Shown here piece by piece: positions 1 through 64,000 of a stretch of DNA of 64,000 nt. The position numbers and the translations under genes were made by a program. Each line of letters starts with the position of its first letter. The stretch's first letter is position 1. The stretch spans positions 1,632,001-1,696,000 of the forward strand of contig CBDFJF010000002.1 of the NCBI GenBank assembly GCA_965248265.1, in the 5' to 3' direction. Under the pieces are notes generated by a model. It did not search any database and was not told the origin of the DNA. It saw nothing but the letters and a program-made list of their open reading frames with translations. The DNA comes from Candidatus Latescibacterota bacterium (GTDB lineage: Bacteria > Latescibacterota > UBA2968 > UBA8231).

Positions 1-2
1 AC

Positions 3-1427
3 CTCGAGGTGCCCGGTGAGGAGGATCTGCTGGCCGTATTTGCCAGGGTCAAGGAGAAGGTGATTGAGCCGTACGAGGACGAGGTATCCGATGAGCCTTT
101 GGTGGCGGACATACCGGAACCAGCAGAAATAGTCGAACGTGGCGAGATCCCCGAGCTCGCGGTGATAACCTGGACGCTCTCCAATGGCATCCGTGTCTTC
201 CTGAAACCAACCGATTTCCAGAACGACCAGATCTTGTTCGAGGGTTACAGCCCTGGCGGCCATTCCCTCGTCAATGACGAAGACTACATCGCGGCGACGA
301 CGGCGACGGCTGTGGTGGAGCAGGGTGGCGTCGCCGAGTTCTCCCTAATCGAGCTGCAGAAGAAACTGGCGGGCAAAGTGGTCAGTGTCTCGCCGTGGAT
401 CGGCGGCTTACGCGAAGGGATCTCAGGCTCCGCCTCGCCGGAGGATCTGCAGACAATGTTCGAACTGGTGTACGCCTACATGACCACGCCGCGAGCTGAC
501 CCGGAGGCTTTCCAGGCTCACCAAGCGAGGATGCGAGGATTCATCGAGAACCGGAGCGCCAGTCCAGAGGCGGTCTACGGGGATACGGTCAGCGTCACCA
601 TGTCCCAGTACCACCACCGTGCACGCCCGTGGTCATTGGATCTGGTAGAAGAGATGGATCTGGAGAAGTCTATGGCGATCTATAGCGAGCGGTTCGCCGA
701 CACCAGTGATTTCACCTTCGTCTTCGTCGGCAACTTTACGCTGGAGGGGATGGAGCCGTTGGTGCGCATCTACATCGGTGGGTTGCCTGCAGGAAACCGC
801 AGTGAGACCTGGCGGGACGTGGGCATCGATGCCCCGCGCGGCATCGTCGAGAAAACAGTCCAGCGCGGCCTCGAACCCAAGAGTCGCTCAAGAATCTTCT
901 TCAAGGGTCCCTTCGATTTTGATGGGTGGCGCAACGACTTCACCCTGGAAGCCATGGGCGACGTACTGCAGCTCAAGCTTCGCGAAGTACTGCGGGAAGA
1001 TCTCGGTGGCACGTATAGTGTTGGAGTGGGCGCCAGCGCGTCCCATTACCCTGAAGAGGAGTACAGCATTTCGCTCGGCTTCGGCTGCGATCCCGACCGG
1101 GTCGAAGAGCTCACGGGTATCATCTTCGAGCAGATTGACAGCCTGAAGACGGTTGGTACGACGGACTTCTATCTGGACAAGGTCAAGGAGATCGCCAAGC
1201 GCAATCGCGAGGTGGCCATGAAGGAGAACCGCTTCTGGTTGAACGGTCTGGGTTGGGTCGACTTCCACGGGCTAGATCCGGTGCGCTATCTGCACTACAG
1301 CGACATGGTCGACAGCCTGACGGTCGAGGCGGTCCAGGAAGCGGCACAGCAGTACTTCGACACGTCCAACTATGCACGGTTTGTCCTGCTGCCTGAGGTG
1401 GTTGAAGCCAGCAGCCTCAGTCGGTAA
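3..1427 (+). CDS. M16 family zinc peptidase (PqqL-like), 5'-truncated by window edge
   Basis: Frame is open from the window start; 'WTLSNGIRVFLKPTDFQNDQI' and 'LREVLREDLGGTY' are typical of the C-terminal half of PqqL-like M16 peptidases. Confidence 0.9.
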   Translation, partial: LEVPGEEDLLAVFARVKEKVIEPYEDEVSDEPLVADIPEPAEIVERGEIPELAVITWTLSNGIRVFLKPTDFQNDQILFEGYSPGGHSLVNDEDYIAATTATAVVEQGGVAEFSLIELQKKLAGKVVSVSPWIGGLREGISGSASPEDLQTMFELVYAYMTTPRADPEAFQAHQARMRGFIENRSASPEAVYGDTVSVTMSQYHHRARPWSLDLVEEMDLEKSMAIYSERFADTSDFTFVFVGNFTLEGMEPLVRIYIGGLPAGNRSETWRDVGIDAPRGIVEKTVQRGLEPKSRSRIFFKGPFDFDGWRNDFTLEAMGDVLQLKLREVLREDLGGTYSVGVGASASHYPEEEYSISLGFGCDPDRVEELTGIIFEQIDSLKTVGTTDFYLDKVKEIAKRNREVAMKENRFWLNGLGWVDFHGLDPVRYLHYSDMVDSLTVEAVQEAAQQYFDTSNYARFVLLPEVVEASSLSR

Positions 1428-1869
1428 TCTCGACGATGACCTCGACCTCAACCGTGATCCTGCCGGGCAGGGCGCCTAGGCCGACGGCCGAACGGGCGTG
1501 CCTGCCTTTGTCGCCGAAAACCTCAACGAACACGTCAGAACACCCGTTGATGACCTGCGGATGGTCGGTGAATTCGGGGTCGGAGTTGACCATGCCAAGG
1601 ACCTTGACGATGCGGGCGACGCGCTCGAGTGATCCGAGTTCCTGCTTCAGCACGGCGATCAACACCAGGCCGACGTACCGGGCGTGCTGGTAGGCATCCT
1701 CCGCAGAAACCTGCGACGACACCTTGCCGACGGCGTCGGGCTCTGGGCCCTTGCCGGACAGGTACAACAGGTTTCCGGTGCGTACGGCGTTCTCGTAGTT
1801 GCCACCCTTCTCAGGTACAGGGGGTAACTCGATGTTCAGCTCCTTAAGACGATCTTCTATAGTTTTCAT
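1417..1869 (-). CDS. RidA/YjgF family protein (Atu1372-like subgroup)
   Basis: MKTIEDRLKELNIELP...GRHARSAVG...VEVE; start moved to ATG 1869. Confidence 0.9.
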   Translation of the reverse strand: MKTIEDRLKELNIELPPVPEKGGNYENAVRTGNLLYLSGKGPEPDAVGKVSSQVSAEDAYQHARYVGLVLIAVLKQELGSLERVARIVKVLGMVNSDPEFTDHPQVINGCSDVFVEVFGDKGRHARSAVGLGALPGRITVEVEVIVEITD

Positions 1870-1876
1870 GGGGGCG

Positions 1877-1905
1877 AAAATAGCGGGGTCAATTTGCGGC
1901 CGCAA
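1877..1905 (-). promoter_or_regulatory. Putative sigma70 promoter giving a leaderless ridA transcript
   Basis: TTGCGG-N17-TATTTT lies 7 nt before the ATG; no Shine-Dalgarno. Confidence 0.5.
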
Positions 1906-1989
1906 GCACCGCTTGGATACGTTTGGGGCGGCTGCCTGCCCCGGGACGCAATCCTCACCAGCATGTTCTACGATCAAGGTCGCTATCGG

Positions 1990-2925
1990 ATGGCATACGA
2001 GTTTCAAATCAGCGAGTCCGCGCAGCGGGCGGTTCGCCGCATCGCCCACGAGCAGCTCGGACGCGTCATCACCAATCTGGCGCCAGCGTCAGCACATTCG
2101 GATGAGGCCATACACGAGGCGCGCAAAAGTCTGAAGCGTTTGCGCGCGCTGGTGCGACTGGTGCGCGGGGAGTTGGGAGAGGAAGTCTATCGCCGTCACA
2201 ACGAGTGCATGCGCGACGCGGCTCGCGAGCTGGCCGGGCTACGCGACGCGGCGGCATTGCGGGAGGCACTGGACGAACTGTTGCTATGGTTGGGCAGCCG
2301 GGCGCCCAGGAGCCGGTTCAAGCCGGTCGCGACCTGGCTGGCGTCGCGCCATGCCGATCACTTCGAGGAACGCAGCGCGCAGTTAGTCGAACTCACCTCC
2401 AAGATCCGTGGTCGGTTGCAAACCCTGGATGGGGAAGTGGATGATTGGTCCCAGCATCACGATGGTTGGAAGATCCTGTCAGCGGGTCTGAAACGCGTGT
2501 TTCTGCGAGGTCGCAACGAATACGAGCAAGTGCTTTGGCGTCCCACGGATGACGCCCTGCACCGCTGGCGCAAGCGCGTGAAGTACCTCAGGTACCACCA
2601 TCAGCTGCTGCGACCGATCTGGCCAGACATCATGGATGCGGCGATCGATCTAACGGACGAATTGGGTGAGTTGCTCGGCAAGGATCACGATCTGGCGATT
2701 CTGGCTGCCACCTGCGCTTCCGGATCCCCGCGTCCCGGTCACCCCTCGACGCTGCGTGCTCTGAGCGGACGCATCGTCGAGCGCCGTATGGAACTGCAGG
2801 CCAGATGCCGGGTTCTCGGACAACGTATCTACACCGAACGCCCGAAGGATTTCATTCGCCGCCTCCACGGATACTGGGAATCCTGGTCGGGGGAGCAGAT
2901 CCGTGCCTCAACCGGCCGCGGTTGA
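1990..2925 (+). CDS. CHAD domain protein
   Basis: IHEARKSLKRLRALVRL, LHRWRKRVKYLRY and LGKDHD motifs. Confidence 0.9.
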   Translation: MAYEFQISESAQRAVRRIAHEQLGRVITNLAPASAHSDEAIHEARKSLKRLRALVRLVRGELGEEVYRRHNECMRDAARELAGLRDAAALREALDELLLWLGSRAPRSRFKPVATWLASRHADHFEERSAQLVELTSKIRGRLQTLDGEVDDWSQHHDGWKILSAGLKRVFLRGRNEYEQVLWRPTDDALHRWRKRVKYLRYHHQLLRPIWPDIMDAAIDLTDELGELLGKDHDLAILAATCASGSPRPGHPSTLRALSGRIVERRMELQARCRVLGQRIYTERPKDFIRRLHGYWESWSGEQIRASTGRG

Positions 2926-2939
2926 GGTTCCCGACCGGA

Positions 2940-4103
2940 TCAGGCCATACTCACCCAGGTGCTGTCCTTTTCGCAGGATTCCACGGCCGCGTAGATGAAT
3001 TGCATGCCGCGTAGCCCATCATGGACAGTCGGGAAGTCGTAGTCCTCAGTCTTGAGCGGTTTCCCATCGATATGAGCGCGGATGGCTTCGACAGCGCCGC
3101 AGTAAATCGTCGAGAAGGCCTCCAGGTAGCCTTCGGGATGACCGGGGGGTATGCGTGAGCCCGCCGCCGCGTGGTCCGCCAGATAACCTTGACCGCGCGA
3201 AAGCGTCTCGCGCGGCTTGCCGTAGCGGTAGACCTCGAGGTAGTTCGGGTCTTCCTGTCGCCACAGGATGGCACCTTCTGAGGCGTACACCCGCAGCTTG
3301 AAGCCGTTGTCCTCTCCAGTTGCCACCTGAGAGATGGTGAGTACGCCCTTGCCGCCCCCTTTGAAGCGCAACAGCGCGTTGACGTCCTCGTCGAGTTTGC
3401 GATCGGGCAGGAAGGTGCTCTTGTCTGCGCAGATCTCCGTGATCGGCGTGTCAGTGACATACTCCAGCAAGTTGACGCAGTGGGTACCGATATCACCGAG
3501 AGTGCCGCCGATGCCGGAGCGAGCCGGATCGACACGCCATTCCGCCTGCTTCTGCCCCAGTTTTTCGTGCGCTACCATCAGGAAGTCCTGCAGGTATTCG
3601 ACGATGACCTTGCGAACCGTGCCCAGTTCGCCCGATTGGAACAGATGGCGGGCCTGGCGGACCATTGGATGTCCTGTATAGTTGTGGGTCAGGGCGAATA
3701 CGAGTCCTGAATCCTCGACAATCTTGACCAGACTTTGAGCCTCTTCGAGGGTGTAGGTCACCGGTTTGTCGCAGATCACGTGAAAGCCGGCTTCGATGAA
3801 GGTCTTGCTGATCTCGAAGTGAGAGACATTGGGGGTGACGATGCTGACGCCGTCGATACGCTGATCCGCTGGCAGGGCAGCCTCGGCAGTGGCCATCTGC
3901 TGGTAGTCGTCATAGCAACGCGCCGGATCCAGGTAAAGTTGCTGGCCGGTCAGACGGGTGTTTTCAGGATCCTGGGAGAAGCAGCCGGCCACCAGTTCGA
4001 TCTGCTGATCCAGGGCTGCCGCAATGCGGTGAACGCCGCCGATGAAGGCGCCCTGGCCGCCGCCTACCATGCCCAGTCTGAGTTTGCGTTTCCACGAGTT
4101 CAT
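2940..4103 (-). CDS. Gfo/Idh/MocA family oxidoreductase
   Basis: GMVGGGQGAFIG, CDKP and GDIGTH motifs; AAGGAG RBS before ATG 4103. Confidence 0.92.
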   Translation of the reverse strand: MNSWKRKLRLGMVGGGQGAFIGGVHRIAAALDQQIELVAGCFSQDPENTRLTGQQLYLDPARCYDDYQQMATAEAALPADQRIDGVSIVTPNVSHFEISKTFIEAGFHVICDKPVTYTLEEAQSLVKIVEDSGLVFALTHNYTGHPMVRQARHLFQSGELGTVRKVIVEYLQDFLMVAHEKLGQKQAEWRVDPARSGIGGTLGDIGTHCVNLLEYVTDTPITEICADKSTFLPDRKLDEDVNALLRFKGGGKGVLTISQVATGEDNGFKLRVYASEGAILWRQEDPNYLEVYRYGKPRETLSRGQGYLADHAAAGSRIPPGHPEGYLEAFSTIYCGAVEAIRAHIDGKPLKTEDYDFPTVHDGLRGMQFIYAAVESCEKDSTWVSMA

Positions 4104-4191
4104 GTTATGCACTCCTTTTCAGGTTCGGCTACTTCACCACTTGCGACGATAGGTCCACAATCGCCACTGCGCTCCGGGGGTGCGGCCATCT

Positions 4192-5814
4192 TCACAATCC
4201 CGCTGCGTGCCGGCCGACCTTCGGATCGCCGGCCGCGTGTACGGTACCATCCTCACCGACGTGCAGCATGACAGGAGTGGCGTTGGGCGAGCTGCTGACC
4301 TGCAGCGGATGGCCGCGCCGGGTGAGTTCGTCGCGGACCGACTGCGGCACCTTGTCATTGATGTCCAGGGCGCCGGCATTCTTGAAGGTCTGCGAGCGGT
4401 CGGGGTTCGGATCGAAGGAATGCTGATGGTGAAAGGTCGAATAGCGCGGTGCCGTTACGGCCTCTGCGGGTGTCATGCCGAATTCAACGACGTCCAGTAG
4501 CAGCTTGATAGCGCATTGGTCCTGCCGGTCGGCGCCGGCGACGCTGATGGCAATCACTGGCTTGCCGTCTTTCAAAACCAGGGTCGGTGTAAGTGTGATA
4601 CGCGGTCTCTTTCCGGGTTCAATACAATTGGGATGGCCGGGTGAGGTGTTGAGGCTGGTCAGGCGGTTGCCGTAGGTGACTCCCGTGCGGCCGCCATCCA
4701 TGTTCGCCGTGTTCACCGTATCGACGTTCGAACTCGGTGTGGCGCTGATGACGTTGCCCCAACGGTCGGCTACGACGCAGGTTGTCGTTCCTGGTCCTGC
4801 CGGCCTGAAGACGCCGTCGGCTTTTACCGGTTTCATCTCGTAGGGATCACCGGGACGGGCCTCAAGGGCGGCCGCTGTCATGTCGATGAGCGGCCGGCGC
4901 ATCTCGGTGTAGGCGTCGGAAAGCAGGATATCGAGCGGTACCTTCGTGAACTCGGGATCGGCGTAGTAGGCATCGCGATCGGCCATGCCCAGCTTTATGG
5001 CCTCGATCACGAGATGTATGGTATCAGCGGAATTGGCCCCCATGCTCTTGATATCGAACCCTTCCAGCAACCGCAACGACTGGCACATGAAAGGCCCCTG
5101 CGTCCAGGGTCCACACTTGCACACGGTGTACCCTCTGTAGTCGACGGTAACCGGATCCTCGATCGGCGTTGTGTGCGCGGCGAGGTCTGCCCGTCGCAAA
5201 AAACCACCGCGCTCGATCCAATCGGCCTCCAACTCTTCGGCTATGTCGTTGCAGCGTTGGCTGCGGCCGTAAAACCGGTCGCAGGCTGCCTGCATTTTCT
5301 GTTCGCGGCTACCCGAGGTCAGGCCCTCTTCTTCCACCATTCGACGCAAGGTCACGGCCAGTTTCGGGTGCCATGCCTCGTCACCGGCATCCAGCAGGGC
5401 GATGGTCGGCGCGATGATCTGTTCGAACGTCATGGTCCCATAGCGTTGCAACGTCGTCACGCACAGATCGACGACGGAGGGAACGGGGGCCATTTTGATG
5501 TCATTATCGGTGGGGATGCCGTTGGCCATGTACCAGTCAACGGCGTCCTGCGACAGAGGTGCTCTGCCCTGGCCGGAGAGAACCTTCACCTCCTGTTTCT
5601 GTGCGTCGTGGATGATCAGCGGCACCTCGCCACCGATCGAGCACAAAACGTGGTCGGTCACGTTTAATGCGAAAATGGTCGCTGCAGCGGCATCCGCGGC
5701 ATTGCCTCCCTGTTCCAACATGTCGATGCCGGCAGCAACTGCGCCGGCTTGACCCGCAGCAACAACACCCACCTTGCTACTGGCGCTCCAACCGATCTGG
5801 TCAACCTGAATCAT
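4192..5814 (-). CDS. ggt: Gamma-glutamyltransferase family protein
   Basis: GGNAADAA, nucleophile region GTTTCVVADRWGN, PGKRPRITLTP. Confidence 0.88.
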   Translation of the reverse strand: MIQVDQIGWSASSKVGVVAAGQAGAVAAGIDMLEQGGNAADAAAATIFALNVTDHVLCSIGGEVPLIIHDAQKQEVKVLSGQGRAPLSQDAVDWYMANGIPTDNDIKMAPVPSVVDLCVTTLQRYGTMTFEQIIAPTIALLDAGDEAWHPKLAVTLRRMVEEEGLTSGSREQKMQAACDRFYGRSQRCNDIAEELEADWIERGGFLRRADLAAHTTPIEDPVTVDYRGYTVCKCGPWTQGPFMCQSLRLLEGFDIKSMGANSADTIHLVIEAIKLGMADRDAYYADPEFTKVPLDILLSDAYTEMRRPLIDMTAAALEARPGDPYEMKPVKADGVFRPAGPGTTTCVVADRWGNVISATPSSNVDTVNTANMDGGRTGVTYGNRLTSLNTSPGHPNCIEPGKRPRITLTPTLVLKDGKPVIAISVAGADRQDQCAIKLLLDVVEFGMTPAEAVTAPRYSTFHHQHSFDPNPDRSQTFKNAGALDINDKVPQSVRDELTRRGHPLQVSSSPNATPVMLHVGEDGTVHAAGDPKVGRHAAGL

Positions 5815-6031
5815 GGATAATCCTATTCGCGTGGTGAGTCGGCGATGTCTACGACCGGAGTCGCCGAGTCGAGAACATACGGGGAAATGCGGCTATTTTC
5901 ACCTGTTCCGTGTACGGGATTCTGCTGCTGCCGCCAGGATCAAATGAGACCAACTTGACCGACTACCGAATAACATGTTTTATCCCCCGCTGATCCGGTA
6001 TGGAACGAAGGTATTCTATAGAAAGGTTCAC

Positions 6032-7972
6032 ATGGAAACGTCTGCAGCAGGCCGCCTGGGGCACCAAACCACTCCCTGGTCTCGCCTGCTTTTCGATCGC
6101 ACGGTTCTTGTTCTCGGGGTCATGCTCTGTGCGGGCATAGGGGTGGCGCTGTGGAGTATTCGTCAATTCTCACATGATCTGGCCGAATCGACTGCCCTGC
6201 AGTACGCCACTCTGTACGCCAGATCGATCGAGGAGTTTCGCACGCTCTACACATCCGAGGTTGTCAGTCGAGCCAGGGATCATGGAATGGAGGTCACCCA
6301 CGACTATGCCGCTCGGGATGGAGCGATTCCGCTGCCGGCGACATTGAGCATGGCTCTGGGCAGCAGAATTGCAGAGGCTGCATCCGGGGTCGAGGTGCGG
6401 CTGTACAGTGACTACCCGTTTCCGTGGCGCACCGATGGAGGGTCGAGGGATGAATTTGAAGCGGAGGCCATGCGACAGTTGCAGCAACATCCGGAACAGC
6501 CTTTTTATCGCTTTGAAGAGTTTCGGGGGCGACTGTCTCTGCGCTACGCCACCGCAGACCTTATGCGATCCAGTTGCGTTTCTTGCCACAACACCCACCC
6601 CGACACCCCCAAGGCCGACTGGGTGGAGGGGGATGTGAGGGGAAGCCTGGAGGTCGTTTTTCCCCTGGACAACACGGTCAGCGGAATTCAGGCGAACATG
6701 TGGAATCTGTCTGCCCTTTTCGCGGTCATGGCTCTACTGGGGGTGTCCGGGTTGACTCTTGTATTTGGCCGGCTACGCCGCAATTCCGAAGAATTGGAGC
6801 AGCGGGTCGCCAGCCGCACGGCCGATCTGCTGAAGACCACGGAGGAGTTGGGGGAGAGCGAGGCGCTAAAAGGAGCCATCGTGGAAACGGCGCTGGATTG
6901 TATCGTCACCATGGATCGGGATGGAAAGATTATCGAATTCAATCCTATGGCAGAGCAAACCTTCGGATATGCCCGCGAAGATGTGATAGGTCAACCGCTG
7001 GTCGACAAGATCGTTCCCCCCCAATATCTCCGGCACACACAGGGCCTGGCACACTATCTCAAGACTGGCGAAGGGCAAGCGCTAGGCAGACGGATCGAAA
7101 TCTCTGCCCTGGGCGCCGACGGTAGAGAGTTTCCCGTAGAGTTGGCCATCACTTCCGTCAAGCCTAAGGATGGGGAAGAGGTGTTTACAGCCTTTCTTCG
7201 CGACATTGGCGAGCGCATACATGCAGAGAAGGAACTTCGCCTCGCCAAAGAGGAAGCAGAAACGGCTAACCTCATCAAGAGCGAGTTCCTCGCCAATATG
7301 TCCCACGAGCTGCGCACTCCCTTGAACGCCATCATCGGCTACAGCGAGATGTTACAGGAGGAAGCGCAGGGACTGGGACAAGACAATTTCATTCCCGATC
7401 TCGGCAGGATCAACGAGTCGGGCCATCACCTGCTGACGCTGATCAACGATGTCCTGGACCTGTCCAAGATCGAGGCAGGGAGGATGGAGGTCACTCCGGA
7501 GATCTTCGACATCTCAGAGATGATCGAGAGTGTGGTGACGACCATCCAACCCATGGCGGAGAAGACCGGTAACAACCTCGTGCTGCACGTGGACGACCCG
7601 GGGGTGATGCATGCCGACCAGACCCGCGTGCGCCAGTGTCTGATCAACCTGTTAACGAATGCTTGCAAGTTCACCGAGGCTGGCACCGTGTCGCTGGCAG
7701 TGATTCGCGAAGTAGCGGCAGGCAGAGAGGAGGTCGCGTTCCGGGTGGGGGACACGGGCATCGGACTGAGTCCTGAACAGATTGAGGATTTGTTCCAGCC
7801 GTTTGTTCAGGGGGATGCTTCAACTACAAAGGAGTATGGGGGCACAGGGTTAGGGTTGAGCATCACCCGGCAGTTCAGCCGGATGATGGGAGGGGATGTG
7901 GAGGTTGAGAGCGTGCCGGGGGTGGGGTCCACCTTTATCCTGCGGCTGCCAGCGAGGACTGAAGATGACTGA
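6032..7972 (+). CDS. Membrane sensor histidine kinase: DUF3365/Tll0287-like heme-c sensor domain, PAS, HisKA, HATPase
   Basis: Two TM segments flank a periplasmic domain containing CVSCH; PAS ([14 protein letters not shown]); H-box SHELRTPLN; NACKFT; GGTGLGL. Confidence 0.92.
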
Positions 7973-8030
7973 CCAGCCAAGCATCATCCCAATGGTTGAG
8001 TGGCAACAGGATGAACGCGACATACGGTAG
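7965..8030 (+). pseudogene. Possible remnant of a response-regulator 5' end
   Basis: ATG overlaps the kinase stop; with two indels the DNA reads I..VE-GNRMN-RDI, resembling the receiver start ILLVEDNEMNRDM. Confidence 0.3.
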
Positions 8031-8084
8031 CACATCGTGAATAGAACGCCGTTGCGGATCTGAGGGGACTGGGCCTCGGACCTG

Positions 8085-8450
8085 TCAGGTCCCGATGGAG
8101 CACTCCTTTGGAAGAATACGCTGGATCATGTCTCGCAGGTGCTCGAGGCGAAACGGTTTCCTCAGGAAGAAGACCCCTTCGAGTCCCTGCACGCTGTCAC
8201 GAAAACTTCCGGAAATGATGATGAAAGGGAGTTTGGGGAAGCGGGCGCGGCAGCGGTCCAGCAGGGATTTGCCGTTGAGCTTCGGCATGGCATAGTCGCT
8301 AATAACGAGATCGAAGCGCTCGAGCAGTGCCATCGACAACGCTTGCTCACCATCCTCGGCCTCCCACACCTTCCAGGACAGTGCTTCGAAGGCACGTCTG
8401 AGCATGTGCCTGATGGCCGGTTCATCGTCTGCGATCAGTATCTTTGTCAT
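8085..8450 (-). CDS. Single-domain response regulator (receiver)
   Basis: KILIADDE, DLVISDYAMPKLNG, FLRKPF. Confidence 0.92.
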   Translation of the reverse strand: MTKILIADDEPAIRHMLRRAFEALSWKVWEAEDGEQALSMALLERFDLVISDYAMPKLNGKSLLDRCRARFPKLPFIIISGSFRDSVQGLEGVFFLRKPFRLEHLRDMIQRILPKECSIGT

Positions 8451-8528
8451 CAGTCGTACCTCCTCCTCAGAGCACAGCCAGTGGGCCGTGCTTCACTAGT
8501 ATTATCGGCATCAGACGGAGGTAAGTCC

Positions 8529-8567
8529 GTGTGCACTATCACCGAGACACGGTGTGCCATATCACCG
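8529..8567. repeat. 16-bp imperfect direct repeat with 23-bp period
   Basis: GTGTGCACTATCACCG (8529-8544) and GTGTGCCATATCACCG (8552-8567), 14/16 identical. Confidence 0.6.
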
Positions 8568-8590
8568 TTTGGAGAAATCAGTGGTGTTTT

Positions 8591-8608
8591 GTGTGATCTT
8601 CTTCACAC
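8591..8608. promoter_or_regulatory. CRP/FNR-family operator
   Basis: GTGTGA-TCTTCT-TCACAC matches the TGTGA-N6-TCACA consensus, in a divergent intergenic region. Confidence 0.65.
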
Positions 8609-8659
8609 TCCTCTTGTCGTCGACTCGGCATGGCTTTATCTATCGAGTAACCGAACAAC

Positions 8660-9181
8660 ATGCGTACTCTCGACTTCCTGACACCGTGTTTGCTCGCCGG
8701 CATACTCTGCGGCTGCGATCACGGGCTTGATCCGGCTCCTCCCGGTCCCACCGGGATTGCGGGGCAGATTGTGTTCGAGGGGGAGTGGCCAAATCACGTG
8801 GCTCAGGTGGCGGTTGTCGTGTACGCCCAGCAACCGGAGACCGTGAGCGATTTCGGCAACCTGGCCGGCTGGGATACAGACGTGCCGTTGGGAGTTGCTG
8901 CATACGACTATCTGATTGAAATCCAGGGGGAGGGCGAGTACGGTTGGGTCGTCGTCGTATGGCGAGCCGAGGATCAGCTGTGGAACTTCACGTCCCTCCT
9001 CGACTGCTTCCGACGGGACGGTGCATCGACAATCGGCGCCGTGACCGTGGTGCGAGGTGAGATCAGCGAGCAGGTTGATATTACAGTCGACCTGGACGTG
9101 ATCGCTGCGCCGATTCCTTTGAAGGAATGGTCCTGCACCCGTGATCTTCCCGACGAAATCATCGAGCTGGCAGGAGGATAG
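8660..9181 (+). CDS. Hypothetical lipoprotein upstream of TonB-dependent receptor
   Basis: Signal peptide with lipobox ILCGC; 5 nt upstream of the TBDR gene. Confidence 0.75.
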   Translation: MRTLDFLTPCLLAGILCGCDHGLDPAPPGPTGIAGQIVFEGEWPNHVAQVAVVVYAQQPETVSDFGNLAGWDTDVPLGVAAYDYLIEIQGEGEYGWVVVVWRAEDQLWNFTSLLDCFRRDGASTIGAVTVVRGEISEQVDITVDLDVIAAPIPLKEWSCTRDLPDEIIELAGG

Positions 9182-9186
9182 GTGGG

Positions 9187-11475
9187 ATGCGTCTCTGGTC
9201 GCTCGCCTCATCACTCATATTGATCGCCCTCATACTCTCAGGGACGGGACGGGTCTGCGCGGGGGACTGGTCCGGGCGCGTCATCGATTCCGAGACTGGT
9301 CAACCCGTGGGCGGGGCCAATGGCGTTATCGTCGGCACCATGTTCGCAGAGCAAACTGACGAAGATGGTCGCTTCCTCTTCGCTGACCTGCCAGGGGGTC
9401 GCTACGACCTGATCGTTTCTCACGTCGGTTTCCGCTCTCACAAACTGACTTCCGTGGCCGTGCCCGAGCAGGGAACGGCGGAGGTCGATATTGAACTGAT
9501 CGCCGATCCACTGGTGCTTGCCGATGTCGTGGTCTCCGCCACGCGCACGGCACAGCAGGTGGAGCGCGCCCCGGTCAGTATGTCCGTCCTCGACCAGCAG
9601 GAACTGGCCAGCTACAACACAATCAATATAGCGGATCCGCTGGACCACCTGCCGGGTGTGGTCAAGATCGGCAGCCAGATGAACATCCGCGGTTCCAGCG
9701 GCTACAGCCGGGGCACCGGGAGCAGAGTACTGCTGCTGATGGATGGATTCCCGATGCTGTCAGCCGATAACGGGGACATCAAGTGGGATATCGTTCCCGT
9801 CGACGAAGTGGCACGCGTGGAGGTCGTGAAAGGGGCTGGATCGGCACTCTATGGCACAGGCGCGTTGGGTGGCGTCGTCAACGTGATTACCCGCCGGCCA
9901 CAGGCACAGCCGCAAACGCGTTTCCGGGCGGTCAGTGGACTCCACAGCCAACCGGCATACCGCAGTTGGCGCTGGCGGGATCAGCCCATGTACATGGCCG
10001 GTTTCGACCTTAGCCACAGCCGTCGAGTGGGTGACACCGACGTGCTGGTTTCGACCGGCGCGAAAAACGGCACCGGGTACCAGGAGAACGGCGACTTTCG
10101 CCGTGTACATCTGTTCGCCAAGGCGGAGCACCGGCTCTCCTCCAGGGTTCTGTGGACCGGTCTGACTACCTACGCCGTCGACGATCACGGTGTATTCCTG
10201 CAATGGAAAGACAGGACGGAGCCGCTGAAGGTGCCGGAAGCGGACCGTTCAGCCTCCACGGTTTCGTGGAAACTCGGCCTGGCCTCGCAGCTGTCGTACC
10301 TGCCCAGCATCGATACCGGCATCGAACTGAGGAATTCCTACTTCCGCACCGACTTCGACAACTCGGACGCAGCGGCCGGCCTGGGTTCGGTGGGACACAA
10401 GATCGGGACGGATTTGCGGCTGGATCACGCCATCGCCGAGAACGCTGACCTGAAGGTCGGTGGTGGCGGGATTATCGACCTGGTGAATTCGCCCGGTGAC
10501 TTTCTCGGACGCCGCAGCGCTGCTAATCTCGCCATGTACAGCCAGCTGACCTACGAGCCGAGTCCGGTAGCCGAGGTCCTGCTCGGCCTCCGTTACGACG
10601 CTTACCAGCGCAGTGCTGGCGAAGCTTCGGCGACGAATTCTCTGTGTGGTGGGGAGTTCGCCATCGGCGACAACGGCGACAGGAGGGAGCACCAACTGAG
10701 TCCTCAGCTGGGTCTTACGATGCAACCTCTGTCTGCAACATGGCTGCGAGCCTCAGTGAGCCGGGGCTTCCGGTCGCCGTCGGTGACGGAGGTTCATGCT
10801 CAAGCCGATGCTGCCGGGATCCTGGTGTGCCCGAATCCGGATCTGGGCTCTGAACGCAGCCGCTCCTTCGAGGTTGGTGCCAGGCAGCGGATCGGCTCCC
10901 TGGCGAGTGTTGATCTGGCCCTCTTCTGGAATACCTACGACGGCTTGATTGAGGCGAGACCCGAGCCGTTGGAGGACAGCGGTGTCGCCCGCGCCCGCTT
11001 TCGCAACATCTCTCGTGCTCGCGTCCGCGGTATCGAGGTCGAGCAGAGAGCGACGCTGCCCCGTGGGTTGCAGTTGAAGGTCGCCTACACCTACCTCGAC
11101 GCAATCGAGTTCCTGGAGGACGGCACACCGCTGCCGCCCTTCTGCCAGGAGGGCTTGGTGCCGGGTGAGGAAGCCCCTCTGCCCTTCCGCCCGCGCCACG
11201 CGGCCAGCGCGGGGTTGGCCAGCTTTCTTGGCAGCTACCGCGGTGGAATTGACTTCCGTTACATGAGCCGTTTCGAACGGGTCTCCGGACTGTTCGCCGA
11301 ATGTGACCGCGATCATCTTCCGGTGTACCTGGTGGATGTATTCGCCGGCCGCTCCCTCGGCAGGTTGCAGCTCACCCTGCGGGTCGACAATCTTCTGCAG
11401 TACCACTACCTGCTCACGGAGCGGAAAGTCAGGCCGACACGCACATTGACGTTCGCTGTCAGTGGCGACCTGTGA
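9187..11475 (+). CDS. TonB-dependent receptor with N-terminal carboxypeptidase-regulatory-like domain
   Basis: Signal peptide, VVVSATR, plug motif RVEVVKGAGSALYGTGALGGVVNVITR, barrel C-terminus with VDNLL. Confidence 0.93.
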   Translation: MRLWSLASSLILIALILSGTGRVCAGDWSGRVIDSETGQPVGGANGVIVGTMFAEQTDEDGRFLFADLPGGRYDLIVSHVGFRSHKLTSVAVPEQGTAEVDIELIADPLVLADVVVSATRTAQQVERAPVSMSVLDQQELASYNTINIADPLDHLPGVVKIGSQMNIRGSSGYSRGTGSRVLLLMDGFPMLSADNGDIKWDIVPVDEVARVEVVKGAGSALYGTGALGGVVNVITRRPQAQPQTRFRAVSGLHSQPAYRSWRWRDQPMYMAGFDLSHSRRVGDTDVLVSTGAKNGTGYQENGDFRRVHLFAKAEHRLSSRVLWTGLTTYAVDDHGVFLQWKDRTEPLKVPEADRSASTVSWKLGLASQLSYLPSIDTGIELRNSYFRTDFDNSDAAAGLGSVGHKIGTDLRLDHAIAENADLKVGGGGIIDLVNSPGDFLGRRSAANLAMYSQLTYEPSPVAEVLLGLRYDAYQRSAGEASATNSLCGGEFAIGDNGDRREHQLSPQLGLTMQPLSATWLRASVSRGFRSPSVTEVHAQADAAGILVCPNPDLGSERSRSFEVGARQRIGSLASVDLALFWNTYDGLIEARPEPLEDSGVARARFRNISRARVRGIEVEQRATLPRGLQLKVAYTYLDAIEFLEDGTPLPPFCQEGLVPGEEAPLPFRPRHAASAGLASFLGSYRGGIDFRYMSRFERVSGLFAECDRDHLPVYLVDVFAGRSLGRLQLTLRVDNLLQYHYLLTERKVRPTRTLTFAVSGDL

Positions 11476-11588
11476 GAACGGATTCTTACCAATCAATAGC
11501 GGCCTGATGGTCTGCCAGCATAGGGTTCGGGTGACCGACCTCACGTTTGGCAAAGCACCCAGGGATTAGGTTCCTAGGCGGCAGGCGA

Positions 11589-11626
11589 TTTTCGACTATC
11601 GAAAACGCACCATTCCGACTTATACT
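11589..11626 (+). promoter_or_regulatory. Palindromic operator over the -35 region and a TATACT -10 for the OmpA gene
   Basis: TTTTCGA-CTA-TCGAAAA (11589-11605); TATACT at 11621-11626. Confidence 0.45.
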
Positions 11627-11694
11627 GTCGAGTCCAGTAGTTTCTGAGGGAGGACAATCCAACCGATGCATGGCGCATCGTGGGAAGGCAACCG

Positions 11695-12768
11695 ATGAAA
11701 AGTCTACACCAACGAATAGTACACGGTACACTGACCATCGCACTGTGCATTCTCGCTCTGCCCGTCAATACCCTGTCCCAGACCGAGGGTGGTTTCAGCC
11801 TGGGGCTGCGGGCAGGAGGGTTGAAAGGCAGCACCGAACTCACGGACAAGGCCAATGTGCAGGCTGGCCTGGCCCTGCGACATCCACTGAGCGGCCGACT
11901 GCTGTGGGAGTTGGATGCTGGGTTTGCCAAACTTGACGGTTCCAGCTACGCCACCAACATGGCGATGGGGGAGCTGCGATTTCTATTCGCGAAGCGCTCA
12001 GGCCGGGTGCGGCCCTTGGTCTACGTGGGGGCGGGAGCCACACGCTACACCCTCAAGACTTCCCCGCCCGAACGAACTGCCGACGTCGACCCCCTCGGGA
12101 CCGCAGGCATCGTCCCCGCTGGACTGGGCCTCCAGTTCGTGCTCGGAAATTCAGCCGCCCTCGAGATCCTGGGTGGGTATACCTATTCGCTGGTTGACGA
12201 TCTCAATGGTGCGACCACCGAAAAGGGCAACGACTCCTTCTTGGGACTGACCGTCGGTCTGACCTTCGGCAACTTCGGTCCCGGCGAGCGTGAAGAGCCT
12301 GCGTTGGAGGTGCCGTCGCCGCCTGTTGTTCTGCCTCCAGTTGAAATCAAGCCTGAATTCGAGGTGGTCGAGCCGATTGAAGAGCCGCCACCTGAGCCGG
12401 TCGTCGTGACGCCACCCGAGATCGTGGAGGAGATGCCGGCGCCACCTGGACTGGTCCTGGCCCCCGTGTACTTCGCCACCGGCAGTGCCAGGGTAGGCCC
12501 CAATGGCAGGAGCTTGATCGCCGAGTTCGTGAAGACGATTGAAGACCACGAAGTGGTTCTGCTGGAGGTGCGGGGCTATGCTGACACCAGGGGATCACGG
12601 GGTCGGAACCTGAGGTTGGCGATGCAGCGTGCAGCGGCGGTGAAGGCGGTCCTGGTGGATGAGGGCATCGACGGGTGGCAGATCACCATCCTGGCCATAG
12701 GCGAGACCCCGCCGTTGGAGGAAGGAATCTGGCACAGCCGCCGAGTGGAGATCGTGCCAGTTGAATAG
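11695..12768 (+). CDS. OmpA family protein (beta-barrel, Pro/Glu linker, OmpA C-terminal domain)
   Basis: VYFATGS, GYADTRG, NLRLAMQRA, RRVEI. Confidence 0.88.
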   Translation: MKSLHQRIVHGTLTIALCILALPVNTLSQTEGGFSLGLRAGGLKGSTELTDKANVQAGLALRHPLSGRLLWELDAGFAKLDGSSYATNMAMGELRFLFAKRSGRVRPLVYVGAGATRYTLKTSPPERTADVDPLGTAGIVPAGLGLQFVLGNSAALEILGGYTYSLVDDLNGATTEKGNDSFLGLTVGLTFGNFGPGEREEPALEVPSPPVVLPPVEIKPEFEVVEPIEEPPPEPVVVTPPEIVEEMPAPPGLVLAPVYFATGSARVGPNGRSLIAEFVKTIEDHEVVLLEVRGYADTRGSRGRNLRLAMQRAAAVKAVLVDEGIDGWQITILAIGETPPLEEGIWHSRRVEIVPVE

Positions 12769-14146
12769 CATCGATCAACATCACCTGCTGACGGATCAGC
12801 AGATGCAGCAGTTCATACGGAAGGGGTATATCGCCGTCAGCATCGATATCCCGCCCGCCTTTCACCAGTCCATCCGACGGCAGATGGATGATCTGCTGGA
12901 GCAGGAGCCGAATCCCGGCAACAATCTGCTGCCTCGCATTCCCGACCTGGCTCAGATCTATGAGGATGATGCCGTCGTGGGTGCGCTTCAAAGCATTCTG
13001 GGTCCGGATTACCAGATGGAGGATCACCGTTATCCCCACGTTAACCAACCCGGTAGCGAGCCACAGAAAATTCACAAGGATGGTGCGCAGCGTGGCGACC
13101 ATCGGGTGCGCCATGCCTTCGGTTTCTATTATCCCCAGGACACACCGGAGACCCTCGGACCGACGGGTGTTTTGCCGGGAAGTCAGTACTTCAGCGAGCA
13201 ACCGCAAATCCCGGTGTTGCCACTGGTCGCCGAGATGGGTGTCGTCATCATCGCACACTACGAGATCTTCCATCTGGCGACAGCCAACCAGGAGGACCGT
13301 GCCCGCTACATGATGAAGTTCCAGTTCACGAGGACGGATGAACCGGAGACCCCATCATGGAATCTTGCTGAGCCGGAGTGGAAAACGGACAGCCGGATGC
13401 ACCAGGCCATCTGGGGGTGGCATCTGGGCGGCGGATCGCCCAATGGGGGCGGTCCGTCCAATGCTGAAGAGTTGGATCGAGATGTGCTGACGAGACAGCT
13501 CGCCGATCCGTCGGAGGCGGTGCGCAACGAGGCCGCCTATAGCCTCGCCGTGCTGGCCGGTCAGAATGATGACGTCATCGATGATCTGGTGAGTGCGTTG
13601 AAGGGTGCAGACAACAAGGCCGCGCAAAGTGCCGTGTACGGTCTTGCTGCAATTGGCGCTGCTGCGGTCGAGCGCTTGGTCCCGTTGTTGGATGATGCCG
13701 ATGATGACATCGTTCGCTTCGCCGTTCATGCGCTTGGCGAGATGGGAACGGCGGCGGCGGATGCGGAAGCGGCGTTGCGTGGCAGGCTCGCCAATGAGGA
13801 TGCGACCATTCGGTGTCGGGCAGCGGAGGCCCTGGGGAACTGCCAGGGATCGCAGCCGAATCAGACAATACCGGCGTTGATTGAGCTTCTCGACGATCCA
13901 GACAAGGGCGTGCCTCGAGTGGCGGCGGCTTCAATCAACAGGCTGGCGGGTCATCCTGAGACGGATGCTTCGACCGCTGTGATTCAGGATCTCAAGCGGG
14001 CGCTGTCCAACGACGATCGGTACGTGCGCGGGTTAGCTGCCAAAGCACTCCAGCGCTTGGGCACACCGGAGGCGATGGGGATCGTCATCGATTGGCTGCA
14101 GGTGTCGCGGTGGTGTCCGCTGACGACGGCCAAGAGTCCGTTTTAG
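12761..14146 (+). CDS. Phytanoyl-CoA dioxygenase (PhyH)-like domain fused to HEAT repeats
   Basis: FIRKGY, HKD iron ligand, GPTGVLPGS, distal His; C-terminal repeats VR..AA..L. Confidence 0.85.
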   Translation: MNSIDQHHLLTDQQMQQFIRKGYIAVSIDIPPAFHQSIRRQMDDLLEQEPNPGNNLLPRIPDLAQIYEDDAVVGALQSILGPDYQMEDHRYPHVNQPGSEPQKIHKDGAQRGDHRVRHAFGFYYPQDTPETLGPTGVLPGSQYFSEQPQIPVLPLVAEMGVVIIAHYEIFHLATANQEDRARYMMKFQFTRTDEPETPSWNLAEPEWKTDSRMHQAIWGWHLGGGSPNGGGPSNAEELDRDVLTRQLADPSEAVRNEAAYSLAVLAGQNDDVIDDLVSALKGADNKAAQSAVYGLAAIGAAAVERLVPLLDDADDDIVRFAVHALGEMGTAAADAEAALRGRLANEDATIRCRAAEALGNCQGSQPNQTIPALIELLDDPDKGVPRVAAASINRLAGHPETDASTAVIQDLKRALSNDDRYVRGLAAKALQRLGTPEAMGIVIDWLQVSRWCPLTTAKSPF

Positions 14147-14151
14147 CTGCT

Positions 14152-15363
14152 TCAAGCGCTGCGGAAGATGGCGCTTTCCCTCCCGAACATTTTCGAACAC
14201 ACCAGCAGACTCAGCGCGGCCAGGGCGATCAACGAGGCGTAGACCATGGCCAGCAGTGGCGCCGTGGCCGCTCCGGCGATAATAGCCTTGATCGCCATCG
14301 AGACATTGAGGATTGGAATCAGGGAGGTCGTCGTGCTCAGCTCCATGCCCGGGACCACGCCCGCATAGACGGGTATGATCGAAACCATGATCAACGGCAT
14401 CAATAGGCTCTGGGCTTCCTTGAAGGATTTGGCATAGATCGAAAGGGAAAGGGCTACGGCGGCGAAAAAGATCGTCAGTGGCAGCAGCAGGGAGAACACG
14501 GCGAGGATTGTGGTCCATTCCAGCACGGCGGCGATTCCGGTCTGCACCTGCTCAGGTATCTGGGCCACCGAGCGAAAACCGATATAGAGTCCGAACATGG
14601 AAACGCCGGCGCTGAAAAACCCGTTGCCGACTACGACGATGAATTTCCCGATCAGAATCTGAAGCCTTGTTGCCGGGCACGTCAGCAGGGTTTCCAGCGT
14701 GCCGCGTTCCTTCTCTCCGGCGGCCAGGTCGGTGGCCGGGTGCAGACAACCTGTCAGCGAAAAGATGATGAACAGGTAGGGCAGGAACCCGCCAATGAGA
14801 CCGGCAAGCCGCTCCTTTTCGGACGCCAGATTGTGTTGGGCGATCTCCAGCGGCTCGAGGTCTTTTGGGTCGATTCCAAGCGTGACGAGCCGGCGCTCGT
14901 ACAACCGGTCCTTGTAGGTATCCAGCATGCCAATGATGCGCCCTTTTTCGACGCGTCCTTTGTCTGTCTCTTTGAAGTAGACGGACACCTGTGCAGGCAC
15001 GCCACGTTCGAGCTGATCGTCAAAGTCCGGATCGAAGTGAATGATGGCATCGACGTCCTCTGCTTCGACGAGCTCGCGGCCTTCCTCGAGGGAAACATCC
15101 TCACGCAGTTCAATCGTACCCGCATCACTAGGTTGGTCTATTTCATCCTGGAGAATCTGTCGAAACTCTGAGGCGCCTCCATTGCTGATCAGCGCAACCG
15201 TGAGGGTGCGCTGTTGGGCCTTCTCGTGCTGAGTCGTGATCACCTTCTCCATGACGTTGAATAGGATCGGAAACAGCAGCAGTGGCACCACGAGATTCGT
15301 AATGAGGGTGCGCCGGTCGCGGACGATGTCGAGGAATTCCTTCCTGGCCAGGGTGAAGATCAT
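14152..15363 (-). CDS. natB: ABC transporter permease, NatB-like
   Basis: RDRRTL, AGEKERGTLETLL, AKSFKEAQS. Confidence 0.85.
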   Translation of the reverse strand: MIFTLARKEFLDIVRDRRTLITNLVVPLLLFPILFNVMEKVITTQHEKAQQRTLTVALISNGGASEFRQILQDEIDQPSDAGTIELREDVSLEEGRELVEAEDVDAIIHFDPDFDDQLERGVPAQVSVYFKETDKGRVEKGRIIGMLDTYKDRLYERRLVTLGIDPKDLEPLEIAQHNLASEKERLAGLIGGFLPYLFIIFSLTGCLHPATDLAAGEKERGTLETLLTCPATRLQILIGKFIVVVGNGFFSAGVSMFGLYIGFRSVAQIPEQVQTGIAAVLEWTTILAVFSLLLPLTIFFAAVALSLSIYAKSFKEAQSLLMPLIMVSIIPVYAGVVPGMELSTTTSLIPILNVSMAIKAIIAGAATAPLLAMVYASLIALAALSLLVCSKMFGRESAIFRSA

Positions 15364-16133
15364 GCCGGCGGCTCCTCGATGTAGCGGATGAATTCCTCTT
15401 CCATGGAATCACTTGCCGCATGAGCACGGAAGTCCTCGTAGGTGCCGTTGTACGACAGGGCACCCTTGTGGATGATCGCCAGATCGTCACTGAGCAGGCT
15501 GACCTCGCCCATGATGTGGGTGGAAAAGATGACGGTCTTGCCCTGCTCGCGGCAGCGGCGGATCATGTCGATGATGGTCCGCGAGGTGATCACGTCGAGG
15601 CCGACCGTAGGCTCGTCGAAGACGACGACTTGAGGGTCGTGGATCATCGTCCGCGCGATCGAGACTTTCTGGGTCATGCCGGTGGACAGCTTGCCGATGC
15701 GCTTGCTGGCGAAGTCGTGCATGTCGAGAGTGGTGAAAAGCTCATCCGCGCGTGCTTCAAAGGTGGCTGCGTCAACGCCATGAACATCGGCGTAGAACTT
15801 GACGACCTCTTTTGGCGTTAGCCGGTCGTAGAGTTTCGTCGAGCCGGTGAGAAAACCGATATGCCGGCGCACCTGAACGGCATCGCTGACGGAGTCATGC
15901 CCGCAAACTGTAATGGTGCCGGATGAGGGCTTCATTAGCGTCGCGATCATCCGCAGGGTTGTGGTCTTGCCAGCGCCGTTGGGACCCAACAGTGTAAAGA
16001 TGCGGCCTGGCCGACAGCTGAGAGAGATTCCCGCCACGGCGTGGGCGTAGCCGCCCTCGTGCTCGGAGCCGATCTCCTTCCTCTGCCGGCGCGACAGCTT
16101 GAAGGTTTTGAACAGGTCGCGGATGTCGATCAT
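15360..16133 (-). CDS. natA: ABC transporter ATP-binding protein, NatA-like
   Basis: GPNGAGKTT, LSTGMTQK, DEPTVGLD; ATGA overlap with the permease. Confidence 0.88.
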   Translation of the reverse strand: MIDIRDLFKTFKLSRRQRKEIGSEHEGGYAHAVAGISLSCRPGRIFTLLGPNGAGKTTTLRMIATLMKPSSGTITVCGHDSVSDAVQVRRHIGFLTGSTKLYDRLTPKEVVKFYADVHGVDAATFEARADELFTTLDMHDFASKRIGKLSTGMTQKVSIARTMIHDPQVVVFDEPTVGLDVITSRTIIDMIRRCREQGKTVIFSTHIMGEVSLLSDDLAIIHKGALSYNGTYEDFRAHAASDSMEEEFIRYIEEPPA

Positions 16134-16249
16134 TGGCGCTGGTTAGGTGATCTGGGGGTAGTGGGTGGCTCGGGTTCAGGCGAGCAATAATACGATGTCG
16201 ACAGGTCTGCGACCACATCGACAGACGGGTTGCGCAAAACAGCCCACAA

Positions 16250-16359
16250 CTGGAATTCTGCGGCAGAACCTCGTATCGAAGACGGGCATCTGGTTATTCC
16301 GTGTGCCCCCGGGGTTCGGCGTGGAGTTGGCCGATGATCTTGAGGAGAGGTTTCCGTAA
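16250..16359 (+). pseudogene. C-terminal remnant of a mandelate racemase/enolase-family gene
   Basis: Across frameshifts reads GILRQ/RIEDGHLVIP/PGFGVELADDLEERFP*, the typical MR-family C-terminus. Confidence 0.5.
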
Positions 16360-16401
16360 ATCGAGGGATCTTGGGCGGAGAAGGTTGAGAGGTAAAGAGG
16401 G

Positions 16402-17118
16402 TCAGCAGTTCAGCAGATACATGACGAAGGGAGCGCTGGCCACCAAGGCGTTGCCAGCGCCATGGAAGACGACACATAGCAGAAGTTTTCCTGTTTTTTC
16501 GTATATGAATGCGCCCAAAAGGCCAAACAGAACGATGCTTACTGCGTGCGACCAAGTTATTCCTGTGGTCCCAATAACGATTAGATCGATGAATTTGATA
16601 TGCCAAATCAAGAAAATGGTCGTCGATATCGCATATGCGCGGATTCGTCCAATGGCTAACAGGGATCCAAAGCACACACCACGAAAAAGCGTCTCCTCGA
16701 TCAGGGGCAGTATCAACGACAAATTGAGGGCATCAAGAAGTACGAATGCTACATAGCCGTCGTGTCCAAAGTAGGTGGGCAAACTGGTCGCCTGAGCGAG
16801 TCCGCGAATGCTCAAAACGATTCCAAGCAATCCGAACTTGAGGCTCTCCCCAATGCGAGGCAGTTGCTCCAACAGAAGCTTCTTCAGATCGATGTGGCCT
16901 ACCTCCTTCAAAACGAGCAGGAGTAGGCAGAAGAGCAGGATGTCCAGTGTGTTGCTGATCGCCACTTCTCGTACTGTCGTAAGAGAGAGGCCTATTCCAG
17001 ACATGGAATTGAGTGCGATTTCCCCAAGGCGCAGCGCGACGAAGAGACAGAGCGTTAGTACAAGACCGCGGGGATGATCGACTAACGGGTCCTGTATACT
17101 GTAGAAAGCACTTCTCAT
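16402..17118 (-). CDS. CPBP (CAAX/Abi) intramembrane metalloprotease
   Basis: EETLFRG, F..WH and H..GN motifs; multiple TM segments; lower GC than flanks. Confidence 0.85.
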   Translation of the reverse strand: MRSAFYSIQDPLVDHPRGLVLTLCLFVALRLGEIALNSMSGIGLSLTTVREVAISNTLDILLFCLLLLVLKEVGHIDLKKLLLEQLPRIGESLKFGLLGIVLSIRGLAQATSLPTYFGHDGYVAFVLLDALNLSLILPLIEETLFRGVCFGSLLAIGRIRAYAISTTIFLIWHIKFIDLIVIGTTGITWSHAVSIVLFGLLGAFIYEKTGKLLLCVVFHGAGNALVASAPFVMYLLNC

Positions 17119-17189
17119 GGAAGCACCGACAAGCAGATGGGCGTCTTGGTAGAGGTTTGCGAAGGGCTGTGCGTGACTACTGATCGGTA

Positions 17190-17537
17190 CTAGTCGTCTT
17201 TTGCCTCTGCGCGCCGATGAACAATTGAACCCCCAGGCACCGGCACTTTTGTCGTCACGATAACGCTATCTTGTGTTACCTCAACTCGCGGCCCCATAGG
17301 TTCAAACGACACCCTATCCTCTACGCCTCGTCGGGTTTCCACTGAGACGATATCGATGTTACCGTCCGCATTATAATCGTCAAACAACTCCCCTACTATT
17401 TTCTTGGTTCCTTCCCAACCCCTGTATGGACTCGCCGGATCGAGACTGAACCAATCGAGAGCCGCCTCATAGGCATAAACCATGCCTGGAGCGGCCCCAT
17501 AGGGACGTCGTCGGTTTTTCACCAGTTCCATTTTCAC
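17190..17537 (-). CDS. Hypothetical protein
   Basis: AAGGAG RBS before GTG 17537; 115 aa; no recognised motif. Confidence 0.55.
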   Translation of the reverse strand: MKMELVKNRRRPYGAAPGMVYAYEAALDWFSLDPASPYRGWEGTKKIVGELFDDYNADGNIDIVSVETRRGVEDRVSFEPMGPRVEVTQDSVIVTTKVPVPGGSIVHRRAEAKDD

Positions 17538-17804
17538 GTTTTGCAACTCCTTCTTGTAGGGAATGCACAGCCCTCCGCGGCCACAGACGTGTGATAGCAA
17601 GCGGCGGACCAAACGCGTTTGTCTCTGGCGACGGTGGGGAAGGCGACCGATCGTGTTACTTCAGGGCAACATTGCTGGGTGCTTTCGGATACAGACAGCA
17701 AGGCGGGCATGCCTGCTTGCTATCAGTCGATGGTAAAGAGAAACACCACGCGTGCGGACCAGGCAGCCTCCCGTCCCCGGCCATCACGTGTGCAAGAGTT
17801 CAGC

Positions 17805-18581
17805 TCAATCCGGGTTCTCGAGCTTGATAATGGAGAACACGGCGCCCTGGGGATCGGCGAGCACGGCGAAGCGGCCGATTTCGGGGATGTCCTGTGGTTC
17901 CATGTAGATCTGCGCACCTGAGGAGGTCGCCTTTTCGCATGTCGCATCGCAATCTGCGACGGCGAAGTATACGCCCCAATGTGGTGGGACGGCGCCCATC
18001 TCCTCGGAGATCGGCATCAAACCACCGGCTGCGCGTTCGCCGTTCTTGAAGAACGTATACTGGGTTTCGTCGTCCTTCTCGGCGGTCCAGCCGAACATGA
18101 TGGTGTAGAATTTTGTGGCCGCGTCAGTGTCTCTGGTCATCAGTTCGTTCCAGCAGAGGGTGACTGGCTCGTTTACCAGGCCAGCTCCGGGGTGCTGATT
18201 CGGTTGCCACAGCATGAACACGGCGCCGGTAGGATCTTGAATGACCGCCATGCGTCCGGCTTCCATCACGTCGAAGGGTTCGCCCATAACGGTCGCGCCC
18301 AGTTCAGTGCAGCGGCGGGCAGCCTCGTCGGCGTTGTCGACCTTGATATAGCTGTTCCAATGTGGTGGAATGCCCGCTTGCTCTTCTCCCTGTTGGAAGA
18401 GTCCGGCAATTTCCTGGTCCTTGACTTTGGCCAGTGCGTACGAGCCGCCATCGGGGATGGGCACACTGTCGAAGCTCCAGTCGAACAGCTCGCTGTAAAA
18501 CTTCATCGCCCCATCGGGGTCGCTGGTGGCAAGATCGGTCCAGTTGAAGGTTCCTTCGGGGTACTCCTGCATCGCAGTCAT
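17805..18581 (-). CDS. Tandem VOC/glyoxalase family protein
   Basis: Two VOC domains (WTDLATSD..FY; WNELMTRD..FY; GRFAVLADPQGA). Confidence 0.92.
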   Translation of the reverse strand: MTAMQEYPEGTFNWTDLATSDPDGAMKFYSELFDWSFDSVPIPDGGSYALAKVKDQEIAGLFQQGEEQAGIPPHWNSYIKVDNADEAARRCTELGATVMGEPFDVMEAGRMAVIQDPTGAVFMLWQPNQHPGAGLVNEPVTLCWNELMTRDTDAATKFYTIMFGWTAEKDDETQYTFFKNGERAAGGLMPISEEMGAVPPHWGVYFAVADCDATCEKATSSGAQIYMEPQDIPEIGRFAVLADPQGAVFSIIKLENPD

Positions 18582-18633
18582 CTTGTTCTCCTATATGGTC
18601 GTCGGCACCGTCAGCAGTGTTCCATTCGGCAAT

Positions 18634-18662
18634 ATCCTATCCGGCCGATGCTACCGTCGCAA
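18634..18662 (-). promoter_or_regulatory. Putative sigma70 promoter of the VOC gene
   Basis: TTGCGA-N17-TAGGAT. Confidence 0.5.
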
Positions 18663-18676
18663 GCGAAAAATCGCCG

Positions 18677-20128
18677 TCAAACCGTGTAGGAGCTGGACAC
18701 GGTATCGCCGCCATGCCCGGTCCAGTTAGTGTGAAAGAATTCACCTCGGGCTTTGTCGATGCGCTCGTAGGTATGAGCACCAAAATAGTCACGCTGGGCT
18801 TGCAGAAGATTGGCCGGCAGGGTGGCGCTGCGGTAGCCGTCGTAGTAAGCCAGGGCGCTGCTGAAGGCCGGCACCGGAATGCCGAGTTGCACCGCGGTCG
18901 AAACCCCTCGGCGCCATGATTCCTGGCTGTGGGCGATGGCGTCGGAGAAATAGGGGGCAAGCAGAAGGTTGGTCAGGTCCGGGTTGGCATCGAAGGCTTC
19001 CTTGATGTCACCCAGAAACTGGGCTCTGATGATACAGCCACCCCGCCACATCAAGGCGATGCTGCCGTAGTTGAACTGCCAGTCGTGTTCGACTCCCGCC
19101 ATCTTCAGCAATTGAAAGCCCTGGGCGTAGGAGCAGATCTTGGAGGCGTAGAGGGATTGCCGCACATCCTCGACGAAGGCATCACGATCGCCGTTGAAAC
19201 CAGCAGCGGTTCCTTTGAGCAAACCGGCAGCCTCCACGCGTTCCTCCTTGAGAGCTGAAATACAGCGTGCGAAGACGGCTTCCGTGATGGTGGCGGTCGG
19301 GGCTCCCAGCTGCAGGGCTTCGATTCCCGTCCACTTGCCAGTACCCTTCTGGCCGGCCGTATCCAGGATGACATCGACCATCGGCTTGCCGGTCTCGTCG
19401 TCGGTGTGGGCGAGGATATCCCGGGTAATTTCGATCAGGTAACTATCGAGGACGCCTTCATTCCACTCGCCAAATACTCCGCTCATTTCCGCCGGACTCA
19501 TTCCCGCGACATGACGCAACAACCAATAGGCCTCACAGATCATCTGCATGTCACCGTACTCAATACCATTGTGGATCATCTTGACGTAGTGGCCGGCGCC
19601 ATCGGAGCCGATCCAGTCACAACAAGGGGATCCGTCGTCGACTTTGGCGGCGATGCTTTGGAAGATGTCCTTGACGTGGGGCCACGCTTCGGCGTTGCCG
19701 CCGGGCATGATGCTGGGTCCTTTGAGGGCGCCCTCCTCGCCACCGGAGACGCCGGTGCCGATGTAGAGGAGGCCTTTCTCGGTGAGATCGCGGGTTCGGC
19801 GGATGGTGTCACCGAAGTTGGAGTTGCCGCCGTCGATGAGGATGTCGCCCTTGTCCAATAATGGTATCAACTCCTCTATCACTTTATCGACGGCCGTCCC
19901 AGCTTGCACCATGATCATGATGCGCCGCGGGGATTTGAGTTGGGCGATCAGTTCGGTAGGTGAGTGGGCGCCGACAATGGACTCGTCCTTGGCGCGGCCC
20001 TCCAGGAAGGCATCTACCTTGGATGTGGTGCGGTTGTAGACAGCCACGGTGAAGCCGTGACTGGCCATGTTGAGGACAAGGTTTTCACCCATAACGGCCA
20101 GGCCAATTAGCCCGATATCTGCCTGCAT
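18677..20128 (-). CDS. gnd: 6-phosphogluconate dehydrogenase (NADP-dependent, decarboxylating)
   Basis: [40 protein letters not shown]. Confidence 0.97.
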
Positions 20129-20191
20129 CTTCGCATCCTTTCGGCTTGGTTATCCTGATTCACAGCTTCAGAGCATGCTGGCGAACCGGTG

Positions 20192-20244
20192 GAAGATATA
20201 AACCGTGCTGGTGACACCGCGGTCAAGGTTTATGGCGCATCGTT
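20192..20244. repeat. 53-bp direct repeat, copy 1
   Basis: 46/53 identical to 21224-21276; abuts the stop codon of the DHDPS-like gene. Confidence 0.85.
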
Positions 20245-21186
20245 TCACCGCAAAAACGCAAGATCCTTCGCCCCCTGCGCCAGGATCTCCATCTGTTCAT
20301 CATCGAGGGTGTAATATGGCAGCGGCAAGTACCTCCCGCTGATCCCAAACACTTCCGACAGCCCGTGCCACGCTGAATTCATACTCACCCCGAAAGAGGC
20401 AAGCAGATCCCTGAGTGGATACTCAATCTCGCGAATCATTCGCCATGACTTTTCGTAATCCCCGGCCTTTACGGCATCAAAATACTCCCAGGCAATGTCC
20501 GGCCGGTAACTCATGATCAGGCACAAGTAGCCGTCGACGCCGTAGGGCACCTGCAAGGTGTGATTGGCCATCAAACCACCCGATACCACAGCCCAGCGAT
20601 CGTGCACCATCATGCACATCCGGTTGCCCGCGTCTCCTAACACATCGTCTTTGACCGCGACCAGATTCGGTGCTCCTTCGTAGAGGGCGCGCAGGATTTC
20701 CATCTGCCGCCCCGGTGGCCGCAGGCCGCTCGTCGTAAAGAAGGCGGTGACGATCATCGTCGGCACGTGTGCGCCGACCGCGTTAAAGTGCTGCACCAAC
20801 TGCTCCGGCTCCGAAGACGCGGCCCAATCGGGCGGGAGAAGCATCAGCAGGTCGGCGCCGATCTGCTTGCAATATTCAGCGAAGGCCACGGCCTTCGGGG
20901 TCGCCCAGGAGTTGTCAGCCGCTATCACTTTCGCACGAGCATTGCTGTGTTCGACCACCACTTTTACCAGTTCGGCGATCTGGTCATCCGTCTGCACCGA
21001 GAACAGACTGCCGCCCCAGGTCACCATCAGTGTCCTGGCCTTCCCGGCGATGGCGAAATCCACCTGCGCCCGCACACCATCGTAATCAACCTCTCCGTCT
21101 ACGGTGAACGGAGTGCGAATCGACGGCACCGGGCTGTCCAGAGCGTGGCGTAGTTCCTCAGAACAACCTCTAAATTCTAAACTCAT
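20245..21186 (-). CDS. Dihydrodipicolinate synthase (class I aldolase) family protein
   Basis: TPFTVDGEVDY, GADLLMLLPP, Schiff-base Lys in VAVKDD; lacks the canonical GTTGE. Confidence 0.85.
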   Translation of the reverse strand: MSLEFRGCSEELRHALDSPVPSIRTPFTVDGEVDYDGVRAQVDFAIAGKARTLMVTWGGSLFSVQTDDQIAELVKVVVEHSNARAKVIAADNSWATPKAVAFAEYCKQIGADLLMLLPPDWAASSEPEQLVQHFNAVGAHVPTMIVTAFFTTSGLRPPGRQMEILRALYEGAPNLVAVKDDVLGDAGNRMCMMVHDRWAVVSGGLMANHTLQVPYGVDGYLCLIMSYRPDIAWEYFDAVKAGDYEKSWRMIREIEYPLRDLLASFGVSMNSAWHGLSEVFGISGRYLPLPYYTLDDEQMEILAQGAKDLAFLR

Positions 21187-21223
21187 CAGTTACTCCAATT
21201 CATCAGGTCAGATTGGTTGTGTA

Positions 21224-21276
21224 GAAAACATAAACCGCGCTGACGACACCGCGGTCAAGGTTTGTGGCGAATCGTT
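21224..21276. repeat. 53-bp direct repeat, copy 2
   Basis: 46/53 identical to 20192-20244. Confidence 0.85.
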
Positions 21277-21354
21277 ATTTGTGTAGTATGTGCCAATACC
21301 ATCCAGTGGGTTTCGGTTCGTGACTCCCGCATCCCAGCACGGGTAATTGGTTGA

Positions 21355-22230
21355 ATGATGGTACCTGCCACAATCTACGCCGGCCTCCTCGTCTTCAGCC
21401 TTGGGTGTGTAACTCTGCCGAGGGTCGAAAAAAGACCGATCGAGAAGGAGTCTCCCCCGACTCGCACGGAGTTGGAGAGGAAGATGCAGGAGGAGTTCGT
21501 CGATCTCCACGCCTTGGACACAGGGCGCTACAAGGGTCTGGTCATTCAGGATCTGCAGGACAAGCGGAACGCCAAAGGATTCGTCTATCTCTCCATGATA
21601 GTTGGGGAGGAGCTCGATCCGCCCACGTACAGGGCGATTCCCCAACTCGTGGAAGCGATCAACAAGTTCACGCGGATCAAAGCCAAGGCCGAGAAGCCTC
21701 TCGCTCTACACTCCCGAGATCTGTTCAGAGCGCCCTTTGTTTACATCACGGCGGCCAAGGGCTTCTCTCTGTCGGAGCGGGAAAAAAAGAACCTCGAGAA
21801 CTACATGCGACTGGGAGGTTTCGTGTTCGCAGAAAACAGCAGGCCGCGATTTGAATACGGTCCAGCAGAGGCCTCTCTGCGAAAGATGTTCAAGGACGTG
21901 CTGAGAAAGGATGCCCGCTTCCAGCTTCTCACAAACAACCATCCCATCTACCACAGCTTCTTCGACTTCAACGGCGGACCGCCACCGGGCGGCGAGATCT
22001 TCGGCCGGCGTTCGGAACCGGGCGTTCCTTCGCCCCATCTGGAGGGCATATACCTCGATGGACGACTTGTCGCCGTGTACTCAGACAAGGGTTACGGACT
22101 CATCTGGGAGGACGAATTTCGGAACGAGCCTCAACTGAAGATGGGGATCAACCTGGTCGTCTATGCCCTGACCCAAGAGGGCTCGATCGCTCAACAGCAG
22201 ATCGACTTCTTCATGCGGCGCGGCCGTTGA
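21355..22230 (+). CDS. DUF4159 domain protein (probable lipoprotein)
   Basis: Lipobox LGC; PFVYI, GGFVF, HPIYHSFFDF, GINLVVYALT. Confidence 0.82.
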   Translation: MMVPATIYAGLLVFSLGCVTLPRVEKRPIEKESPPTRTELERKMQEEFVDLHALDTGRYKGLVIQDLQDKRNAKGFVYLSMIVGEELDPPTYRAIPQLVEAINKFTRIKAKAEKPLALHSRDLFRAPFVYITAAKGFSLSEREKKNLENYMRLGGFVFAENSRPRFEYGPAEASLRKMFKDVLRKDARFQLLTNNHPIYHSFFDFNGGPPPGGEIFGRRSEPGVPSPHLEGIYLDGRLVAVYSDKGYGLIWEDEFRNEPQLKMGINLVVYALTQEGSIAQQQIDFFMRRGR

Positions 22231-22276
22231 GCCACAAGGCTCGGCACCGCCAAGGGTGGACCGGGCTTCGTCGGAG

Positions 22277-22291
22277 TGATAAACTGAACAG
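22277..22291 (+). promoter_or_regulatory. Extended -10 promoter, leaderless transcript
   Basis: TG-A-TAAACT followed by 6 nt and then ATG 22292. Confidence 0.45.
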
Positions 22292-23272
22292 ATGCGAATC
22301 CTCATCACCGGTGTAACTGGAAGAATCGGCGCGAACCTGGCGGCAGCGCTGGCCAAAGACGGTCATCAGGTACGGGGGCTTGTGTGGGATAAGGACAACG
22401 ACCGTGATACCAACAAGCTGCGTGACTACGACGTGGAGTTCGTGTCGGGCAGCCTGACCGAGCCCGACTCTCTTCGCGGCGCCGCACAAGGAGTGGAGGC
22501 CGTCTACCACCTCGGTGCTGCGTTCCAGGCTGGTGGACCGTTTGAGACCGAGGACTATTTTGAGATAAACGTTCGTGGTACCTTCAACCTCCTAGAAGCT
22601 GCAAAGGCCCAGGACAATCTGCAGCACTTCTTCCTCGCCAGCACCGACTCAGTCTACAAGAAGTCGGCGCCGGGCGGCATGAAGGAGCCGATATCGGTCG
22701 AGAGGAACCCACCGCAGCCGAGCAATTGGTATGCCCTCTCAAAAGTGCTGGCAGAGGACCTTTGCATCGGCTACTACCGCTCCTATGGCATGCCGAACAC
22801 AGTCGTCCGCTTCTGCAACACGCAGGGAGCCGGCGAATTTATCAACTACGGCGCCTTCTGGTTGAGCAAGATGAAGGACCGCCCCGACCTCGCGGCATTG
22901 TGGAATGGGGAAGAGCGCCTAGTCATCGCGAGGGATAATAATGGCACGCCCTGGAAGAAGCACATGGGCGATGTGCGGGACATGGTGCACGGCTGCACCG
23001 TCGGCCTGGGGAAGTCAGCCGCTTTCGGAGAGATATTTCAACTCGGCGGTCCCAACGCATTCACATGGGACACGCTAATCCCCTACATCTCGGAGAAGAC
23101 CGGCGTGCCTTACGTCGAAGCGAAGCTGAGCGGAGACCCGACCAACTATGAGTACAACCTGTCGAAACCGCGCGACCTCCTGGGCTTCAACCCGCAATAC
23201 GATGGCTTCCGCATGATCGACGACTGCATCGCTTTCCGAAACGGCGAAGATATCGGCGTGCTGCCGACGTAG
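22292..23272 (+). CDS. NAD-dependent epimerase/dehydratase
   Basis: GVTGRIG and YALSK motifs. Confidence 0.9.
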   Translation: MRILITGVTGRIGANLAAALAKDGHQVRGLVWDKDNDRDTNKLRDYDVEFVSGSLTEPDSLRGAAQGVEAVYHLGAAFQAGGPFETEDYFEINVRGTFNLLEAAKAQDNLQHFFLASTDSVYKKSAPGGMKEPISVERNPPQPSNWYALSKVLAEDLCIGYYRSYGMPNTVVRFCNTQGAGEFINYGAFWLSKMKDRPDLAALWNGEERLVIARDNNGTPWKKHMGDVRDMVHGCTVGLGKSAAFGEIFQLGGPNAFTWDTLIPYISEKTGVPYVEAKLSGDPTNYEYNLSKPRDLLGFNPQYDGFRMIDDCIAFRNGEDIGVLPT

Positions 23273-23320
23273 GAGTCTGACTACCCCCCGCAGAAGACGC
23301 TCGATGCCCTTGGGCTACCT

Positions 23321-25444
23321 CTATTGCGACGCGTCGATAAGGGCAAGCGCCGCCTCAATGCTGATGATTGCCTCTCGATCCGCCTTCAACGCTTCTTCGA
23401 TCAGCCCTTGGACCTCTGCGCGATCCTCCGCCTTCCAGCCCTTTCTGCTTTTCGCCGTTACGCAGAGATCGTACAGTGGATTCAGCGACTCCAGCTCACG
23501 GTCATAATGCATCGCCGCCGACTCGAGTGGATCCGCTGCTTTGGGGAAGAGAGCGACGAGTTCCCGCATATACTCGGCGGCTACAAGACGTCGTCCTTTC
23601 AAGGTCTCCGCATGATGGCGGGAAATTTCCAGCGGAACATCCTCGGACTCGAACGCCTCACGCCAGAGTTCGTAGGCTGCAAAACCATACGGGATACTCG
23701 GCACTCCATTGTGTTTCATAAATTGCTCATCAGTGTATCTGATGCCCATCGCGAAACCGATCGCGTTCCGAAGAGCCGTCCGATGCATTTCCTTCTCGTC
23801 TGCTGCAGTAGGCTGGACATATACCCTTACGTTGAACCACTCGACAGGATCGGCATGTCCGATTGCGTCGTAGCGAACCGTGTAGGTGTCCGCTACATAC
23901 GGGTGACGCACGGTGTAGGTTTCCTCCGCCTCATTGTATCCGACGATCAAGCCCCAGCAGAACGCATGGTGCGCAGGGTGGTCGCTGGCTTTCTGTTCGA
24001 GGCTCATTGGCTGCCACACCAAGGCGGGGAAGCCCTGTTCCAGGCCCACCCGCACTGAGTCTCTGGCCTCTCGTTTCAACTCCGGAAGATTGACATCCGT
24101 ATCGTGTTTGTTGGCGTGGAATTCATGGAACTCTGCGAGCTGTGGGACGAAGTCCAGCGCCAGGCCCCAGTCGATGTTGTCGTGCATGACTCCTCCGCCA
24201 CCCTCTATCATTTCGAAGTGGAACGCGTGACCCATAAAGCCCTCCAACCGCGCCCTGGACCATTCTGGACGGCCGACGGCTTGCATCAAGGGGCTAAGGC
24301 ATAGGGGAAGAGTGTCGCCCCGGTTCGACGGCTTGACGTCTACCATAATGTTCATCGGTTCGTCTCCTTTCGGTCCGGCATCCGTGATGTTTGTCTCCGT
24401 TCCACCGACGACGACGGCGAGCACGAAGAAGCCCAAAACGCTCGCCAAACTCACTAAAGGAGGGCTCACTAATCGGTCCCTCCCATCTGCTACATCGGCG
24501 GCGAGCAACCGCTTGACGCGCGACAGCAGGGAGCCATCTGTCGCCGCAACTGCCAGAGCTGGACCTCTGAGTTCCTCGAGTGTGGCCAGCGCGAATGCGT
24601 ACGACTTTGGATCGCTGACACCAGCCGCGGCGTCATCGCAGCAGTGCTCTCGCTCGGTCCGAATACCGCGAGACACCCACCACACGGCCGGATGGAAAAA
24701 GAACGTCGTCTCGACGAGCCTTTGGAGCAGGTTGACCAGATTGTCGTAACGCCGGATGTGTGCCAGTTCGTGAACCAGGATCGCTTCGAGCTGATCAGGC
24801 GTCAGCCCCAGGAGTGAGCTTGTTGGAATTAGGACAACGGGTCGAAAGATACCGACGACCATCGGAATCTTTGCCATCGAGGAAGTGACCACCTCGACGC
24901 CGCGACGGAGGCCCTGTCGTTTTGCCAGGTTACGCACGCGAACACACCACACCTCTGGCAGGGGCTGTGTTCCAATCCGCCTCAGGGGGTAGGAGGCCCA
25001 GCAACCACCTAGCAGACGTAGCGACAAGAGCAAAACACCCACAGACCACCATAATACGATTTGCGGTATGTGGTCCTGCAGATTGACAGCCAAGCTCGCC
25101 GGCCAACTCTGATACACAGATGTCGGGCCGTCGTGTCGTTGGGCCGATTCCGTTAACGTTGCCGCAGCCGATGGGGTCGCCGCCATGACGAATGGGGATT
25201 CATTACGGGGACCCAGCAGAGTAGGCCCCGAAGGTCTCTCAGATTGGTGGACCCAAAAGGTGACCAGCGGCAGCACTACCATGACGAGCAAGGCGGCACA
25301 CGCAGTGGCGTAGCGCCATCGCGGGTTTCTCAGAAACATATTCGCGATCGCAAGGACGGCGGCCACTGCAATACCTTGCCAGACGAAATGCAGGAGCATC
25401 CACCCGATCGCCTGGATAGTATGTTCACTCAGAAAAACGCTCAT
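23321..25444 (-). CDS. BlaR1/MecR1-like M56 metallopeptidase with an atypical C-terminal domain
   Basis: LLHFVWQG, HELAHIRRYD, FHPAVWW, ERE.CCD; C-terminal 340 aa are not penicillin-binding-like. Confidence 0.9.
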   Translation of the reverse strand: MSVFLSEHTIQAIGWMLLHFVWQGIAVAAVLAIANMFLRNPRWRYATACAALLVMVVLPLVTFWVHQSERPSGPTLLGPRNESPFVMAATPSAAATLTESAQRHDGPTSVYQSWPASLAVNLQDHIPQIVLWWSVGVLLLSLRLLGGCWASYPLRRIGTQPLPEVWCVRVRNLAKRQGLRRGVEVVTSSMAKIPMVVGIFRPVVLIPTSSLLGLTPDQLEAILVHELAHIRRYDNLVNLLQRLVETTFFFHPAVWWVSRGIRTEREHCCDDAAAGVSDPKSYAFALATLEELRGPALAVAATDGSLLSRVKRLLAADVADGRDRLVSPPLVSLASVLGFFVLAVVVGGTETNITDAGPKGDEPMNIMVDVKPSNRGDTLPLCLSPLMQAVGRPEWSRARLEGFMGHAFHFEMIEGGGGVMHDNIDWGLALDFVPQLAEFHEFHANKHDTDVNLPELKREARDSVRVGLEQGFPALVWQPMSLEQKASDHPAHHAFCWGLIVGYNEAEETYTVRHPYVADTYTVRYDAIGHADPVEWFNVRVYVQPTAADEKEMHRTALRNAIGFAMGIRYTDEQFMKHNGVPSIPYGFAAYELWREAFESEDVPLEISRHHAETLKGRRLVAAEYMRELVALFPKAADPLESAAMHYDRELESLNPLYDLCVTAKSRKGWKAEDRAEVQGLIEEALKADREAIISIEAALALIDASQ

Positions 25445-25830
25445 TTGCGTCTCCTTTCCGCCTCTTCCAGCAGTTTCCGGATTTTCGCCAGTTCCTCGGC
25501 AGAAGCTGTCTTCGCGGACAGAGCTCCTGCCACCAACCCGGCTGCGGAGCCGTCAAACACCTTGTCGACGAGCGCCCCGACGAGAGACCGCTGGGTCTCC
25601 TCTCGATCGACAACAGCTTCGTAGATGTGGGCTTTCCGCGATTCGTCGCGCTGGACCAAGCCCTTGCCGGTCATCACCTGAAGTGTTTTCAGTGTGGTCG
25701 TGTAGCGGATGTCCCGGAGCTCAATCAGAGCGTCGTGGACATCGCGAACAGTGCAGGGTCCTCGATGCCACAGAACATTCAGCACATCGAGCTCTGCATC
25801 CGTCGCCTTGCGGCTGTCGTTGCGACCCAT
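25441..25830 (-). CDS. blaI: BlaI/MecI/CopY family repressor
   Basis: TDAELDVLNVLW.RGPCTVRDV, YTTTLK.LQVM.KGLV; ATGA overlap with the M56 gene. Confidence 0.92.
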   Translation of the reverse strand: MGRNDSRKATDAELDVLNVLWHRGPCTVRDVHDALIELRDIRYTTTLKTLQVMTGKGLVQRDESRKAHIYEAVVDREETQRSLVGALVDKVFDGSAAGLVAGALSAKTASAEELAKIRKLLEEAERRRK

Positions 25831-25869
25831 GCGGCCTCCTATCGGTAGTGTCTCGATTCGATGCCAGCC

Positions 25870-25914
25870 AATATACGACGATAATCGTACATGTCAACGA
25901 TAATTGTCGTATAT
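25870..25914 (-). promoter_or_regulatory. blaI promoter with two BlaI-type operators
   Basis: TTGACA-N16-TATATT on the minus strand, overlapped by TACGA-N6-TCGTA (25874-25889) and AACGA-N6-TCGTA (25896-25911). Confidence 0.75.
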
Positions 25915-26047
25915 CGAATAGCGGTGTGCGATAGGTCTGAATGATCTCCTGCTCCCCACGAGTGCTTGTCAATGTTCATTGAGTGCCCTACGATCAAACA
26001 CGCATCGTATACCTGAAACCAGGGACCACCTGAAGGTTGAGAGAATT

Positions 26048-28288
26048 ATGATTCCGCTCCGTCGCGCTCTCGCGCTTCTGGTCGTTGTCGCCCCAAGTGT
26101 TCTCTATGCCGAACCGATGGAGTCCGGTGTCGAGCGGACAACATGGGCTCCGCTGGAGTCCACCGATTTTGTCCGCGGCTGGCTCTTGTGCGGCGTGTTT
26201 CCGAACCCGCCGGATGAAACTGGCAAGACGACAACCATCGGCATGGACACCGACTACTTGGCGGCTCATGGAGGAGAGGGCGTCATTCGTCCGGGCGATG
26301 GTATGGCCCACCTGCGGCCAGATGGCACTGAAGCTTCCTGGTTCGCGCACACCTCGCCCCAGGATTTCGTGAATTTCAGACTGGCATTCGAGGGACAGGC
26401 GAGCAGGAATGTCGTCGGATACGCCTATACGACGGTGAACATCGCCGCGGCGGGAAAGGCGGTCCTGTCCACGGGCAGCTCCGACGAGTTCCTGGTATGG
26501 TTGAATGGAGAGCTCATCCACCACCACCCCGGCCACGGCGTTTTCACGGATTCAGACCGAACCGAGATCAGCTTGTCGGAGGGAGAAAACCGGCTTCTCA
26601 TCAAAGTCAGGCAAGCCGCTCGCAATTGGGGATTTGTCATGCGACTCATCGGTGAGGCGGAAGCGAGCGAACTGACTGCCAGGGAGGTGGTACGAGAGCA
26701 GTTGGAGGAATTTCAGGACGCCGAGCTGCGCCCCAGGGGCAAATGGGATTTCATGTTCACCGTGGGAGACTTTCCCGAGATCGTCTGGACCGATCCTGCT
26801 CTGGTCAAATCGTCAGTGGGCGAGTTCTCATATGATGTTCGATGGTTCGACGCCGAGTTTCAGGAGGTGTCAAAAGCCGCAAACCCGGGTCGATACCACG
26901 CCTACATCACTGGCGAGCTCCCGTCTGGAATACCGTTTCGCAGGGCGCTGACTCTGTACTGCCGGCCACCCGAGTGGCGCCCGTGGCGCGACCAGATCAA
27001 GGCTAGTGTGGACTATCCGCCAAACAGCCCTATTGATGAAAAAGCATGGAAAGAGCGTCAAGAGATGATCGCCCTCCGAGTAGGATCTCAATTCGTCCAG
27101 TCACTGGCGACTGAGGAGGCTGGGGCGATCTTGATGGCCTATCTGGACGAGATGGAGCCTCTGGGGAGGGAGCCGCTCCCGTATGAGACTCCGGAAATTG
27201 CCGACGGGGAACACCATCTCCGCCTGAAACGGCGCCTGATGGACACGGAGGATCGATACCCGCCTCTACAACCGCCTCGAAAGACGGACAAGGAATCGAC
27301 TCTCATACGCACGGGAACGCCAGCGGAGGCCGGCGTCAAAGAAGACTCAGCTGACCGCATTCGGGCTATTTGCCAGCAGTGGTATGAGGAGAGTGGGGAA
27401 CCTTTCGTGACTCTTGTCGCCAGGCACGGCGTGATCGTGCTGCACGAATCCTTTGGGCCAGTAGCGCTCGATGCATCGCTCTACATGGCTTCGATTACCA
27501 AGGCGATCACGGCGATGATGTTCGCTCAGTTCCTCGATCAGGGCCTCATCGATCTGGACGACGCCATTGGTAAATACCTCATAGGCTTCCCTACTGAAGG
27601 GGACAAAATCGTCACTCTCAGGCATTGCTTTACTCACACCACCGGCCTGCGAGGGGGCGGTCGGTGGGGCAGCATCCGCAATCCATGGCTGGATAACGTT
27701 ATTCTCAACGGCCTCGACTACCTCGTGCCCGGGCAGCGGTATCAGTACACCGGTTTAGGCATCAACCTGGCTGGCAAGGTCATGGAAGCGGTCAGTGGTA
27801 GGAACATTTTGAGACTCATCCCGGAGAATTTTTTCCATCCCCTGGGACTGAGGAATACGACGATCAACAACCTCACAGGTTCATCCAGATGCTCGGCGGA
27901 AGACACAGCCAAACTCGCACAACTCCTGCTGAACAAGGGCACGTACGGTGGCAGGGTGTTCTTTTCACCTCAAACGTTTGAAAAATTGCTGCCGAGAGAA
28001 CTTGGCGAGTACTATCCGGACCTGTATTACCCGGAACTGGACCTCGAAGTGGGCATCGGCCTCACCTTCATGCGCGCCGATCATCCCACAGCCGGCGACG
28101 GCGACATCCGGAAAGACAGAACGTTACTGAGCAGAAACACCTTCGGACATGACGCGGCTTCGAAGGCCGTCTTCCGCATAGATCCGGACAACGAGATCGT
28201 CGTGGTCCAGGTCAGGAACACAGCCGGCCCCAAATACCGACAGTTTTTCCTCCGATTTCTACAGGAAATCGACGCCAGTATTCTTTGA
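26048..28288 (+). CDS. Secreted serine hydrolase (beta-lactamase/class C-like) with N-terminal accessory domains
   Basis: Signal peptide; ASITK (SxxK), FTHTTG, YQYT; divergent from blaI. Confidence 0.85.
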   Translation: MIPLRRALALLVVVAPSVLYAEPMESGVERTTWAPLESTDFVRGWLLCGVFPNPPDETGKTTTIGMDTDYLAAHGGEGVIRPGDGMAHLRPDGTEASWFAHTSPQDFVNFRLAFEGQASRNVVGYAYTTVNIAAAGKAVLSTGSSDEFLVWLNGELIHHHPGHGVFTDSDRTEISLSEGENRLLIKVRQAARNWGFVMRLIGEAEASELTAREVVREQLEEFQDAELRPRGKWDFMFTVGDFPEIVWTDPALVKSSVGEFSYDVRWFDAEFQEVSKAANPGRYHAYITGELPSGIPFRRALTLYCRPPEWRPWRDQIKASVDYPPNSPIDEKAWKERQEMIALRVGSQFVQSLATEEAGAILMAYLDEMEPLGREPLPYETPEIADGEHHLRLKRRLMDTEDRYPPLQPPRKTDKESTLIRTGTPAEAGVKEDSADRIRAICQQWYEESGEPFVTLVARHGVIVLHESFGPVALDASLYMASITKAITAMMFAQFLDQGLIDLDDAIGKYLIGFPTEGDKIVTLRHCFTHTTGLRGGGRWGSIRNPWLDNVILNGLDYLVPGQRYQYTGLGINLAGKVMEAVSGRNILRLIPENFFHPLGLRNTTINNLTGSSRCSAEDTAKLAQLLLNKGTYGGRVFFSPQTFEKLLPRELGEYYPDLYYPELDLEVGIGLTFMRADHPTAGDGDIRKDRTLLSRNTFGHDAASKAVFRIDPDNEIVVVQVRNTAGPKYRQFFLRFLQEIDASIL

Positions 28289-28300
28289 TCGGCCATGTGA

Positions 28301-29449
28301 TCATATCCGCTTGCTGATTCCGTGTACGGGTATCGCTGAATTTGGCCGGAGCACTCCGATTGGAAGGCCGACAGAATACTCGCACGCCCGGTACAGTTTC
28401 AGGGCAGACTCGTTAGGGGCCGCAACGCGAGCCCGGATTTCCTTCACGCCGCGAGTGCTGAGCCAGGATTCGGCTTCTGCGAGTAAGCCTCTTGCAGCCC
28501 CTTGGCGGCGGTGAGCCGGTGAAACGAACAACCCCCAGAGGTAGCCGGAAGATGGATCCTCATCGGATATGCCGAATCCACACATCGCAATGGGTTCGCC
28601 TTCATGTTCGAAATACGCAATCGACTTGCTGTGTGCCGTGACAGCATCTGATAACCATTGGGTTAGTTCCGCATCAGAGCGTTCCGCAAAGGCTTCAGCA
28701 GTTTCACCAAAGGCATCAGGGTCATTCTGCAGAGCCTTCATCCGTATTCTGCGGAAACGATCGGTATCTTCAGCTGTGAAGTGTAGGACCATCGCCTTGC
28801 TCGTTACCTGTGGCTGGACGCTCGGTGACTCTCTTCCTCTCTTGCTTTGGGCGATCATCTGCTCCACGCGCTCCTTCCAAGGATGAGAGTACCATTTCTT
28901 GCGCCACTCCTCGCGGGTCGACTCCACGTCAGGGGGCGTTTGGCTCCCGTAGCTTAGGGCATCCAAGAAGGACATGATGTTGCTGAGTTTGCCCTCTATG
29001 ATGGAGCAGACTCCAGGACGACCACTCTCACCGTGATACCGATGGATAAGCGTGTCGATCAGGATGAGCCGCTCCCTGGGTGATCGAGCAGCGCTGAAAC
29101 GCCGTACGAACTCCTCGAGTTGTGACTTCATGCGGCCCGCGAACAAGTGTTTGTACTTGATGGTCTTCCGGTAAGCTTCCCAGGGGCATCGCCACTCACA
29201 CTCGGCGCACTCCAACCACTGCCGCTCGTGCTCGACGGTCGCTCCACAGGCCGCACAGGGGGCACGTCCGCTGACGGCGTCTGTGGCGGCCAGGATGCTC
29301 TCGGCCCTCGCAAGCAACGCGTAGCCCACCTCATTGATCAATTCCTCGTCGACGAGGCCTTTCCCGGAGCTTTCGTAGAACCTGGAGATCATCACCTTGC
29401 GGAGGCGCGGGGCCCAGGCCGGCAGTCCGTATTCAGTGTCGTTACTCAT
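28301..29449 (-). CDS. Cys-rich (CxxC..CxxC) hypothetical domain fused to a GNAT acetyltransferase
   Basis: CAAC and CAEC pairs in the N-terminal half; VSPAHRRQGAA and NESALKLY in the C-terminal half. Confidence 0.75.
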   Translation of the reverse strand: MSNDTEYGLPAWAPRLRKVMISRFYESSGKGLVDEELINEVGYALLARAESILAATDAVSGRAPCAACGATVEHERQWLECAECEWRCPWEAYRKTIKYKHLFAGRMKSQLEEFVRRFSAARSPRERLILIDTLIHRYHGESGRPGVCSIIEGKLSNIMSFLDALSYGSQTPPDVESTREEWRKKWYSHPWKERVEQMIAQSKRGRESPSVQPQVTSKAMVLHFTAEDTDRFRRIRMKALQNDPDAFGETAEAFAERSDAELTQWLSDAVTAHSKSIAYFEHEGEPIAMCGFGISDEDPSSGYLWGLFVSPAHRRQGAARGLLAEAESWLSTRGVKEIRARVAAPNESALKLYRACEYSVGLPIGVLRPNSAIPVHGISKRI

Positions 29450-29577
29450 TCAGCAGTTAGTGTATTTGGGTGAGGACCGGAGACTCTGAGCCGTGAGCCC
29501 ATCCACAAACTGCGGGCGGTCGACACTGTCACCCAGAGATCTCCGACCTCTACATTCAGGCGTGAGCAGGCGCTGAT

Positions 29578-30693
29578 CTACCAGTTGGTGAGCGAACCGT
29601 CGGCCCTGTGGTAGCGCGGGCCGTGGCCGGGTTTGAACGAGTACGCCGCCGCCGCCTCTTCGTCGAACTCGATGCCCAGCCCCGGCCCTTCGGGGGCCAG
29701 CAGGTATCCTGCCTTGTACGGGACTTGCAGCGGAAACAAGTCCTCCATCACAGTCCGGCCGATCAGGCCGCCTTCCTGCACTGCGAAGTTGTCGACGGAG
29801 ATTCCGAGGTGCAGGCACGCAGCGGCTGACACCGGGCCCAGCGGGTTGTGCGGAGCGATCTTGATGTAGTGGGTCTCGCACCAGTTGGCGATCTTGCGGG
29901 CCTCCGTGAGCCCCCCGACGATTCCCAGGTCGACGCGGGCGTAGTCGAGGAGTTCCTCCTCGATCAGTTGGCGGAACTCCCACTTGGTGGCGAAGTGCTC
30001 GCCCACGGCCAGCGGACAGGGCACGTGCCTTCTGACGGTGCGGTAGCTCTGCGGATTCTCACAGCGCAGCGGGTCTTCGATGAAGAACGGGTCGTAGGGT
30101 TCGAGCCGGCGCCCCAGGCGGATGGTGTCGGGTGTATCCAGACGGGTGTGGACATCCATGATGAGCTCGATTTCCGGGCCAACGGCTTCCCGCACCGCTG
30201 CGAACGCCTCGACCGAGTCGCGAATGGCGGCCACCGGCTCGAGGATTCCGTCGCGAGCCTTCAGGCTCATACGCAGGTAGCGCCAACCCTCCTCGACCCT
30301 CTCCCTGGCGCGTTCGGGGGTGCCCGCACCGGTGTAGCAGACCACCCGGTCGCGCAGCTTGCCCCCGAGCAGCATGTACACCGGTTGGCCGAGGGCCTTG
30401 CCCTTGATGTCCCAAAGGGCGACATCGATAGCGCTCTGGGCCGCCATGTTGATGCGGCCACCGGGGAAGAAGTCACCCCTCAGCAGCAGCTGCCACAGGT
30501 ACTCGGTGTTGAGTGGATCCTGGCCGATCAGGTCCGTCTTCATTTGCTCGATGGCGCCGATGCCAGCCTGCTCCTTCCAGGTCAGACCGAACTCCCCCAT
30601 CCCGTAGAGGCCCTCGTCGGTTTCGACCTTGACGAACATGTAGTTGCGCGATCCGTGGAACACGGGGAAGCACCTGACGTCGGTGATTTTCAT
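29578..30693 (-). CDS. Mandelate racemase/galactonate dehydratase-like enolase-superfamily enzyme
   Basis: MKITDV, DVALWDIKGK, DVHTR, FIEDP, GE, PHNP, PGLGIE. Confidence 0.93.
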   Translation of the reverse strand: MKITDVRCFPVFHGSRNYMFVKVETDEGLYGMGEFGLTWKEQAGIGAIEQMKTDLIGQDPLNTEYLWQLLLRGDFFPGGRINMAAQSAIDVALWDIKGKALGQPVYMLLGGKLRDRVVCYTGAGTPERARERVEEGWRYLRMSLKARDGILEPVAAIRDSVEAFAAVREAVGPEIELIMDVHTRLDTPDTIRLGRRLEPYDPFFIEDPLRCENPQSYRTVRRHVPCPLAVGEHFATKWEFRQLIEEELLDYARVDLGIVGGLTEARKIANWCETHYIKIAPHNPLGPVSAAACLHLGISVDNFAVQEGGLIGRTVMEDLFPLQVPYKAGYLLAPEGPGLGIEFDEEAAAAYSFKPGHGPRYHRADGSLTNW

Positions 30694-30729
30694 CGTTTCC
30701 GCTCGCTTTCTGGCGTGTGGAGGCCGTCA

Positions 30730-31455
30730 TCAATTCATGGTCTTGCCGACGACTATTGTGCGGTGGCTTGACCGGCCGAAGGGACCTCCGCCGCGCGAGC
30801 CGTAGTACGCCTCGACCGACAAACCCGCTAGTTCGAACATGTCGCGAAGTTCACCTGGCGTGTACAATCGGATCGACGACACGTTGCTCGGACTCTCCAC
30901 ACCGCGGATTATCCATCGAGTGATTACGCGCTGTGTGTCGGCGTCCCACCGCGTCCTCAACAGGACGGTGCCGTAGGCACGCTCCGGGATGAAGTTACGC
31001 AGGATGCGCTCCCTGTTCGGTTGATCGATCAGCAGCCGTCCCCCTCGGCGCAAGGCACGTGCGTAGGCAGCGATTACTGCCGCATTATCAGCGTCGGAGA
31101 AGTACCCGAAACTACCGAACCAATTGAACACGCCGCTGAACTCTTTGTCGAATCCTATGTCACGTAAGTCTTGGACACGGAACTCTCCGCTCAACCCATG
31201 CCGACGAAATCTACTACGGGCCCGATTGATGAACACCTTCCGCAGATCGACACCAGTGACCCTGCAACCGGCGAGCGCCAGGTGGAAAGCAATACGACCA
31301 GCGCCGCAGGGGGCATCAAGCACGGAACTGCCCATCCGCAAACGGAGCGCTTTCTTGATGAATCGTGCTTCGTCAGCACCAATATGAGTTGGTCGTAACC
31401 ATTGGCCAATGTCAAGGGTCTCATACCAATTGTCGGGAGACTCGTTGCTCATCAT
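30730..31455 (-). CDS. Class I SAM-dependent methyltransferase
   Basis: VLDAPCGAGR, SFGYF, LRRGGRLLID. Confidence 0.88.
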   Translation of the reverse strand: MMSNESPDNWYETLDIGQWLRPTHIGADEARFIKKALRLRMGSSVLDAPCGAGRIAFHLALAGCRVTGVDLRKVFINRARSRFRRHGLSGEFRVQDLRDIGFDKEFSGVFNWFGSFGYFSDADNAAVIAAYARALRRGGRLLIDQPNRERILRNFIPERAYGTVLLRTRWDADTQRVITRWIIRGVESPSNVSSIRLYTPGELRDMFELAGLSVEAYYGSRGGGPFGRSSHRTIVVGKTMN

Positions 31456-31597
31456 CTATCGGACGTAAGCGATCGTGCCACCAGCGACTGGACGGTTGAG
31501 TAAATCTCCCTCGAATCAGATGTCGAGAATCCTCTTGTCCGTGCCCTGTCCTCGCACTCTCGGATCAGCTGAGTGCCCAATTCACCAGCCACGCTAA

Positions 31598-32320
31598 TCA
31601 TTTCCATTCCACCACGATTTCGATACGGCGGTTGAGAGCCTTGTTCTCGGGTGTGTCGTTGTTGGCGATCGGACGCTCCGCACCATAGCCGCGTGCCTCA
31701 ACCAGGCTTGGCGTGATGAAGTCGTAGTTTTCTTCCAGAATCATCTCAATGGCTCTGGCCCGTTTCAGCGACAGCTCCTTGTTCGAATGCGCATCACCGT
31801 CCGAATCGGTGTGCCCATCAATGAAAAACCTGGACGGTGAATGGAGCATTATGAACGTGGCCATTTTGTCGAATTCCTGTGCGGCGCCGGCTTTCAGGCC
31901 GGTACCCTGAGCGAACAACACGCTTGAGTCGAGGAGGAGACAGGGCACGACGACATCCCCCTTCATGGCCACTTCATACTCTATCAGTAGGCTGTCCATG
32001 GCGGACGTGTTGGGTTCGAAAATGCCGAGGGACGAGTCCTGATGTGCTTCCATGATGATCAGGGTCCCGATGAAGACACGCCGCGGCTGTGAATCTTGTT
32101 GCGAAAGACGCTTTTCACGGTAGACATTGAGCGTGGCACCCTTGTTGATATTCGATTCCAGCCCCCGGTCGATGTAGTACTGACGCTCACTGCTCGCTCC
32201 CTCCACTGTGGCCCCATGATTGAATGCGTCAATGACATGAATGACGCGTGGTGCTTCCGCGTTCGCCGCCAAGCCGACAGCGATCAACCCCACTGTTGCC
32301 AATGCTGCGAGGTGTCCCAT
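31598..32320 (-). CDS. OmpA-C domain protein with a FlgT-C-like N-terminal domain
   Basis: Signal peptide; DGHTD, LSLKRA, GYGAERP, NRRIE; exact start uncertain. Confidence 0.8.
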   Translation of the reverse strand: MGHLAALATVGLIAVGLAANAEAPRVIHVIDAFNHGATVEGASSERQYYIDRGLESNINKGATLNVYREKRLSQQDSQPRRVFIGTLIIMEAHQDSSLGIFEPNTSAMDSLLIEYEVAMKGDVVVPCLLLDSSVLFAQGTGLKAGAAQEFDKMATFIMLHSPSRFFIDGHTDSDGDAHSNKELSLKRARAIEMILEENYDFITPSLVEARGYGAERPIANNDTPENKALNRRIEIVVEWK

Positions 32321-32456
32321 TCGACAGGTGAAAGTGGGGATGGACACTGATCGAGTTTGACATGATCCTGATTCGTATCCAGTGGCGCTCATGGGACGTC
32401 TCAGTCTACCGTAAAGCAAGGAGGAGATCCCCGCAGCGGGGAGCTGCCGCCAGACG

Positions 32457-33341
32457 CTACCTGCCAGCCGTTGCCTTGAGTGCGCCCCAGGAGGTGAACT
32501 CGACCGCCGTTGGGTCTTCACTGAAGTCAGTTAGCCGTAAGACCTGGGTAAAAATCAACTCTTCAGCCCCCTCTATACCCTCAGGGGGTTGCGTGGTGGC
32601 CTGTTGCACCATCGCTACCTGTCCGACCCGAGGCGCAAACCACGCCCACTGGTCGATTCTCTGCGCCAGGATCAGCGGTTCCTCGCCTTCCGCTTGCATG
32701 TTGAGAAGTGCGTCAATTCCAACGTGCAGGCGAAGCGCATCGAAGGTTCCAGCTGGCACCGAAACCTGACCCCAGGCGTCGACTTCACCAACCATGTCGT
32801 AGGTGCCCGTCATCCTAAGACCCAGTAATTCGATATCGACCGGAACCTGGATCGGGGCAAGGCTCTTTCCAAACGTGAGCGGGTAGAAATCTTGAAACTG
32901 GTCTAAATCAGACCCCTCGGTGGGCGAGGAAATGAGGTCGCTCAACCCCGACGGCAGTTCGGCGCCACCTGTCCCGAGAAGAATCGGTTGCGAAGCGTTC
33001 TTGAAGTAATAGTAGACTTCCCCGACCTGGTCGTCCGTTGACTTCACGACGTAATCGGCCTCGGGATAATCACCTGCCTCCGGTGCCGAAGCCGGATCGA
33101 GCACATCCGACGCCACCATCGATGTGACCAACGGCTCTACCATGAAGTCTCCGGCGAGATCCAGCTGGTTGGCCTCTCCCACCTCGAGATCGATTCCCAG
33201 CTCGGTTAATGAAACTGGGAAGAAGTCCAGCCTCATCACAACATGGTCACCGATATGGGGTACGGCGTCAGCTGCGTCTATCGTCACCTGTGCATGTACC
33301 GTCGACCATGCCAATAGGAAAGCTGCGATGAATCGGATCAT
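32457..33341 (-). CDS. Secreted hypothetical protein with a C-terminal TSWGALK motif
   Basis: Signal peptide MIRFIAAFLLAWSTVHA; VSVPAGTF; ends TAVEFTSWGALKATAGR. Confidence 0.75.
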   Translation of the reverse strand: MIRFIAAFLLAWSTVHAQVTIDAADAVPHIGDHVVMRLDFFPVSLTELGIDLEVGEANQLDLAGDFMVEPLVTSMVASDVLDPASAPEAGDYPEADYVVKSTDDQVGEVYYYFKNASQPILLGTGGAELPSGLSDLISSPTEGSDLDQFQDFYPLTFGKSLAPIQVPVDIELLGLRMTGTYDMVGEVDAWGQVSVPAGTFDALRLHVGIDALLNMQAEGEEPLILAQRIDQWAWFAPRVGQVAMVQQATTQPPEGIEGAEELIFTQVLRLTDFSEDPTAVEFTSWGALKATAGR

Positions 33342-33431
33342 TGGATGCCCCATTATCTTGTGAGCGTGCTCCCGATGGTCACTTTCGCTTGGCAATATAG
33401 TGGAAGCCACCGAAATATTCGGGGAGTTTTT

Positions 33432-34341
33432 TCAACACCCGGAGAATTCATTCAACTGGTGATCAGCCGATCTGGTATACTCCTCCAGTAACTTACTCCC
33501 ACGGTGATACGCCCAGCTGAGAGAATCAATTGAAAACACTGCTGAGAAGAGTCGAATGAGAGTGTCATTCTCTTGTTTTTCGGTCGAATCCGGAAAATAG
33601 CCAGCCCTGAATGACCGGTACCTCAGAGTTCATTCCCCACCAGTTCGAAATCCACGCCAACTGCATTTCAGGGACAAGTCCAGATTCCCCCATCTCCCAG
33701 TCGATTAGATAGATGTCTCCGTCGGGTTGAAAGATGCAGTGTTCGGGACCAATATCGAGCAGAATCAGGCCTATATCCCAATCGTCATCTTTCAAATCCA
33801 TGAAAGCCTCATAAACGCAGGCAACCTTTTTCGAATCAAACAGCTCAAGTTCGGATAATAACTTGAAGCCTTCCTGTGCTACCGAGGTCTGATAGTCAAT
33901 CCAGTTCATTGAGAATTGCTTTGTCGTCCGATTCGATACCCTCGTTCCAAATCCGCGAGTCTCGATTCTGTTGACTTTTCGCGCCACGGAGCCAATTCGC
34001 TTCCATAGATCGTTTACAGGAATTGGCAGCTTATCTCCGCTGGTTCCACCGATAAATTCTTCGACCATGTAGGCGAAATCGCCCTTTACTCCATTCGAGA
34101 TGACCTTTGGCACATTGATGCCATACTCAGCGCCCCACTCAATTTTGGCTTGTTCAGATATGAAATCCTGATCCGGATCTTCTCGTTCATTCAATCGGAT
34201 TACGAATTCACCTTGAGAGGAGTCAATGCGAAAGACTGTATTGATCTGGCCCCCGTCGAGGTTGGAGATCGAGATATTGGGACCGAATTCAGCCTCGGAA
34301 ATCGCTTTCGCAATCTCTTCGATTCGATTTATGTCAGACAT
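33432..34341 (-). pseudogene. Aminoglycoside phosphotransferase-like kinase, frameshifted near 33620
   Basis: GGQINTVF, VPKV, LIDWE; an APH-like tail (YRSFRAGY...LSWAY) continues in another frame to TGA 33432; low GC. Confidence 0.7.
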
Positions 34342-34665
34342 GGGCAAAGCCATCCTGTCTCCGGCCAAGTACGAATCCAGTGTGACGTTGTGTAGTGAAA
34401 CTAGTGTATTGTCACGTGGGGTATTCCCATCGGCTGCCCTTACGGCGGAGGTCACCTGGGCAGCCTTAGTCAAAGCAACCGTGCGCGCTGAGGCAACTCG
34501 GTGGTAACGCATCACATTGAGCCCTAGCGCAATCCGTTCTTGACCGCCCAACGTCGAGAGGGAGGCAATGCTGCCTCACGGCATCGCCATCAAGTTTGGA
34601 ATGCAGGTCACGGATGTTTAACGTTCATTGAAGGCCCCTTTCAGCTGAACACCAGGGAGGCGATC

Positions 34666-35256
34666 ATGAGACTCCGCAATTGCGCAATGGCCCTAACTGT
34701 TCTTGCAACCACATCGTGGGCTGACGGTTTTGACGTCCAGGGTGGCGGTCCAGAGTCCAGGTTCGGCATCACTGCAATCGGGATCGATCCATTCAACCCG
34801 AGCGTGCTGTTCGCCGGAAACGACGACGGCGGACTCTACAAGAGCATGGACCGCGGCGAGAGCTGGAGTACTCTCTGGCCGATGGAGGCCAAAGACGACG
34901 GCCTGTATCTGCGCTATATACGACAGATCGCCATCCACCCTGTGAGTACGCGTGTTTACGTCTCTTCAGACAACCTGTATCTCAGTGACGACGGCGGAAC
35001 GACGTGGCGGACCGTACCGGGCAGGCTGCACGTGGTTATCGATCCGATCGATCCCGATATCGTGTACGCCACGGAGCCCGACGGCTTCTACCGAAGCACC
35101 GATGGCGGTATCAATTGGACGAAGATCCACGAGGGCGGTCCATCAGCCGTCGTCATCGATCCCTTGAATCCAAGCATTGTCTATTCAGCCATGCGGGCCA
35201 TCGAGCGCGACGTCCTCCGTTTTACGTTCGACGGGTCCAAGACTGCTGTAGGCTAG
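34666..35256 (+). CDS. BNR/Asp-box repeat (beta-propeller) protein, probably C-terminally truncated
   Basis: GGAGG RBS; signal peptide; three S.D.G..W Asp-boxes; only 196 aa. Confidence 0.75.
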   Translation: MRLRNCAMALTVLATTSWADGFDVQGGGPESRFGITAIGIDPFNPSVLFAGNDDGGLYKSMDRGESWSTLWPMEAKDDGLYLRYIRQIAIHPVSTRVYVSSDNLYLSDDGGTTWRTVPGRLHVVIDPIDPDIVYATEPDGFYRSTDGGINWTKIHEGGPSAVVIDPLNPSIVYSAMRAIERDVLRFTFDGSKTAVG

Positions 35257-35315
35257 ATCTCCTGGGGCGAAAGAATGGGCAAGTACACGCTTGATCGGGG
35301 AATGATACAAATCGT

Positions 35316-38300
35316 TTGATGAAATACGCCGGAGCATTGTGCCTTCTCGCGTCCTGTCTGGTGTTGGTTGCCGCAGAGGTCGGTGCGCAGAACGGCATCC
35401 GCCTGCGCGAGCAGGGCACAAACAGTGATGAGGTCGAGCTCGAAATCGGAGAGAGGATAACGATCGAGATCCTCGCCGATTTGGGCAACGTTGGTGCTTC
35501 CGGGATCTCCGTCTTCATCACCGTCCCGAGAGACAACTTCCACATCGTCGACCAGAGGGAGGTCGACGAAGCCGCCGGGGATACGACCAGACAGGCCAAC
35601 GCCGGCACTCAGCCTTTCATAGCCGGACCCCTGTTCGAGGAAGCCGGGGAATCGCGTAATCTGCTCAACTCTCCCGATGACGTCGTCAACATCTCCGACG
35701 ATCTCAGGCTGTTAGAATACGCGGTCGTCTTCGGCGCCACTGGGGATCGGAGCCGAACCGGCTCCGGGGTCGTTGCCTCCTTCCAGCTGCAGGCCATCCG
35801 ACCGACCCAGCATTCGGAGATCAGAATCCTCACCAGCCCGATTTACGAGACGCGGATCACGCTTCCCGAGGGTGGTGAACGGCAATTCAAGTCGTCGCCG
35901 CAGGGAATGCAAATCAGCGTCCTCGGCCTCGAGCTGCTCGACATTCCCGATGTCATCCTGCTGCCGGGGGAGGCCGATTCGGTGCAGATCGGGTCCCTCA
36001 ACCAATACGTGTCGAATGTCCTGTCGGATATCGACTCGCTGCAGTGGTCGTTCTCTTCCCCGGTACCGAGTGACAGCCTCGAGATCGAGATCGATGCAAC
36101 CGACGAGAACACGGTCAAGGTCCGACCGCTCCTGGAGTGGTCCGGTAGTACTCGGGTTACGTGGACGGTAGTCGATTCCATCGCCGGGGCCCGATTCGTG
36201 GGTCCGACACCCTCAGCCAGCGAGTTCTCCGACATCATCGTCAACAACCCGCCCGAGTTCGTACGCGATCGTCTCGGCCGCCCCTTGGTCAGCGGACCGG
36301 ACGGGGTCAAGCGGGATACCGTGCGCTTCCGGGAAGACGAGCACATCTTCCTCAGCGAAGGCGGCTTGCTCGATTCCCGGTTGGCCTTCCGAGGGGTCGA
36401 TCTGGACTCGATGGTGGATGATCCCGATCTGTTTGACCCGGACGAGGGGCTGAGCTATCTCGTCAGTACCATCAATGTAGAGGTGGCGGAGGCGCGGGTC
36501 AGGGGCGACGACGACCAGGTGACTCATGACCTGCTGGTGTGGGCCTTACCCGATTTCTCCGGGGTCGATTCGCTACGGGTTCTCGTCCAGGACGAAGCGC
36601 GAGGGCTGGACTCCCTGCGCATCATCGTTGAGGTCGAACCGGTGGCGGATGCGCCGGAATTCATTCTCCCCACAAGCGAGCGCAATCTGCGCATCAGCCG
36701 GGGCAGCACGCGCACCTACCCGTTCGGCGACCTCGTCGAGGACCCGGACACGCCGCTCGACAGCCTTATGCTCACATGGGTGGACGATCCCGGGGGCCAT
36801 TTCTACGCCGACACGACTCGCAGCAGTGGCGAGCTACTCGTGCACATCAATGGGGATCCCCTCTTTATCGGCCAGGGCCAGGTGACGTTCGAGGTCACCG
36901 ATGGGGACAGTCTCAAAGGTACGATGGTTCTGTCCATCGAGTCCGCCGAGGCACTGCCACCCGACGTGTTCCCCTCGGAACTCCCGATCAAAATCACTCC
37001 GGGCGGTGGTCGCGTTCAGCAGAACCTGGACGATTTTGTCGAGGATCCTGACAACTCCGACAGCGAACTTACCTGGTCGGTTTTGCTCCCGCACACCAGT
37101 GACATCGACGTCGACGACGCGCGTCAGCTCAACGTCCAGGCGCCGCCTGACTTCGTCGGCTACGAGACCGTTCACTTGATCGTGTCCGACCCGTCGGACC
37201 AGTCCGACGTACTTGCTCTGAGGATCTACTCTTCTGACGGCCGGCCGGTGGTTGGTGGCATACCGGACGTCATCCTCGACCGTGGCGAGCAGAACAAGGA
37301 CATCGACCTGGACGACTACTCGTACGATTCGGACAACACGGAGCAGGAACTGACGTGGCGGGTTCTGGACGGTTTCGATCGCGACAACCTTCAGGTGGAG
37401 ATCGCGCCGCTGACGAACCTGGTCACCTACTTCGCCTCCGAAGACGCCGTATTCACCACCGAAACGGTCATTTTCCAGGTCATTGATCCCGACGACCGCT
37501 CCTGGCAGGACACCGTTCTCGTCACCGTCACCATGCCTGTGGTTGAGCCAGACCCGTTCCATATTCCGCCGCTGCAGGCGGAAGTGGGCCCAGTCCCCAC
37601 CGAATTGATCGATCTCGACGATCACCTGCAGATTTCCCCGCTCATATCGCGCGCCGGCATCACCTGGTCGATCCCAAGGCCGGGAAGGATTGGCACCGTC
37701 GTCCTCAAGGAGGGCACCTCCCGTGTGATTGCCTTCAGCGACAGTGCTGGTATCGACACGGTCGAATTCGTCGCTACCGACTCGCTCGGCAGGACACAAC
37801 GCGCGATCACGACGATACGCTATTTCGGCGAGCACGAGAGCCTGACCCTGCGGGCGATACCGGACATCACCTTCATCGCAGGAGTGGCGTCCGAGGAGCT
37901 GCAGCTGAACGACTACATCTCCGACAGGGCGACCCATCCGGATTCCCTGATCGAATGGCGCCGTGAAGTCCTGGGCGATCATGAAGGCTTCATCGTCCGG
38001 TTGAGCGAGGACAACAAGGTGCAAGCGTTGTCGGCAGACACGCTCACCGTCCAGGTCGTCTTCATCGCCTCGAACACGGCGACCGGGGTGACGGGACGGG
38101 ACACCATCAACGTGATCGCCCTGGACCCGGCGCTGGCCGTCAGCCCGCTCAAGGAGTTTCCGGAGATCGTGATCGCGGCCGGTAAGGTCGACACCACGAT
38201 CATCCTCAACGATTTCCTTCCAGATGGCTCAGAAGCCAGCACCACCAACTGGCAAGTGTCGGGTCAGATCATAACCGCGCCGTTCATCGAAACGTCGGCG

Positions 38301-39656
38301 CCGCACAGGTTGAGACTCAGCACGCTCAGCGAGCGCACTGGCGACGACACCCTGTCATTCACTGTCGATCTTGGCGGTGGCTTCAGCGGCGTCGGAGATT
38401 TGTTCGTCCGGGTGGTGGAGCCAATAGACGAAAGCACGTTCGCTGTGCGCGTGGTGCCGAATGCGCTCAATGTCGAGTTCCTCAGCTTGTTCGTGGTGTC
38501 GAGGGTCGAGTTGGCGAGTATACCGTCAGTCGTCTTTTCCTATGGCACCACGGACACGACCATCGCGGTCACCCAGATTGAGAGTGAGCTGGAGAACACG
38601 GGCGTCCTCATCTGGTCCGGCAGCGCCAATGTGCCACCGGGCACGGTCGGCGAGATAATCGTCGGTGCGCACGCCACGACTCAGTCCGGCACCAACGTCG
38701 TTGACGCTGCGTCCGTCGTCATCGGCACGGTGACAGCCGGCAAGGCGGTGGTGCTCAACCACGGAGGTACCGAGGTCGCCGTGCCGGCGGGTGCTGTCGA
38801 GCGCGACACCAGGATCCTCCTGCAGACCGAGTCCGAGGCGGCGCCCGAAGCACAGGATGGCGCGTCCGCGGACGGTCCACCAGAGCTGACCCTGCGCACG
38901 GTCGTCAACCTGTACCCGGTCGATCTGATCCTGGCGCGAGATATCACCCTGAGGTCCGGTTCGAAGCAGCACGACCAGGCTGACGGTCTGTACAGGTTTG
39001 AGAGTGGCGGTTGGGCCTATATCGGTGCGGCCACGCATGCCGTCAGTGTCGGTAGCTTCGGTCGCTATGCCATCATGCGCGACGGGCGCGCTCCTGCGAT
39101 CGAGATCACGACCGAGCCGAGTGCGGGCGGCCCGGAAATGAGCGCCACCGTCACGGATGGCGGCAGCGGTATCGATCCCGACGGGATCACAGTGAGTCTG
39201 GACGGCGAGCCGGTAGGGGGGGTCACTTTCAATCGGGGCGAGCTCCTGTGGGTGCCGCCTGCACCTGTCGGGGCAGGAATTCACGATCTCGAGATCACCG
39301 TCGTCGACCGCGCCGCGAACAGGACCGTCCGCCGGCTCAGCTTCAGGGTTGGAGGGAACACGCTCCCGACCGTTCTGGCGCTGGGAAACAACTACCCCAA
39401 CCCGTTCAATCCGGAGACCGTTATTCCGTTCACCGTGCCAGAGTCTCCTGAGCCCGTCAGAGTCCGGCTGGCCATCTACAACAGCGCGGGGCAGAAGGTC
39501 CGAGTACTGCTCGACGGGCAGATAGTAGGATCGGGCAAGCATGAAGTTGCGTGGGACGGTCGGGACGAACTAGGCAGGAAAGCGGCCACCGGCATCTACC
39601 TGTATCGCCTTGAGGGTGCCGCCATGCTTACCAAGCAGATGGCCCTGCTGAAATAG
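35316..39656 (+). CDS. Large secreted protein with cadherin/Ig-like repeats and a C-terminal FlgD-Ig domain
   Basis: Signal peptide; repeated DLDD..D.D...LTW units; NYPNPFNP...WDGRDE...GIYLYRL C-terminus. Confidence 0.85.
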   Translation: MMKYAGALCLLASCLVLVAAEVGAQNGIRLREQGTNSDEVELEIGERITIEILADLGNVGASGISVFITVPRDNFHIVDQREVDEAAGDTTRQANAGTQPFIAGPLFEEAGESRNLLNSPDDVVNISDDLRLLEYAVVFGATGDRSRTGSGVVASFQLQAIRPTQHSEIRILTSPIYETRITLPEGGERQFKSSPQGMQISVLGLELLDIPDVILLPGEADSVQIGSLNQYVSNVLSDIDSLQWSFSSPVPSDSLEIEIDATDENTVKVRPLLEWSGSTRVTWTVVDSIAGARFVGPTPSASEFSDIIVNNPPEFVRDRLGRPLVSGPDGVKRDTVRFREDEHIFLSEGGLLDSRLAFRGVDLDSMVDDPDLFDPDEGLSYLVSTINVEVAEARVRGDDDQVTHDLLVWALPDFSGVDSLRVLVQDEARGLDSLRIIVEVEPVADAPEFILPTSERNLRISRGSTRTYPFGDLVEDPDTPLDSLMLTWVDDPGGHFYADTTRSSGELLVHINGDPLFIGQGQVTFEVTDGDSLKGTMVLSIESAEALPPDVFPSELPIKITPGGGRVQQNLDDFVEDPDNSDSELTWSVLLPHTSDIDVDDARQLNVQAPPDFVGYETVHLIVSDPSDQSDVLALRIYSSDGRPVVGGIPDVILDRGEQNKDIDLDDYSYDSDNTEQELTWRVLDGFDRDNLQVEIAPLTNLVTYFASEDAVFTTETVIFQVIDPDDRSWQDTVLVTVTMPVVEPDPFHIPPLQAEVGPVPTELIDLDDHLQISPLISRAGITWSIPRPGRIGTVVLKEGTSRVIAFSDSAGIDTVEFVATDSLGRTQRAITTIRYFGEHESLTLRAIPDITFIAGVASEELQLNDYISDRATHPDSLIEWRREVLGDHEGFIVRLSEDNKVQALSADTLTVQVVFIASNTATGVTGRDTINVIALDPALAVSPLKEFPEIVIAAGKVDTTIILNDFLPDGSEASTTNWQVSGQIITAPFIETSAPHRLRLSTLSERTGDDTLSFTVDLGGGFSGVGDLFVRVVEPIDESTFAVRVVPNALNVEFLSLFVVSRVELASIPSVVFSYGTTDTTIAVTQIESELENTGVLIWSGSANVPPGTVGEIIVGAHATTQSGTNVVDAASVVIGTVTAGKAVVLNHGGTEVAVPAGAVERDTRILLQTESEAAPEAQDGASADGPPELTLRTVVNLYPVDLILARDITLRSGSKQHDQADGLYRFESGGWAYIGAATHAVSVGSFGRYAIMRDGRAPAIEITTEPSAGGPEMSATVTDGGSGIDPDGITVSLDGEPVGGVTFNRGELLWVPPAPVGAGIHDLEITVVDRAANRTVRRLSFRVGGNTLPTVLALGNNYPNPFNPETVIPFTVPESPEPVRVRLAIYNSAGQKVRVLLDGQIVGSGKHEVAWDGRDELGRKAATGIYLYRLEGAAMLTKQMALLK

Positions 39657-39683
39657 CGAGTGACCGATAAGGAGCCGATGGGA

Positions 39684-40415
39684 ATGCTCACAACCCGAAA
39701 CCAGCAATCTGTCTTTGCCCGCCTCGGCCTGGTGGCACTGGCGTGGATCGTGCTGCTGTCCTGCGGCGGTGGCTCCGGCACGGGCCCTGACGAGATCAAG
39801 GAACGCGAGAAACAACTCAAGGACCGGCTTCCCGTTGACTGGACCCGATACAATGACGGTGACCTCGGCGGAGCGATCGATTTTTTCACCGCAACGCTGG
39901 ATGAAGCGGATGGGCTCGAAGGCGTCGAGGCCGTCAGGGATGAGGTCAAGTCGGAGGCCCAGAACGGGATCGGCTGGTCGTTCATGAACCAGCAGCAACT
40001 CGACGACGCCGAGCAGGCGTTCTCCATCGCCACAACTCTCAACCCGCGCAACGCTGACGCCTGGGTGGGTTGGGCTGGGGTCTCCCTGGCGCAGGGGGAT
40101 TTCGGCGATGTCGTGCAGTTCGTCATCCAGGCTCTGGAAGCCGAGCCGGATTACAACTCCGCGACACGGGTGGACTCCGACGAACGCTCCCTCGGCCACG
40201 ACGACATCGACGAACGGCATGTCCGGTTGATGCTGTCAGAGGCGTATTTCCACCTCGGGCGCTACAGTGTTAACGATCAGCAAGACCCCAATAACGCCGC
40301 TGCCCAGTTGACCTTGGTACACCAGAGTTACCGTTTCCAGAACCCGGGCCAGCTGCTCGACAGCCTCAGCGTCGCCATGCTCAGCTTGCAGAAAACCGTC
40401 TCCGTCGGGATGTGA
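39684..40415 (+). CDS. TPR-repeat lipoprotein
   Basis: Lipobox LLSC; TPR helices (AQNGIGW, ADAWVG); AAGGAG RBS. Confidence 0.8.
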   Translation: MLTTRNQQSVFARLGLVALAWIVLLSCGGGSGTGPDEIKEREKQLKDRLPVDWTRYNDGDLGGAIDFFTATLDEADGLEGVEAVRDEVKSEAQNGIGWSFMNQQQLDDAEQAFSIATTLNPRNADAWVGWAGVSLAQGDFGDVVQFVIQALEAEPDYNSATRVDSDERSLGHDDIDERHVRLMLSEAYFHLGRYSVNDQQDPNNAAAQLTLVHQSYRFQNPGQLLDSLSVAMLSLQKTVSVGM

Positions 40416-40436
40416 GGCACCGTCCCGTCTCGAGCA

Positions 40437-41669
40437 TCAGACTTGCCCGGTTCCTTCCCTCTCTTCACCCACCCTCGACCTCCGCAATAGCAACGCGTAA
40501 AGCGGCACCACCGGCAGCAACAAGAATGCCGAGCTCAGCAAAGCGGCACGCAGGCCCAACCGCTCGCCAACAGCTCCAGCGACTGGACCTCCAAAGACCT
40601 GGCCGATGGCGTCCATCTGGCTGTTGATGGAAAAGATCGTTGCGCGCACGTGCGGTTGGTCGATGTGTAGATTGAGCCAGGTGTTGTACAGAGGCTGTGA
40701 ACCTGCGTGCAAGGCCCTCTCTATACAATACAAGAGGAGCGCCAACCACCACTGGCCCGCCAGGGCTATGGCGGAAATACTGATCACGAGAAGCACGGAG
40801 ATCACCTGTAGAGCGCGCATCAGCGATTCCTTCGACACCATGTCCACGCGGCGACGTGTGACCTCGACCGCCAGCACCCCCAAAGCACGGGCGCAAGCAC
40901 TGGCCAGGCCGAACCAGATCACTGGTTGAAAATTTGCCGGGAGGCCGATAGCCAGCACGTGCGGTACCCAAAGCCGGTCGAAACCCTCACTGTGCAGGCC
41001 GTAGACGAAACTGACCGTCAACAGCAACCCGAAGCCTCGCTGGCGTCTTGTCAACGACCGGGCGGCCGCTACTGTGTGCCGAATCGTCCCCCAGGTTCGC
41101 CGCTCCTCCCGTGAAACGGGGACAAACCCTCGCTCTGGCATGAGGAACGACAAAACGATGGCCAGCAGCAGCATGCCGGCACCCCCTGCCGTAACCGCCG
41201 CTTGCACGCCGTACAGACCCACACCAACGCCAACCCCAATACCCGCGAAGGCTCCGATCTGATCCCATTGGGCTCCTCGTGTGAAAGCCTCAGCCGCCCG
41301 CGCCTCGCCCACTTCATCGACGATCCAGGCTTCGGTTGCGCCACTGCAGAATGTATATCCCAGCCCCCACATAACGTGTCCGAACAACACGGCTTCAAAG
41401 ACGGGAACAAAACCGACTATGACGAAACCGCAACCAGTCAGCGCAGTGCCAATCAGTATAGAGAGGCGTCGGCTCTTTACGTCGGCCAGAATTCCGGTAG
41501 GGATTTCAAAGAGAAAGCCTGACAGTTCGAGAGCCGTGCCCACAAGCACCATCTGTAGCGGGCCCAAGCCGACGACCTGAGCCTGGTAGAGCAGATTGAC
41601 CGTGAATATTGCTTGCAGAAACAGCGCGGAGAAGAATCGCAGAACCAGATACGAACTCCAGGCACTCAC
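40437..41669 (-). CDS. MFS efflux transporter, TetA(P)-like family
   Basis: PLQMVLVGTALE..FLFEIPTG..AD..SRRLS and SEGFDRLW motifs, shared with TetA(P)-type MFS proteins. Confidence 0.85.
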   Translation of the reverse strand: MSAWSSYLVLRFFSALFLQAIFTVNLLYQAQVVGLGPLQMVLVGTALELSGFLFEIPTGILADVKSRRLSILIGTALTGCGFVIVGFVPVFEAVLFGHVMWGLGYTFCSGATEAWIVDEVGEARAAEAFTRGAQWDQIGAFAGIGVGVGVGLYGVQAAVTAGGAGMLLLAIVLSFLMPERGFVPVSREERRTWGTIRHTVAAARSLTRRQRGFGLLLTVSFVYGLHSEGFDRLWVPHVLAIGLPANFQPVIWFGLASACARALGVLAVEVTRRRVDMVSKESLMRALQVISVLLVISISAIALAGQWWLALLLYCIERALHAGSQPLYNTWLNLHIDQPHVRATIFSINSQMDAIGQVFGGPVAGAVGERLGLRAALLSSAFLLLPVVPLYALLLRRSRVGEEREGTGQV

Positions 41670-41930
41670 AGAGAAACCACCCCTCTATCAAAGGGGCAAC
41701 GGGAAACGGGCAACAATAGAAGAGACATGGAAAGTGGACCGGGATGGCTGTGGTATTGAGCAGCTCTGCCCACGAAGCTATTGGCAGCATTGGTACAATA
41801 GCCAGCGAAAAGCTACATCCGCAGGTCGAATTAGGCTGTGACACCGAGTTCACCTTTCTTGTTGAGCGTGGTTTCGCCCTCGGTGTGCCACACGTACCGC
41901 TTGCTGAATGAATAGGGAAGGGAGTGTTGC

Positions 41931-42821
41931 ATGCAGGCACAGCTGCCCATAAGAGTTCTAGGACGCACTGAACTACAGGTGACCCAGCTCGGTTTCGGCG
42001 CCATGGAGCTGCGTGGTGTGAGAGAAGAGGCCACGGAGCAACGGGCAGAAGCCGTCCTCAACGGAGTGTTGGATGCGGGCATCAACTTCATCGATACGGC
42101 TCCGGACTACGGCCTGAGTGAGGTTCGCATCGGCAGGTACATCAGCCACCGGCGGGATGAGTACCTACTGGCGACCAAATGCGGTTGCAACGTGGGCCCG
42201 GAAGGTGTCAGGTACGAGCCCCGGCACATTTGGACGGCAGAGCAGTTGCGCAAGAACATGGAGGAAAGCCTGCAGCGCATGAAAACCGATCACGTCGACC
42301 TGCTGCAGTTGCACAATGCAACGGTCGAAGATGTCGAGGAGGGCGGTCTCGTCGAGGTCCTGCAGGAATTGAGGCAGTCGGGCAAGACTCGGTTCGTCGG
42401 TGTCTCTACCGACGGGCCCGATCTATTACAGTTTGCCCGCAGGGGTGTTTTCGACACCTTTCAGATCCCTTATTCGGCCCTGGATCGTCGCTTTGAAGCC
42501 ATGATGCGAGAAGCTGCTGAGCTTGGTGCCGGCATCATCATCCGTGCCGGTGTCGCCAAGGGTCATCGGGGAGGCGCCGAGCGTCAGGACAAATGGGACC
42601 GTGCCCGCTTGCAGGAATTATCCGAAGGCATGAATCGGCACGAGTTCGTGTTGCGGTTTACGCTGACTAATCCGGACTGCCATACGACCATCGCTGGCAC
42701 GACCGATCCGGATCACCTCGCGGCCAACGTATCGGCGGCCAGCGCCGGCCCGCTCCCCGATGCGACCTACCAGCAGGCCAAGCAGCGCCTGGCCCAGATC
42801 GGGGAGAAGCCGGAGGACTGA
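41931..42821 (+). CDS. Aldo/keto reductase
   Basis: LGFGAM, GINFIDTAPDY, ATKCG, DLLQLH. Confidence 0.92.
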   Translation: MQAQLPIRVLGRTELQVTQLGFGAMELRGVREEATEQRAEAVLNGVLDAGINFIDTAPDYGLSEVRIGRYISHRRDEYLLATKCGCNVGPEGVRYEPRHIWTAEQLRKNMEESLQRMKTDHVDLLQLHNATVEDVEEGGLVEVLQELRQSGKTRFVGVSTDGPDLLQFARRGVFDTFQIPYSALDRRFEAMMREAAELGAGIIIRAGVAKGHRGGAERQDKWDRARLQELSEGMNRHEFVLRFTLTNPDCHTTIAGTTDPDHLAANVSAASAGPLPDATYQQAKQRLAQIGEKPED

Positions 42822-43080
42822 TCCGGAGCCGTACTTCAATGGGAGCCTACATTCTATCGCCAGTTTGTAGATGGCGGGGCTCGCGTCAGAGCGCGATGAG
42901 GTGGTATCGTCCGCTATGTCAAGCCCAGCGACTCGTCTTCATGAGTCCCTCGAGGGGTTCGCCCATGATCTCCACGTCCGTCGCGGAAGGCTACCTCTTG
43001 ACACTGTTCAAAGCTCGGCCCACTACATGTGAGAATTGTGAAGAGGGTGGTTGCGTCACATGCGTGGAATGAGGGGGGAG

Positions 43081-44079
43081 ATGACTGAAGAGCCTATCAT
43101 CAGGGTCGAGTCTCTCGGACGTGTCTACCGGCACATACACCGAGAGCCCGGCCTCTGGGGTGCCGTCAAGTCTTTCGTCCATAAACAGACCGTGGAGATT
43201 GCGGCGGTGAAGGAGTTGGATTTCGAGATCGTTCCGGGGGAGTTCGTCGGCTTTATCGGTCCCAACGGTGCAGGCAAGACCACGACGATGAAGATGCTCT
43301 CCGGGGTGCTCCACCCTTCTGGTGGGCAGGCTCGTGTCCTCGGCTACACGCCACACGAGCGCCACCACGATTATCTGCGGCAGATCGCCTTCGTCATGGG
43401 GCAGAAAGGCACCTTGTTCTGGGAGCTGCCGGCGATGGAGATGTTCCTGCTGACACGCGACATGTACGAGATCCCTGTCGCTGATTTCGACCGGTCACTC
43501 GAGACGCTGACCCGTCTCCTGGATGCCGGCGAATTCCTCGACGTGCAGACCCGTCTGCTCAGTCTGGGGCAGCGGATGAAGTGCGAGCTGATAAACGCCT
43601 TGTTGCACATGCCCCGGGTGTTGTTCCTCGACGAGCCGACCATCGGACTCGACGTGGCAAGCCAGAGGGCGGTCCGCGAATTCTTCCGGCGCTACAATGA
43701 GGAGACGGGGGCCACGATCCTGCTCACCAGTCACTACCTCGAAGACATCAAGTCGCTCTGCCAACGCATCATCTTCATCGCCGATGGTGCGATCGTCTTC
43801 GACGGCCCCCTCGAGCAGATCATGGCGCGTTACGCGCCTAACGTGCACGTCTCCTTCGTCTGCGACGACGACGAGCACGTGGCGGAGGCCGAGTTGCGTC
43901 CACTGGGCGAACCCGAGATCGACGTCGAGAACGGCGCCGTGCGCCTGCGGGTCGCCCGCGACGAGGTGACCCAGGTGGCGCGGGAACTGTTGAACCGCTA
44001 CAGGTTATCCAACATCCTGGTCGAGGAGCCTTCGCTGGAAGAGGTCGTCACAGCGCTGGTAACCGGTGATGCTCGGTAA
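43081..44079 (+). CDS. ABC exporter ATP-binding protein
   Basis: GPNGAGKTT, LSLGQRMK, DEPTIGLD. Confidence 0.92.
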   Translation: MTEEPIIRVESLGRVYRHIHREPGLWGAVKSFVHKQTVEIAAVKELDFEIVPGEFVGFIGPNGAGKTTTMKMLSGVLHPSGGQARVLGYTPHERHHDYLRQIAFVMGQKGTLFWELPAMEMFLLTRDMYEIPVADFDRSLETLTRLLDAGEFLDVQTRLLSLGQRMKCELINALLHMPRVLFLDEPTIGLDVASQRAVREFFRRYNEETGATILLTSHYLEDIKSLCQRIIFIADGAIVFDGPLEQIMARYAPNVHVSFVCDDDEHVAEAELRPLGEPEIDVENGAVRLRVARDEVTQVARELLNRYRLSNILVEEPSLEEVVTALVTGDAR

Positions 44080-44866
44080 GCTGCTCAAATACCGCCGGTT
44101 GATTCTGGTGGAGTCGCAGGGCGCCCTGGCCCACCGCTTCAGCGTATTCTGCTCGATCGCCGTCTTCATTTTTCCGGTGGTGGCCAAGGTCGTGTTCTGG
44201 AAGGCCGTGTACGGGGCCGGTGAGGGCGACATCGCCAGCTTCGACGTCACAGACATGGTCATGTATCTGCTGGTGTTCAACTTCGTCTTCGAAACGACCT
44301 GGGTCTACAAAGGGGGCCTGCGCCACGACATCCTGGGCGGCGGCCTCACGCGCTACCTCCTGATGCCGGCCAATTACGTGTTGGCCCGCTTTTTCGAGGA
44401 GTTCGGTACAAAGCCGCCGCGATGGGTCAGCTCCGCTTTTCTGTTCATCGTCCTGCTCCTGTTCTTTCGCCAGGATCTGCGCTTCGTCAGCGACCTGTGG
44501 GTCTACCCCGCCGGCGCGCTCGCCATGGGCATTGGGTTCGTCCTTGGATTCCTCCTCTGGATGCTCGTGGGGTTCGTCACTTTCTGGACGGAGAGCGACG
44601 TGCCGTTCATCGATCACGCTTACCGGCTGTTCAGCGGTTTCCTGGTACCCATAGTCTTCCTACCTGAATGGCTGGAGCACGTGGGCGCCGTGTTGCCCTT
44701 CCAGTACGTGATTTATTTCCCGGCCATGGTATTGATCGGCAAAGTCGAGCCCGCGGCCTTCGCGCACGGGATCGCCACGCAACTGGTGATGATCGCTGCT
44801 CTAGTCTTGGCCATCCATCTTGTGCTAAAACGCGGCGTGCGTCGATATGGAGCCTACGGTGGATAA
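44069..44866 (+). CDS. ABC-2 family permease (DUF990 type)
   Basis: Six TM segments; LPFQY..YFP; ends YGAYGG. Confidence 0.85.
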   Translation: MLGKLLKYRRLILVESQGALAHRFSVFCSIAVFIFPVVAKVVFWKAVYGAGEGDIASFDVTDMVMYLLVFNFVFETTWVYKGGLRHDILGGGLTRYLLMPANYVLARFFEEFGTKPPRWVSSAFLFIVLLLFFRQDLRFVSDLWVYPAGALAMGIGFVLGFLLWMLVGFVTFWTESDVPFIDHAYRLFSGFLVPIVFLPEWLEHVGAVLPFQYVIYFPAMVLIGKVEPAAFAHGIATQLVMIAALVLAIHLVLKRGVRRYGAYGG

Positions 44867-45656
44867 CATCCGACGTCACATCCGAGTCATCGGACGCTTG
44901 TGGCTGATCTCGGTTCAGCGAGGCCTGGCCTTCCGCTGGCAATTCATCACCGATCTACTCAACGAGGCTGTCGCTGTGGCGCTGGCTTTGTTGATGTTCG
45001 ACATCGCCTACGACCATGCGCCTGAGATCGGTGGATGGGATCAGTGGCGGACGATGGTGCTCGTGGGCGTGTTCCAGCTTTACTCAGTGCTGCTGGCCAC
45101 GTTTTTGAGACCGAATTTGGGAGAGATGACGCGGACGATCTACGATGGCGATCTCGATGGCCTGCTGCTGCGCCCGGTCTCGGCGCAGTTGCTGATCTCC
45201 CTGCGCCAGATCCAGGTCACGGGACTGCTGCGCGTCTTACCTGGAGTGGCCGTCATCATCTACGCGCTGCAGGCTCTCGAGTACACGCCGAGGTCGTTCG
45301 ATGTCGGCGTCGCCGCTGCCCTGTTGCTTTCCGGCATCGTGCTGGTCTACTCACTCTGGTTCATGTCGATGACGCTGGAGTTCTGGTTTCAAGGGCTGTG
45401 GAGTTGGCAGCAACTGGTCCCCAATGTCTTCGCCTTCGCCCAATACCCGGCAGGGGTCTACAAGGGGACGATGAAGCTGCTGTTCCTGACGGTCGTACCG
45501 GTCGTGCTCGTGGCGAATTTCCCAACGCAGGCGTTGGTGGGTGAGTGGTCGGTCTGGACAGCTATGTACAGCATGGGATTGGCCAGTCTGTTGTTGATAC
45601 TAAGCAGTCTGCAGTGGCGTCTGGCTCTGCGGCGCTACACCAGTGCCAGCTCGTAG
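44847..45656 (+). CDS. ABC-2 family permease (DUF990 type)
   Basis: GDLDGLLLRPV; ends ALRRYTSASS. Confidence 0.87.
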   Translation: MEPTVDNIRRHIRVIGRLWLISVQRGLAFRWQFITDLLNEAVAVALALLMFDIAYDHAPEIGGWDQWRTMVLVGVFQLYSVLLATFLRPNLGEMTRTIYDGDLDGLLLRPVSAQLLISLRQIQVTGLLRVLPGVAVIIYALQALEYTPRSFDVGVAAALLLSGIVLVYSLWFMSMTLEFWFQGLWSWQQLVPNVFAFAQYPAGVYKGTMKLLFLTVVPVVLVANFPTQALVGEWSVWTAMYSMGLASLLLILSSLQWRLALRRYTSASS

Positions 45657-45729
45657 GCTGGCCGGCGACAAGTACAAAAAAACCATCAGCGCCGGCATTC
45701 CCTGCGAACTCGCCGGGAGACGTCGTCTT

Positions 45730-46665
45730 CTATTCAGCAACGGTACCGTACTTGGTCTGTAGCTGGGAAGGAATCCGGGCGGCGACTTGGAGCTTGAGTT
45801 CGCCCGTGTCTTCGACAAACGGGCGGGCGAGGTATTTCGCCTTGCCACCGATGTGAAGGATGGCGGGATCCGTCTTTCGCGTGGGCAAGCGGATAACGTC
45901 ACCCGCTGTTAGTTGCTCTGCCTCGGCAACGGTCACGGAGGTGCGGCCGAGGACGGCTGTGGTGGGCAGGTCCATGGCACCCACGCGGAGGCGATTTGCA
46001 TGGCGGAGCTCCTCGCCCGTAGCGCCTTGCCGAGGCGGGATGCGGTTTTGTCCAGATTGGTCGAAACTGGCCAGAATCGGCTGTAGGGTCCGGTACGGAT
46101 AGCACATCGAAATCCGGCCCTTCGCATTGGTCGAGTTCACTCCGAAAGCGAGCATGAGGACGATCTCGTTGTCGGGGACGATCGTCATGAACTCGGGGTT
46201 GGTTTCGAGCTCGATATCGTGGACCTCACATTCCACGACGCTCTTCCAGATATCTTCCAGATCCCAGATGGCCTGCCTGATCGGACTGACGAATATGCCC
46301 ATCTCGGTCTGCGATATCTGTCTCGGCTCGACGTCAGAGCCGCACCCCTTGCCGCCGAAGGCTCGATCGACAACCCCGAAGACGATCGGCATCTGGAAGT
46401 CAATGATGACCTGACCGTCATACATATCCTTCGGACCGAGGTGAAACTGATACGCCACACCCGGGTTGGACAGCGACTGGATGAACTCGCGGTAGGTGGT
46501 CTGATCGACAAACTCGATGTCGACATCGACGATCGACCGCATCAGGTTGTTGAAGGAAATATTCAAGAGCCTGGCGAATTCCTCGTGCAGGTTCTGCACA
46601 AACCGCATCTGCGCCTTGTTCATCCTGGCCGGGTGCTTGAAATCGTATTCTATGATCCGACTCAT
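45730..46665 (-). CDS. fliM: FliM-like flagellar switch protein lacking the N-terminal CheY-binding peptide
   Basis: Starts MSRIIEYDFKHP; LHEEFAR, TYREFI, FGGKG, ETNPEF; C-terminal SPOA domain; ATGA overlap with fliG. Confidence 0.88.
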   Translation of the reverse strand: MSRIIEYDFKHPARMNKAQMRFVQNLHEEFARLLNISFNNLMRSIVDVDIEFVDQTTYREFIQSLSNPGVAYQFHLGPKDMYDGQVIIDFQMPIVFGVVDRAFGGKGCGSDVEPRQISQTEMGIFVSPIRQAIWDLEDIWKSVVECEVHDIELETNPEFMTIVPDNEIVLMLAFGVNSTNAKGRISMCYPYRTLQPILASFDQSGQNRIPPRQGATGEELRHANRLRVGAMDLPTTAVLGRTSVTVAEAEQLTAGDVIRLPTRKTDPAILHIGGKAKYLARPFVEDTGELKLQVAARIPSQLQTKYGTVAE

Positions 46666-47753
46666 GACGCAGGGTCTCCGTTGTCTTCGTCCGCCCGCGG
46701 CTCTTCCTCTCGCCGGCATCCCAGCTTTCGAAGGACGGCGGCCATTTCAGCCGCCTGAGCATCCATCGCACGCAGGACGTTACGCTCGACCTCGGACGTG
46801 CTCGCTTTGAGGATCTTTGCAGTTACCTGGGTGCCGCCGATTTCTGACCTGCCGGCAACGGCATCTCTGAACGACTCCTCGAGGTTGCTTTCCAGGATCC
46901 TTATCGCGGCTGGTGTCGCTTCGTCAATCGAAGCAATACGGTAGGCGACATCCGATTGCAGTCGTTCCGGGAGCTCGGCGAGGATGGCTCCGGCCTGTGT
47001 GGGTTCGAGTTGGGACAGCAACAGAGCGATAGTCTGGGGGTGTTCGGACACGATCCCGGGTGCAATCTGAGCGGCCGGCACCTTATTGAGGATGGTGAAA
47101 CGCGGACGTGACAGGTCAGCCATCGGCTCTGTGACATGCCTGGCCATGCGCATGCCGCGCGCACGTCTTACGGTTTGGTACGCAAAGTCGACGCCGCCCG
47201 TACGGATCCACTCACGGGCCTCCAGCTGCTGCCCAAAGGTGGCCAGATGCTCCTTCTGCGCTTCAACGGAGACTTGCGGGGTGTCCGAAATCGCTTGCGA
47301 CAGCTCGCAGAGCTCCCCGTAGGGGAAGGTGTCCGGGCCGATGATCTCGGCGGTGACTTGGACGCCCAGCGAAACCAGGACCAGGGCTGCCCGGTGGAAA
47401 TCGGCTCTGCCGTCCTGCCCGTCTTCGAGGGCCATGCTGCGCAGCAGGTGGGCGGCCTCTTCCGGCTGTCGCCAGACCGCCTCGAACACGCTGTCCGCCA
47501 CAATCCAGGCGGGCGCCTGGCGGACCGGCACAGTGCCAGAGGGAGGCTCATCGGCGGTCGGGGCCGGCGCGCCCATCTCGGTGTGGGCCAATCTGGGTGG
47601 CGACTCCGGCAGGGGCGGCAAGCTGGAGAGGTTCTCAACCAAAGGGGGGCGCCACTCCGATACTTGCGGAGAGCCCCCACGTAAGCCGTCAACATCCCCG
47701 AATATCCTCACGTCGATACCATCGGCGGTCGCAGTGTTCATATCGTCCATCAC
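46662..47753 (-). CDS. fliG: FliG-like protein (N and middle domains, C-terminal torque domain absent)
   Basis: AALVLVSLG, GGVDFA, EHPQTIALLLS, VAYRIA, GG...TAKIL. Confidence 0.85.
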   Translation of the reverse strand: MMDDMNTATADGIDVRIFGDVDGLRGGSPQVSEWRPPLVENLSSLPPLPESPPRLAHTEMGAPAPTADEPPSGTVPVRQAPAWIVADSVFEAVWRQPEEAAHLLRSMALEDGQDGRADFHRAALVLVSLGVQVTAEIIGPDTFPYGELCELSQAISDTPQVSVEAQKEHLATFGQQLEAREWIRTGGVDFAYQTVRRARGMRMARHVTEPMADLSRPRFTILNKVPAAQIAPGIVSEHPQTIALLLSQLEPTQAGAILAELPERLQSDVAYRIASIDEATPAAIRILESNLEESFRDAVAGRSEIGGTQVTAKILKASTSEVERNVLRAMDAQAAEMAAVLRKLGCRREEEPRADEDNGDPAS

Positions 47754-48019
47754 TTGGGTGGGAAAAGCCGGGTGACGCGCAAGGTGAGCTGCTCCTCGCG
47801 GACATCGATGTCACCCTCGCCGCAAAGCTGGTCGTTGATGCGATAGGCGTACTGCTGTCCGGCGAGCATGTCCACGGCGATCACATCGCCAGCGTGCAAA
47901 GCCCGGGCTCGCTCGAGCGGCATCAAAGCGCGGCCGAGCTCGACGACGAGATCGACCTCGACATCCAGCAGATGGTTGAGGTTGGTGTGCTGAAGCGTTG
48001 AAATGGCGGTGTCAGTCAT
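47750..48019 (-). CDS. Divergent FliN/FliM-C (SPOA domain) protein
   Basis: LLDVEVDLVVELGR..L.AGDVI; overlaps both neighbouring genes. Confidence 0.8.
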   Translation of the reverse strand: MTDTAISTLQHTNLNHLLDVEVDLVVELGRALMPLERARALHAGDVIAVDMLAGQQYAYRINDQLCGEGDIDVREEQLTLRVTRLFPPK

Positions 48020-48312
48020 GAGACGATCTCAGTGAGCCGTACGCCGAAATTCTCATCGATTGTCACCACTTCACCGCGGGCGAACAGTTTGCCGTTGAGG
48101 CGGACATCGACCGGTTCGCCCATCATCGTATGGAGGCTCACGAGTGACTGCTCACCGATGTTGAGGGCCTCATCGAGGGTCATGCGATGGCGGCCGATCT
48201 CGACCGAGACCTCGACATCGACCTCGTCGATCCGCGAATCCTTGTGAACGCTCTTTGCGGATGGCCGGGTGTCCCCCTTCGGGGCTGCCTTTCTCTTCGT
48301 TTTCGTTGGCAT
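48016..48312 (-). CDS. fliN: FliN-like SPOA domain protein
   Basis: VSVEIGR, GEPVDVRLNGKLFARGEVV..ENFGVRLTEI. Confidence 0.88.
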   Translation of the reverse strand: MPTKTKRKAAPKGDTRPSAKSVHKDSRIDEVDVEVSVEIGRHRMTLDEALNIGEQSLVSLHTMMGEPVDVRLNGKLFARGEVVTIDENFGVRLTEIVS

Positions 48313-48329
48313 TTCTCACTCCTGTTGAT

Positions 48330-48770
48330 TCATGAGCTTGAGGCGTAACCGCTCGACCGACGGGTCCCGACAGGGAATAGATTAGGCCGGATCCGGATGC
48401 CGCCGTGCTCCCTGACATCGTCCTCGGCGGCCGGCCACTCCGTCTGCGCAATGTCCCGACGCATTTCGTCTACAGTCTGCCTCAGGATCTGCACCTCACT
48501 GGCGAGACCCTTGATCATGAGCGCCACATCTTCCAGCGTCAGCGACGGTGGATCCTGTCGCAGCTGCTGTTCGATGCTGGTCCACAGTTCCTCCCGCGCG
48601 GCACCGCTGCGCAGGGAGGTTGCTGCTTCCCATGTGACCTGATGCGACTCGTACTCCGTTCGGCAGCTCTCGCACTCACTCAGGTGAGTTTCGAGCTCGA
48701 CTCGTTCGTCATGGGACAGTTGGTCGTCGACGTAGGCTGACAGATTGCGTTCGCACGAATAGCAGTTCAT
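48330..48770 (-). CDS. Soluble zinc-binding (zf-HC2/ZAS) anti-sigma factor
   Basis: MNC...LSAYVD.QL...HLSECESC (HxxxCxxC); no TM segment; GAGG RBS. Confidence 0.85.
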   Translation of the reverse strand: MNCYSCERNLSAYVDDQLSHDERVELETHLSECESCRTEYESHQVTWEAATSLRSGAAREELWTSIEQQLRQDPPSLTLEDVALMIKGLASEVQILRQTVDEMRRDIAQTEWPAAEDDVREHGGIRIRPNLFPVGTRRSSGYASSS

Positions 48771-48783
48771 CTCTCTTACGACC

Positions 48784-49347
48784 TCATGCATCGAGATAGG
48801 GTTTGATAGCATCACGCACGCGTTTGCGCGCCCGGTGGATCCGGACTTTTACCGCGTCCTCGCTGCACGAGAGGATTTCGCCGATCTCCCGGTAGGCCAT
48901 TCCGAGCTGTGTGCCCAGAACGAAGACGAGGCGCATGTTTTCAGGCAGAGCCGCGATAGCGGCCTCGGCTTTCTTGGCCATTTCCTTTTGTATGAGCTGA
49001 TCTTCCGGGTTGGCCCCTCGCGCCATGGGGATGCTCTTCTCGGCGACCGTCTCGAGAGAAGAGAATGCAGGCCGCCGCTTGCGTGCCTCGGCCATGCAAC
49101 GGTTCGCTGCGATGCGGTAGAGCCAGGTCCCAAAAGCAGCCTCCGCGCGGAACGAGCCGATGCTCTTGAATGCCTGGATGAAGACCTCCTGGGTCAGGTC
49201 TTCGGCATCCTGATCGTTAGGTGCCATGTGGGTGCACAGTGAGTACACACGGTCCCGGTACAACTCGAAGACCCTGCGAAAGGCGCGGTTGTCTCCCTGC
49301 TGGCAGGCGGCGATGAGGGCGATGTCGGCGTCGTTTGACAAATCCAC
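48784..49347 (-). CDS. ECF RNA polymerase sigma factor
   Basis: DAEDLTQEVF, FGTWLYRIA.N, YREIGEIL..S...VKVRIHRAR. Confidence 0.93.
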   Translation of the reverse strand: MDLSNDADIALIAACQQGDNRAFRRVFELYRDRVYSLCTHMAPNDQDAEDLTQEVFIQAFKSIGSFRAEAAFGTWLYRIAANRCMAEARKRRPAFSSLETVAEKSIPMARGANPEDQLIQKEMAKKAEAAIAALPENMRLVFVLGTQLGMAYREIGEILSCSEDAVKVRIHRARKRVRDAIKPYLDA

Positions 49348-49376
49348 TGCTCAAGTCAGTCTGGCATTCACAGAGT

Positions 49377-49405
49377 TTAGACGCAGAAAATGGCTACAGG
49401 TAACA
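49377..49405 (-). promoter_or_regulatory. Putative ECF-type autoregulatory promoter
   Basis: TGTTAC-N16-CGTCTAA about 30 nt upstream of the sigma start. Confidence 0.6.
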
Positions 49406-49633
49406 GGAAAATATGGCAAATGTAAGAGGGGCCCCTATCGCTACGATCTCGTGGGAGATGGCTGGCAACTACGGATGCGCCAGCTCTCGGAAGCTGGCTA
49501 CGCTTTTCTCGGCGCTGAGTATTCTCATCACGATCATATCAGACTATCATTTGTACGGACCTCAGTGTCAATGCGATTCGCATGGTGCTGAGGGTAGGCC
49601 ACGCGTCCGTGGATAAGTGGAACGAGAGACTCG

Positions 49634-50461
49634 GTGAACGATCAAATGCCCCCGCGTTTTAGAATACCTGCCTCGGTGTGGATCCTGGTATTACTGACAC
49701 TTGGCACCGTGCCTGCCAAAGCGCAAGGTGATTCGGCGGATGTGGACTATGATCTATTCCTCGGCACCATGGTGGATGATCCGGACAGGGCCGGCTCAGC
49801 ACCGTATCACCTGTGGCAGGTAGTCAATGACTCCTCAATCCCAGTCCAGTTTTCAGCCGCGGTCGGGTCGGTCTGGTCAGATCTCAGTCAATTGGACGCA
49901 GATCCGGCCACGCCTATCAATCTGCGGTTGGGCCGAAAGAACCGACTCGAACTCGGCGGTCGGGTAGACGGGGCGCTCACGGCCGGCGATGTCACCGGGT
50001 TCACCGTGGGCATGAAGCATCAGATTCACCGCTACTTCGCCTGGGGAGTGAACGTGCAGAAGGAAGATCAAAACGAGCGGGTGGGAGAGAAAAGCAGCAG
50101 GGGTTACGGCGGATCTTTCGTGTTCATCGCGAATGAGAATCACTTCCTGGGAACACCCATAGGTATGAAGTACAAATTCGGGGTCGGGCTCGGTGACGCG
50201 ATCAGCGCACGCGGTGCCGCCCTGAGATTGGCGCTGGAAGGCCGCAGCGACGTATCTGAATCGACGGATATCATCGGTGGTCTCAACGGGCGCGCTGTCA
50301 GCAGGGACTTCACGGACAATCTTGGGGTAGACGGCTTGCTCGGGACAGAAACCAGGTTGAGTGGCCCTCTGGCTTTACGGATCCTGATCGGTTTCGGCCT
50401 TGCCGGTGACGCCAGCCAGGACAACGCGCGAGGCAGTCTGTTTTTGACCTACGAGCGATAG
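49634..50461 (+). CDS. Secreted hypothetical protein, probable outer-membrane beta-barrel
   Basis: Signal peptide (AKA/Q); alternating amphipathic strands; ends GSLFLTYER. Confidence 0.65.
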   Translation: MNDQMPPRFRIPASVWILVLLTLGTVPAKAQGDSADVDYDLFLGTMVDDPDRAGSAPYHLWQVVNDSSIPVQFSAAVGSVWSDLSQLDADPATPINLRLGRKNRLELGGRVDGALTAGDVTGFTVGMKHQIHRYFAWGVNVQKEDQNERVGEKSSRGYGGSFVFIANENHFLGTPIGMKYKFGVGLGDAISARGAALRLALEGRSDVSESTDIIGGLNGRAVSRDFTDNLGVDGLLGTETRLSGPLALRILIGFGLAGDASQDNARGSLFLTYER

Positions 50462-50469
50462 ATCGCTTC

Positions 50470-50575
50470 ACAGATTCTGGCCGCGCAAACTCATACACCG
50501 CCCTCAGTCCAATGGGCAACCATTCACCCATGATGAGCCCGAGGAAGAACGGACGGAGGGTACAGCCGGAGCCAG
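50470..50575 (-). pseudogene. Possible remnant of a DUF6784-like membrane protein C-terminus
   Basis: LRLY followed by LRPFFLGLIMGEW in adjacent frames. Confidence 0.3.
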
Positions 50576-50622
50576 CTTTCGCTCGGTCAGAGATGACTGC
50601 TACCTAGTGTTCACTTGTCGTG

Positions 50623-51087
50623 TCAGGACGAGGATTGGCTTTGCAGTAACTCGCCGATGCGCCGATTCGATGCGACCAGTTTCTGACGAAGACTCATCAT
50701 TACGTTGCGGTATAAACGAGTGGCTAACGAAGGGTCTTCCTGCATCAGTTTGAAGAAGGCGCGGCGGTTGATGCCCAGGACCGAGAGCGCTGTTTCGGCT
50801 ACGACCGTGGCCGATCGCGGCTCGCCCGTCAACATCCCAGCTTCGCCTACTGTGGTGATGGCCGATTCGCTCACAAGCGGCACATCGCGCTCAGTACGGA
50901 TTTCGACCGTTCCGGAAAGAAGAACAAACATCCGGTCGCTTTCAGCGCCGGCTCTGCAGAGGACGGTCCCCGGTTCATGGCTCTCTTGCTGGCAGATGCC
51001 GAGCAGTTGCTTTAGTTGACTCGGGGACAGGTCCGCGAATAGCGGCACCTTCTGCAAGGCCAGCAGCACAGCCGATTGCTTACCCAT
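50623..51087 (-). CDS. Stand-alone cyclic nucleotide-binding domain protein
   Basis: PLFADL, LLSGTV, GEAGMLTGEPRSATV; no HTH domain. Confidence 0.9.
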   Translation of the reverse strand: MGKQSAVLLALQKVPLFADLSPSQLKQLLGICQQESHEPGTVLCRAGAESDRMFVLLSGTVEIRTERDVPLVSESAITTVGEAGMLTGEPRSATVVAETALSVLGINRRAFFKLMQEDPSLATRLYRNVMMSLRQKLVASNRRIGELLQSQSSS

Positions 51088-51335
51088 TTTATCTACTCCA
51101 AAAAAATAGACCGAGGATTTTCATTGCCAGACGCTATGGATAGTGTCTCGTGATGATATTGATGCCGCTATACATTTCCAAGCGACATCCGGTCAGCTGC
51201 GGCTAAAAGTATAAACTATTCGCAAAAACGATAATGCGATGGTGACATTTCTTCCCGAATCGAGTGTTGCAGTATTATACGGATGCGTCCCGGACGGGCC
51301 GGGCGTATCTACTCATTACCCCAGGAGGTATCAAC

Positions 51336-51761
51336 GTGCGCAAATTATCTGTCCCTCTCGCCGTAGGCGCTGCCGTCCTTGCAGTTGCCTTCACAGGATG
51401 TGGTCAGGCCGGCATGTTTGCGGCCGCGAACCTGACTCAGGTCGAAATGTCTGAGCCCAACTTCAAAGTCGTGGCCACCGGTGTGTCCGGCGAGGCCGAG
51501 GCAGCGTATCTGATCGGCGTCAGTTTCTCCAATGGCCCACGGACCGGGTCGCTGTCGCTGCATCGCCTCAGTGGAACGGGCAAACTTTACAAGGAGGCGA
51601 TGGAGGACCTGTGGCAGGCATTCGAGGCGGAACACGGTGAGGTGGCGGGTCGGCGGTTAGCTCTTGCCAACGTGCGTTATGATGCTGCCACGCGAAACTT
51701 GCTGGTCTACAATGACGTCTCTTTGTCGATTCGGGCAGACGTGATCGAATTTACGGAGTGA
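51336..51761 (+). CDS. Small lipoprotein (DUF6567-like)
   Basis: AGGAGG RBS; lipobox FTGC; TQVEMSEPNFKVV...ADVIEFTE. Confidence 0.75.
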   Translation: MRKLSVPLAVGAAVLAVAFTGCGQAGMFAAANLTQVEMSEPNFKVVATGVSGEAEAAYLIGVSFSNGPRTGSLSLHRLSGTGKLYKEAMEDLWQAFEAEHGEVAGRRLALANVRYDAATRNLLVYNDVSLSIRADVIEFTE

Positions 51762-51772
51762 GCACGGCCAAT

Positions 51773-52471
51773 CTACCGGTCAATCCACAGAGCCCGGTTG
51801 ACCAGGCGTTCGTCATGGAAGTGGGTTCGTTGAGTTCGACCAGCGACTGTGAATCCCCAGGATCGCACCTCGTCCTCAACTGATGCTACAGGCCGAGTGT
51901 CGTCCGTTTCCTCATTGTATGAACCGATTATCAAACGTCCACCGGGTGCGACCACGTCCGTGAGCAGGCGCTGGATGTAGTCCCGTTGCCGCGAAGGCGG
52001 AACATACTCGAGCCCTGTGCGCACGAAGTCGAACAGCATCGGAGGCCGCCAATAGAGGGCATTGCCCACGTGAATGCGATCCGCCCAGTGCGGGAGCCGG
52101 CGTCGCGCCAGGTCTGCCAGTTCCGGGGCAATGTCGAGACCGTAGGGGTCGATGTCGACGCTCTTCTCCCGTAGCCACTGCTGCATGCACTCCATCAGGT
52201 GGCCACTGGCGCATCCTACATCAAGGAATGAACCGTCCGTGGAGATGGCGTCACCGATCAAGCTGCGTGCGTGTTTCCAGTGCGCCTCATCACCGCTGTG
52301 CCCGGACTGAGACCGGGGATTGTCGGCGGCCAAATAGGCCGGAGTGATGACGGACTGGCCTGCGAGAAACCAGCCCGCCTCATCGATTTCGCCTGCTTCG
52401 AGTGCGGCATTGCTACGCGCCAGCAATTCGTGGCCCCGGTTTTTTGCGTACTCGATTGATTCCAGTGGCAT
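51773..52471 (-). CDS. Class I SAM-dependent methyltransferase
   Basis: FLDVGCASG, GLDI, PGGRLIIG; AGGAGG RBS before ATG 52471. Confidence 0.87.
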   Translation of the reverse strand: MPLESIEYAKNRGHELLARSNAALEAGEIDEAGWFLAGQSVITPAYLAADNPRSQSGHSGDEAHWKHARSLIGDAISTDGSFLDVGCASGHLMECMQQWLREKSVDIDPYGLDIAPELADLARRRLPHWADRIHVGNALYWRPPMLFDFVRTGLEYVPPSRQRDYIQRLLTDVVAPGGRLIIGSYNEETDDTRPVASVEDEVRSWGFTVAGRTQRTHFHDERLVNRALWIDR

Positions 52472-52606
52472 CAATTCCTCCTGAGTGAAAGATGCGTTGG
52501 GAATGTAGCCAATGGCAAGCGCATCGCTCGACAATACGACGTCCAAGACATAGACTAACGGGACGGTGTTTTTCACGTTGGATCTTGCCCCGGGTTCGCT
52601 AACGTC

Positions 52607-54622
52607 ATGTCTCAATTCTATCTCGACGGTTTACCAACCGCGGGTCGTCCAGGTTTTCGCAGACTCCTGCTCTCCTTGTTGATTCCTTTCTCCGTGACCG
52701 TGACTGCCTTCGGACAGTCGGTTCCAGATCAGTATCTCGATGGAATCGTTCTCGATGAACCGCTGCCGTCGCAGTTTGTCACCGGCCAGACGTATTGGGT
52801 CAGGGGCAGCCTCGAGAATCAGGGGATTCCGGCCATGACGTTCGCCTTCGCTTCGGAACGAGGGGTCCTTGAGCACCGGATTGTCGTCGCCAATGGGCGT
52901 TTCGAGCACCCGCTGGTCTTCAAGCACGCTGATGCCGGCCAGCATGACTTCCGCATCACTTTCTTTCCCAGGGGACAGCAGTTCTTCACCTCGGAAATAT
53001 TCCGCGGGATCGAGATCGTCGAAGGGACAGGCGAGATTGATACGCCATCGGCCTATTACGACGGCTTCATGGACACTGCCTACTTCCGACCCAACGCGAT
53101 GCTCGTTGATGCTGTCGAGTATCCGCCCCTATTCGTCACGACTGGTGGAAGCGTGGAAAGCGTCCTGGTTCTGGTTCCGGACGGCCACGGTGGACGCCTG
53201 GAACGGGAGCTGTTGGACGACGGCATGGATGGGGATCTCCGGGCCGGAGACGGGATCTTCACGATGACGGGTGAGCCCCATCGTCCTCCGGACGTGGACA
53301 TAGGGCCGTTCGGCAGTATCACCCTTGTCGTCGTTTTTCAGGATGCAACAGGGACGGATTTTCAGTTTACTGCCGAATGCGGTCTGGTCGGCGGCGAATT
53401 ACCGATGGTCCAGAAACTGAGTGACGATGCCTATCGGACAGATCACGCGGTCAACCTCGTCGACGACGGAACCCTGTTCGTGTTGAGTCAGCCCTTTGTC
53501 GATCTTCGCGCGATCGCTACTCGTTTCTATGAATACTTCGACGACGACTACGATTTTCTCGCCGTCCGCTCGGCTCTCCCACTGAGCAACGGTGCGCACG
53601 GATTCAACCGCAGCGTTCGCAACGACGTCAGCGGCATCGGTGTCCCCCTGTTCGACGAAACCGCGGAATTCGGCAGCGACGGACGCCTGCAGAGCGCCAC
53701 CTTCATCAACTTTCGTCTGCTGGGGCCGTTGGTTCACGAGCTCGCTCACAACTGGGCAAACTTCCTCGTTCCCTTTGGTGGTCTGTTCTGGAATGGCCAC
53801 TGGGGGGTGTCCGATGTCCAGGGAGTACTGGGAGGCAACGCCACCTTCATCAGAGATCTGGGCAATGGGGAATACGCCGTCCCCAGCAACGCAGGATCAT
53901 CATCCTGGGGGGGCTTCTATTCGATGATCGAACTCTACCTGATGGGTCTGGTAGGGGCGGAGGAGGTGCCCCCACATCAGGTGCTGATCAATCCCAGCAT
54001 CGTTCGCTTCGACGACTTGCAGGGCCTTATCGTGGCCGCGGACCGACTGGATACCATCTCCATCGGAGAGGTCATCAACGCCCACGGCCAGCGGTCGCCC
54101 TCTCACGAGGATACGCCCAGGGAATACCGGATGGCGACGGTGGTTATTTCGGACCGTCCGCTCACACCCGTGGAACTGACCTACCACGACCGCCAGGCCG
54201 AGTGGTTCGGTTCGGACAACAACAGCATTCACGCCTTCGCCGCGGCAACGGGCTTTCGGGCGACCGTCGACACGCATCTGCCGCCGTCGATTACCGCTGT
54301 GCTCGACGATGGGTTCGCGACTGCAGCGGATGGGTTACCGGGAACGAGCCCCGAACTGGAGCAGAATTATCCCAATCCGTTCAACAGCAGCACCATATGG
54401 CGTTACAGGTTGAACTCGACAACCGTGGCGACGCTGGATATCTACGCGGCGAATGGACAACGGGTAAGGAGAATCCCTCAAGGTCGCAGGGCAGCCGGGT
54501 ACTACACAATCAACTGGGATGGGACCGACGACGACGGCCATTCGCTCGCGACCGGCGTCTACATAGCCCGCCTGGCAGCGGGTGATGTCGTGGTCAACCG
54601 GAAGCTGACACTGTTGCGCTAG
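52607..54622 (+). CDS. Secreted zincin-like metalloprotease with a choice-of-anchor-X-like motif and FlgD-Ig C-terminus
   Basis: HELAHNW...GHW, ELYLMG; LLDDG..GD..AGDGIFT; QNYPNPFN...WDGTDD...GVY. Confidence 0.8.
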   Translation: MSQFYLDGLPTAGRPGFRRLLLSLLIPFSVTVTAFGQSVPDQYLDGIVLDEPLPSQFVTGQTYWVRGSLENQGIPAMTFAFASERGVLEHRIVVANGRFEHPLVFKHADAGQHDFRITFFPRGQQFFTSEIFRGIEIVEGTGEIDTPSAYYDGFMDTAYFRPNAMLVDAVEYPPLFVTTGGSVESVLVLVPDGHGGRLERELLDDGMDGDLRAGDGIFTMTGEPHRPPDVDIGPFGSITLVVVFQDATGTDFQFTAECGLVGGELPMVQKLSDDAYRTDHAVNLVDDGTLFVLSQPFVDLRAIATRFYEYFDDDYDFLAVRSALPLSNGAHGFNRSVRNDVSGIGVPLFDETAEFGSDGRLQSATFINFRLLGPLVHELAHNWANFLVPFGGLFWNGHWGVSDVQGVLGGNATFIRDLGNGEYAVPSNAGSSSWGGFYSMIELYLMGLVGAEEVPPHQVLINPSIVRFDDLQGLIVAADRLDTISIGEVINAHGQRSPSHEDTPREYRMATVVISDRPLTPVELTYHDRQAEWFGSDNNSIHAFAAATGFRATVDTHLPPSITAVLDDGFATAADGLPGTSPELEQNYPNPFNSSTIWRYRLNSTTVATLDIYAANGQRVRRIPQGRRAAGYYTINWDGTDDDGHSLATGVYIARLAAGDVVVNRKLTLLR

Positions 54623-54702
54623 ATGCCAATCATCACTTGACGTCGTGCCACTGAGTTACCCGCTTCAAGCAAACGCCGGTGGAGACCCTCAAGCGCGTTC
54701 AA

Positions 54703-54891
54703 TCAGCCGTCGTATCGCTGGGGATGCTGGCGTAGTTCGCGCAGAAAATCGTCAACCATCTCCTCCAACCCAAAGGATGCTTTCCAGCCCCACTCTCCAA
54801 CTCCACGGCGCTGGATTTCTGAGCCGGTCCCGCCATCCAACAACAGGCACTCGTCCTTGTCAATGCGATCCATGACCTTGGTGGTGGGCAT
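54703..54891 (-). pseudogene. Chimeric deletion remnant: homocysteine S-methyltransferase 5' end joined to an epimerase/dehydrogenase 3' end
   Basis: LLLDGGTGSEIQRRGV is directly followed by EWGWKASFGLEEMVDDFL. Confidence 0.6.
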
Positions 54892-54895
54892 ATTG

Positions 54896-55978
54896 CTACT
54901 CCACTTCGGGCCCGATACGGATGGAGTGGGTCTTGATCAGGCAGTAGACGCGAACGCCGACCTCAAGTCCCAGCGCGGTAACCGCCTCCGGGGTCACCTT
55001 GGCTGCCAGCCGGCGTCCCACGTCCACGTAGACGAGCTCTTTCGAGGCCACGTCCGAGATCTCGAGCACGCGGCCCTCGAGGGTGTTGCGCGCGCTGATG
55101 CCTTCTACCCGCTCACGGGCGAGGATGATGTCGTCGGCCCGGATGCCGGCGAACAGTCGACTGCCGGCGGGACGGTCGCAGTACGGGATCTTGAGTTCCT
55201 GGCCCTCACTGCGAACTAGTGTGATTCCAGCCTCGGCATCGCACGACATTACTTCGACCGCCAACACGTTCTCGAAGCCTTCCCCGTCTTCAATCAACGG
55301 CAGGACTTCCGGTTCGTGGGCGATGCGGAAGAAATCGCCGTGGGCGACGGCCCGTCCTTGATCGAGGATGAGGACCTGGCCGGTCAGCTCGAGTATTTCG
55401 GCCACTGAATGGCTGACGTAGAGGATCGGAATCCCCAGGTCCGCGCGGATGTGGCGCAAGTATGGGATGATGCGGCTCTTCAGACCCTGGTCCAGTGACG
55501 CCAACGGCTCGTCCATCAGCAACAGGCGAGGCGACGCCAGCAGCGCTCTCCCCAAAGCAACGCGCTGGCGTTCACCGCCGGACAAATTGTGGGTCCGCCG
55601 TTCCAGGAGATTGCCGATTTCGAGAAGTTCGGCAATCAGATCAACTTCGAAGCGGCGTTCATTGGCGGGAATCAACGAATAGCCAAAGCGCAGATTGTCC
55701 ACGACCGAGAGATGGGGAAATAGCAGGTCGTCCTGGAAGACATAACCGATACGGCGCTGCTCAGGCGGCACGTCTATCTGTCGGTCCGAGGAAAACAGGA
55801 TATCGTCGTCCATGACGATCTGGCCTTCGTCCGGAGTCACGAGCCCGGCGACCATGTTCAGGATGGTGGTCTTGCCGGCGCCGGACGGACCGAAAATTGC
55901 CGTCGCCTCATAGGGACAGCGCACGTCCACATTCAGGATGAAGTCGTCGACTCGATGATTGATCCGCAGTTCGAGCAC
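54896..55978 (-). CDS. modC: Molybdate ABC transporter ATP-binding protein
   Basis: GPSGAGKTT, LSGGERQR, ISARNTL and TOBE domain; AGGAGG RBS. Confidence 0.92.
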   Translation of the reverse strand: MLELRINHRVDDFILNVDVRCPYEATAIFGPSGAGKTTILNMVAGLVTPDEGQIVMDDDILFSSDRQIDVPPEQRRIGYVFQDDLLFPHLSVVDNLRFGYSLIPANERRFEVDLIAELLEIGNLLERRTHNLSGGERQRVALGRALLASPRLLLMDEPLASLDQGLKSRIIPYLRHIRADLGIPILYVSHSVAEILELTGQVLILDQGRAVAHGDFFRIAHEPEVLPLIEDGEGFENVLAVEVMSCDAEAGITLVRSEGQELKIPYCDRPAGSRLFAGIRADDIILARERVEGISARNTLEGRVLEISDVASKELVYVDVGRRLAAKVTPEAVTALGLEVGVRVYCLIKTHSIRIGPEVE

Positions 55979-55983
55979 GCTCG

Positions 55984-56661
55984 TCACCTCCTGCGGGCGC
56001 GGCGAGAAGCCCATTCGCTGGCTGCCAGCGCCAGCAGCGAGACGATGACGGACACGACCACTAACCGCAGCGCGGCAGCATCGCCGTCGGGTTGATTCAA
56101 GAAAGTGTAGATGGCCAGCGGAATGGTACGGGTCTGGCCTTCGATGTTCGACACGAAGATGATGGTGGCGCCGAACTCGCCCAGACTGCGGGCGAAGGTC
56201 AGCAGCGCGCCCGCGAGAACGCCCGGAGCAGCCAGTCGAAGGGTCACCATAAAGAAAGTCCGCACAGGGCCGCATCCAAGGGTACGGGCAACGCGCTCCA
56301 ATCGCGGATCGACGCTTTCTACTCCCAGCCTTACCGAGCGCAGCATCAGGGGAAAGCCGACGACGGCCGAGGCGAGGACGGCGCCCTTCCAATCAAACGC
56401 CAATCGCAAGCCGACCGATTCGAGAACCCCACCCAGCAGACCGTGCCGGCCGCATAGTACGAGTAACAGATATCCGGTTACGACTGGTGGCAGGACCAAC
56501 GGCAGATGACACAGACCATCGAGGACGATCTTGCCAGGAAAATCACGCCGTGCCAGCAGCCATCCCAGCAACACCCCTGGAGGCAGACTGCACAGAACAC
56601 AAAAAAAGGCCACGCGCAACGACAGCTCGATCACGGGCCAATGTTCAGCAGATGACATCAT
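55984..56661 (-). CDS. modB: Molybdate ABC transporter permease
   Basis: LPLVLPPVVTGY, FARSLGEFGAT. Confidence 0.93.
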   Translation of the reverse strand: MMSSAEHWPVIELSLRVAFFCVLCSLPPGVLLGWLLARRDFPGKIVLDGLCHLPLVLPPVVTGYLLLVLCGRHGLLGGVLESVGLRLAFDWKGAVLASAVVGFPLMLRSVRLGVESVDPRLERVARTLGCGPVRTFFMVTLRLAAPGVLAGALLTFARSLGEFGATIIFVSNIEGQTRTIPLAIYTFLNQPDGDAAALRLVVVSVIVSLLALAASEWASRRARRR

Positions 56662-57425
56662 CGTGGGGCCTGGGGTTGGGTCTGGCCGGCGGTGAGAAAG
56701 CGGTGGCGACGAAACACGGCGGCTGCCTTGACTGACTGGAAGTGTTTGAGCACGCGGCGGACGGTTTCGTTGTCCCGGTCGACGATGGCAGCAACCGGGT
56801 AGACGATCGGCTCGTGTGTGTGCGCGGGCAACGTCATCAGGACCTCGACCTTGGTGCTGATGGCGGCATCGGTGGTGTAGACGATTCCGGCCGCACACTC
56901 GCCGCGTTCGACATATACCAGAGCCGCGCGCGCATGGGGTGCGGGCGCGAGGCGATCGGCAAGTCCGGTGAGCCAATCCAGTTTTTCCAGAGACTGCCGG
57001 GCATATATGCCAACGGGTACGTGTGATGGATCACCCACAGCCAGGCGGCCAGTGAATGCGGCAGCAAAATCGAAACTCGGATCGCCTTCAGCTTCGAAGG
57101 TGTGATGCTCGGGTGCGATGACGACGAGACGGTTGGTCAGCAGGTCTGAACGGGTGTCCGTTGCGATCAGCCCTTTCTTGTGGAGGTAGTCCATCCATTG
57201 GGCACTGGCGCTGAAATAGATATCGGCAGGAGCGCCGGCGGCGATCTGCTTGGCCAGGGATGATGAACTGGCGAACGAAAGCCGCACATCGTTGTCCGGT
57301 AGGAGCTGCGTGACTTCCCGAAGCGCCGTGGTCAGGCTGGCGGCGGCGTACACCGTTTGAGTCCTGGCTGGAACAACCGCGATCAGGAGCAGGAGTGGCG
57401 CGACCCAGCGTGGAGCGCGTTGCAT
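56658..57425 (-). CDS. modA: Molybdate ABC transporter substrate-binding protein
   Basis: AAASL, FASSSSLAKQI..GAPAD, HVPVGIYA, GIVYTTDA. Confidence 0.93.
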   Translation of the reverse strand: MQRAPRWVAPLLLLIAVVPARTQTVYAAASLTTALREVTQLLPDNDVRLSFASSSSLAKQIAAGAPADIYFSASAQWMDYLHKKGLIATDTRSDLLTNRLVVIAPEHHTFEAEGDPSFDFAAAFTGRLAVGDPSHVPVGIYARQSLEKLDWLTGLADRLAPAPHARAALVYVERGECAAGIVYTTDAAISTKVEVLMTLPAHTHEPIVYPVAAIVDRDNETVRRVLKHFQSVKAAAVFRRHRFLTAGQTQPQAPR

Positions 57426-57645
57426 TGGGCCATTCCTTCGGAATTGGTGGGATCGGCATCCAAGCTTCAGACCTGCTCGCTGGACGCAGAATATAGGGTG
57501 AAATCGTGGCTTCCAGTGTATTCAATGTACAGACGAACGTATATTCTCAATCCGGAAATGCAATACCATAACAGAGGCTACTGACAAAGTCGCCATGGTC
57601 ACGGGAGCCAGCCGAGACCATCATCAGCGAGGGAGTTGAGTGAGC

Positions 57646-58626
57646 ATGAAAAAGGTCGTCATCGTCGGCCCGGGTGGGCTCGGTGGACTGGTGGCAGCCC
57701 AATTGGGCCGCCGTACAGAATCCTGCGAGGTAACAGTTGTCACGCGCCCGGGAGCGCACGCCGAGGCCATTCGGCGAGAGGGCCTGCGTCTCAAAGGTCT
57801 GGATGAGTTCACGGTGCAACTGGATGTCGTCGACGATCCGGGACGGGTCGAGCATTGTGATGCCCTGATACTGGCGGTCAAGTCTCAAGACGCCGCAGCG
57901 GCGCTGGAACAGGTTGGCCATATCCAGGTCAATGACTTCGTCACCTCTCTACAGAACGGGACCATCAAAGATGACGTTCTGGCCGATGCCTTCGGCAGGG
58001 ACAAGACCATCGGTGTTGTCGCCATTCTGGCGGGTGAGCGCCCGCAGCCCGGCGTCATCAACTGGACCTACGACGGGGGCACGCAGTTCGGCGAGTTCGA
58101 CGGGACGCGCTCACAGCGTGTCGACTGGATCGTCGACTTGTTCAAGCAGTCCGGACTCACCGCCGAGGCGACGGAATCCATCGTCTCGGCCACCTGGTCG
58201 AAGATGGTGGGCTGGATCCCGATCGGCCTCTTCGCCACCCTGGCGCGGCGTAACAATGCACAGGTTTTGTCGGATCCGCTGCTGGCCAAGGAGTACACGG
58301 CCATCGTTCGTGAGTTGAGCGCACTCGCGCGCTCGCACGGTATAGCGTTGCAGACCATCGGGCCGTACCACGTCGACGAATGGACGCGGGGCAGCGCGCT
58401 GGAGGCTGTCGAGCGGGTGATGGCATCACCCCTGGCGGGAAGTCATTCCAGGCATTCCGCCTTTCAGGACGTGGAAAAGGGTTTGACGACCGAATTCAGC
58501 GCCAGCATCGGGCCATTGCTGGAGGATGCCAGGATCAGGGCAGTGCCATTGCCGAAGACCGAGGCGCTGTACGCGGCGTTGATGGGATTGGAAGAATCGC
58601 TCAAAGAGCAGGCAGAATCGTCCTGA
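57646..58626 (+). CDS. Ketopantoate reductase (PanE/ApbA) family protein
   Basis: GPGGLG, LAVKS, SLQNG, WSK, SAFQD. Confidence 0.85.
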   Translation: MKKVVIVGPGGLGGLVAAQLGRRTESCEVTVVTRPGAHAEAIRREGLRLKGLDEFTVQLDVVDDPGRVEHCDALILAVKSQDAAAALEQVGHIQVNDFVTSLQNGTIKDDVLADAFGRDKTIGVVAILAGERPQPGVINWTYDGGTQFGEFDGTRSQRVDWIVDLFKQSGLTAEATESIVSATWSKMVGWIPIGLFATLARRNNAQVLSDPLLAKEYTAIVRELSALARSHGIALQTIGPYHVDEWTRGSALEAVERVMASPLAGSHSRHSAFQDVEKGLTTEFSASIGPLLEDARIRAVPLPKTEALYAALMGLEESLKEQAESS

Positions 58627-58683
58627 CATGAGCCGCCTTACGGACAGGGTCTCTTTGTGACCAGTTGCAGGCACGACTGAAAG

Positions 58684-60870
58684 ATGTACTGGCAGCATAC
58701 CCCATACACCGTCCCACTGTTCCTGACCGGTGCTTTCTCCGCATTCCTGGCTCTGTACATGTGGCGGAGGCGACAGACACCGGAGACCATGTGGCTCGTC
58801 GACCTTTTCGCAGCCGTGGCCGCCTGGTCGCTGGGGTACGCCATGGAGATGGCCGCGGCCATGCGCGAAGCCAAGGAGTTCTGGGCGGCATTCCAGTACA
58901 TGGGTATCGTGGCCGTACCGGTTCTGTGGGTTGGCCTGGTCATCGAGTACACGGGACGCAGTCGCTGGTTGAGCAAGCCGACGATCGTAGCTCTCAGTGT
59001 TATTCCGCTGATAACCACCGTACTGGCATGGACCTACAGCTACCATGATCTGTTGCGTCGTGATGTACAGTTGGTACCCTGGGACACCTACAATGTCTTG
59101 ATCGTCGCGGAGTACGGACCGTGGTTCTGGATCCACGTAGCCTACTGCTACGTCCTGCTGGCGCTCGGCTCCATCCTTCTGTTGCCCGCGCTTTTTCGCT
59201 CACCTCACCTGTACCGTCGCCAGATCATTGTCATGCTCGCCGGGCTCGTGGCCCCGTGGTTGGCGAACGTGATATATCTGTTTGGGCTCAGTCCATTTCC
59301 CCATCTCGACCTGACTCCATTTTCATTCATCATTCTAGGCCTGGCTTGCGCACTCGGGCTCTTCCGCTACCAGTTGATCGACATCACCCCGATCGCTCGC
59401 CACCTCGTGGTCGAAGGGCTTCAAGACGGCGTCATTACTCTGGATCCACAGGATCGCATCGTCGACGTCAATCCGGTGGCACAGGTCCTCTTCGGTCGTT
59501 CGGCCGACCAGCTTATCGGCCGGCCGGCAGCCGACATCCTGGTCGGAATCAGCGGTCTTCAGTTTCCCCTGCGAGGCGATGACATGTCCGAGGAAGTCGT
59601 GTTCGAACGGGACGGAGAGTCATTGATCTACGAACTGAGGGTCACCGCCTTGCGAGATCGACAGCACGATCTGCCCGGACATGTCGTCGTCTGCCATGAC
59701 ATCACCGAGCGCAAACGGACAGACGCCGAAATCGTGCGCACTCAGCGACTGCGCGCTGCAGGAGAGCTCTCATTGGGTGTGAGCCACAACCTCAACAACA
59801 TCCTGACCGGCATTCTCGGGCCGGCGCAAAAGCTCAGAAAAGCCGCCGATGGGCAGGACACTGCGTCACAGCTCGACACCATCATTTCTTCAACATTACG
59901 GGCGCGGGATCTGATTCAACGACTGAGCCGCTCGGTCGAGGATGAGGAAGACGAACCGCGCCGCGTGGCCCTCGAAGGGGTCGTTGAAGAGGCCGTGGAG
60001 GCCGCACGCCCGCGTTGGCAGGATGAGCCACGTGCCAACGGCATTGAAATCGAGCTCGTCACCGATCTCGCCAGGGTGCCCCCCGTAGCAGCAGATCCCA
60101 CCGGACTTCACGACCTGATGTTGAATTTGATCTTCAACGCCGTTGACGCCATGCCAGACGGTGGTCAAATACGGATCGGCACGCGTTCTGCCAATGGCGC
60201 GGTGCGCCTTAGCGTCGCCGATAGCGGTACCGGCATGGACGAGACAACAAAGGCGCGCATCTTCGAGCCGTTCTTCACGACCAAAGCGGACGTGGGCACC
60301 GGACTAGGACTGTCCACGGCTTACGCGGCTGTCAATCGTTGGGGAGGGAGCGTCACGGCCGAGAGCACTCCCGGTAAGGGTACGACGTTCATCATCGAGC
60401 TGCCGGTGTGGAGCGGCCCTGATCCCGAGCCAGTTGTTGCACAGCCACAGCAATTCGGCAGGAAGCCCGGTTTACCGGCCAGGGTGCTCGTCGCTGAGGA
60501 TGAGGCCATCGTAAGGATGATGGTGATCGCAGACCTCACGGAACGGGGACACGAGGTGATTTCGGCAATCGATGGCTTGTCGGCGGTAGAGCAGTTCGGT
60601 TCGGGCCGCTTCGACGTCGCCATCATCGACATGGGTTTACCAGGTCTGCCTGGTGATGAGCTTGCCAGACGCTTGCGCAAACTCGATCCCTCGCTGGTCA
60701 CGGTGCTGATCTCAGGATGGAATCTGGGGGAAGGTGATTCTCGTCTGGAAGCGTTTGATTTTTACCTCCGCAAACCGTTCGGCCCGGACGAACTTGTGCG
60801 GGTCATCAACAGGGCGACGGACTTGCGGGGTACGAGGGATTCGGCACTGGACGACAGCAGCCCCGGTTGA
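58684..60870 (+). CDS. Hybrid sensor kinase: HisKA_7TM, PAS, HisKA, HATPase, receiver
   Basis: 7-TM N-terminus (YGPWFW, DLTP); SHNLNNIL; FEPFFTTK; GTGLGL; receiver with AEDE and KPF. Confidence 0.92.
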   Translation: MYWQHTPYTVPLFLTGAFSAFLALYMWRRRQTPETMWLVDLFAAVAAWSLGYAMEMAAAMREAKEFWAAFQYMGIVAVPVLWVGLVIEYTGRSRWLSKPTIVALSVIPLITTVLAWTYSYHDLLRRDVQLVPWDTYNVLIVAEYGPWFWIHVAYCYVLLALGSILLLPALFRSPHLYRRQIIVMLAGLVAPWLANVIYLFGLSPFPHLDLTPFSFIILGLACALGLFRYQLIDITPIARHLVVEGLQDGVITLDPQDRIVDVNPVAQVLFGRSADQLIGRPAADILVGISGLQFPLRGDDMSEEVVFERDGESLIYELRVTALRDRQHDLPGHVVVCHDITERKRTDAEIVRTQRLRAAGELSLGVSHNLNNILTGILGPAQKLRKAADGQDTASQLDTIISSTLRARDLIQRLSRSVEDEEDEPRRVALEGVVEEAVEAARPRWQDEPRANGIEIELVTDLARVPPVAADPTGLHDLMLNLIFNAVDAMPDGGQIRIGTRSANGAVRLSVADSGTGMDETTKARIFEPFFTTKADVGTGLGLSTAYAAVNRWGGSVTAESTPGKGTTFIIELPVWSGPDPEPVVAQPQQFGRKPGLPARVLVAEDEAIVRMMVIADLTERGHEVISAIDGLSAVEQFGSGRFDVAIIDMGLPGLPGDELARRLRKLDPSLVTVLISGWNLGEGDSRLEAFDFYLRKPFGPDELVRVINRATDLRGTRDSALDDSSPG

Positions 60871-60873
60871 CGT

Positions 60874-61854
60874 TCAGCAGATCATGCCTTCCTTGGCCCT
60901 GATTCCGTGCTTGGGGGGATCAGCGCCAATCCAGCGTCCGTCTTGTGGTTCCGATGCCAGCTGATAGCGACTGTCAGAGGAAAGGCGGACGCGATCGGTC
61001 TGGTTGTCGGAACTGGAGTGCATGAGGTTCATGCAGAACACGAGCAGATCACCCATCCGGTATTCGGCCGTTAGCCACCGGCCACCCAGTTCTTTGCGGG
61101 TGGCGATGGCGTAGCGCGAATAATGACCGCTCCACGTGTTCGAAATGGTAGTGCGTTCCTGGTCATTCAGCTCTCGGCCCTCCGTTAATACGCGTTCTAC
61201 TGTCTGCGCTGCCTCAGGATCGTTCTCGCAGTAGGCGTCGACGTCTCGTTGCCCATACCCGGTCCGCAGCTCATCATTGAGATGGCTGTTCTCCAGGACC
61301 ATCAGGCCGCCCATGCCATACGGGATATCACTAAAAGGAACCCAGGCTGTGTATAGATTGTGGGTCCCTCGGCCCATGTAGACGATGTCGCAGTGAGGGT
61401 TCGTGGCCGTCGTGGTCCCCGGTCCCTTGGTGCGGAACCAGGTATGGTCGAAGTGGGCGACGTCACCGCCGAGGAAGTGTTCGAAAAACTGAATCATAAG
61501 TCCAGAGTACAGCACTCGATCCAGGGATGGGTTGTTCGCTGCCAGTTCAGGTGAAAAATTGATCGCCACGGATGGCTTCAAGACGCCTTCCGAAACCGGG
61601 TAGGCCGGATCCAGAGTTCCATTGTCGGCCAGTTGCTGAAGCAGATCCATACGAGCTTCGATTACTAGGTCACGATCGAGGTATCTCGGCACGAAGAGAT
61701 AGCCATCTGTCGTCATCCGCCGGCGTAATTCGTCGCAGTCATCGAGAGCATCGGTGGACACGTTCAGCTCGCCGAAGCACTGCGAGGACATATCGAGAGG
61801 CTCGCCCTTATAGTAGAGTTGGGGAACGGCGCGTTCAGATTCCATTTCAGTCAC
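60874..61854 (-). CDS. Phytanoyl-CoA dioxygenase family protein
   Basis: DGYL, PHCDIVYMGRG, W.P, GGL, HSS. Confidence 0.9.
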   Translation of the reverse strand: MTEMESERAVPQLYYKGEPLDMSSQCFGELNVSTDALDDCDELRRRMTTDGYLFVPRYLDRDLVIEARMDLLQQLADNGTLDPAYPVSEGVLKPSVAINFSPELAANNPSLDRVLYSGLMIQFFEHFLGGDVAHFDHTWFRTKGPGTTTATNPHCDIVYMGRGTHNLYTAWVPFSDIPYGMGGLMVLENSHLNDELRTGYGQRDVDAYCENDPEAAQTVERVLTEGRELNDQERTTISNTWSGHYSRYAIATRKELGGRWLTAEYRMGDLLVFCMNLMHSSSDNQTDRVRLSSDSRYQLASEPQDGRWIGADPPKHGIRAKEGMIC

Positions 61855-61973
61855 GTGTGCGGGTGGGTGGCAGAGAAGACGGTCAAGACAGACCTTCTAA
61901 TAGTAAGTAAATCTTCAGCACTCTCAATTCATCACTTGAGGTGCTGACACTGACTGACAACCAGGAGAGCAGC

Positions 61974-62266
61974 ATGAAACGGGTCATGGTTCAATACAAA
62001 GTAAAAGCCGACAAGGCGGACGAGAACCGACAGCTGATCGAGGCCGTGTTCGCGGCCCTGAAACAGGCATCACTGCCGAACCTGCGTTACGCATCATTCG
62101 TCCAGGACGACGGTGTCAGCTTCGTGCATATCGCTTGGATGACGGCAGCAATCCCCTGGAAACCATCGATGCCTTCGACGCTTTCACGGCTGAAATCCGG
62201 GATCGGTGCGAGGTTCCGCCGGCCGTGACTCCTCTGGAGGTCGTCGGCTCCTACGAACTGCTGTGA
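61974..62266 (+). pseudogene. Small ABM-like (ferredoxin-fold) protein, frameshifted near 62136
   Basis: MKRVMVQYKVK...SFVHIA continues in another frame as DDGSNPL..AF.AF...DRCEVPP...VGSY. Confidence 0.7.
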
Positions 62267-63223
62267 TCACACGCCGATGCCGAATTCCTTCTGAAAATCC
62301 GACCAGATTTGTGCTGGAATATCGGCGGTTGCCGCCTCGTAGGCTTCTTCGACCTGTTGCTGGTTGCAGGGGCCCGGCATGACGATCCCGTCGATCGGGG
62401 CCGCCAGGCAGAACTGAATGGCAAGGTGGCGGATGTTGACCTCTCGTTCCTGGCACCAGTCCCACATCTTCCGGGCAAGTTGTGCCGTGGGCAAGTTGTC
62501 AGAATAACCGGTTGCCGTTTCGAACACCTCGGGGACACCGGCCAACAGCCCCATTGCCAGAGGGCTCGCCAGGATCAAGCCCACTCCATGCTCTCGTGCC
62601 AGAGCGAACGTGCTTTGGGCGACCGTCTGGCTAAGCAGGCTGTAATCTAGGTAGGTAAGCAGGATCTCGATCTGGCCGGTCTCGATCGCCCGTCGCTGAA
62701 CCTGGGCTGAGCGGGCGCCGATGCCGATGTGTCGGATCAGCCCCTCCTGCTTCATCTTGAGCAGCTCATCGAGGGCATTCCCCGGTGCCAGCGGATCCAC
62801 GAAATCGTCCAGGGTCTCCACGTCGGAGGGTTCGTCGTAGCCGTGGATGAGGACTGCGTCCAGGTAGTCTGTTCTAAGCAGCTTCAGGCTGGCCTCGACG
62901 CTACGGCGGGTCTGCGGACCGGAGTGATCTGTGTGACGGTCTCCAGGTGCGTGGCTGCTCACCTTGGCCTGCAGGTAGACCTGCTCACGCTTCCCGCCCG
63001 AGAGGGCCTTGCCCCAGCGCTCCTCGGTCTGGCCCGGAAAGGTATCGGGCGCGTACTCGCCGGGGTAGGTGTCGAGGTAGTTGATGCCCAATTCCAGAGC
63101 CCGATGAATACCCGCGATGTTCTCGCCCTCAGAAACCTGATGCCACCAGGCGCCGCCAAGGCCGAGGGCCTTCGGGGTCATACCGGTACTTCCCAATTTT
63201 CGTGTTTCAAGCTGCGGCATCAT
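62267..63223 (-). CDS. Aldo/keto reductase
   Basis: GINYLDT, SLKLLRTDYLD, KQEGLIRHIGI. Confidence 0.9.
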   Translation of the reverse strand: MMPQLETRKLGSTGMTPKALGLGGAWWHQVSEGENIAGIHRALELGINYLDTYPGEYAPDTFPGQTEERWGKALSGGKREQVYLQAKVSSHAPGDRHTDHSGPQTRRSVEASLKLLRTDYLDAVLIHGYDEPSDVETLDDFVDPLAPGNALDELLKMKQEGLIRHIGIGARSAQVQRRAIETGQIEILLTYLDYSLLSQTVAQSTFALAREHGVGLILASPLAMGLLAGVPEVFETATGYSDNLPTAQLARKMWDWCQEREVNIRHLAIQFCLAAPIDGIVMPGPCNQQQVEEAYEAATADIPAQIWSDFQKEFGIGV

Positions 63224-63232
63224 TGCTCCCGC

Positions 63233-64000
63233 TCATTGGGCATACTGTCCGACCTGCCCGAAGAGCTGCTCGAAGCGGTCGACGTTGTCCCAGTTGATCT
63301 CGATTCCCAGACCGGGCCGGTCGGGTACCACCGTCCTGCCGCCTTTGATATCGAGGAGGCCATCGACGAGGGTGTCGTCGACGCTCAGTTCGTGCATCAC
63401 TTGATTACCGTCGGCCAGATTCGGGATCGCCGACAGGATTTGCAGTGCTGCAAGGGTGGATACGCCAGTCTCGCCGAGGCAGCCGTGCCGGTTGATCTTG
63501 AGGCTGGCGGCCGCGGCGATGCCTGCGGCCTTCTTCAGCGGCAGCAGTCCACCGGTTTCGTGAAAGCCGATGACGATAATATCGCAAGCATCGCGACGGA
63601 CTGCGTCGAGTACCTCTGTATCCGTGAATAGAGCTTGATCGAGAGCAATAGGGATATCCACCTGGCGACGAAGGTCGGCGGCGCCCGCGATGTCACCGGC
63701 CGGCAGGGGTTGCTCGACCCAATCGATATTGAACGGCGCCAACTGGCGGATCATGTTGACGGCCGTGTGGCGATCCCAGGCCTCGTTGGCATCGACCCGC
63801 AGCCGGGGTTCATCACCGACGGCCTCGCGCACCGCCCGCACCGCCGCCAGATCGTGGTCCGCACTGTGTCCGATCTTCAGGTAGAGGAGATCGAAACCAC
63901 GCTCCACGTAGCGGCTGGCATCCGCGGCCAGCGTGGCCGGATCGCCCCCCTGCAGGAAGCCGAACCAGTGGATGGACTCATGCATCTTCCCGCCAAAGAA
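63233..64000 (-). CDS. Mandelate racemase/muconate lactonizing enzyme family protein, 5'-truncated by window edge
   Basis: LRVDANEAW, WVEQP, PGLGIE; frame open to the window end. Confidence 0.9.
   Translation of the reverse strand, partial: FFGGKMHESIHWFGFLQGGDPATLAADASRYVERGFDLLYLKIGHSADHDLAAVRAVREAVGDEPRLRVDANEAWDRHTAVNMIRQLAPFNIDWVEQPLPAGDIAGAADLRRQVDIPIALDQALFTDTEVLDAVRRDACDIIVIGFHETGGLLPLKKAAGIAAAASLKINRHGCLGETGVSTLAALQILSAIPNLADGNQVMHELSVDDTLVDGLLDIKGGRTVVPDRPGLGIEINWDNVDRFEQLFGQVGQYAQ

Follow-up and report, generated by a model that had tools for sequence, protein, structure and literature searches.

An operon of flagellar switch-protein paralogues with its own ECF sigma factor and anti-sigma factor in one class of Latescibacterota

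An ECF sigma factor, a soluble anti-sigma factor and paralogues of the flagellar switch proteins FliN, FliG and FliM are encoded together on the minus strand, at 45730-49405, of the 64,000-nucleotide stretch of Latescibacterota DNA analysed here (hereafter the window). A search of 168 Latescibacterota species genomes recovered the linkage of ECF, anti-sigma and switch genes in 19, all belonging to one class; the arrangement is therefore not unique to this genome, and among the genomes searched the operon occurs only in that class. A literature search found no published description of such a gene arrangement, and the paper that reclassified ECF sigma factors (PMC7826278) nowhere uses the words FliM, FliN or FliG in its main text; the conserved combination is apparently undescribed. 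Judged from sequence, the operon, linked to flagellated lineages and expressed under ECF autoregulation, may encode a switch complex that serves regulation and produces no torque, a reading to which we give slightly less than an even chance.

The six genes share one orientation downstream of an ECF-type promoter, and the ORF list together with Pfam and NCBIfam naming confirms them as real genes, as the preliminary description of this DNA had proposed. The first encodes an ECF (group 4) sigma factor of 187 aa (48784..49347) with Pfam Sigma70_r2 and Sigma70_r4_2 domains, no Pfam match to sigma region 3, a TIGR02937 score of 106.8 (NCBIfam cut-off 42.9) and 57-69% identity to five same-family orthologues. 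After a 13-base gap comes a soluble class I (zinc-finger, ZAS-type) anti-sigma factor of 146 aa with a zf-HC2 match; its gene is placed at 48330..48770, not 48330-48815, because the start lies 15 codons downstream in every one of the 16 orthologues. A 17-base spacer containing AGGAG leads to two FliN-like SPOA proteins (FliMN_C, PF01052): FliN1 (48016..48312, 98 aa, 75.3 bits), which scores 77.1 against the NCBIfam fliN equivalog model, under its cut-off of 84.05, and the more diverged FliN2 (47750..48019, 89 aa, 51.3 bits), which is 33-44% identical to its orthologues. Next are a 363-aa FliG paralogue (46662..47753), found by Pfam, NCBIfam, structure alignment and orthologue alignment to consist of FliG_N and FliG_M only, and a 311-aa FliM paralogue (45730..46665) with the FliM middle domain and a C-terminal SPOA domain (Pfam, NCBIfam and alignment). 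The FliM ORF spans 45730-46719, and homology begins at the internal ATG at 46665; with this start, the FliN1/FliN2, FliN2/FliG and FliG/FliM junctions are each 4-base overlaps, which bears out the earlier observation that the last four genes are coupled stop to start. All three NCBIfam equivalog scores of the module switch proteins fall under their cut-offs.

The promoter (49377..49405, minus strand; -35 TGTTACC, 17-base spacer, -10 TCTAA) precedes the ECF start codon by about 30 bases, and the same motif with the same spacing stands 5' of the ECF gene at all 17 loci examined. It scores as highly as the relatives' promoters, its exact pattern match is present among the pattern hits, and it is the top-scoring site in the whole 7.3 Mb genome (28.9 bits, versus a shuffled maximum of 19.2). 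The ECF sigma factor is thus predicted to act on its own promoter, which would make the operon self-regulated. Since only one strong site exists in the genome, the regulon of this sigma factor consists mainly, and perhaps solely, of the switch paralogues; the genome-wide motif scan showed no output beyond the operon itself. Should the operon indeed be the sigma factor's sole target, no output would be visible for paralogues acting as a sensor, which counts against the reading given above. In genus g28, the same motif is also found 5' of stand-alone FliM-domain genes (G150, G152) and of HlyD-like genes (G151, G152).

The anti-sigma factor resembles the RsrA type and the N-domain of RsiW (5WUQ) in having a zf-HC2 domain with an invariant H-x3-C-x2-C motif and no membrane segment (hydropathy averaged over 19 residues peaks at 0.96); none of the residues C3, C6, H29, C33 and C36 varies among 17 sequences. 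The likeness is a weak one, at 27.1 bits against the RsrA model (cut-off 62.5) and E 1.7e-4 for the nearest solved chain, RsiW 5wuq_C. Unlike RsrA and RsiW, the protein falls under every curated cut-off, carries a conserved C-terminal helix and tail of its own, and belongs to a tiny family, with just 8 matches at E <= 1e-30 among 1.84 billion representative proteins; its gene, moreover, always adjoins genes for switch proteins. In the proposed mechanism, the anti-sigma factor would hold the sigma factor until a signal frees it, candidate signals being thiol chemistry at the Cys/His cluster or capture of the anti-sigma factor by the assembled paralogues, and the freed sigma factor would then transcribe its own operon.

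The switch proteins belong to the same domain families as the FliG-FliM-FliN C ring of flagella (Salmonella 8UMD; Thermotoga FliM-FliG 4FHR), and alignments locate the EHPQ motif in FliG_M and GG-x-G in the FliM middle domain. The FliG alignment to TIGR00207 covers model positions 13-234 of 338, and residues 121-338 of the protein correspond to 9-226 in Salmonella FliG (8umd_B, 331 residues). Unlike C ring proteins, the module FliG has a proline-rich N-terminal extension of about 110 aa with a conserved W-x-P motif and lacks FliG_C, in whose place is a novel 19-aa tail. FliM matches 8umd_C and 4fq0_B by profile and TIGR01397 from model position 32 onward, and it is without the N-terminal CheY-docking peptide. 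The ring-building parts (FliG_M, the FliM middle domain and three SPOA domains) are therefore retained, and the stator-contacting FliG_C and CheY-contacting FliM peptide are missing, just as the first reading of the sequence had it. As a trait of the whole system the trimming does not hold; it is limited to this genome's lineage. FliG_C is present in 9/9 same-family orthologous FliGs, an LSQ-x-EID-like CheY peptide is retained in alignments of most orthologous FliMs, and both parts were probably lost together from this genome by one deletion. Among ECF-linked FliGs, FliG_C is missing here and from the G129 copy and FliG_N from four copies in genus g13, so that the only parts common to all are FliG_M and the W-x-P extension, the latter absent from stand-alone FliGs.

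The module had been described as an orphan, and within the window it is one: no match to FliF, FlhA, FliP, flagellin or rod proteins in genome-wide searches falls inside the 64 kb. In the genome as a whole it is not. A complete flagellar cluster includes a canonical FliM (with CheY peptide) and FliN, about nine FliG-like genes are present, with the full-length copies scattered, and two further FliN-FliN-FliG-FliM modules exist; the complete flagellar system is thus accompanied by other FliG, FliM and FliN copies, and the operon, unlike usual C ring genes, is a second set encoded together with an ECF sigma and anti-sigma pair. When 40 flagellar-cluster ORFs were compared with 354 window ORFs, the module FliM and FliN matched; the other matches were one weak MotB-like (OmpA-type) protein and two to a generic signalling protein. 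SPOA domains are also a feature of the injectisome sorting-platform protein SctQ (SpaO/YscQ), for which TIGR02551 gives weak matches (63.6 and 28.7 bits). The module proteins differ from SctQ in that these scores are under the cut-off of 100.8 and that the genome's single FHIPEP gene lies in the flagellar cluster; the FliG and FliM-middle domains are flagellar features, not injectisome ones.

Within that flagellar cluster, fliG is not at its usual place between fliF and fliH, which suggests that the motor already draws on dispersed full-length copies. The module might accordingly furnish alternative rotor parts, a second C ring that the same motor uses under particular conditions, the ECF/anti-sigma pair only timing expression, although we regard this as decidedly unlikely. 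FliM and FliN are known to exchange in working motors, most module copies keep FliG_N, FliG_C and the CheY peptide, and the operon's standing as the sigma factor's only strong target would suit such timing. In a FliM tree, moreover, each family's module FliMs cluster with that family's canonical FliM, not together across families, and so have stayed close to the motor's FliM. Receiver, kinase and FGE-sulfatase fusions (below) and a 100-aa FliG extension would be unexpected in a packed rotating ring, however, and the FliG_C stretch after the M domain is poorly conserved in orthologues L148, L150 and L153. In the present genome the copy would act as a brake or clutch on the MS ring, giving no torque and ignoring CheY, a version that suits only this genome and G129.

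Orthologues of the anti-sigma factor were found in 18 genomes at E <= 1e-29 (G000 included), with a split copy in G012. In 8/9 same-family loci the order is ECF, anti-sigma, FliN, FliN, FliG, FliM; the ninth, that of G012, has the split anti-sigma gene and no FliN2 match. In two other families, ECF and anti-sigma genes are directly followed by FliM in 9/9 loci, and FliN-FliG-FliN continues in the four with enough contig. FlhA is encoded by 16 of the 19 module genomes, versus any FHIPEP match in 48 of the 149 others (raw counts, shared ancestry included). The preliminary description envisaged an exapted switch complex serving as a cytoplasmic scaffold, cooperative sensor or sorting platform and tied to an ECF stress response, the stress response being an assumption. 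In a version of this idea, the paralogues would make up a ring or oligomer that stays apart from the flagellum and whose state, be it assembly or phosphorylation, is read by the anti-sigma/ECF pair. Exaptation itself gains from the conserved ECF/anti-sigma link and the signalling fusions; the flagellar genes in 16/19 module genomes accord no worse with a role linked to the flagellum than with a free scaffold, though the co-occurrence could instead mirror free-living versus host-associated lifestyles.

A free scaffold is, all told, somewhat unlikely. Rotor domains are dispensable (FliG_N in the four genus-g13 loci, FliG_C here and in G129), as such a scaffold would allow, and the W-x-P extension sets all ECF-linked FliGs apart from stand-alone ones. 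The ECF-FliM, REC, kinase and FGE-sulfatase fusions described below speak for it too. A 2025 survey (PMC12199754) records rotor proteins in the genomes of non-motile bacteria and brings up the idea of another function for them. The closed genome G158 lacks FlhA, FliP and an intact canonical FliM, and has kept the module and several FliG and FliM paralogues. Its canonical FliM remnant is almost identical to the FliM of its flagellated sister G157, however, so that flagellar loss was recent, and its module ECF gene is split over two frames. Against a free scaffold also stand the complete rotor tool-kit (CheY peptide, FliG_N and FliG_C) of most family members and the want of an output regulon beyond the operon in this genome.

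Fusions of several kinds indicate that switch proteins have been wired into signalling in this lineage. REC-FliM fusions occur at L161, L167, L163 and L150, FGE-sulfatase-FliN and FGE-sulfatase-FliG fusions exist, and in G000 (the present genome) and G008 an ECF sigma factor is fused to a FliM middle domain, physically joining FliM-type domains to ECF sigmas. ECF sigma factors with C-terminal regulatory extensions have been reviewed (PMC8999054); the G000 and G008 proteins are like those outlined there in carrying a C-terminal domain in the same chain and unlike them in that the extension is a FliM middle domain. ECF-TPR fusions are also found in the present genome. Another of its modules (module C) encodes FliG(N+M)-HisKA-HATPase-REC next to a REC-sigma54-HTH activator, a pairing of FliG-histidine kinase with NtrC-type activator that appears analogous to FlgS/FlgR of polar flagellates, in which, as summarized in one account, the FliF-FliG ring serves as a cue for a transcription system (PMC7064773). 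In the FlgS/FlgR case the normal rotor is sensed by a kinase that stands apart from it, whereas here dedicated paralogues exist that share a chain or an operon with the regulators, and at 45730-49405 the regulator is an ECF/anti-sigma pair.

The possibility that this copy is a decaying relic, which lost FliG_C and the FliM N-peptide by deletion and is heading towards a pseudogene cluster, is very improbable. Its trimming does differ from 9/9 same-family orthologues, no branch of the FliM tree is longer than that of its FliM (0.96), and its anti-sigma factor, FliN2, FliG and FliM have diverged more quickly than in relatives (mean identities of 48, 41, 41 and 51% here versus 54, 47, 49 and 62% among relatives); the module also appears damaged in G012, G157 and G158. 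On the other hand, all six frames are open, start/stop coupling, ribosome-binding sites and promoter score are retained, and the ECF sigma factor and FliN1 diverge at the family's normal rate. A contig of a strain about 97% identical spans 45712-49434 with 119 substitutions, no gaps and the same trimmed layout. Between the two strains, FliM has 18 synonymous and 14 non-synonymous differences (pN/pS 0.24) and is under purifying selection, and the FliG tail (codons 311-362), with 2 synonymous and 6 non-synonymous, evolves as if neutral. The shared layout and the FliM ratio argue that the operon is not a decaying relic, and the combination of a unique arrangement with dN/dS near 1, once named as the mark of one, was not what was found.

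In the regulatory reading that we favor, the paralogues would build, by FliG_M-FliM-SPOA contacts, a switch-like complex that makes no torque, and this complex would be a regulatory device at the flagellar basal body, docking on or competing for the MS ring by way of the intact FliG_N. Several observations count against it: the genus-g13 FliGs that have no FliG_N lack the usual means of docking on FliF, which makes the basal body a doubtful location for them, the FGE-sulfatase and kinase fusions are bulky and hard to place in a rotating ring, and the quicker divergence, the neutral-like FliG tail and the presence of the module in G158, a genome without FlhA, FliP or an intact canonical FliM, also weigh on that side. 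In relatives, the same scaffold may receive phosphoryl signals (REC-FliM) and may pass them on (FliG-histidine kinase beside the NtrC-type activator); in the present genome, the single deletion would have left a torque-less, CheY-blind version. An extra, trimmed switch-ring set with its own sigma factor suggests that parts of the rotor have been re-used for regulation.

The operon in this stretch is a conserved, promoter-bearing ECF operon that carries a set of flagellar switch proteins as its cargo. Six ORFs lie on the minus strand (49405-45730, including the promoter). By Pfam and NCBIfam they are an ECF sigma factor (48784-49347), a 146-residue zf-HC2 anti-sigma (Pfam; start at 48770, moved there from an alignment of 16 orthologues), two FliN-type proteins with a single SPOA domain (FliN1, 48016-48312, and FliN2, 47750-48019), a FliG of N and M domains only (46662-47753), and a FliM with middle and SPOA domains, whose ATG at 46665 is the start of homology in the orthologue alignment. 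With starts as re-set by alignment, three 4-base overlaps connect the last four genes, and at the first two junctions the genes are separated by short stretches that hold purine-rich ribosome-binding sequences. The six-gene ECF/anti-sigma/fliN/fliN/fliG/fliM operon proposed in the preliminary description is borne out by these identities, the overlaps and the promoter. When the six genes flanking the operon were compared with the ORFs of 18 related loci, none had a match at E <= 1e-5, so the conserved unit is the six genes alone. The flanks themselves comprise, convergent with the end of fliM, an ABC ATPase and two ABC-2-type permease-like genes (43051-45656) and, on the other side, a signal-peptide protein lacking a Pfam match (49634-50461), a cNMP-binding protein (50623-51087) and a DUF6567 protein (51264-51761).

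The sigma factor matches Sigma70_r2 (65.1 bits) and Sigma70_r4_2 (47.9 bits) but not Sigma70_r3 in Pfam, which is the ECF (group 4) arrangement of regions 2 and 4 without region 3, and it scores 106.8 against a cut-off of 42.9 with TIGR02937. ECF sigma factors typically autoregulate from a promoter 5' of their own gene, with an AAC-type -35 and a CGT/TCT-type -10 element. Upstream of the window ECF gene lies TGTTACC-N17-TCTAA (49377-49405), and both boxes recur at equal spacing 5' of the orthologous ECF gene in 17/17 loci of three families, apart from one locus with an 18-base spacer. A matrix built from 16 sites, with the 18-base-spacer site left out, scores the window promoter at 28.9 bits, the best site in the 7.3-Mb genome, against a shuffled-sequence maximum of 19.2 bits. 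The second-best site (24.5 bits; C2:3545686-3545714, locus L204:1501-1529) falls in the region-1.2 coding part of a gene for a 286-residue, four-region sigma-70, and an exact-pattern search of other genomes of the same family found no site like it; it could be a chance match or an internal promoter. Because of the 28.9-bit top score, and because the 24.5-bit site is within a coding region and unmatched in the same-family genomes, the window operon is the sole clear predicted target of the motif in this genome. In genus g28 the motif also stands 5' of stand-alone FliM-middle-domain genes (genomes G150 and G152) and of HlyD-like genes (G151 and G152).

The anti-sigma matches zf-HC2 at 39.4 bits (cut-off 22.2) and carries the ZAS motif H-x3-C-x2-C, with H29, C33 and C36 invariant in 17 sequences; it has no membrane-like segment. 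That it binds and inhibits the co-encoded sigma is suggested by gene adjacency, which holds at 18/18 of the relatives' loci. Protein Atlas look-ups returned only generic zf-HC2 and FliM clusters.

FliG is built of three domains, N, M and C; the C domain contacts the stator, and the EHPQ(R) motif of the middle domain binds FliM. The window FliG matches FliG_N and FliG_M but not FliG_C in Pfam, and scores 131.7 against a cut-off of 226.7 with TIGR00207. FliG_C is truly absent, as the alignment to the Salmonella protein (8umd_B) ends at residue 226 of 331 and the start of fliM at the fliG stop leaves no room for it. EHPQT is present in the window FliG and in all 18 aligned rows. In FliM, an N-terminal LSQ-x-EID-type peptide serves as the docking site for CheY-P; the window FliM lacks it, and the canonical FliM of the same genome has it. 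The rest of the window FliM is recognizable (PF02154, 152 bits; PF01052, 40 bits), with a TIGR01397 score of 190.9 (cut-off 219.6) from a match that begins at model position 32, and its GG-x-G motif (G104, G105, G107) is invariant in 14 sequences. Both FliN proteins are above the PF01052 cut-off and score 77.1 and 46.6 with TIGR02480 (cut-off 84.05). Pfam and the alignments therefore agree with the preliminary description that the FliG torque domain and the FliM CheY peptide are missing here and that the EHPQ and GG-x-G motifs are intact. Single-protein contig scans gave one unrelated distant match for FliG and none for FliM.

The anti-sigma is the most specific marker of the module, and its orthologues are found in 19 of 168 species genomes of the phylum, all in one class (10/76 in family f1, 3/22 in f4 and 6/31 in f2). 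Eighteen of these, the source genome included, match at E <= 1e-29; the remaining genome, G012, has a split copy. Weaker matches elsewhere are limited to the generic zinc-finger part, and only 8 of 1.84 billion representative proteins match the anti-sigma profile at E <= 1e-30. The search for ECF or zf-HC2 genes beside or fused to switch genes in other genomes, which the preliminary description had proposed, has thus yielded these 19 genomes, together with ECF-FliM fusions in the source genome and in G008.

In f1, the family to which the window copy belongs, the identical six genes occur in identical order in 8/9 loci, the G012 copy being damaged. In f2 and f4 the ECF and anti-sigma genes are followed by FliM in 9/9 loci, and the four loci with enough contig go on to FliN-FliG-FliN, sometimes in duplicate. 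FliG_C is present in 9/9 f1 orthologous FliGs, four of which (genus g13) are missing FliG_N; a FliG copy in G129 lacks FliG_C, as does the window copy. An N-terminal extension bearing a conserved W-x-P motif marks every ECF-linked FliG; it is shared by the FliGs of two further switch-gene sets of the source genome (modules B and C) and is lacking in stand-alone FliGs. An LSQ-x-EID-like peptide is kept in most orthologous FliMs, and in f2 and f4, as at one f1 locus, one or two receiver domains lie ahead of the peptide in the first FliM. At several loci an FGE-sulfatase domain is fused to FliN or FliG. The core common to all variants is FliG_M, FliM and SPOA domains. Since FliG_C is found in 9/9 f1 FliGs and the peptide in most orthologous FliMs, the loss of both from the window copy is lineage-specific. 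One deletion would be its simplest explanation, as the two lost pieces adjoin in the ancestral gene order.

Whether so trimmed a copy is a relic can be judged from a strain about 3% diverged, represented by a contig from another study that aligns over 45712-49434 without a gap, differs by 119 substitutions and has the same trimmed layout. In fliM, the 32 listed differences (18 synonymous, 14 non-synonymous) over 216.7 synonymous and 716.3 non-synonymous sites give a pN/pS of 0.24, and FliM is under purifying selection. The last 52 codons of fliG, the only other part in the calculation, have 2 synonymous and 6 non-synonymous differences (ratio about 1). Set against five same-family orthologues, ECF and FliN1 show the level of conservation seen elsewhere, and the anti-sigma, FliN2, FliG and FliM are 6-11 points more diverged. 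The divergence of these four proteins and the fliG ratio may be set on the side of a relic; the preliminary description had named a unique, decaying arrangement with dN/dS near 1 as the case against it, and the layout kept in the related strain and the fliM ratio speak the other way. A relic is accordingly very unlikely.

The same description called the module an "orphan", and this did not survive a genome-wide search. The source assembly (7.32 Mb, two contigs, C1 and C2) has a normal flagellar cluster at C2:4.09-4.12 Mb, comprising flgBC, fliE, fliF, fliHI, fliK, flgDE, motAB, fliM, fliN, fliPQR, flhBA, flhF, flhG and fliA; FliF, FlhA and FliP were assigned by family and the other names, less certain, by position and visible sequence. 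The cluster has its own FliN and a FliM that opens with an LSQDEIDALL-type peptide. At C2:4115021-4117625 (L172:5021-7625) fliH comes immediately after fliF (C2:4116108-4117625), with no fliG in its usual place between them. FliG copies lie elsewhere: FliG_M has matches in nine genes, spread over the two contigs, and six full-length FliG genes are dispersed in the genome, three of them mutually 94-97% identical. A switch complex that works in the motor is built on the FliF MS ring, and its genes lie with the flagellar genes or share their regulation. The window (C2:1632001-1696000) is on the contig of the flagellar cluster; its module is 2.4 Mb from the cluster and has its own ECF promoter. 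The gene for injectisome SctQ accompanies those for SctV, SctN and SctJ in non-flagellar type III systems; that setting is not found here, the single FHIPEP gene of the genome sitting in the flagellar cluster and TIGR02551 scoring below its cut-off. A second YscJ/FliF-like gene (C2:2882258-2882842), considered as an alternative membrane anchor, was rejected as an isolated 194-residue protein among unrelated enzymes.

Further switch-gene sets are present in this genome. Module B (C2:272854-275667, L175:2854-5667) encodes FliN, FliN, a full-length FliG with the W-x-P extension, and a FliM that lacks the CheY peptide and is 77% identical to the canonical FliM; no ECF or anti-sigma gene lies alongside. 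Module C (C1:357620-364676, L170:2620-9676) encodes a REC-sigma54-HTH activator, FliM, FliN, a FliN-FGE-sulfatase fusion and a 1031-residue FliG(N+M)-HisKA-HATPase-REC protein, which has the look of a kinase grafted on a rotor-domain base; FliG frames of 935-1035 residues also occur in G019 and G021. By Pfam, a single chain that joins an ECF sigma to a FliM middle domain at its C-terminus is encoded at C1:657150-658355 (L027:1480-2685) and in G008 (L312:1501-2643), with frames of similar length in G129, G086, G019 and G151; this may represent a novel type of C-terminal extension in ECF sigmas. Other genes of related type include an adenylate/guanylate cyclase-FliG_C fusion (C1:823409-824536, L174:1409-2536), a 238-residue protein with two FliG_C domains in tandem (L173:2480-3196), and a fifth, deep-branching FliM paralogue, "X", which has its own acidic N-terminal peptide (C2:3293180-3294214, L022:1189-2223) and is conserved across many of the family's genomes. 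Four long ECF sigma genes, three with TPR extensions, are clustered (C1:670181-685225, L308:2181-17225; L307:10111-11439), with a reverse-transcriptase gene (RVT_1) nearby.

Genomes with the module mostly have flagellar genes as well, FlhA being found in 16/19. Among the exceptions, G086 (92% complete) lacks FlhA, FliP, FliF and canonical FliM and has flagellins, and G132, also FlhA-less, is 80% complete. The third, G158, is a closed, 100% complete genome of 8.4 Mb with no FlhA or FliP, a short FliF frame and a remnant of canonical FliM that hardly differs from the one in its sister G157; it keeps 8 FliG_M matches and an ECF-linked module (L162:4288-8877) whose ECF gene is split over two frames. 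In a FliM tree of 37 chosen rows, which omits some module copies, the module FliMs of f1 group as one clade among the canonical, B and C copies of that family, and those of f2/f4 as another next to the canonical FliMs of f2/f4. As the ECF/anti-sigma pair and the promoter are clearly orthologous across the families, the branching pattern may reflect repeated re-recruitment of FliM or gene conversion with the motor FliM.

Our best guess, tentatively held, is that the paralogues would assemble into a complex that resembles the switch but generates no torque, and whose function would be regulatory and linked to the basal body of the flagellum; this guess draws on the trimmed FliG and on the frequency of FlhA among module genomes. 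The proposal of the preliminary description, a free scaffold, could accommodate the module kept by G158, and with FlhA in most carriers we regard it as unlikely. That the set serves as an alternative rotor or brake is less likely again; FliG_C in the f1 orthologues can be cited for it, and the fusions to receiver, kinase and FGE-sulfatase domains and the FliG extension against it. Beyond the regulatory, basal-body-tied complex that we prefer, a broader reading, doubtful though conceivable, is that Latescibacterota switch proteins are a general signalling scaffold for ring-based, cooperative signal transduction independent of rotation, with the trimmed window copy as its minimal core. A FliG_M-FliM-SPOA polymer would take phosphoryl signals through fused receivers or the CheY peptide, and its outputs would be the anti-sigma/ECF pair in the window operon, the FliG-fused kinase with an NtrC-type activator in module C, and, in the fusions, ECF sigmas with a FliM domain in cis.

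Textbooks present the C ring as the model case of a protein switch with cooperative, ultrasensitive behaviour, and to our knowledge it is known only within the rotating motor or, distantly, in injectisomes. Full-text literature searches turned up no description of switch modules that are ECF-linked or paralogous, nor of such an operon, and the main text of PMC7826278 does not mention FliM, FliN or FliG. Here, in three families of a phylum without cultured members, a conserved operon joins an additional set of switch genes to a sigma/anti-sigma pair of the ECF type, and in the same lineage kinases, receivers, a cyclase and ECF sigmas are found fused to switch domains. As small, soluble proteins, all of the operon's products are amenable to expression and testing in E. 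coli. If the spare set acts at the motor, it would be a new tie of flagellar state to gene expression, or a means of stalling the motor on demand. If it acts away from the motor, it would be the first described re-use of a whole switch complex as a signalling device, and would bear on the question, posed in a 2025 survey, of why rotor genes persist without flagella (PMC12199754).
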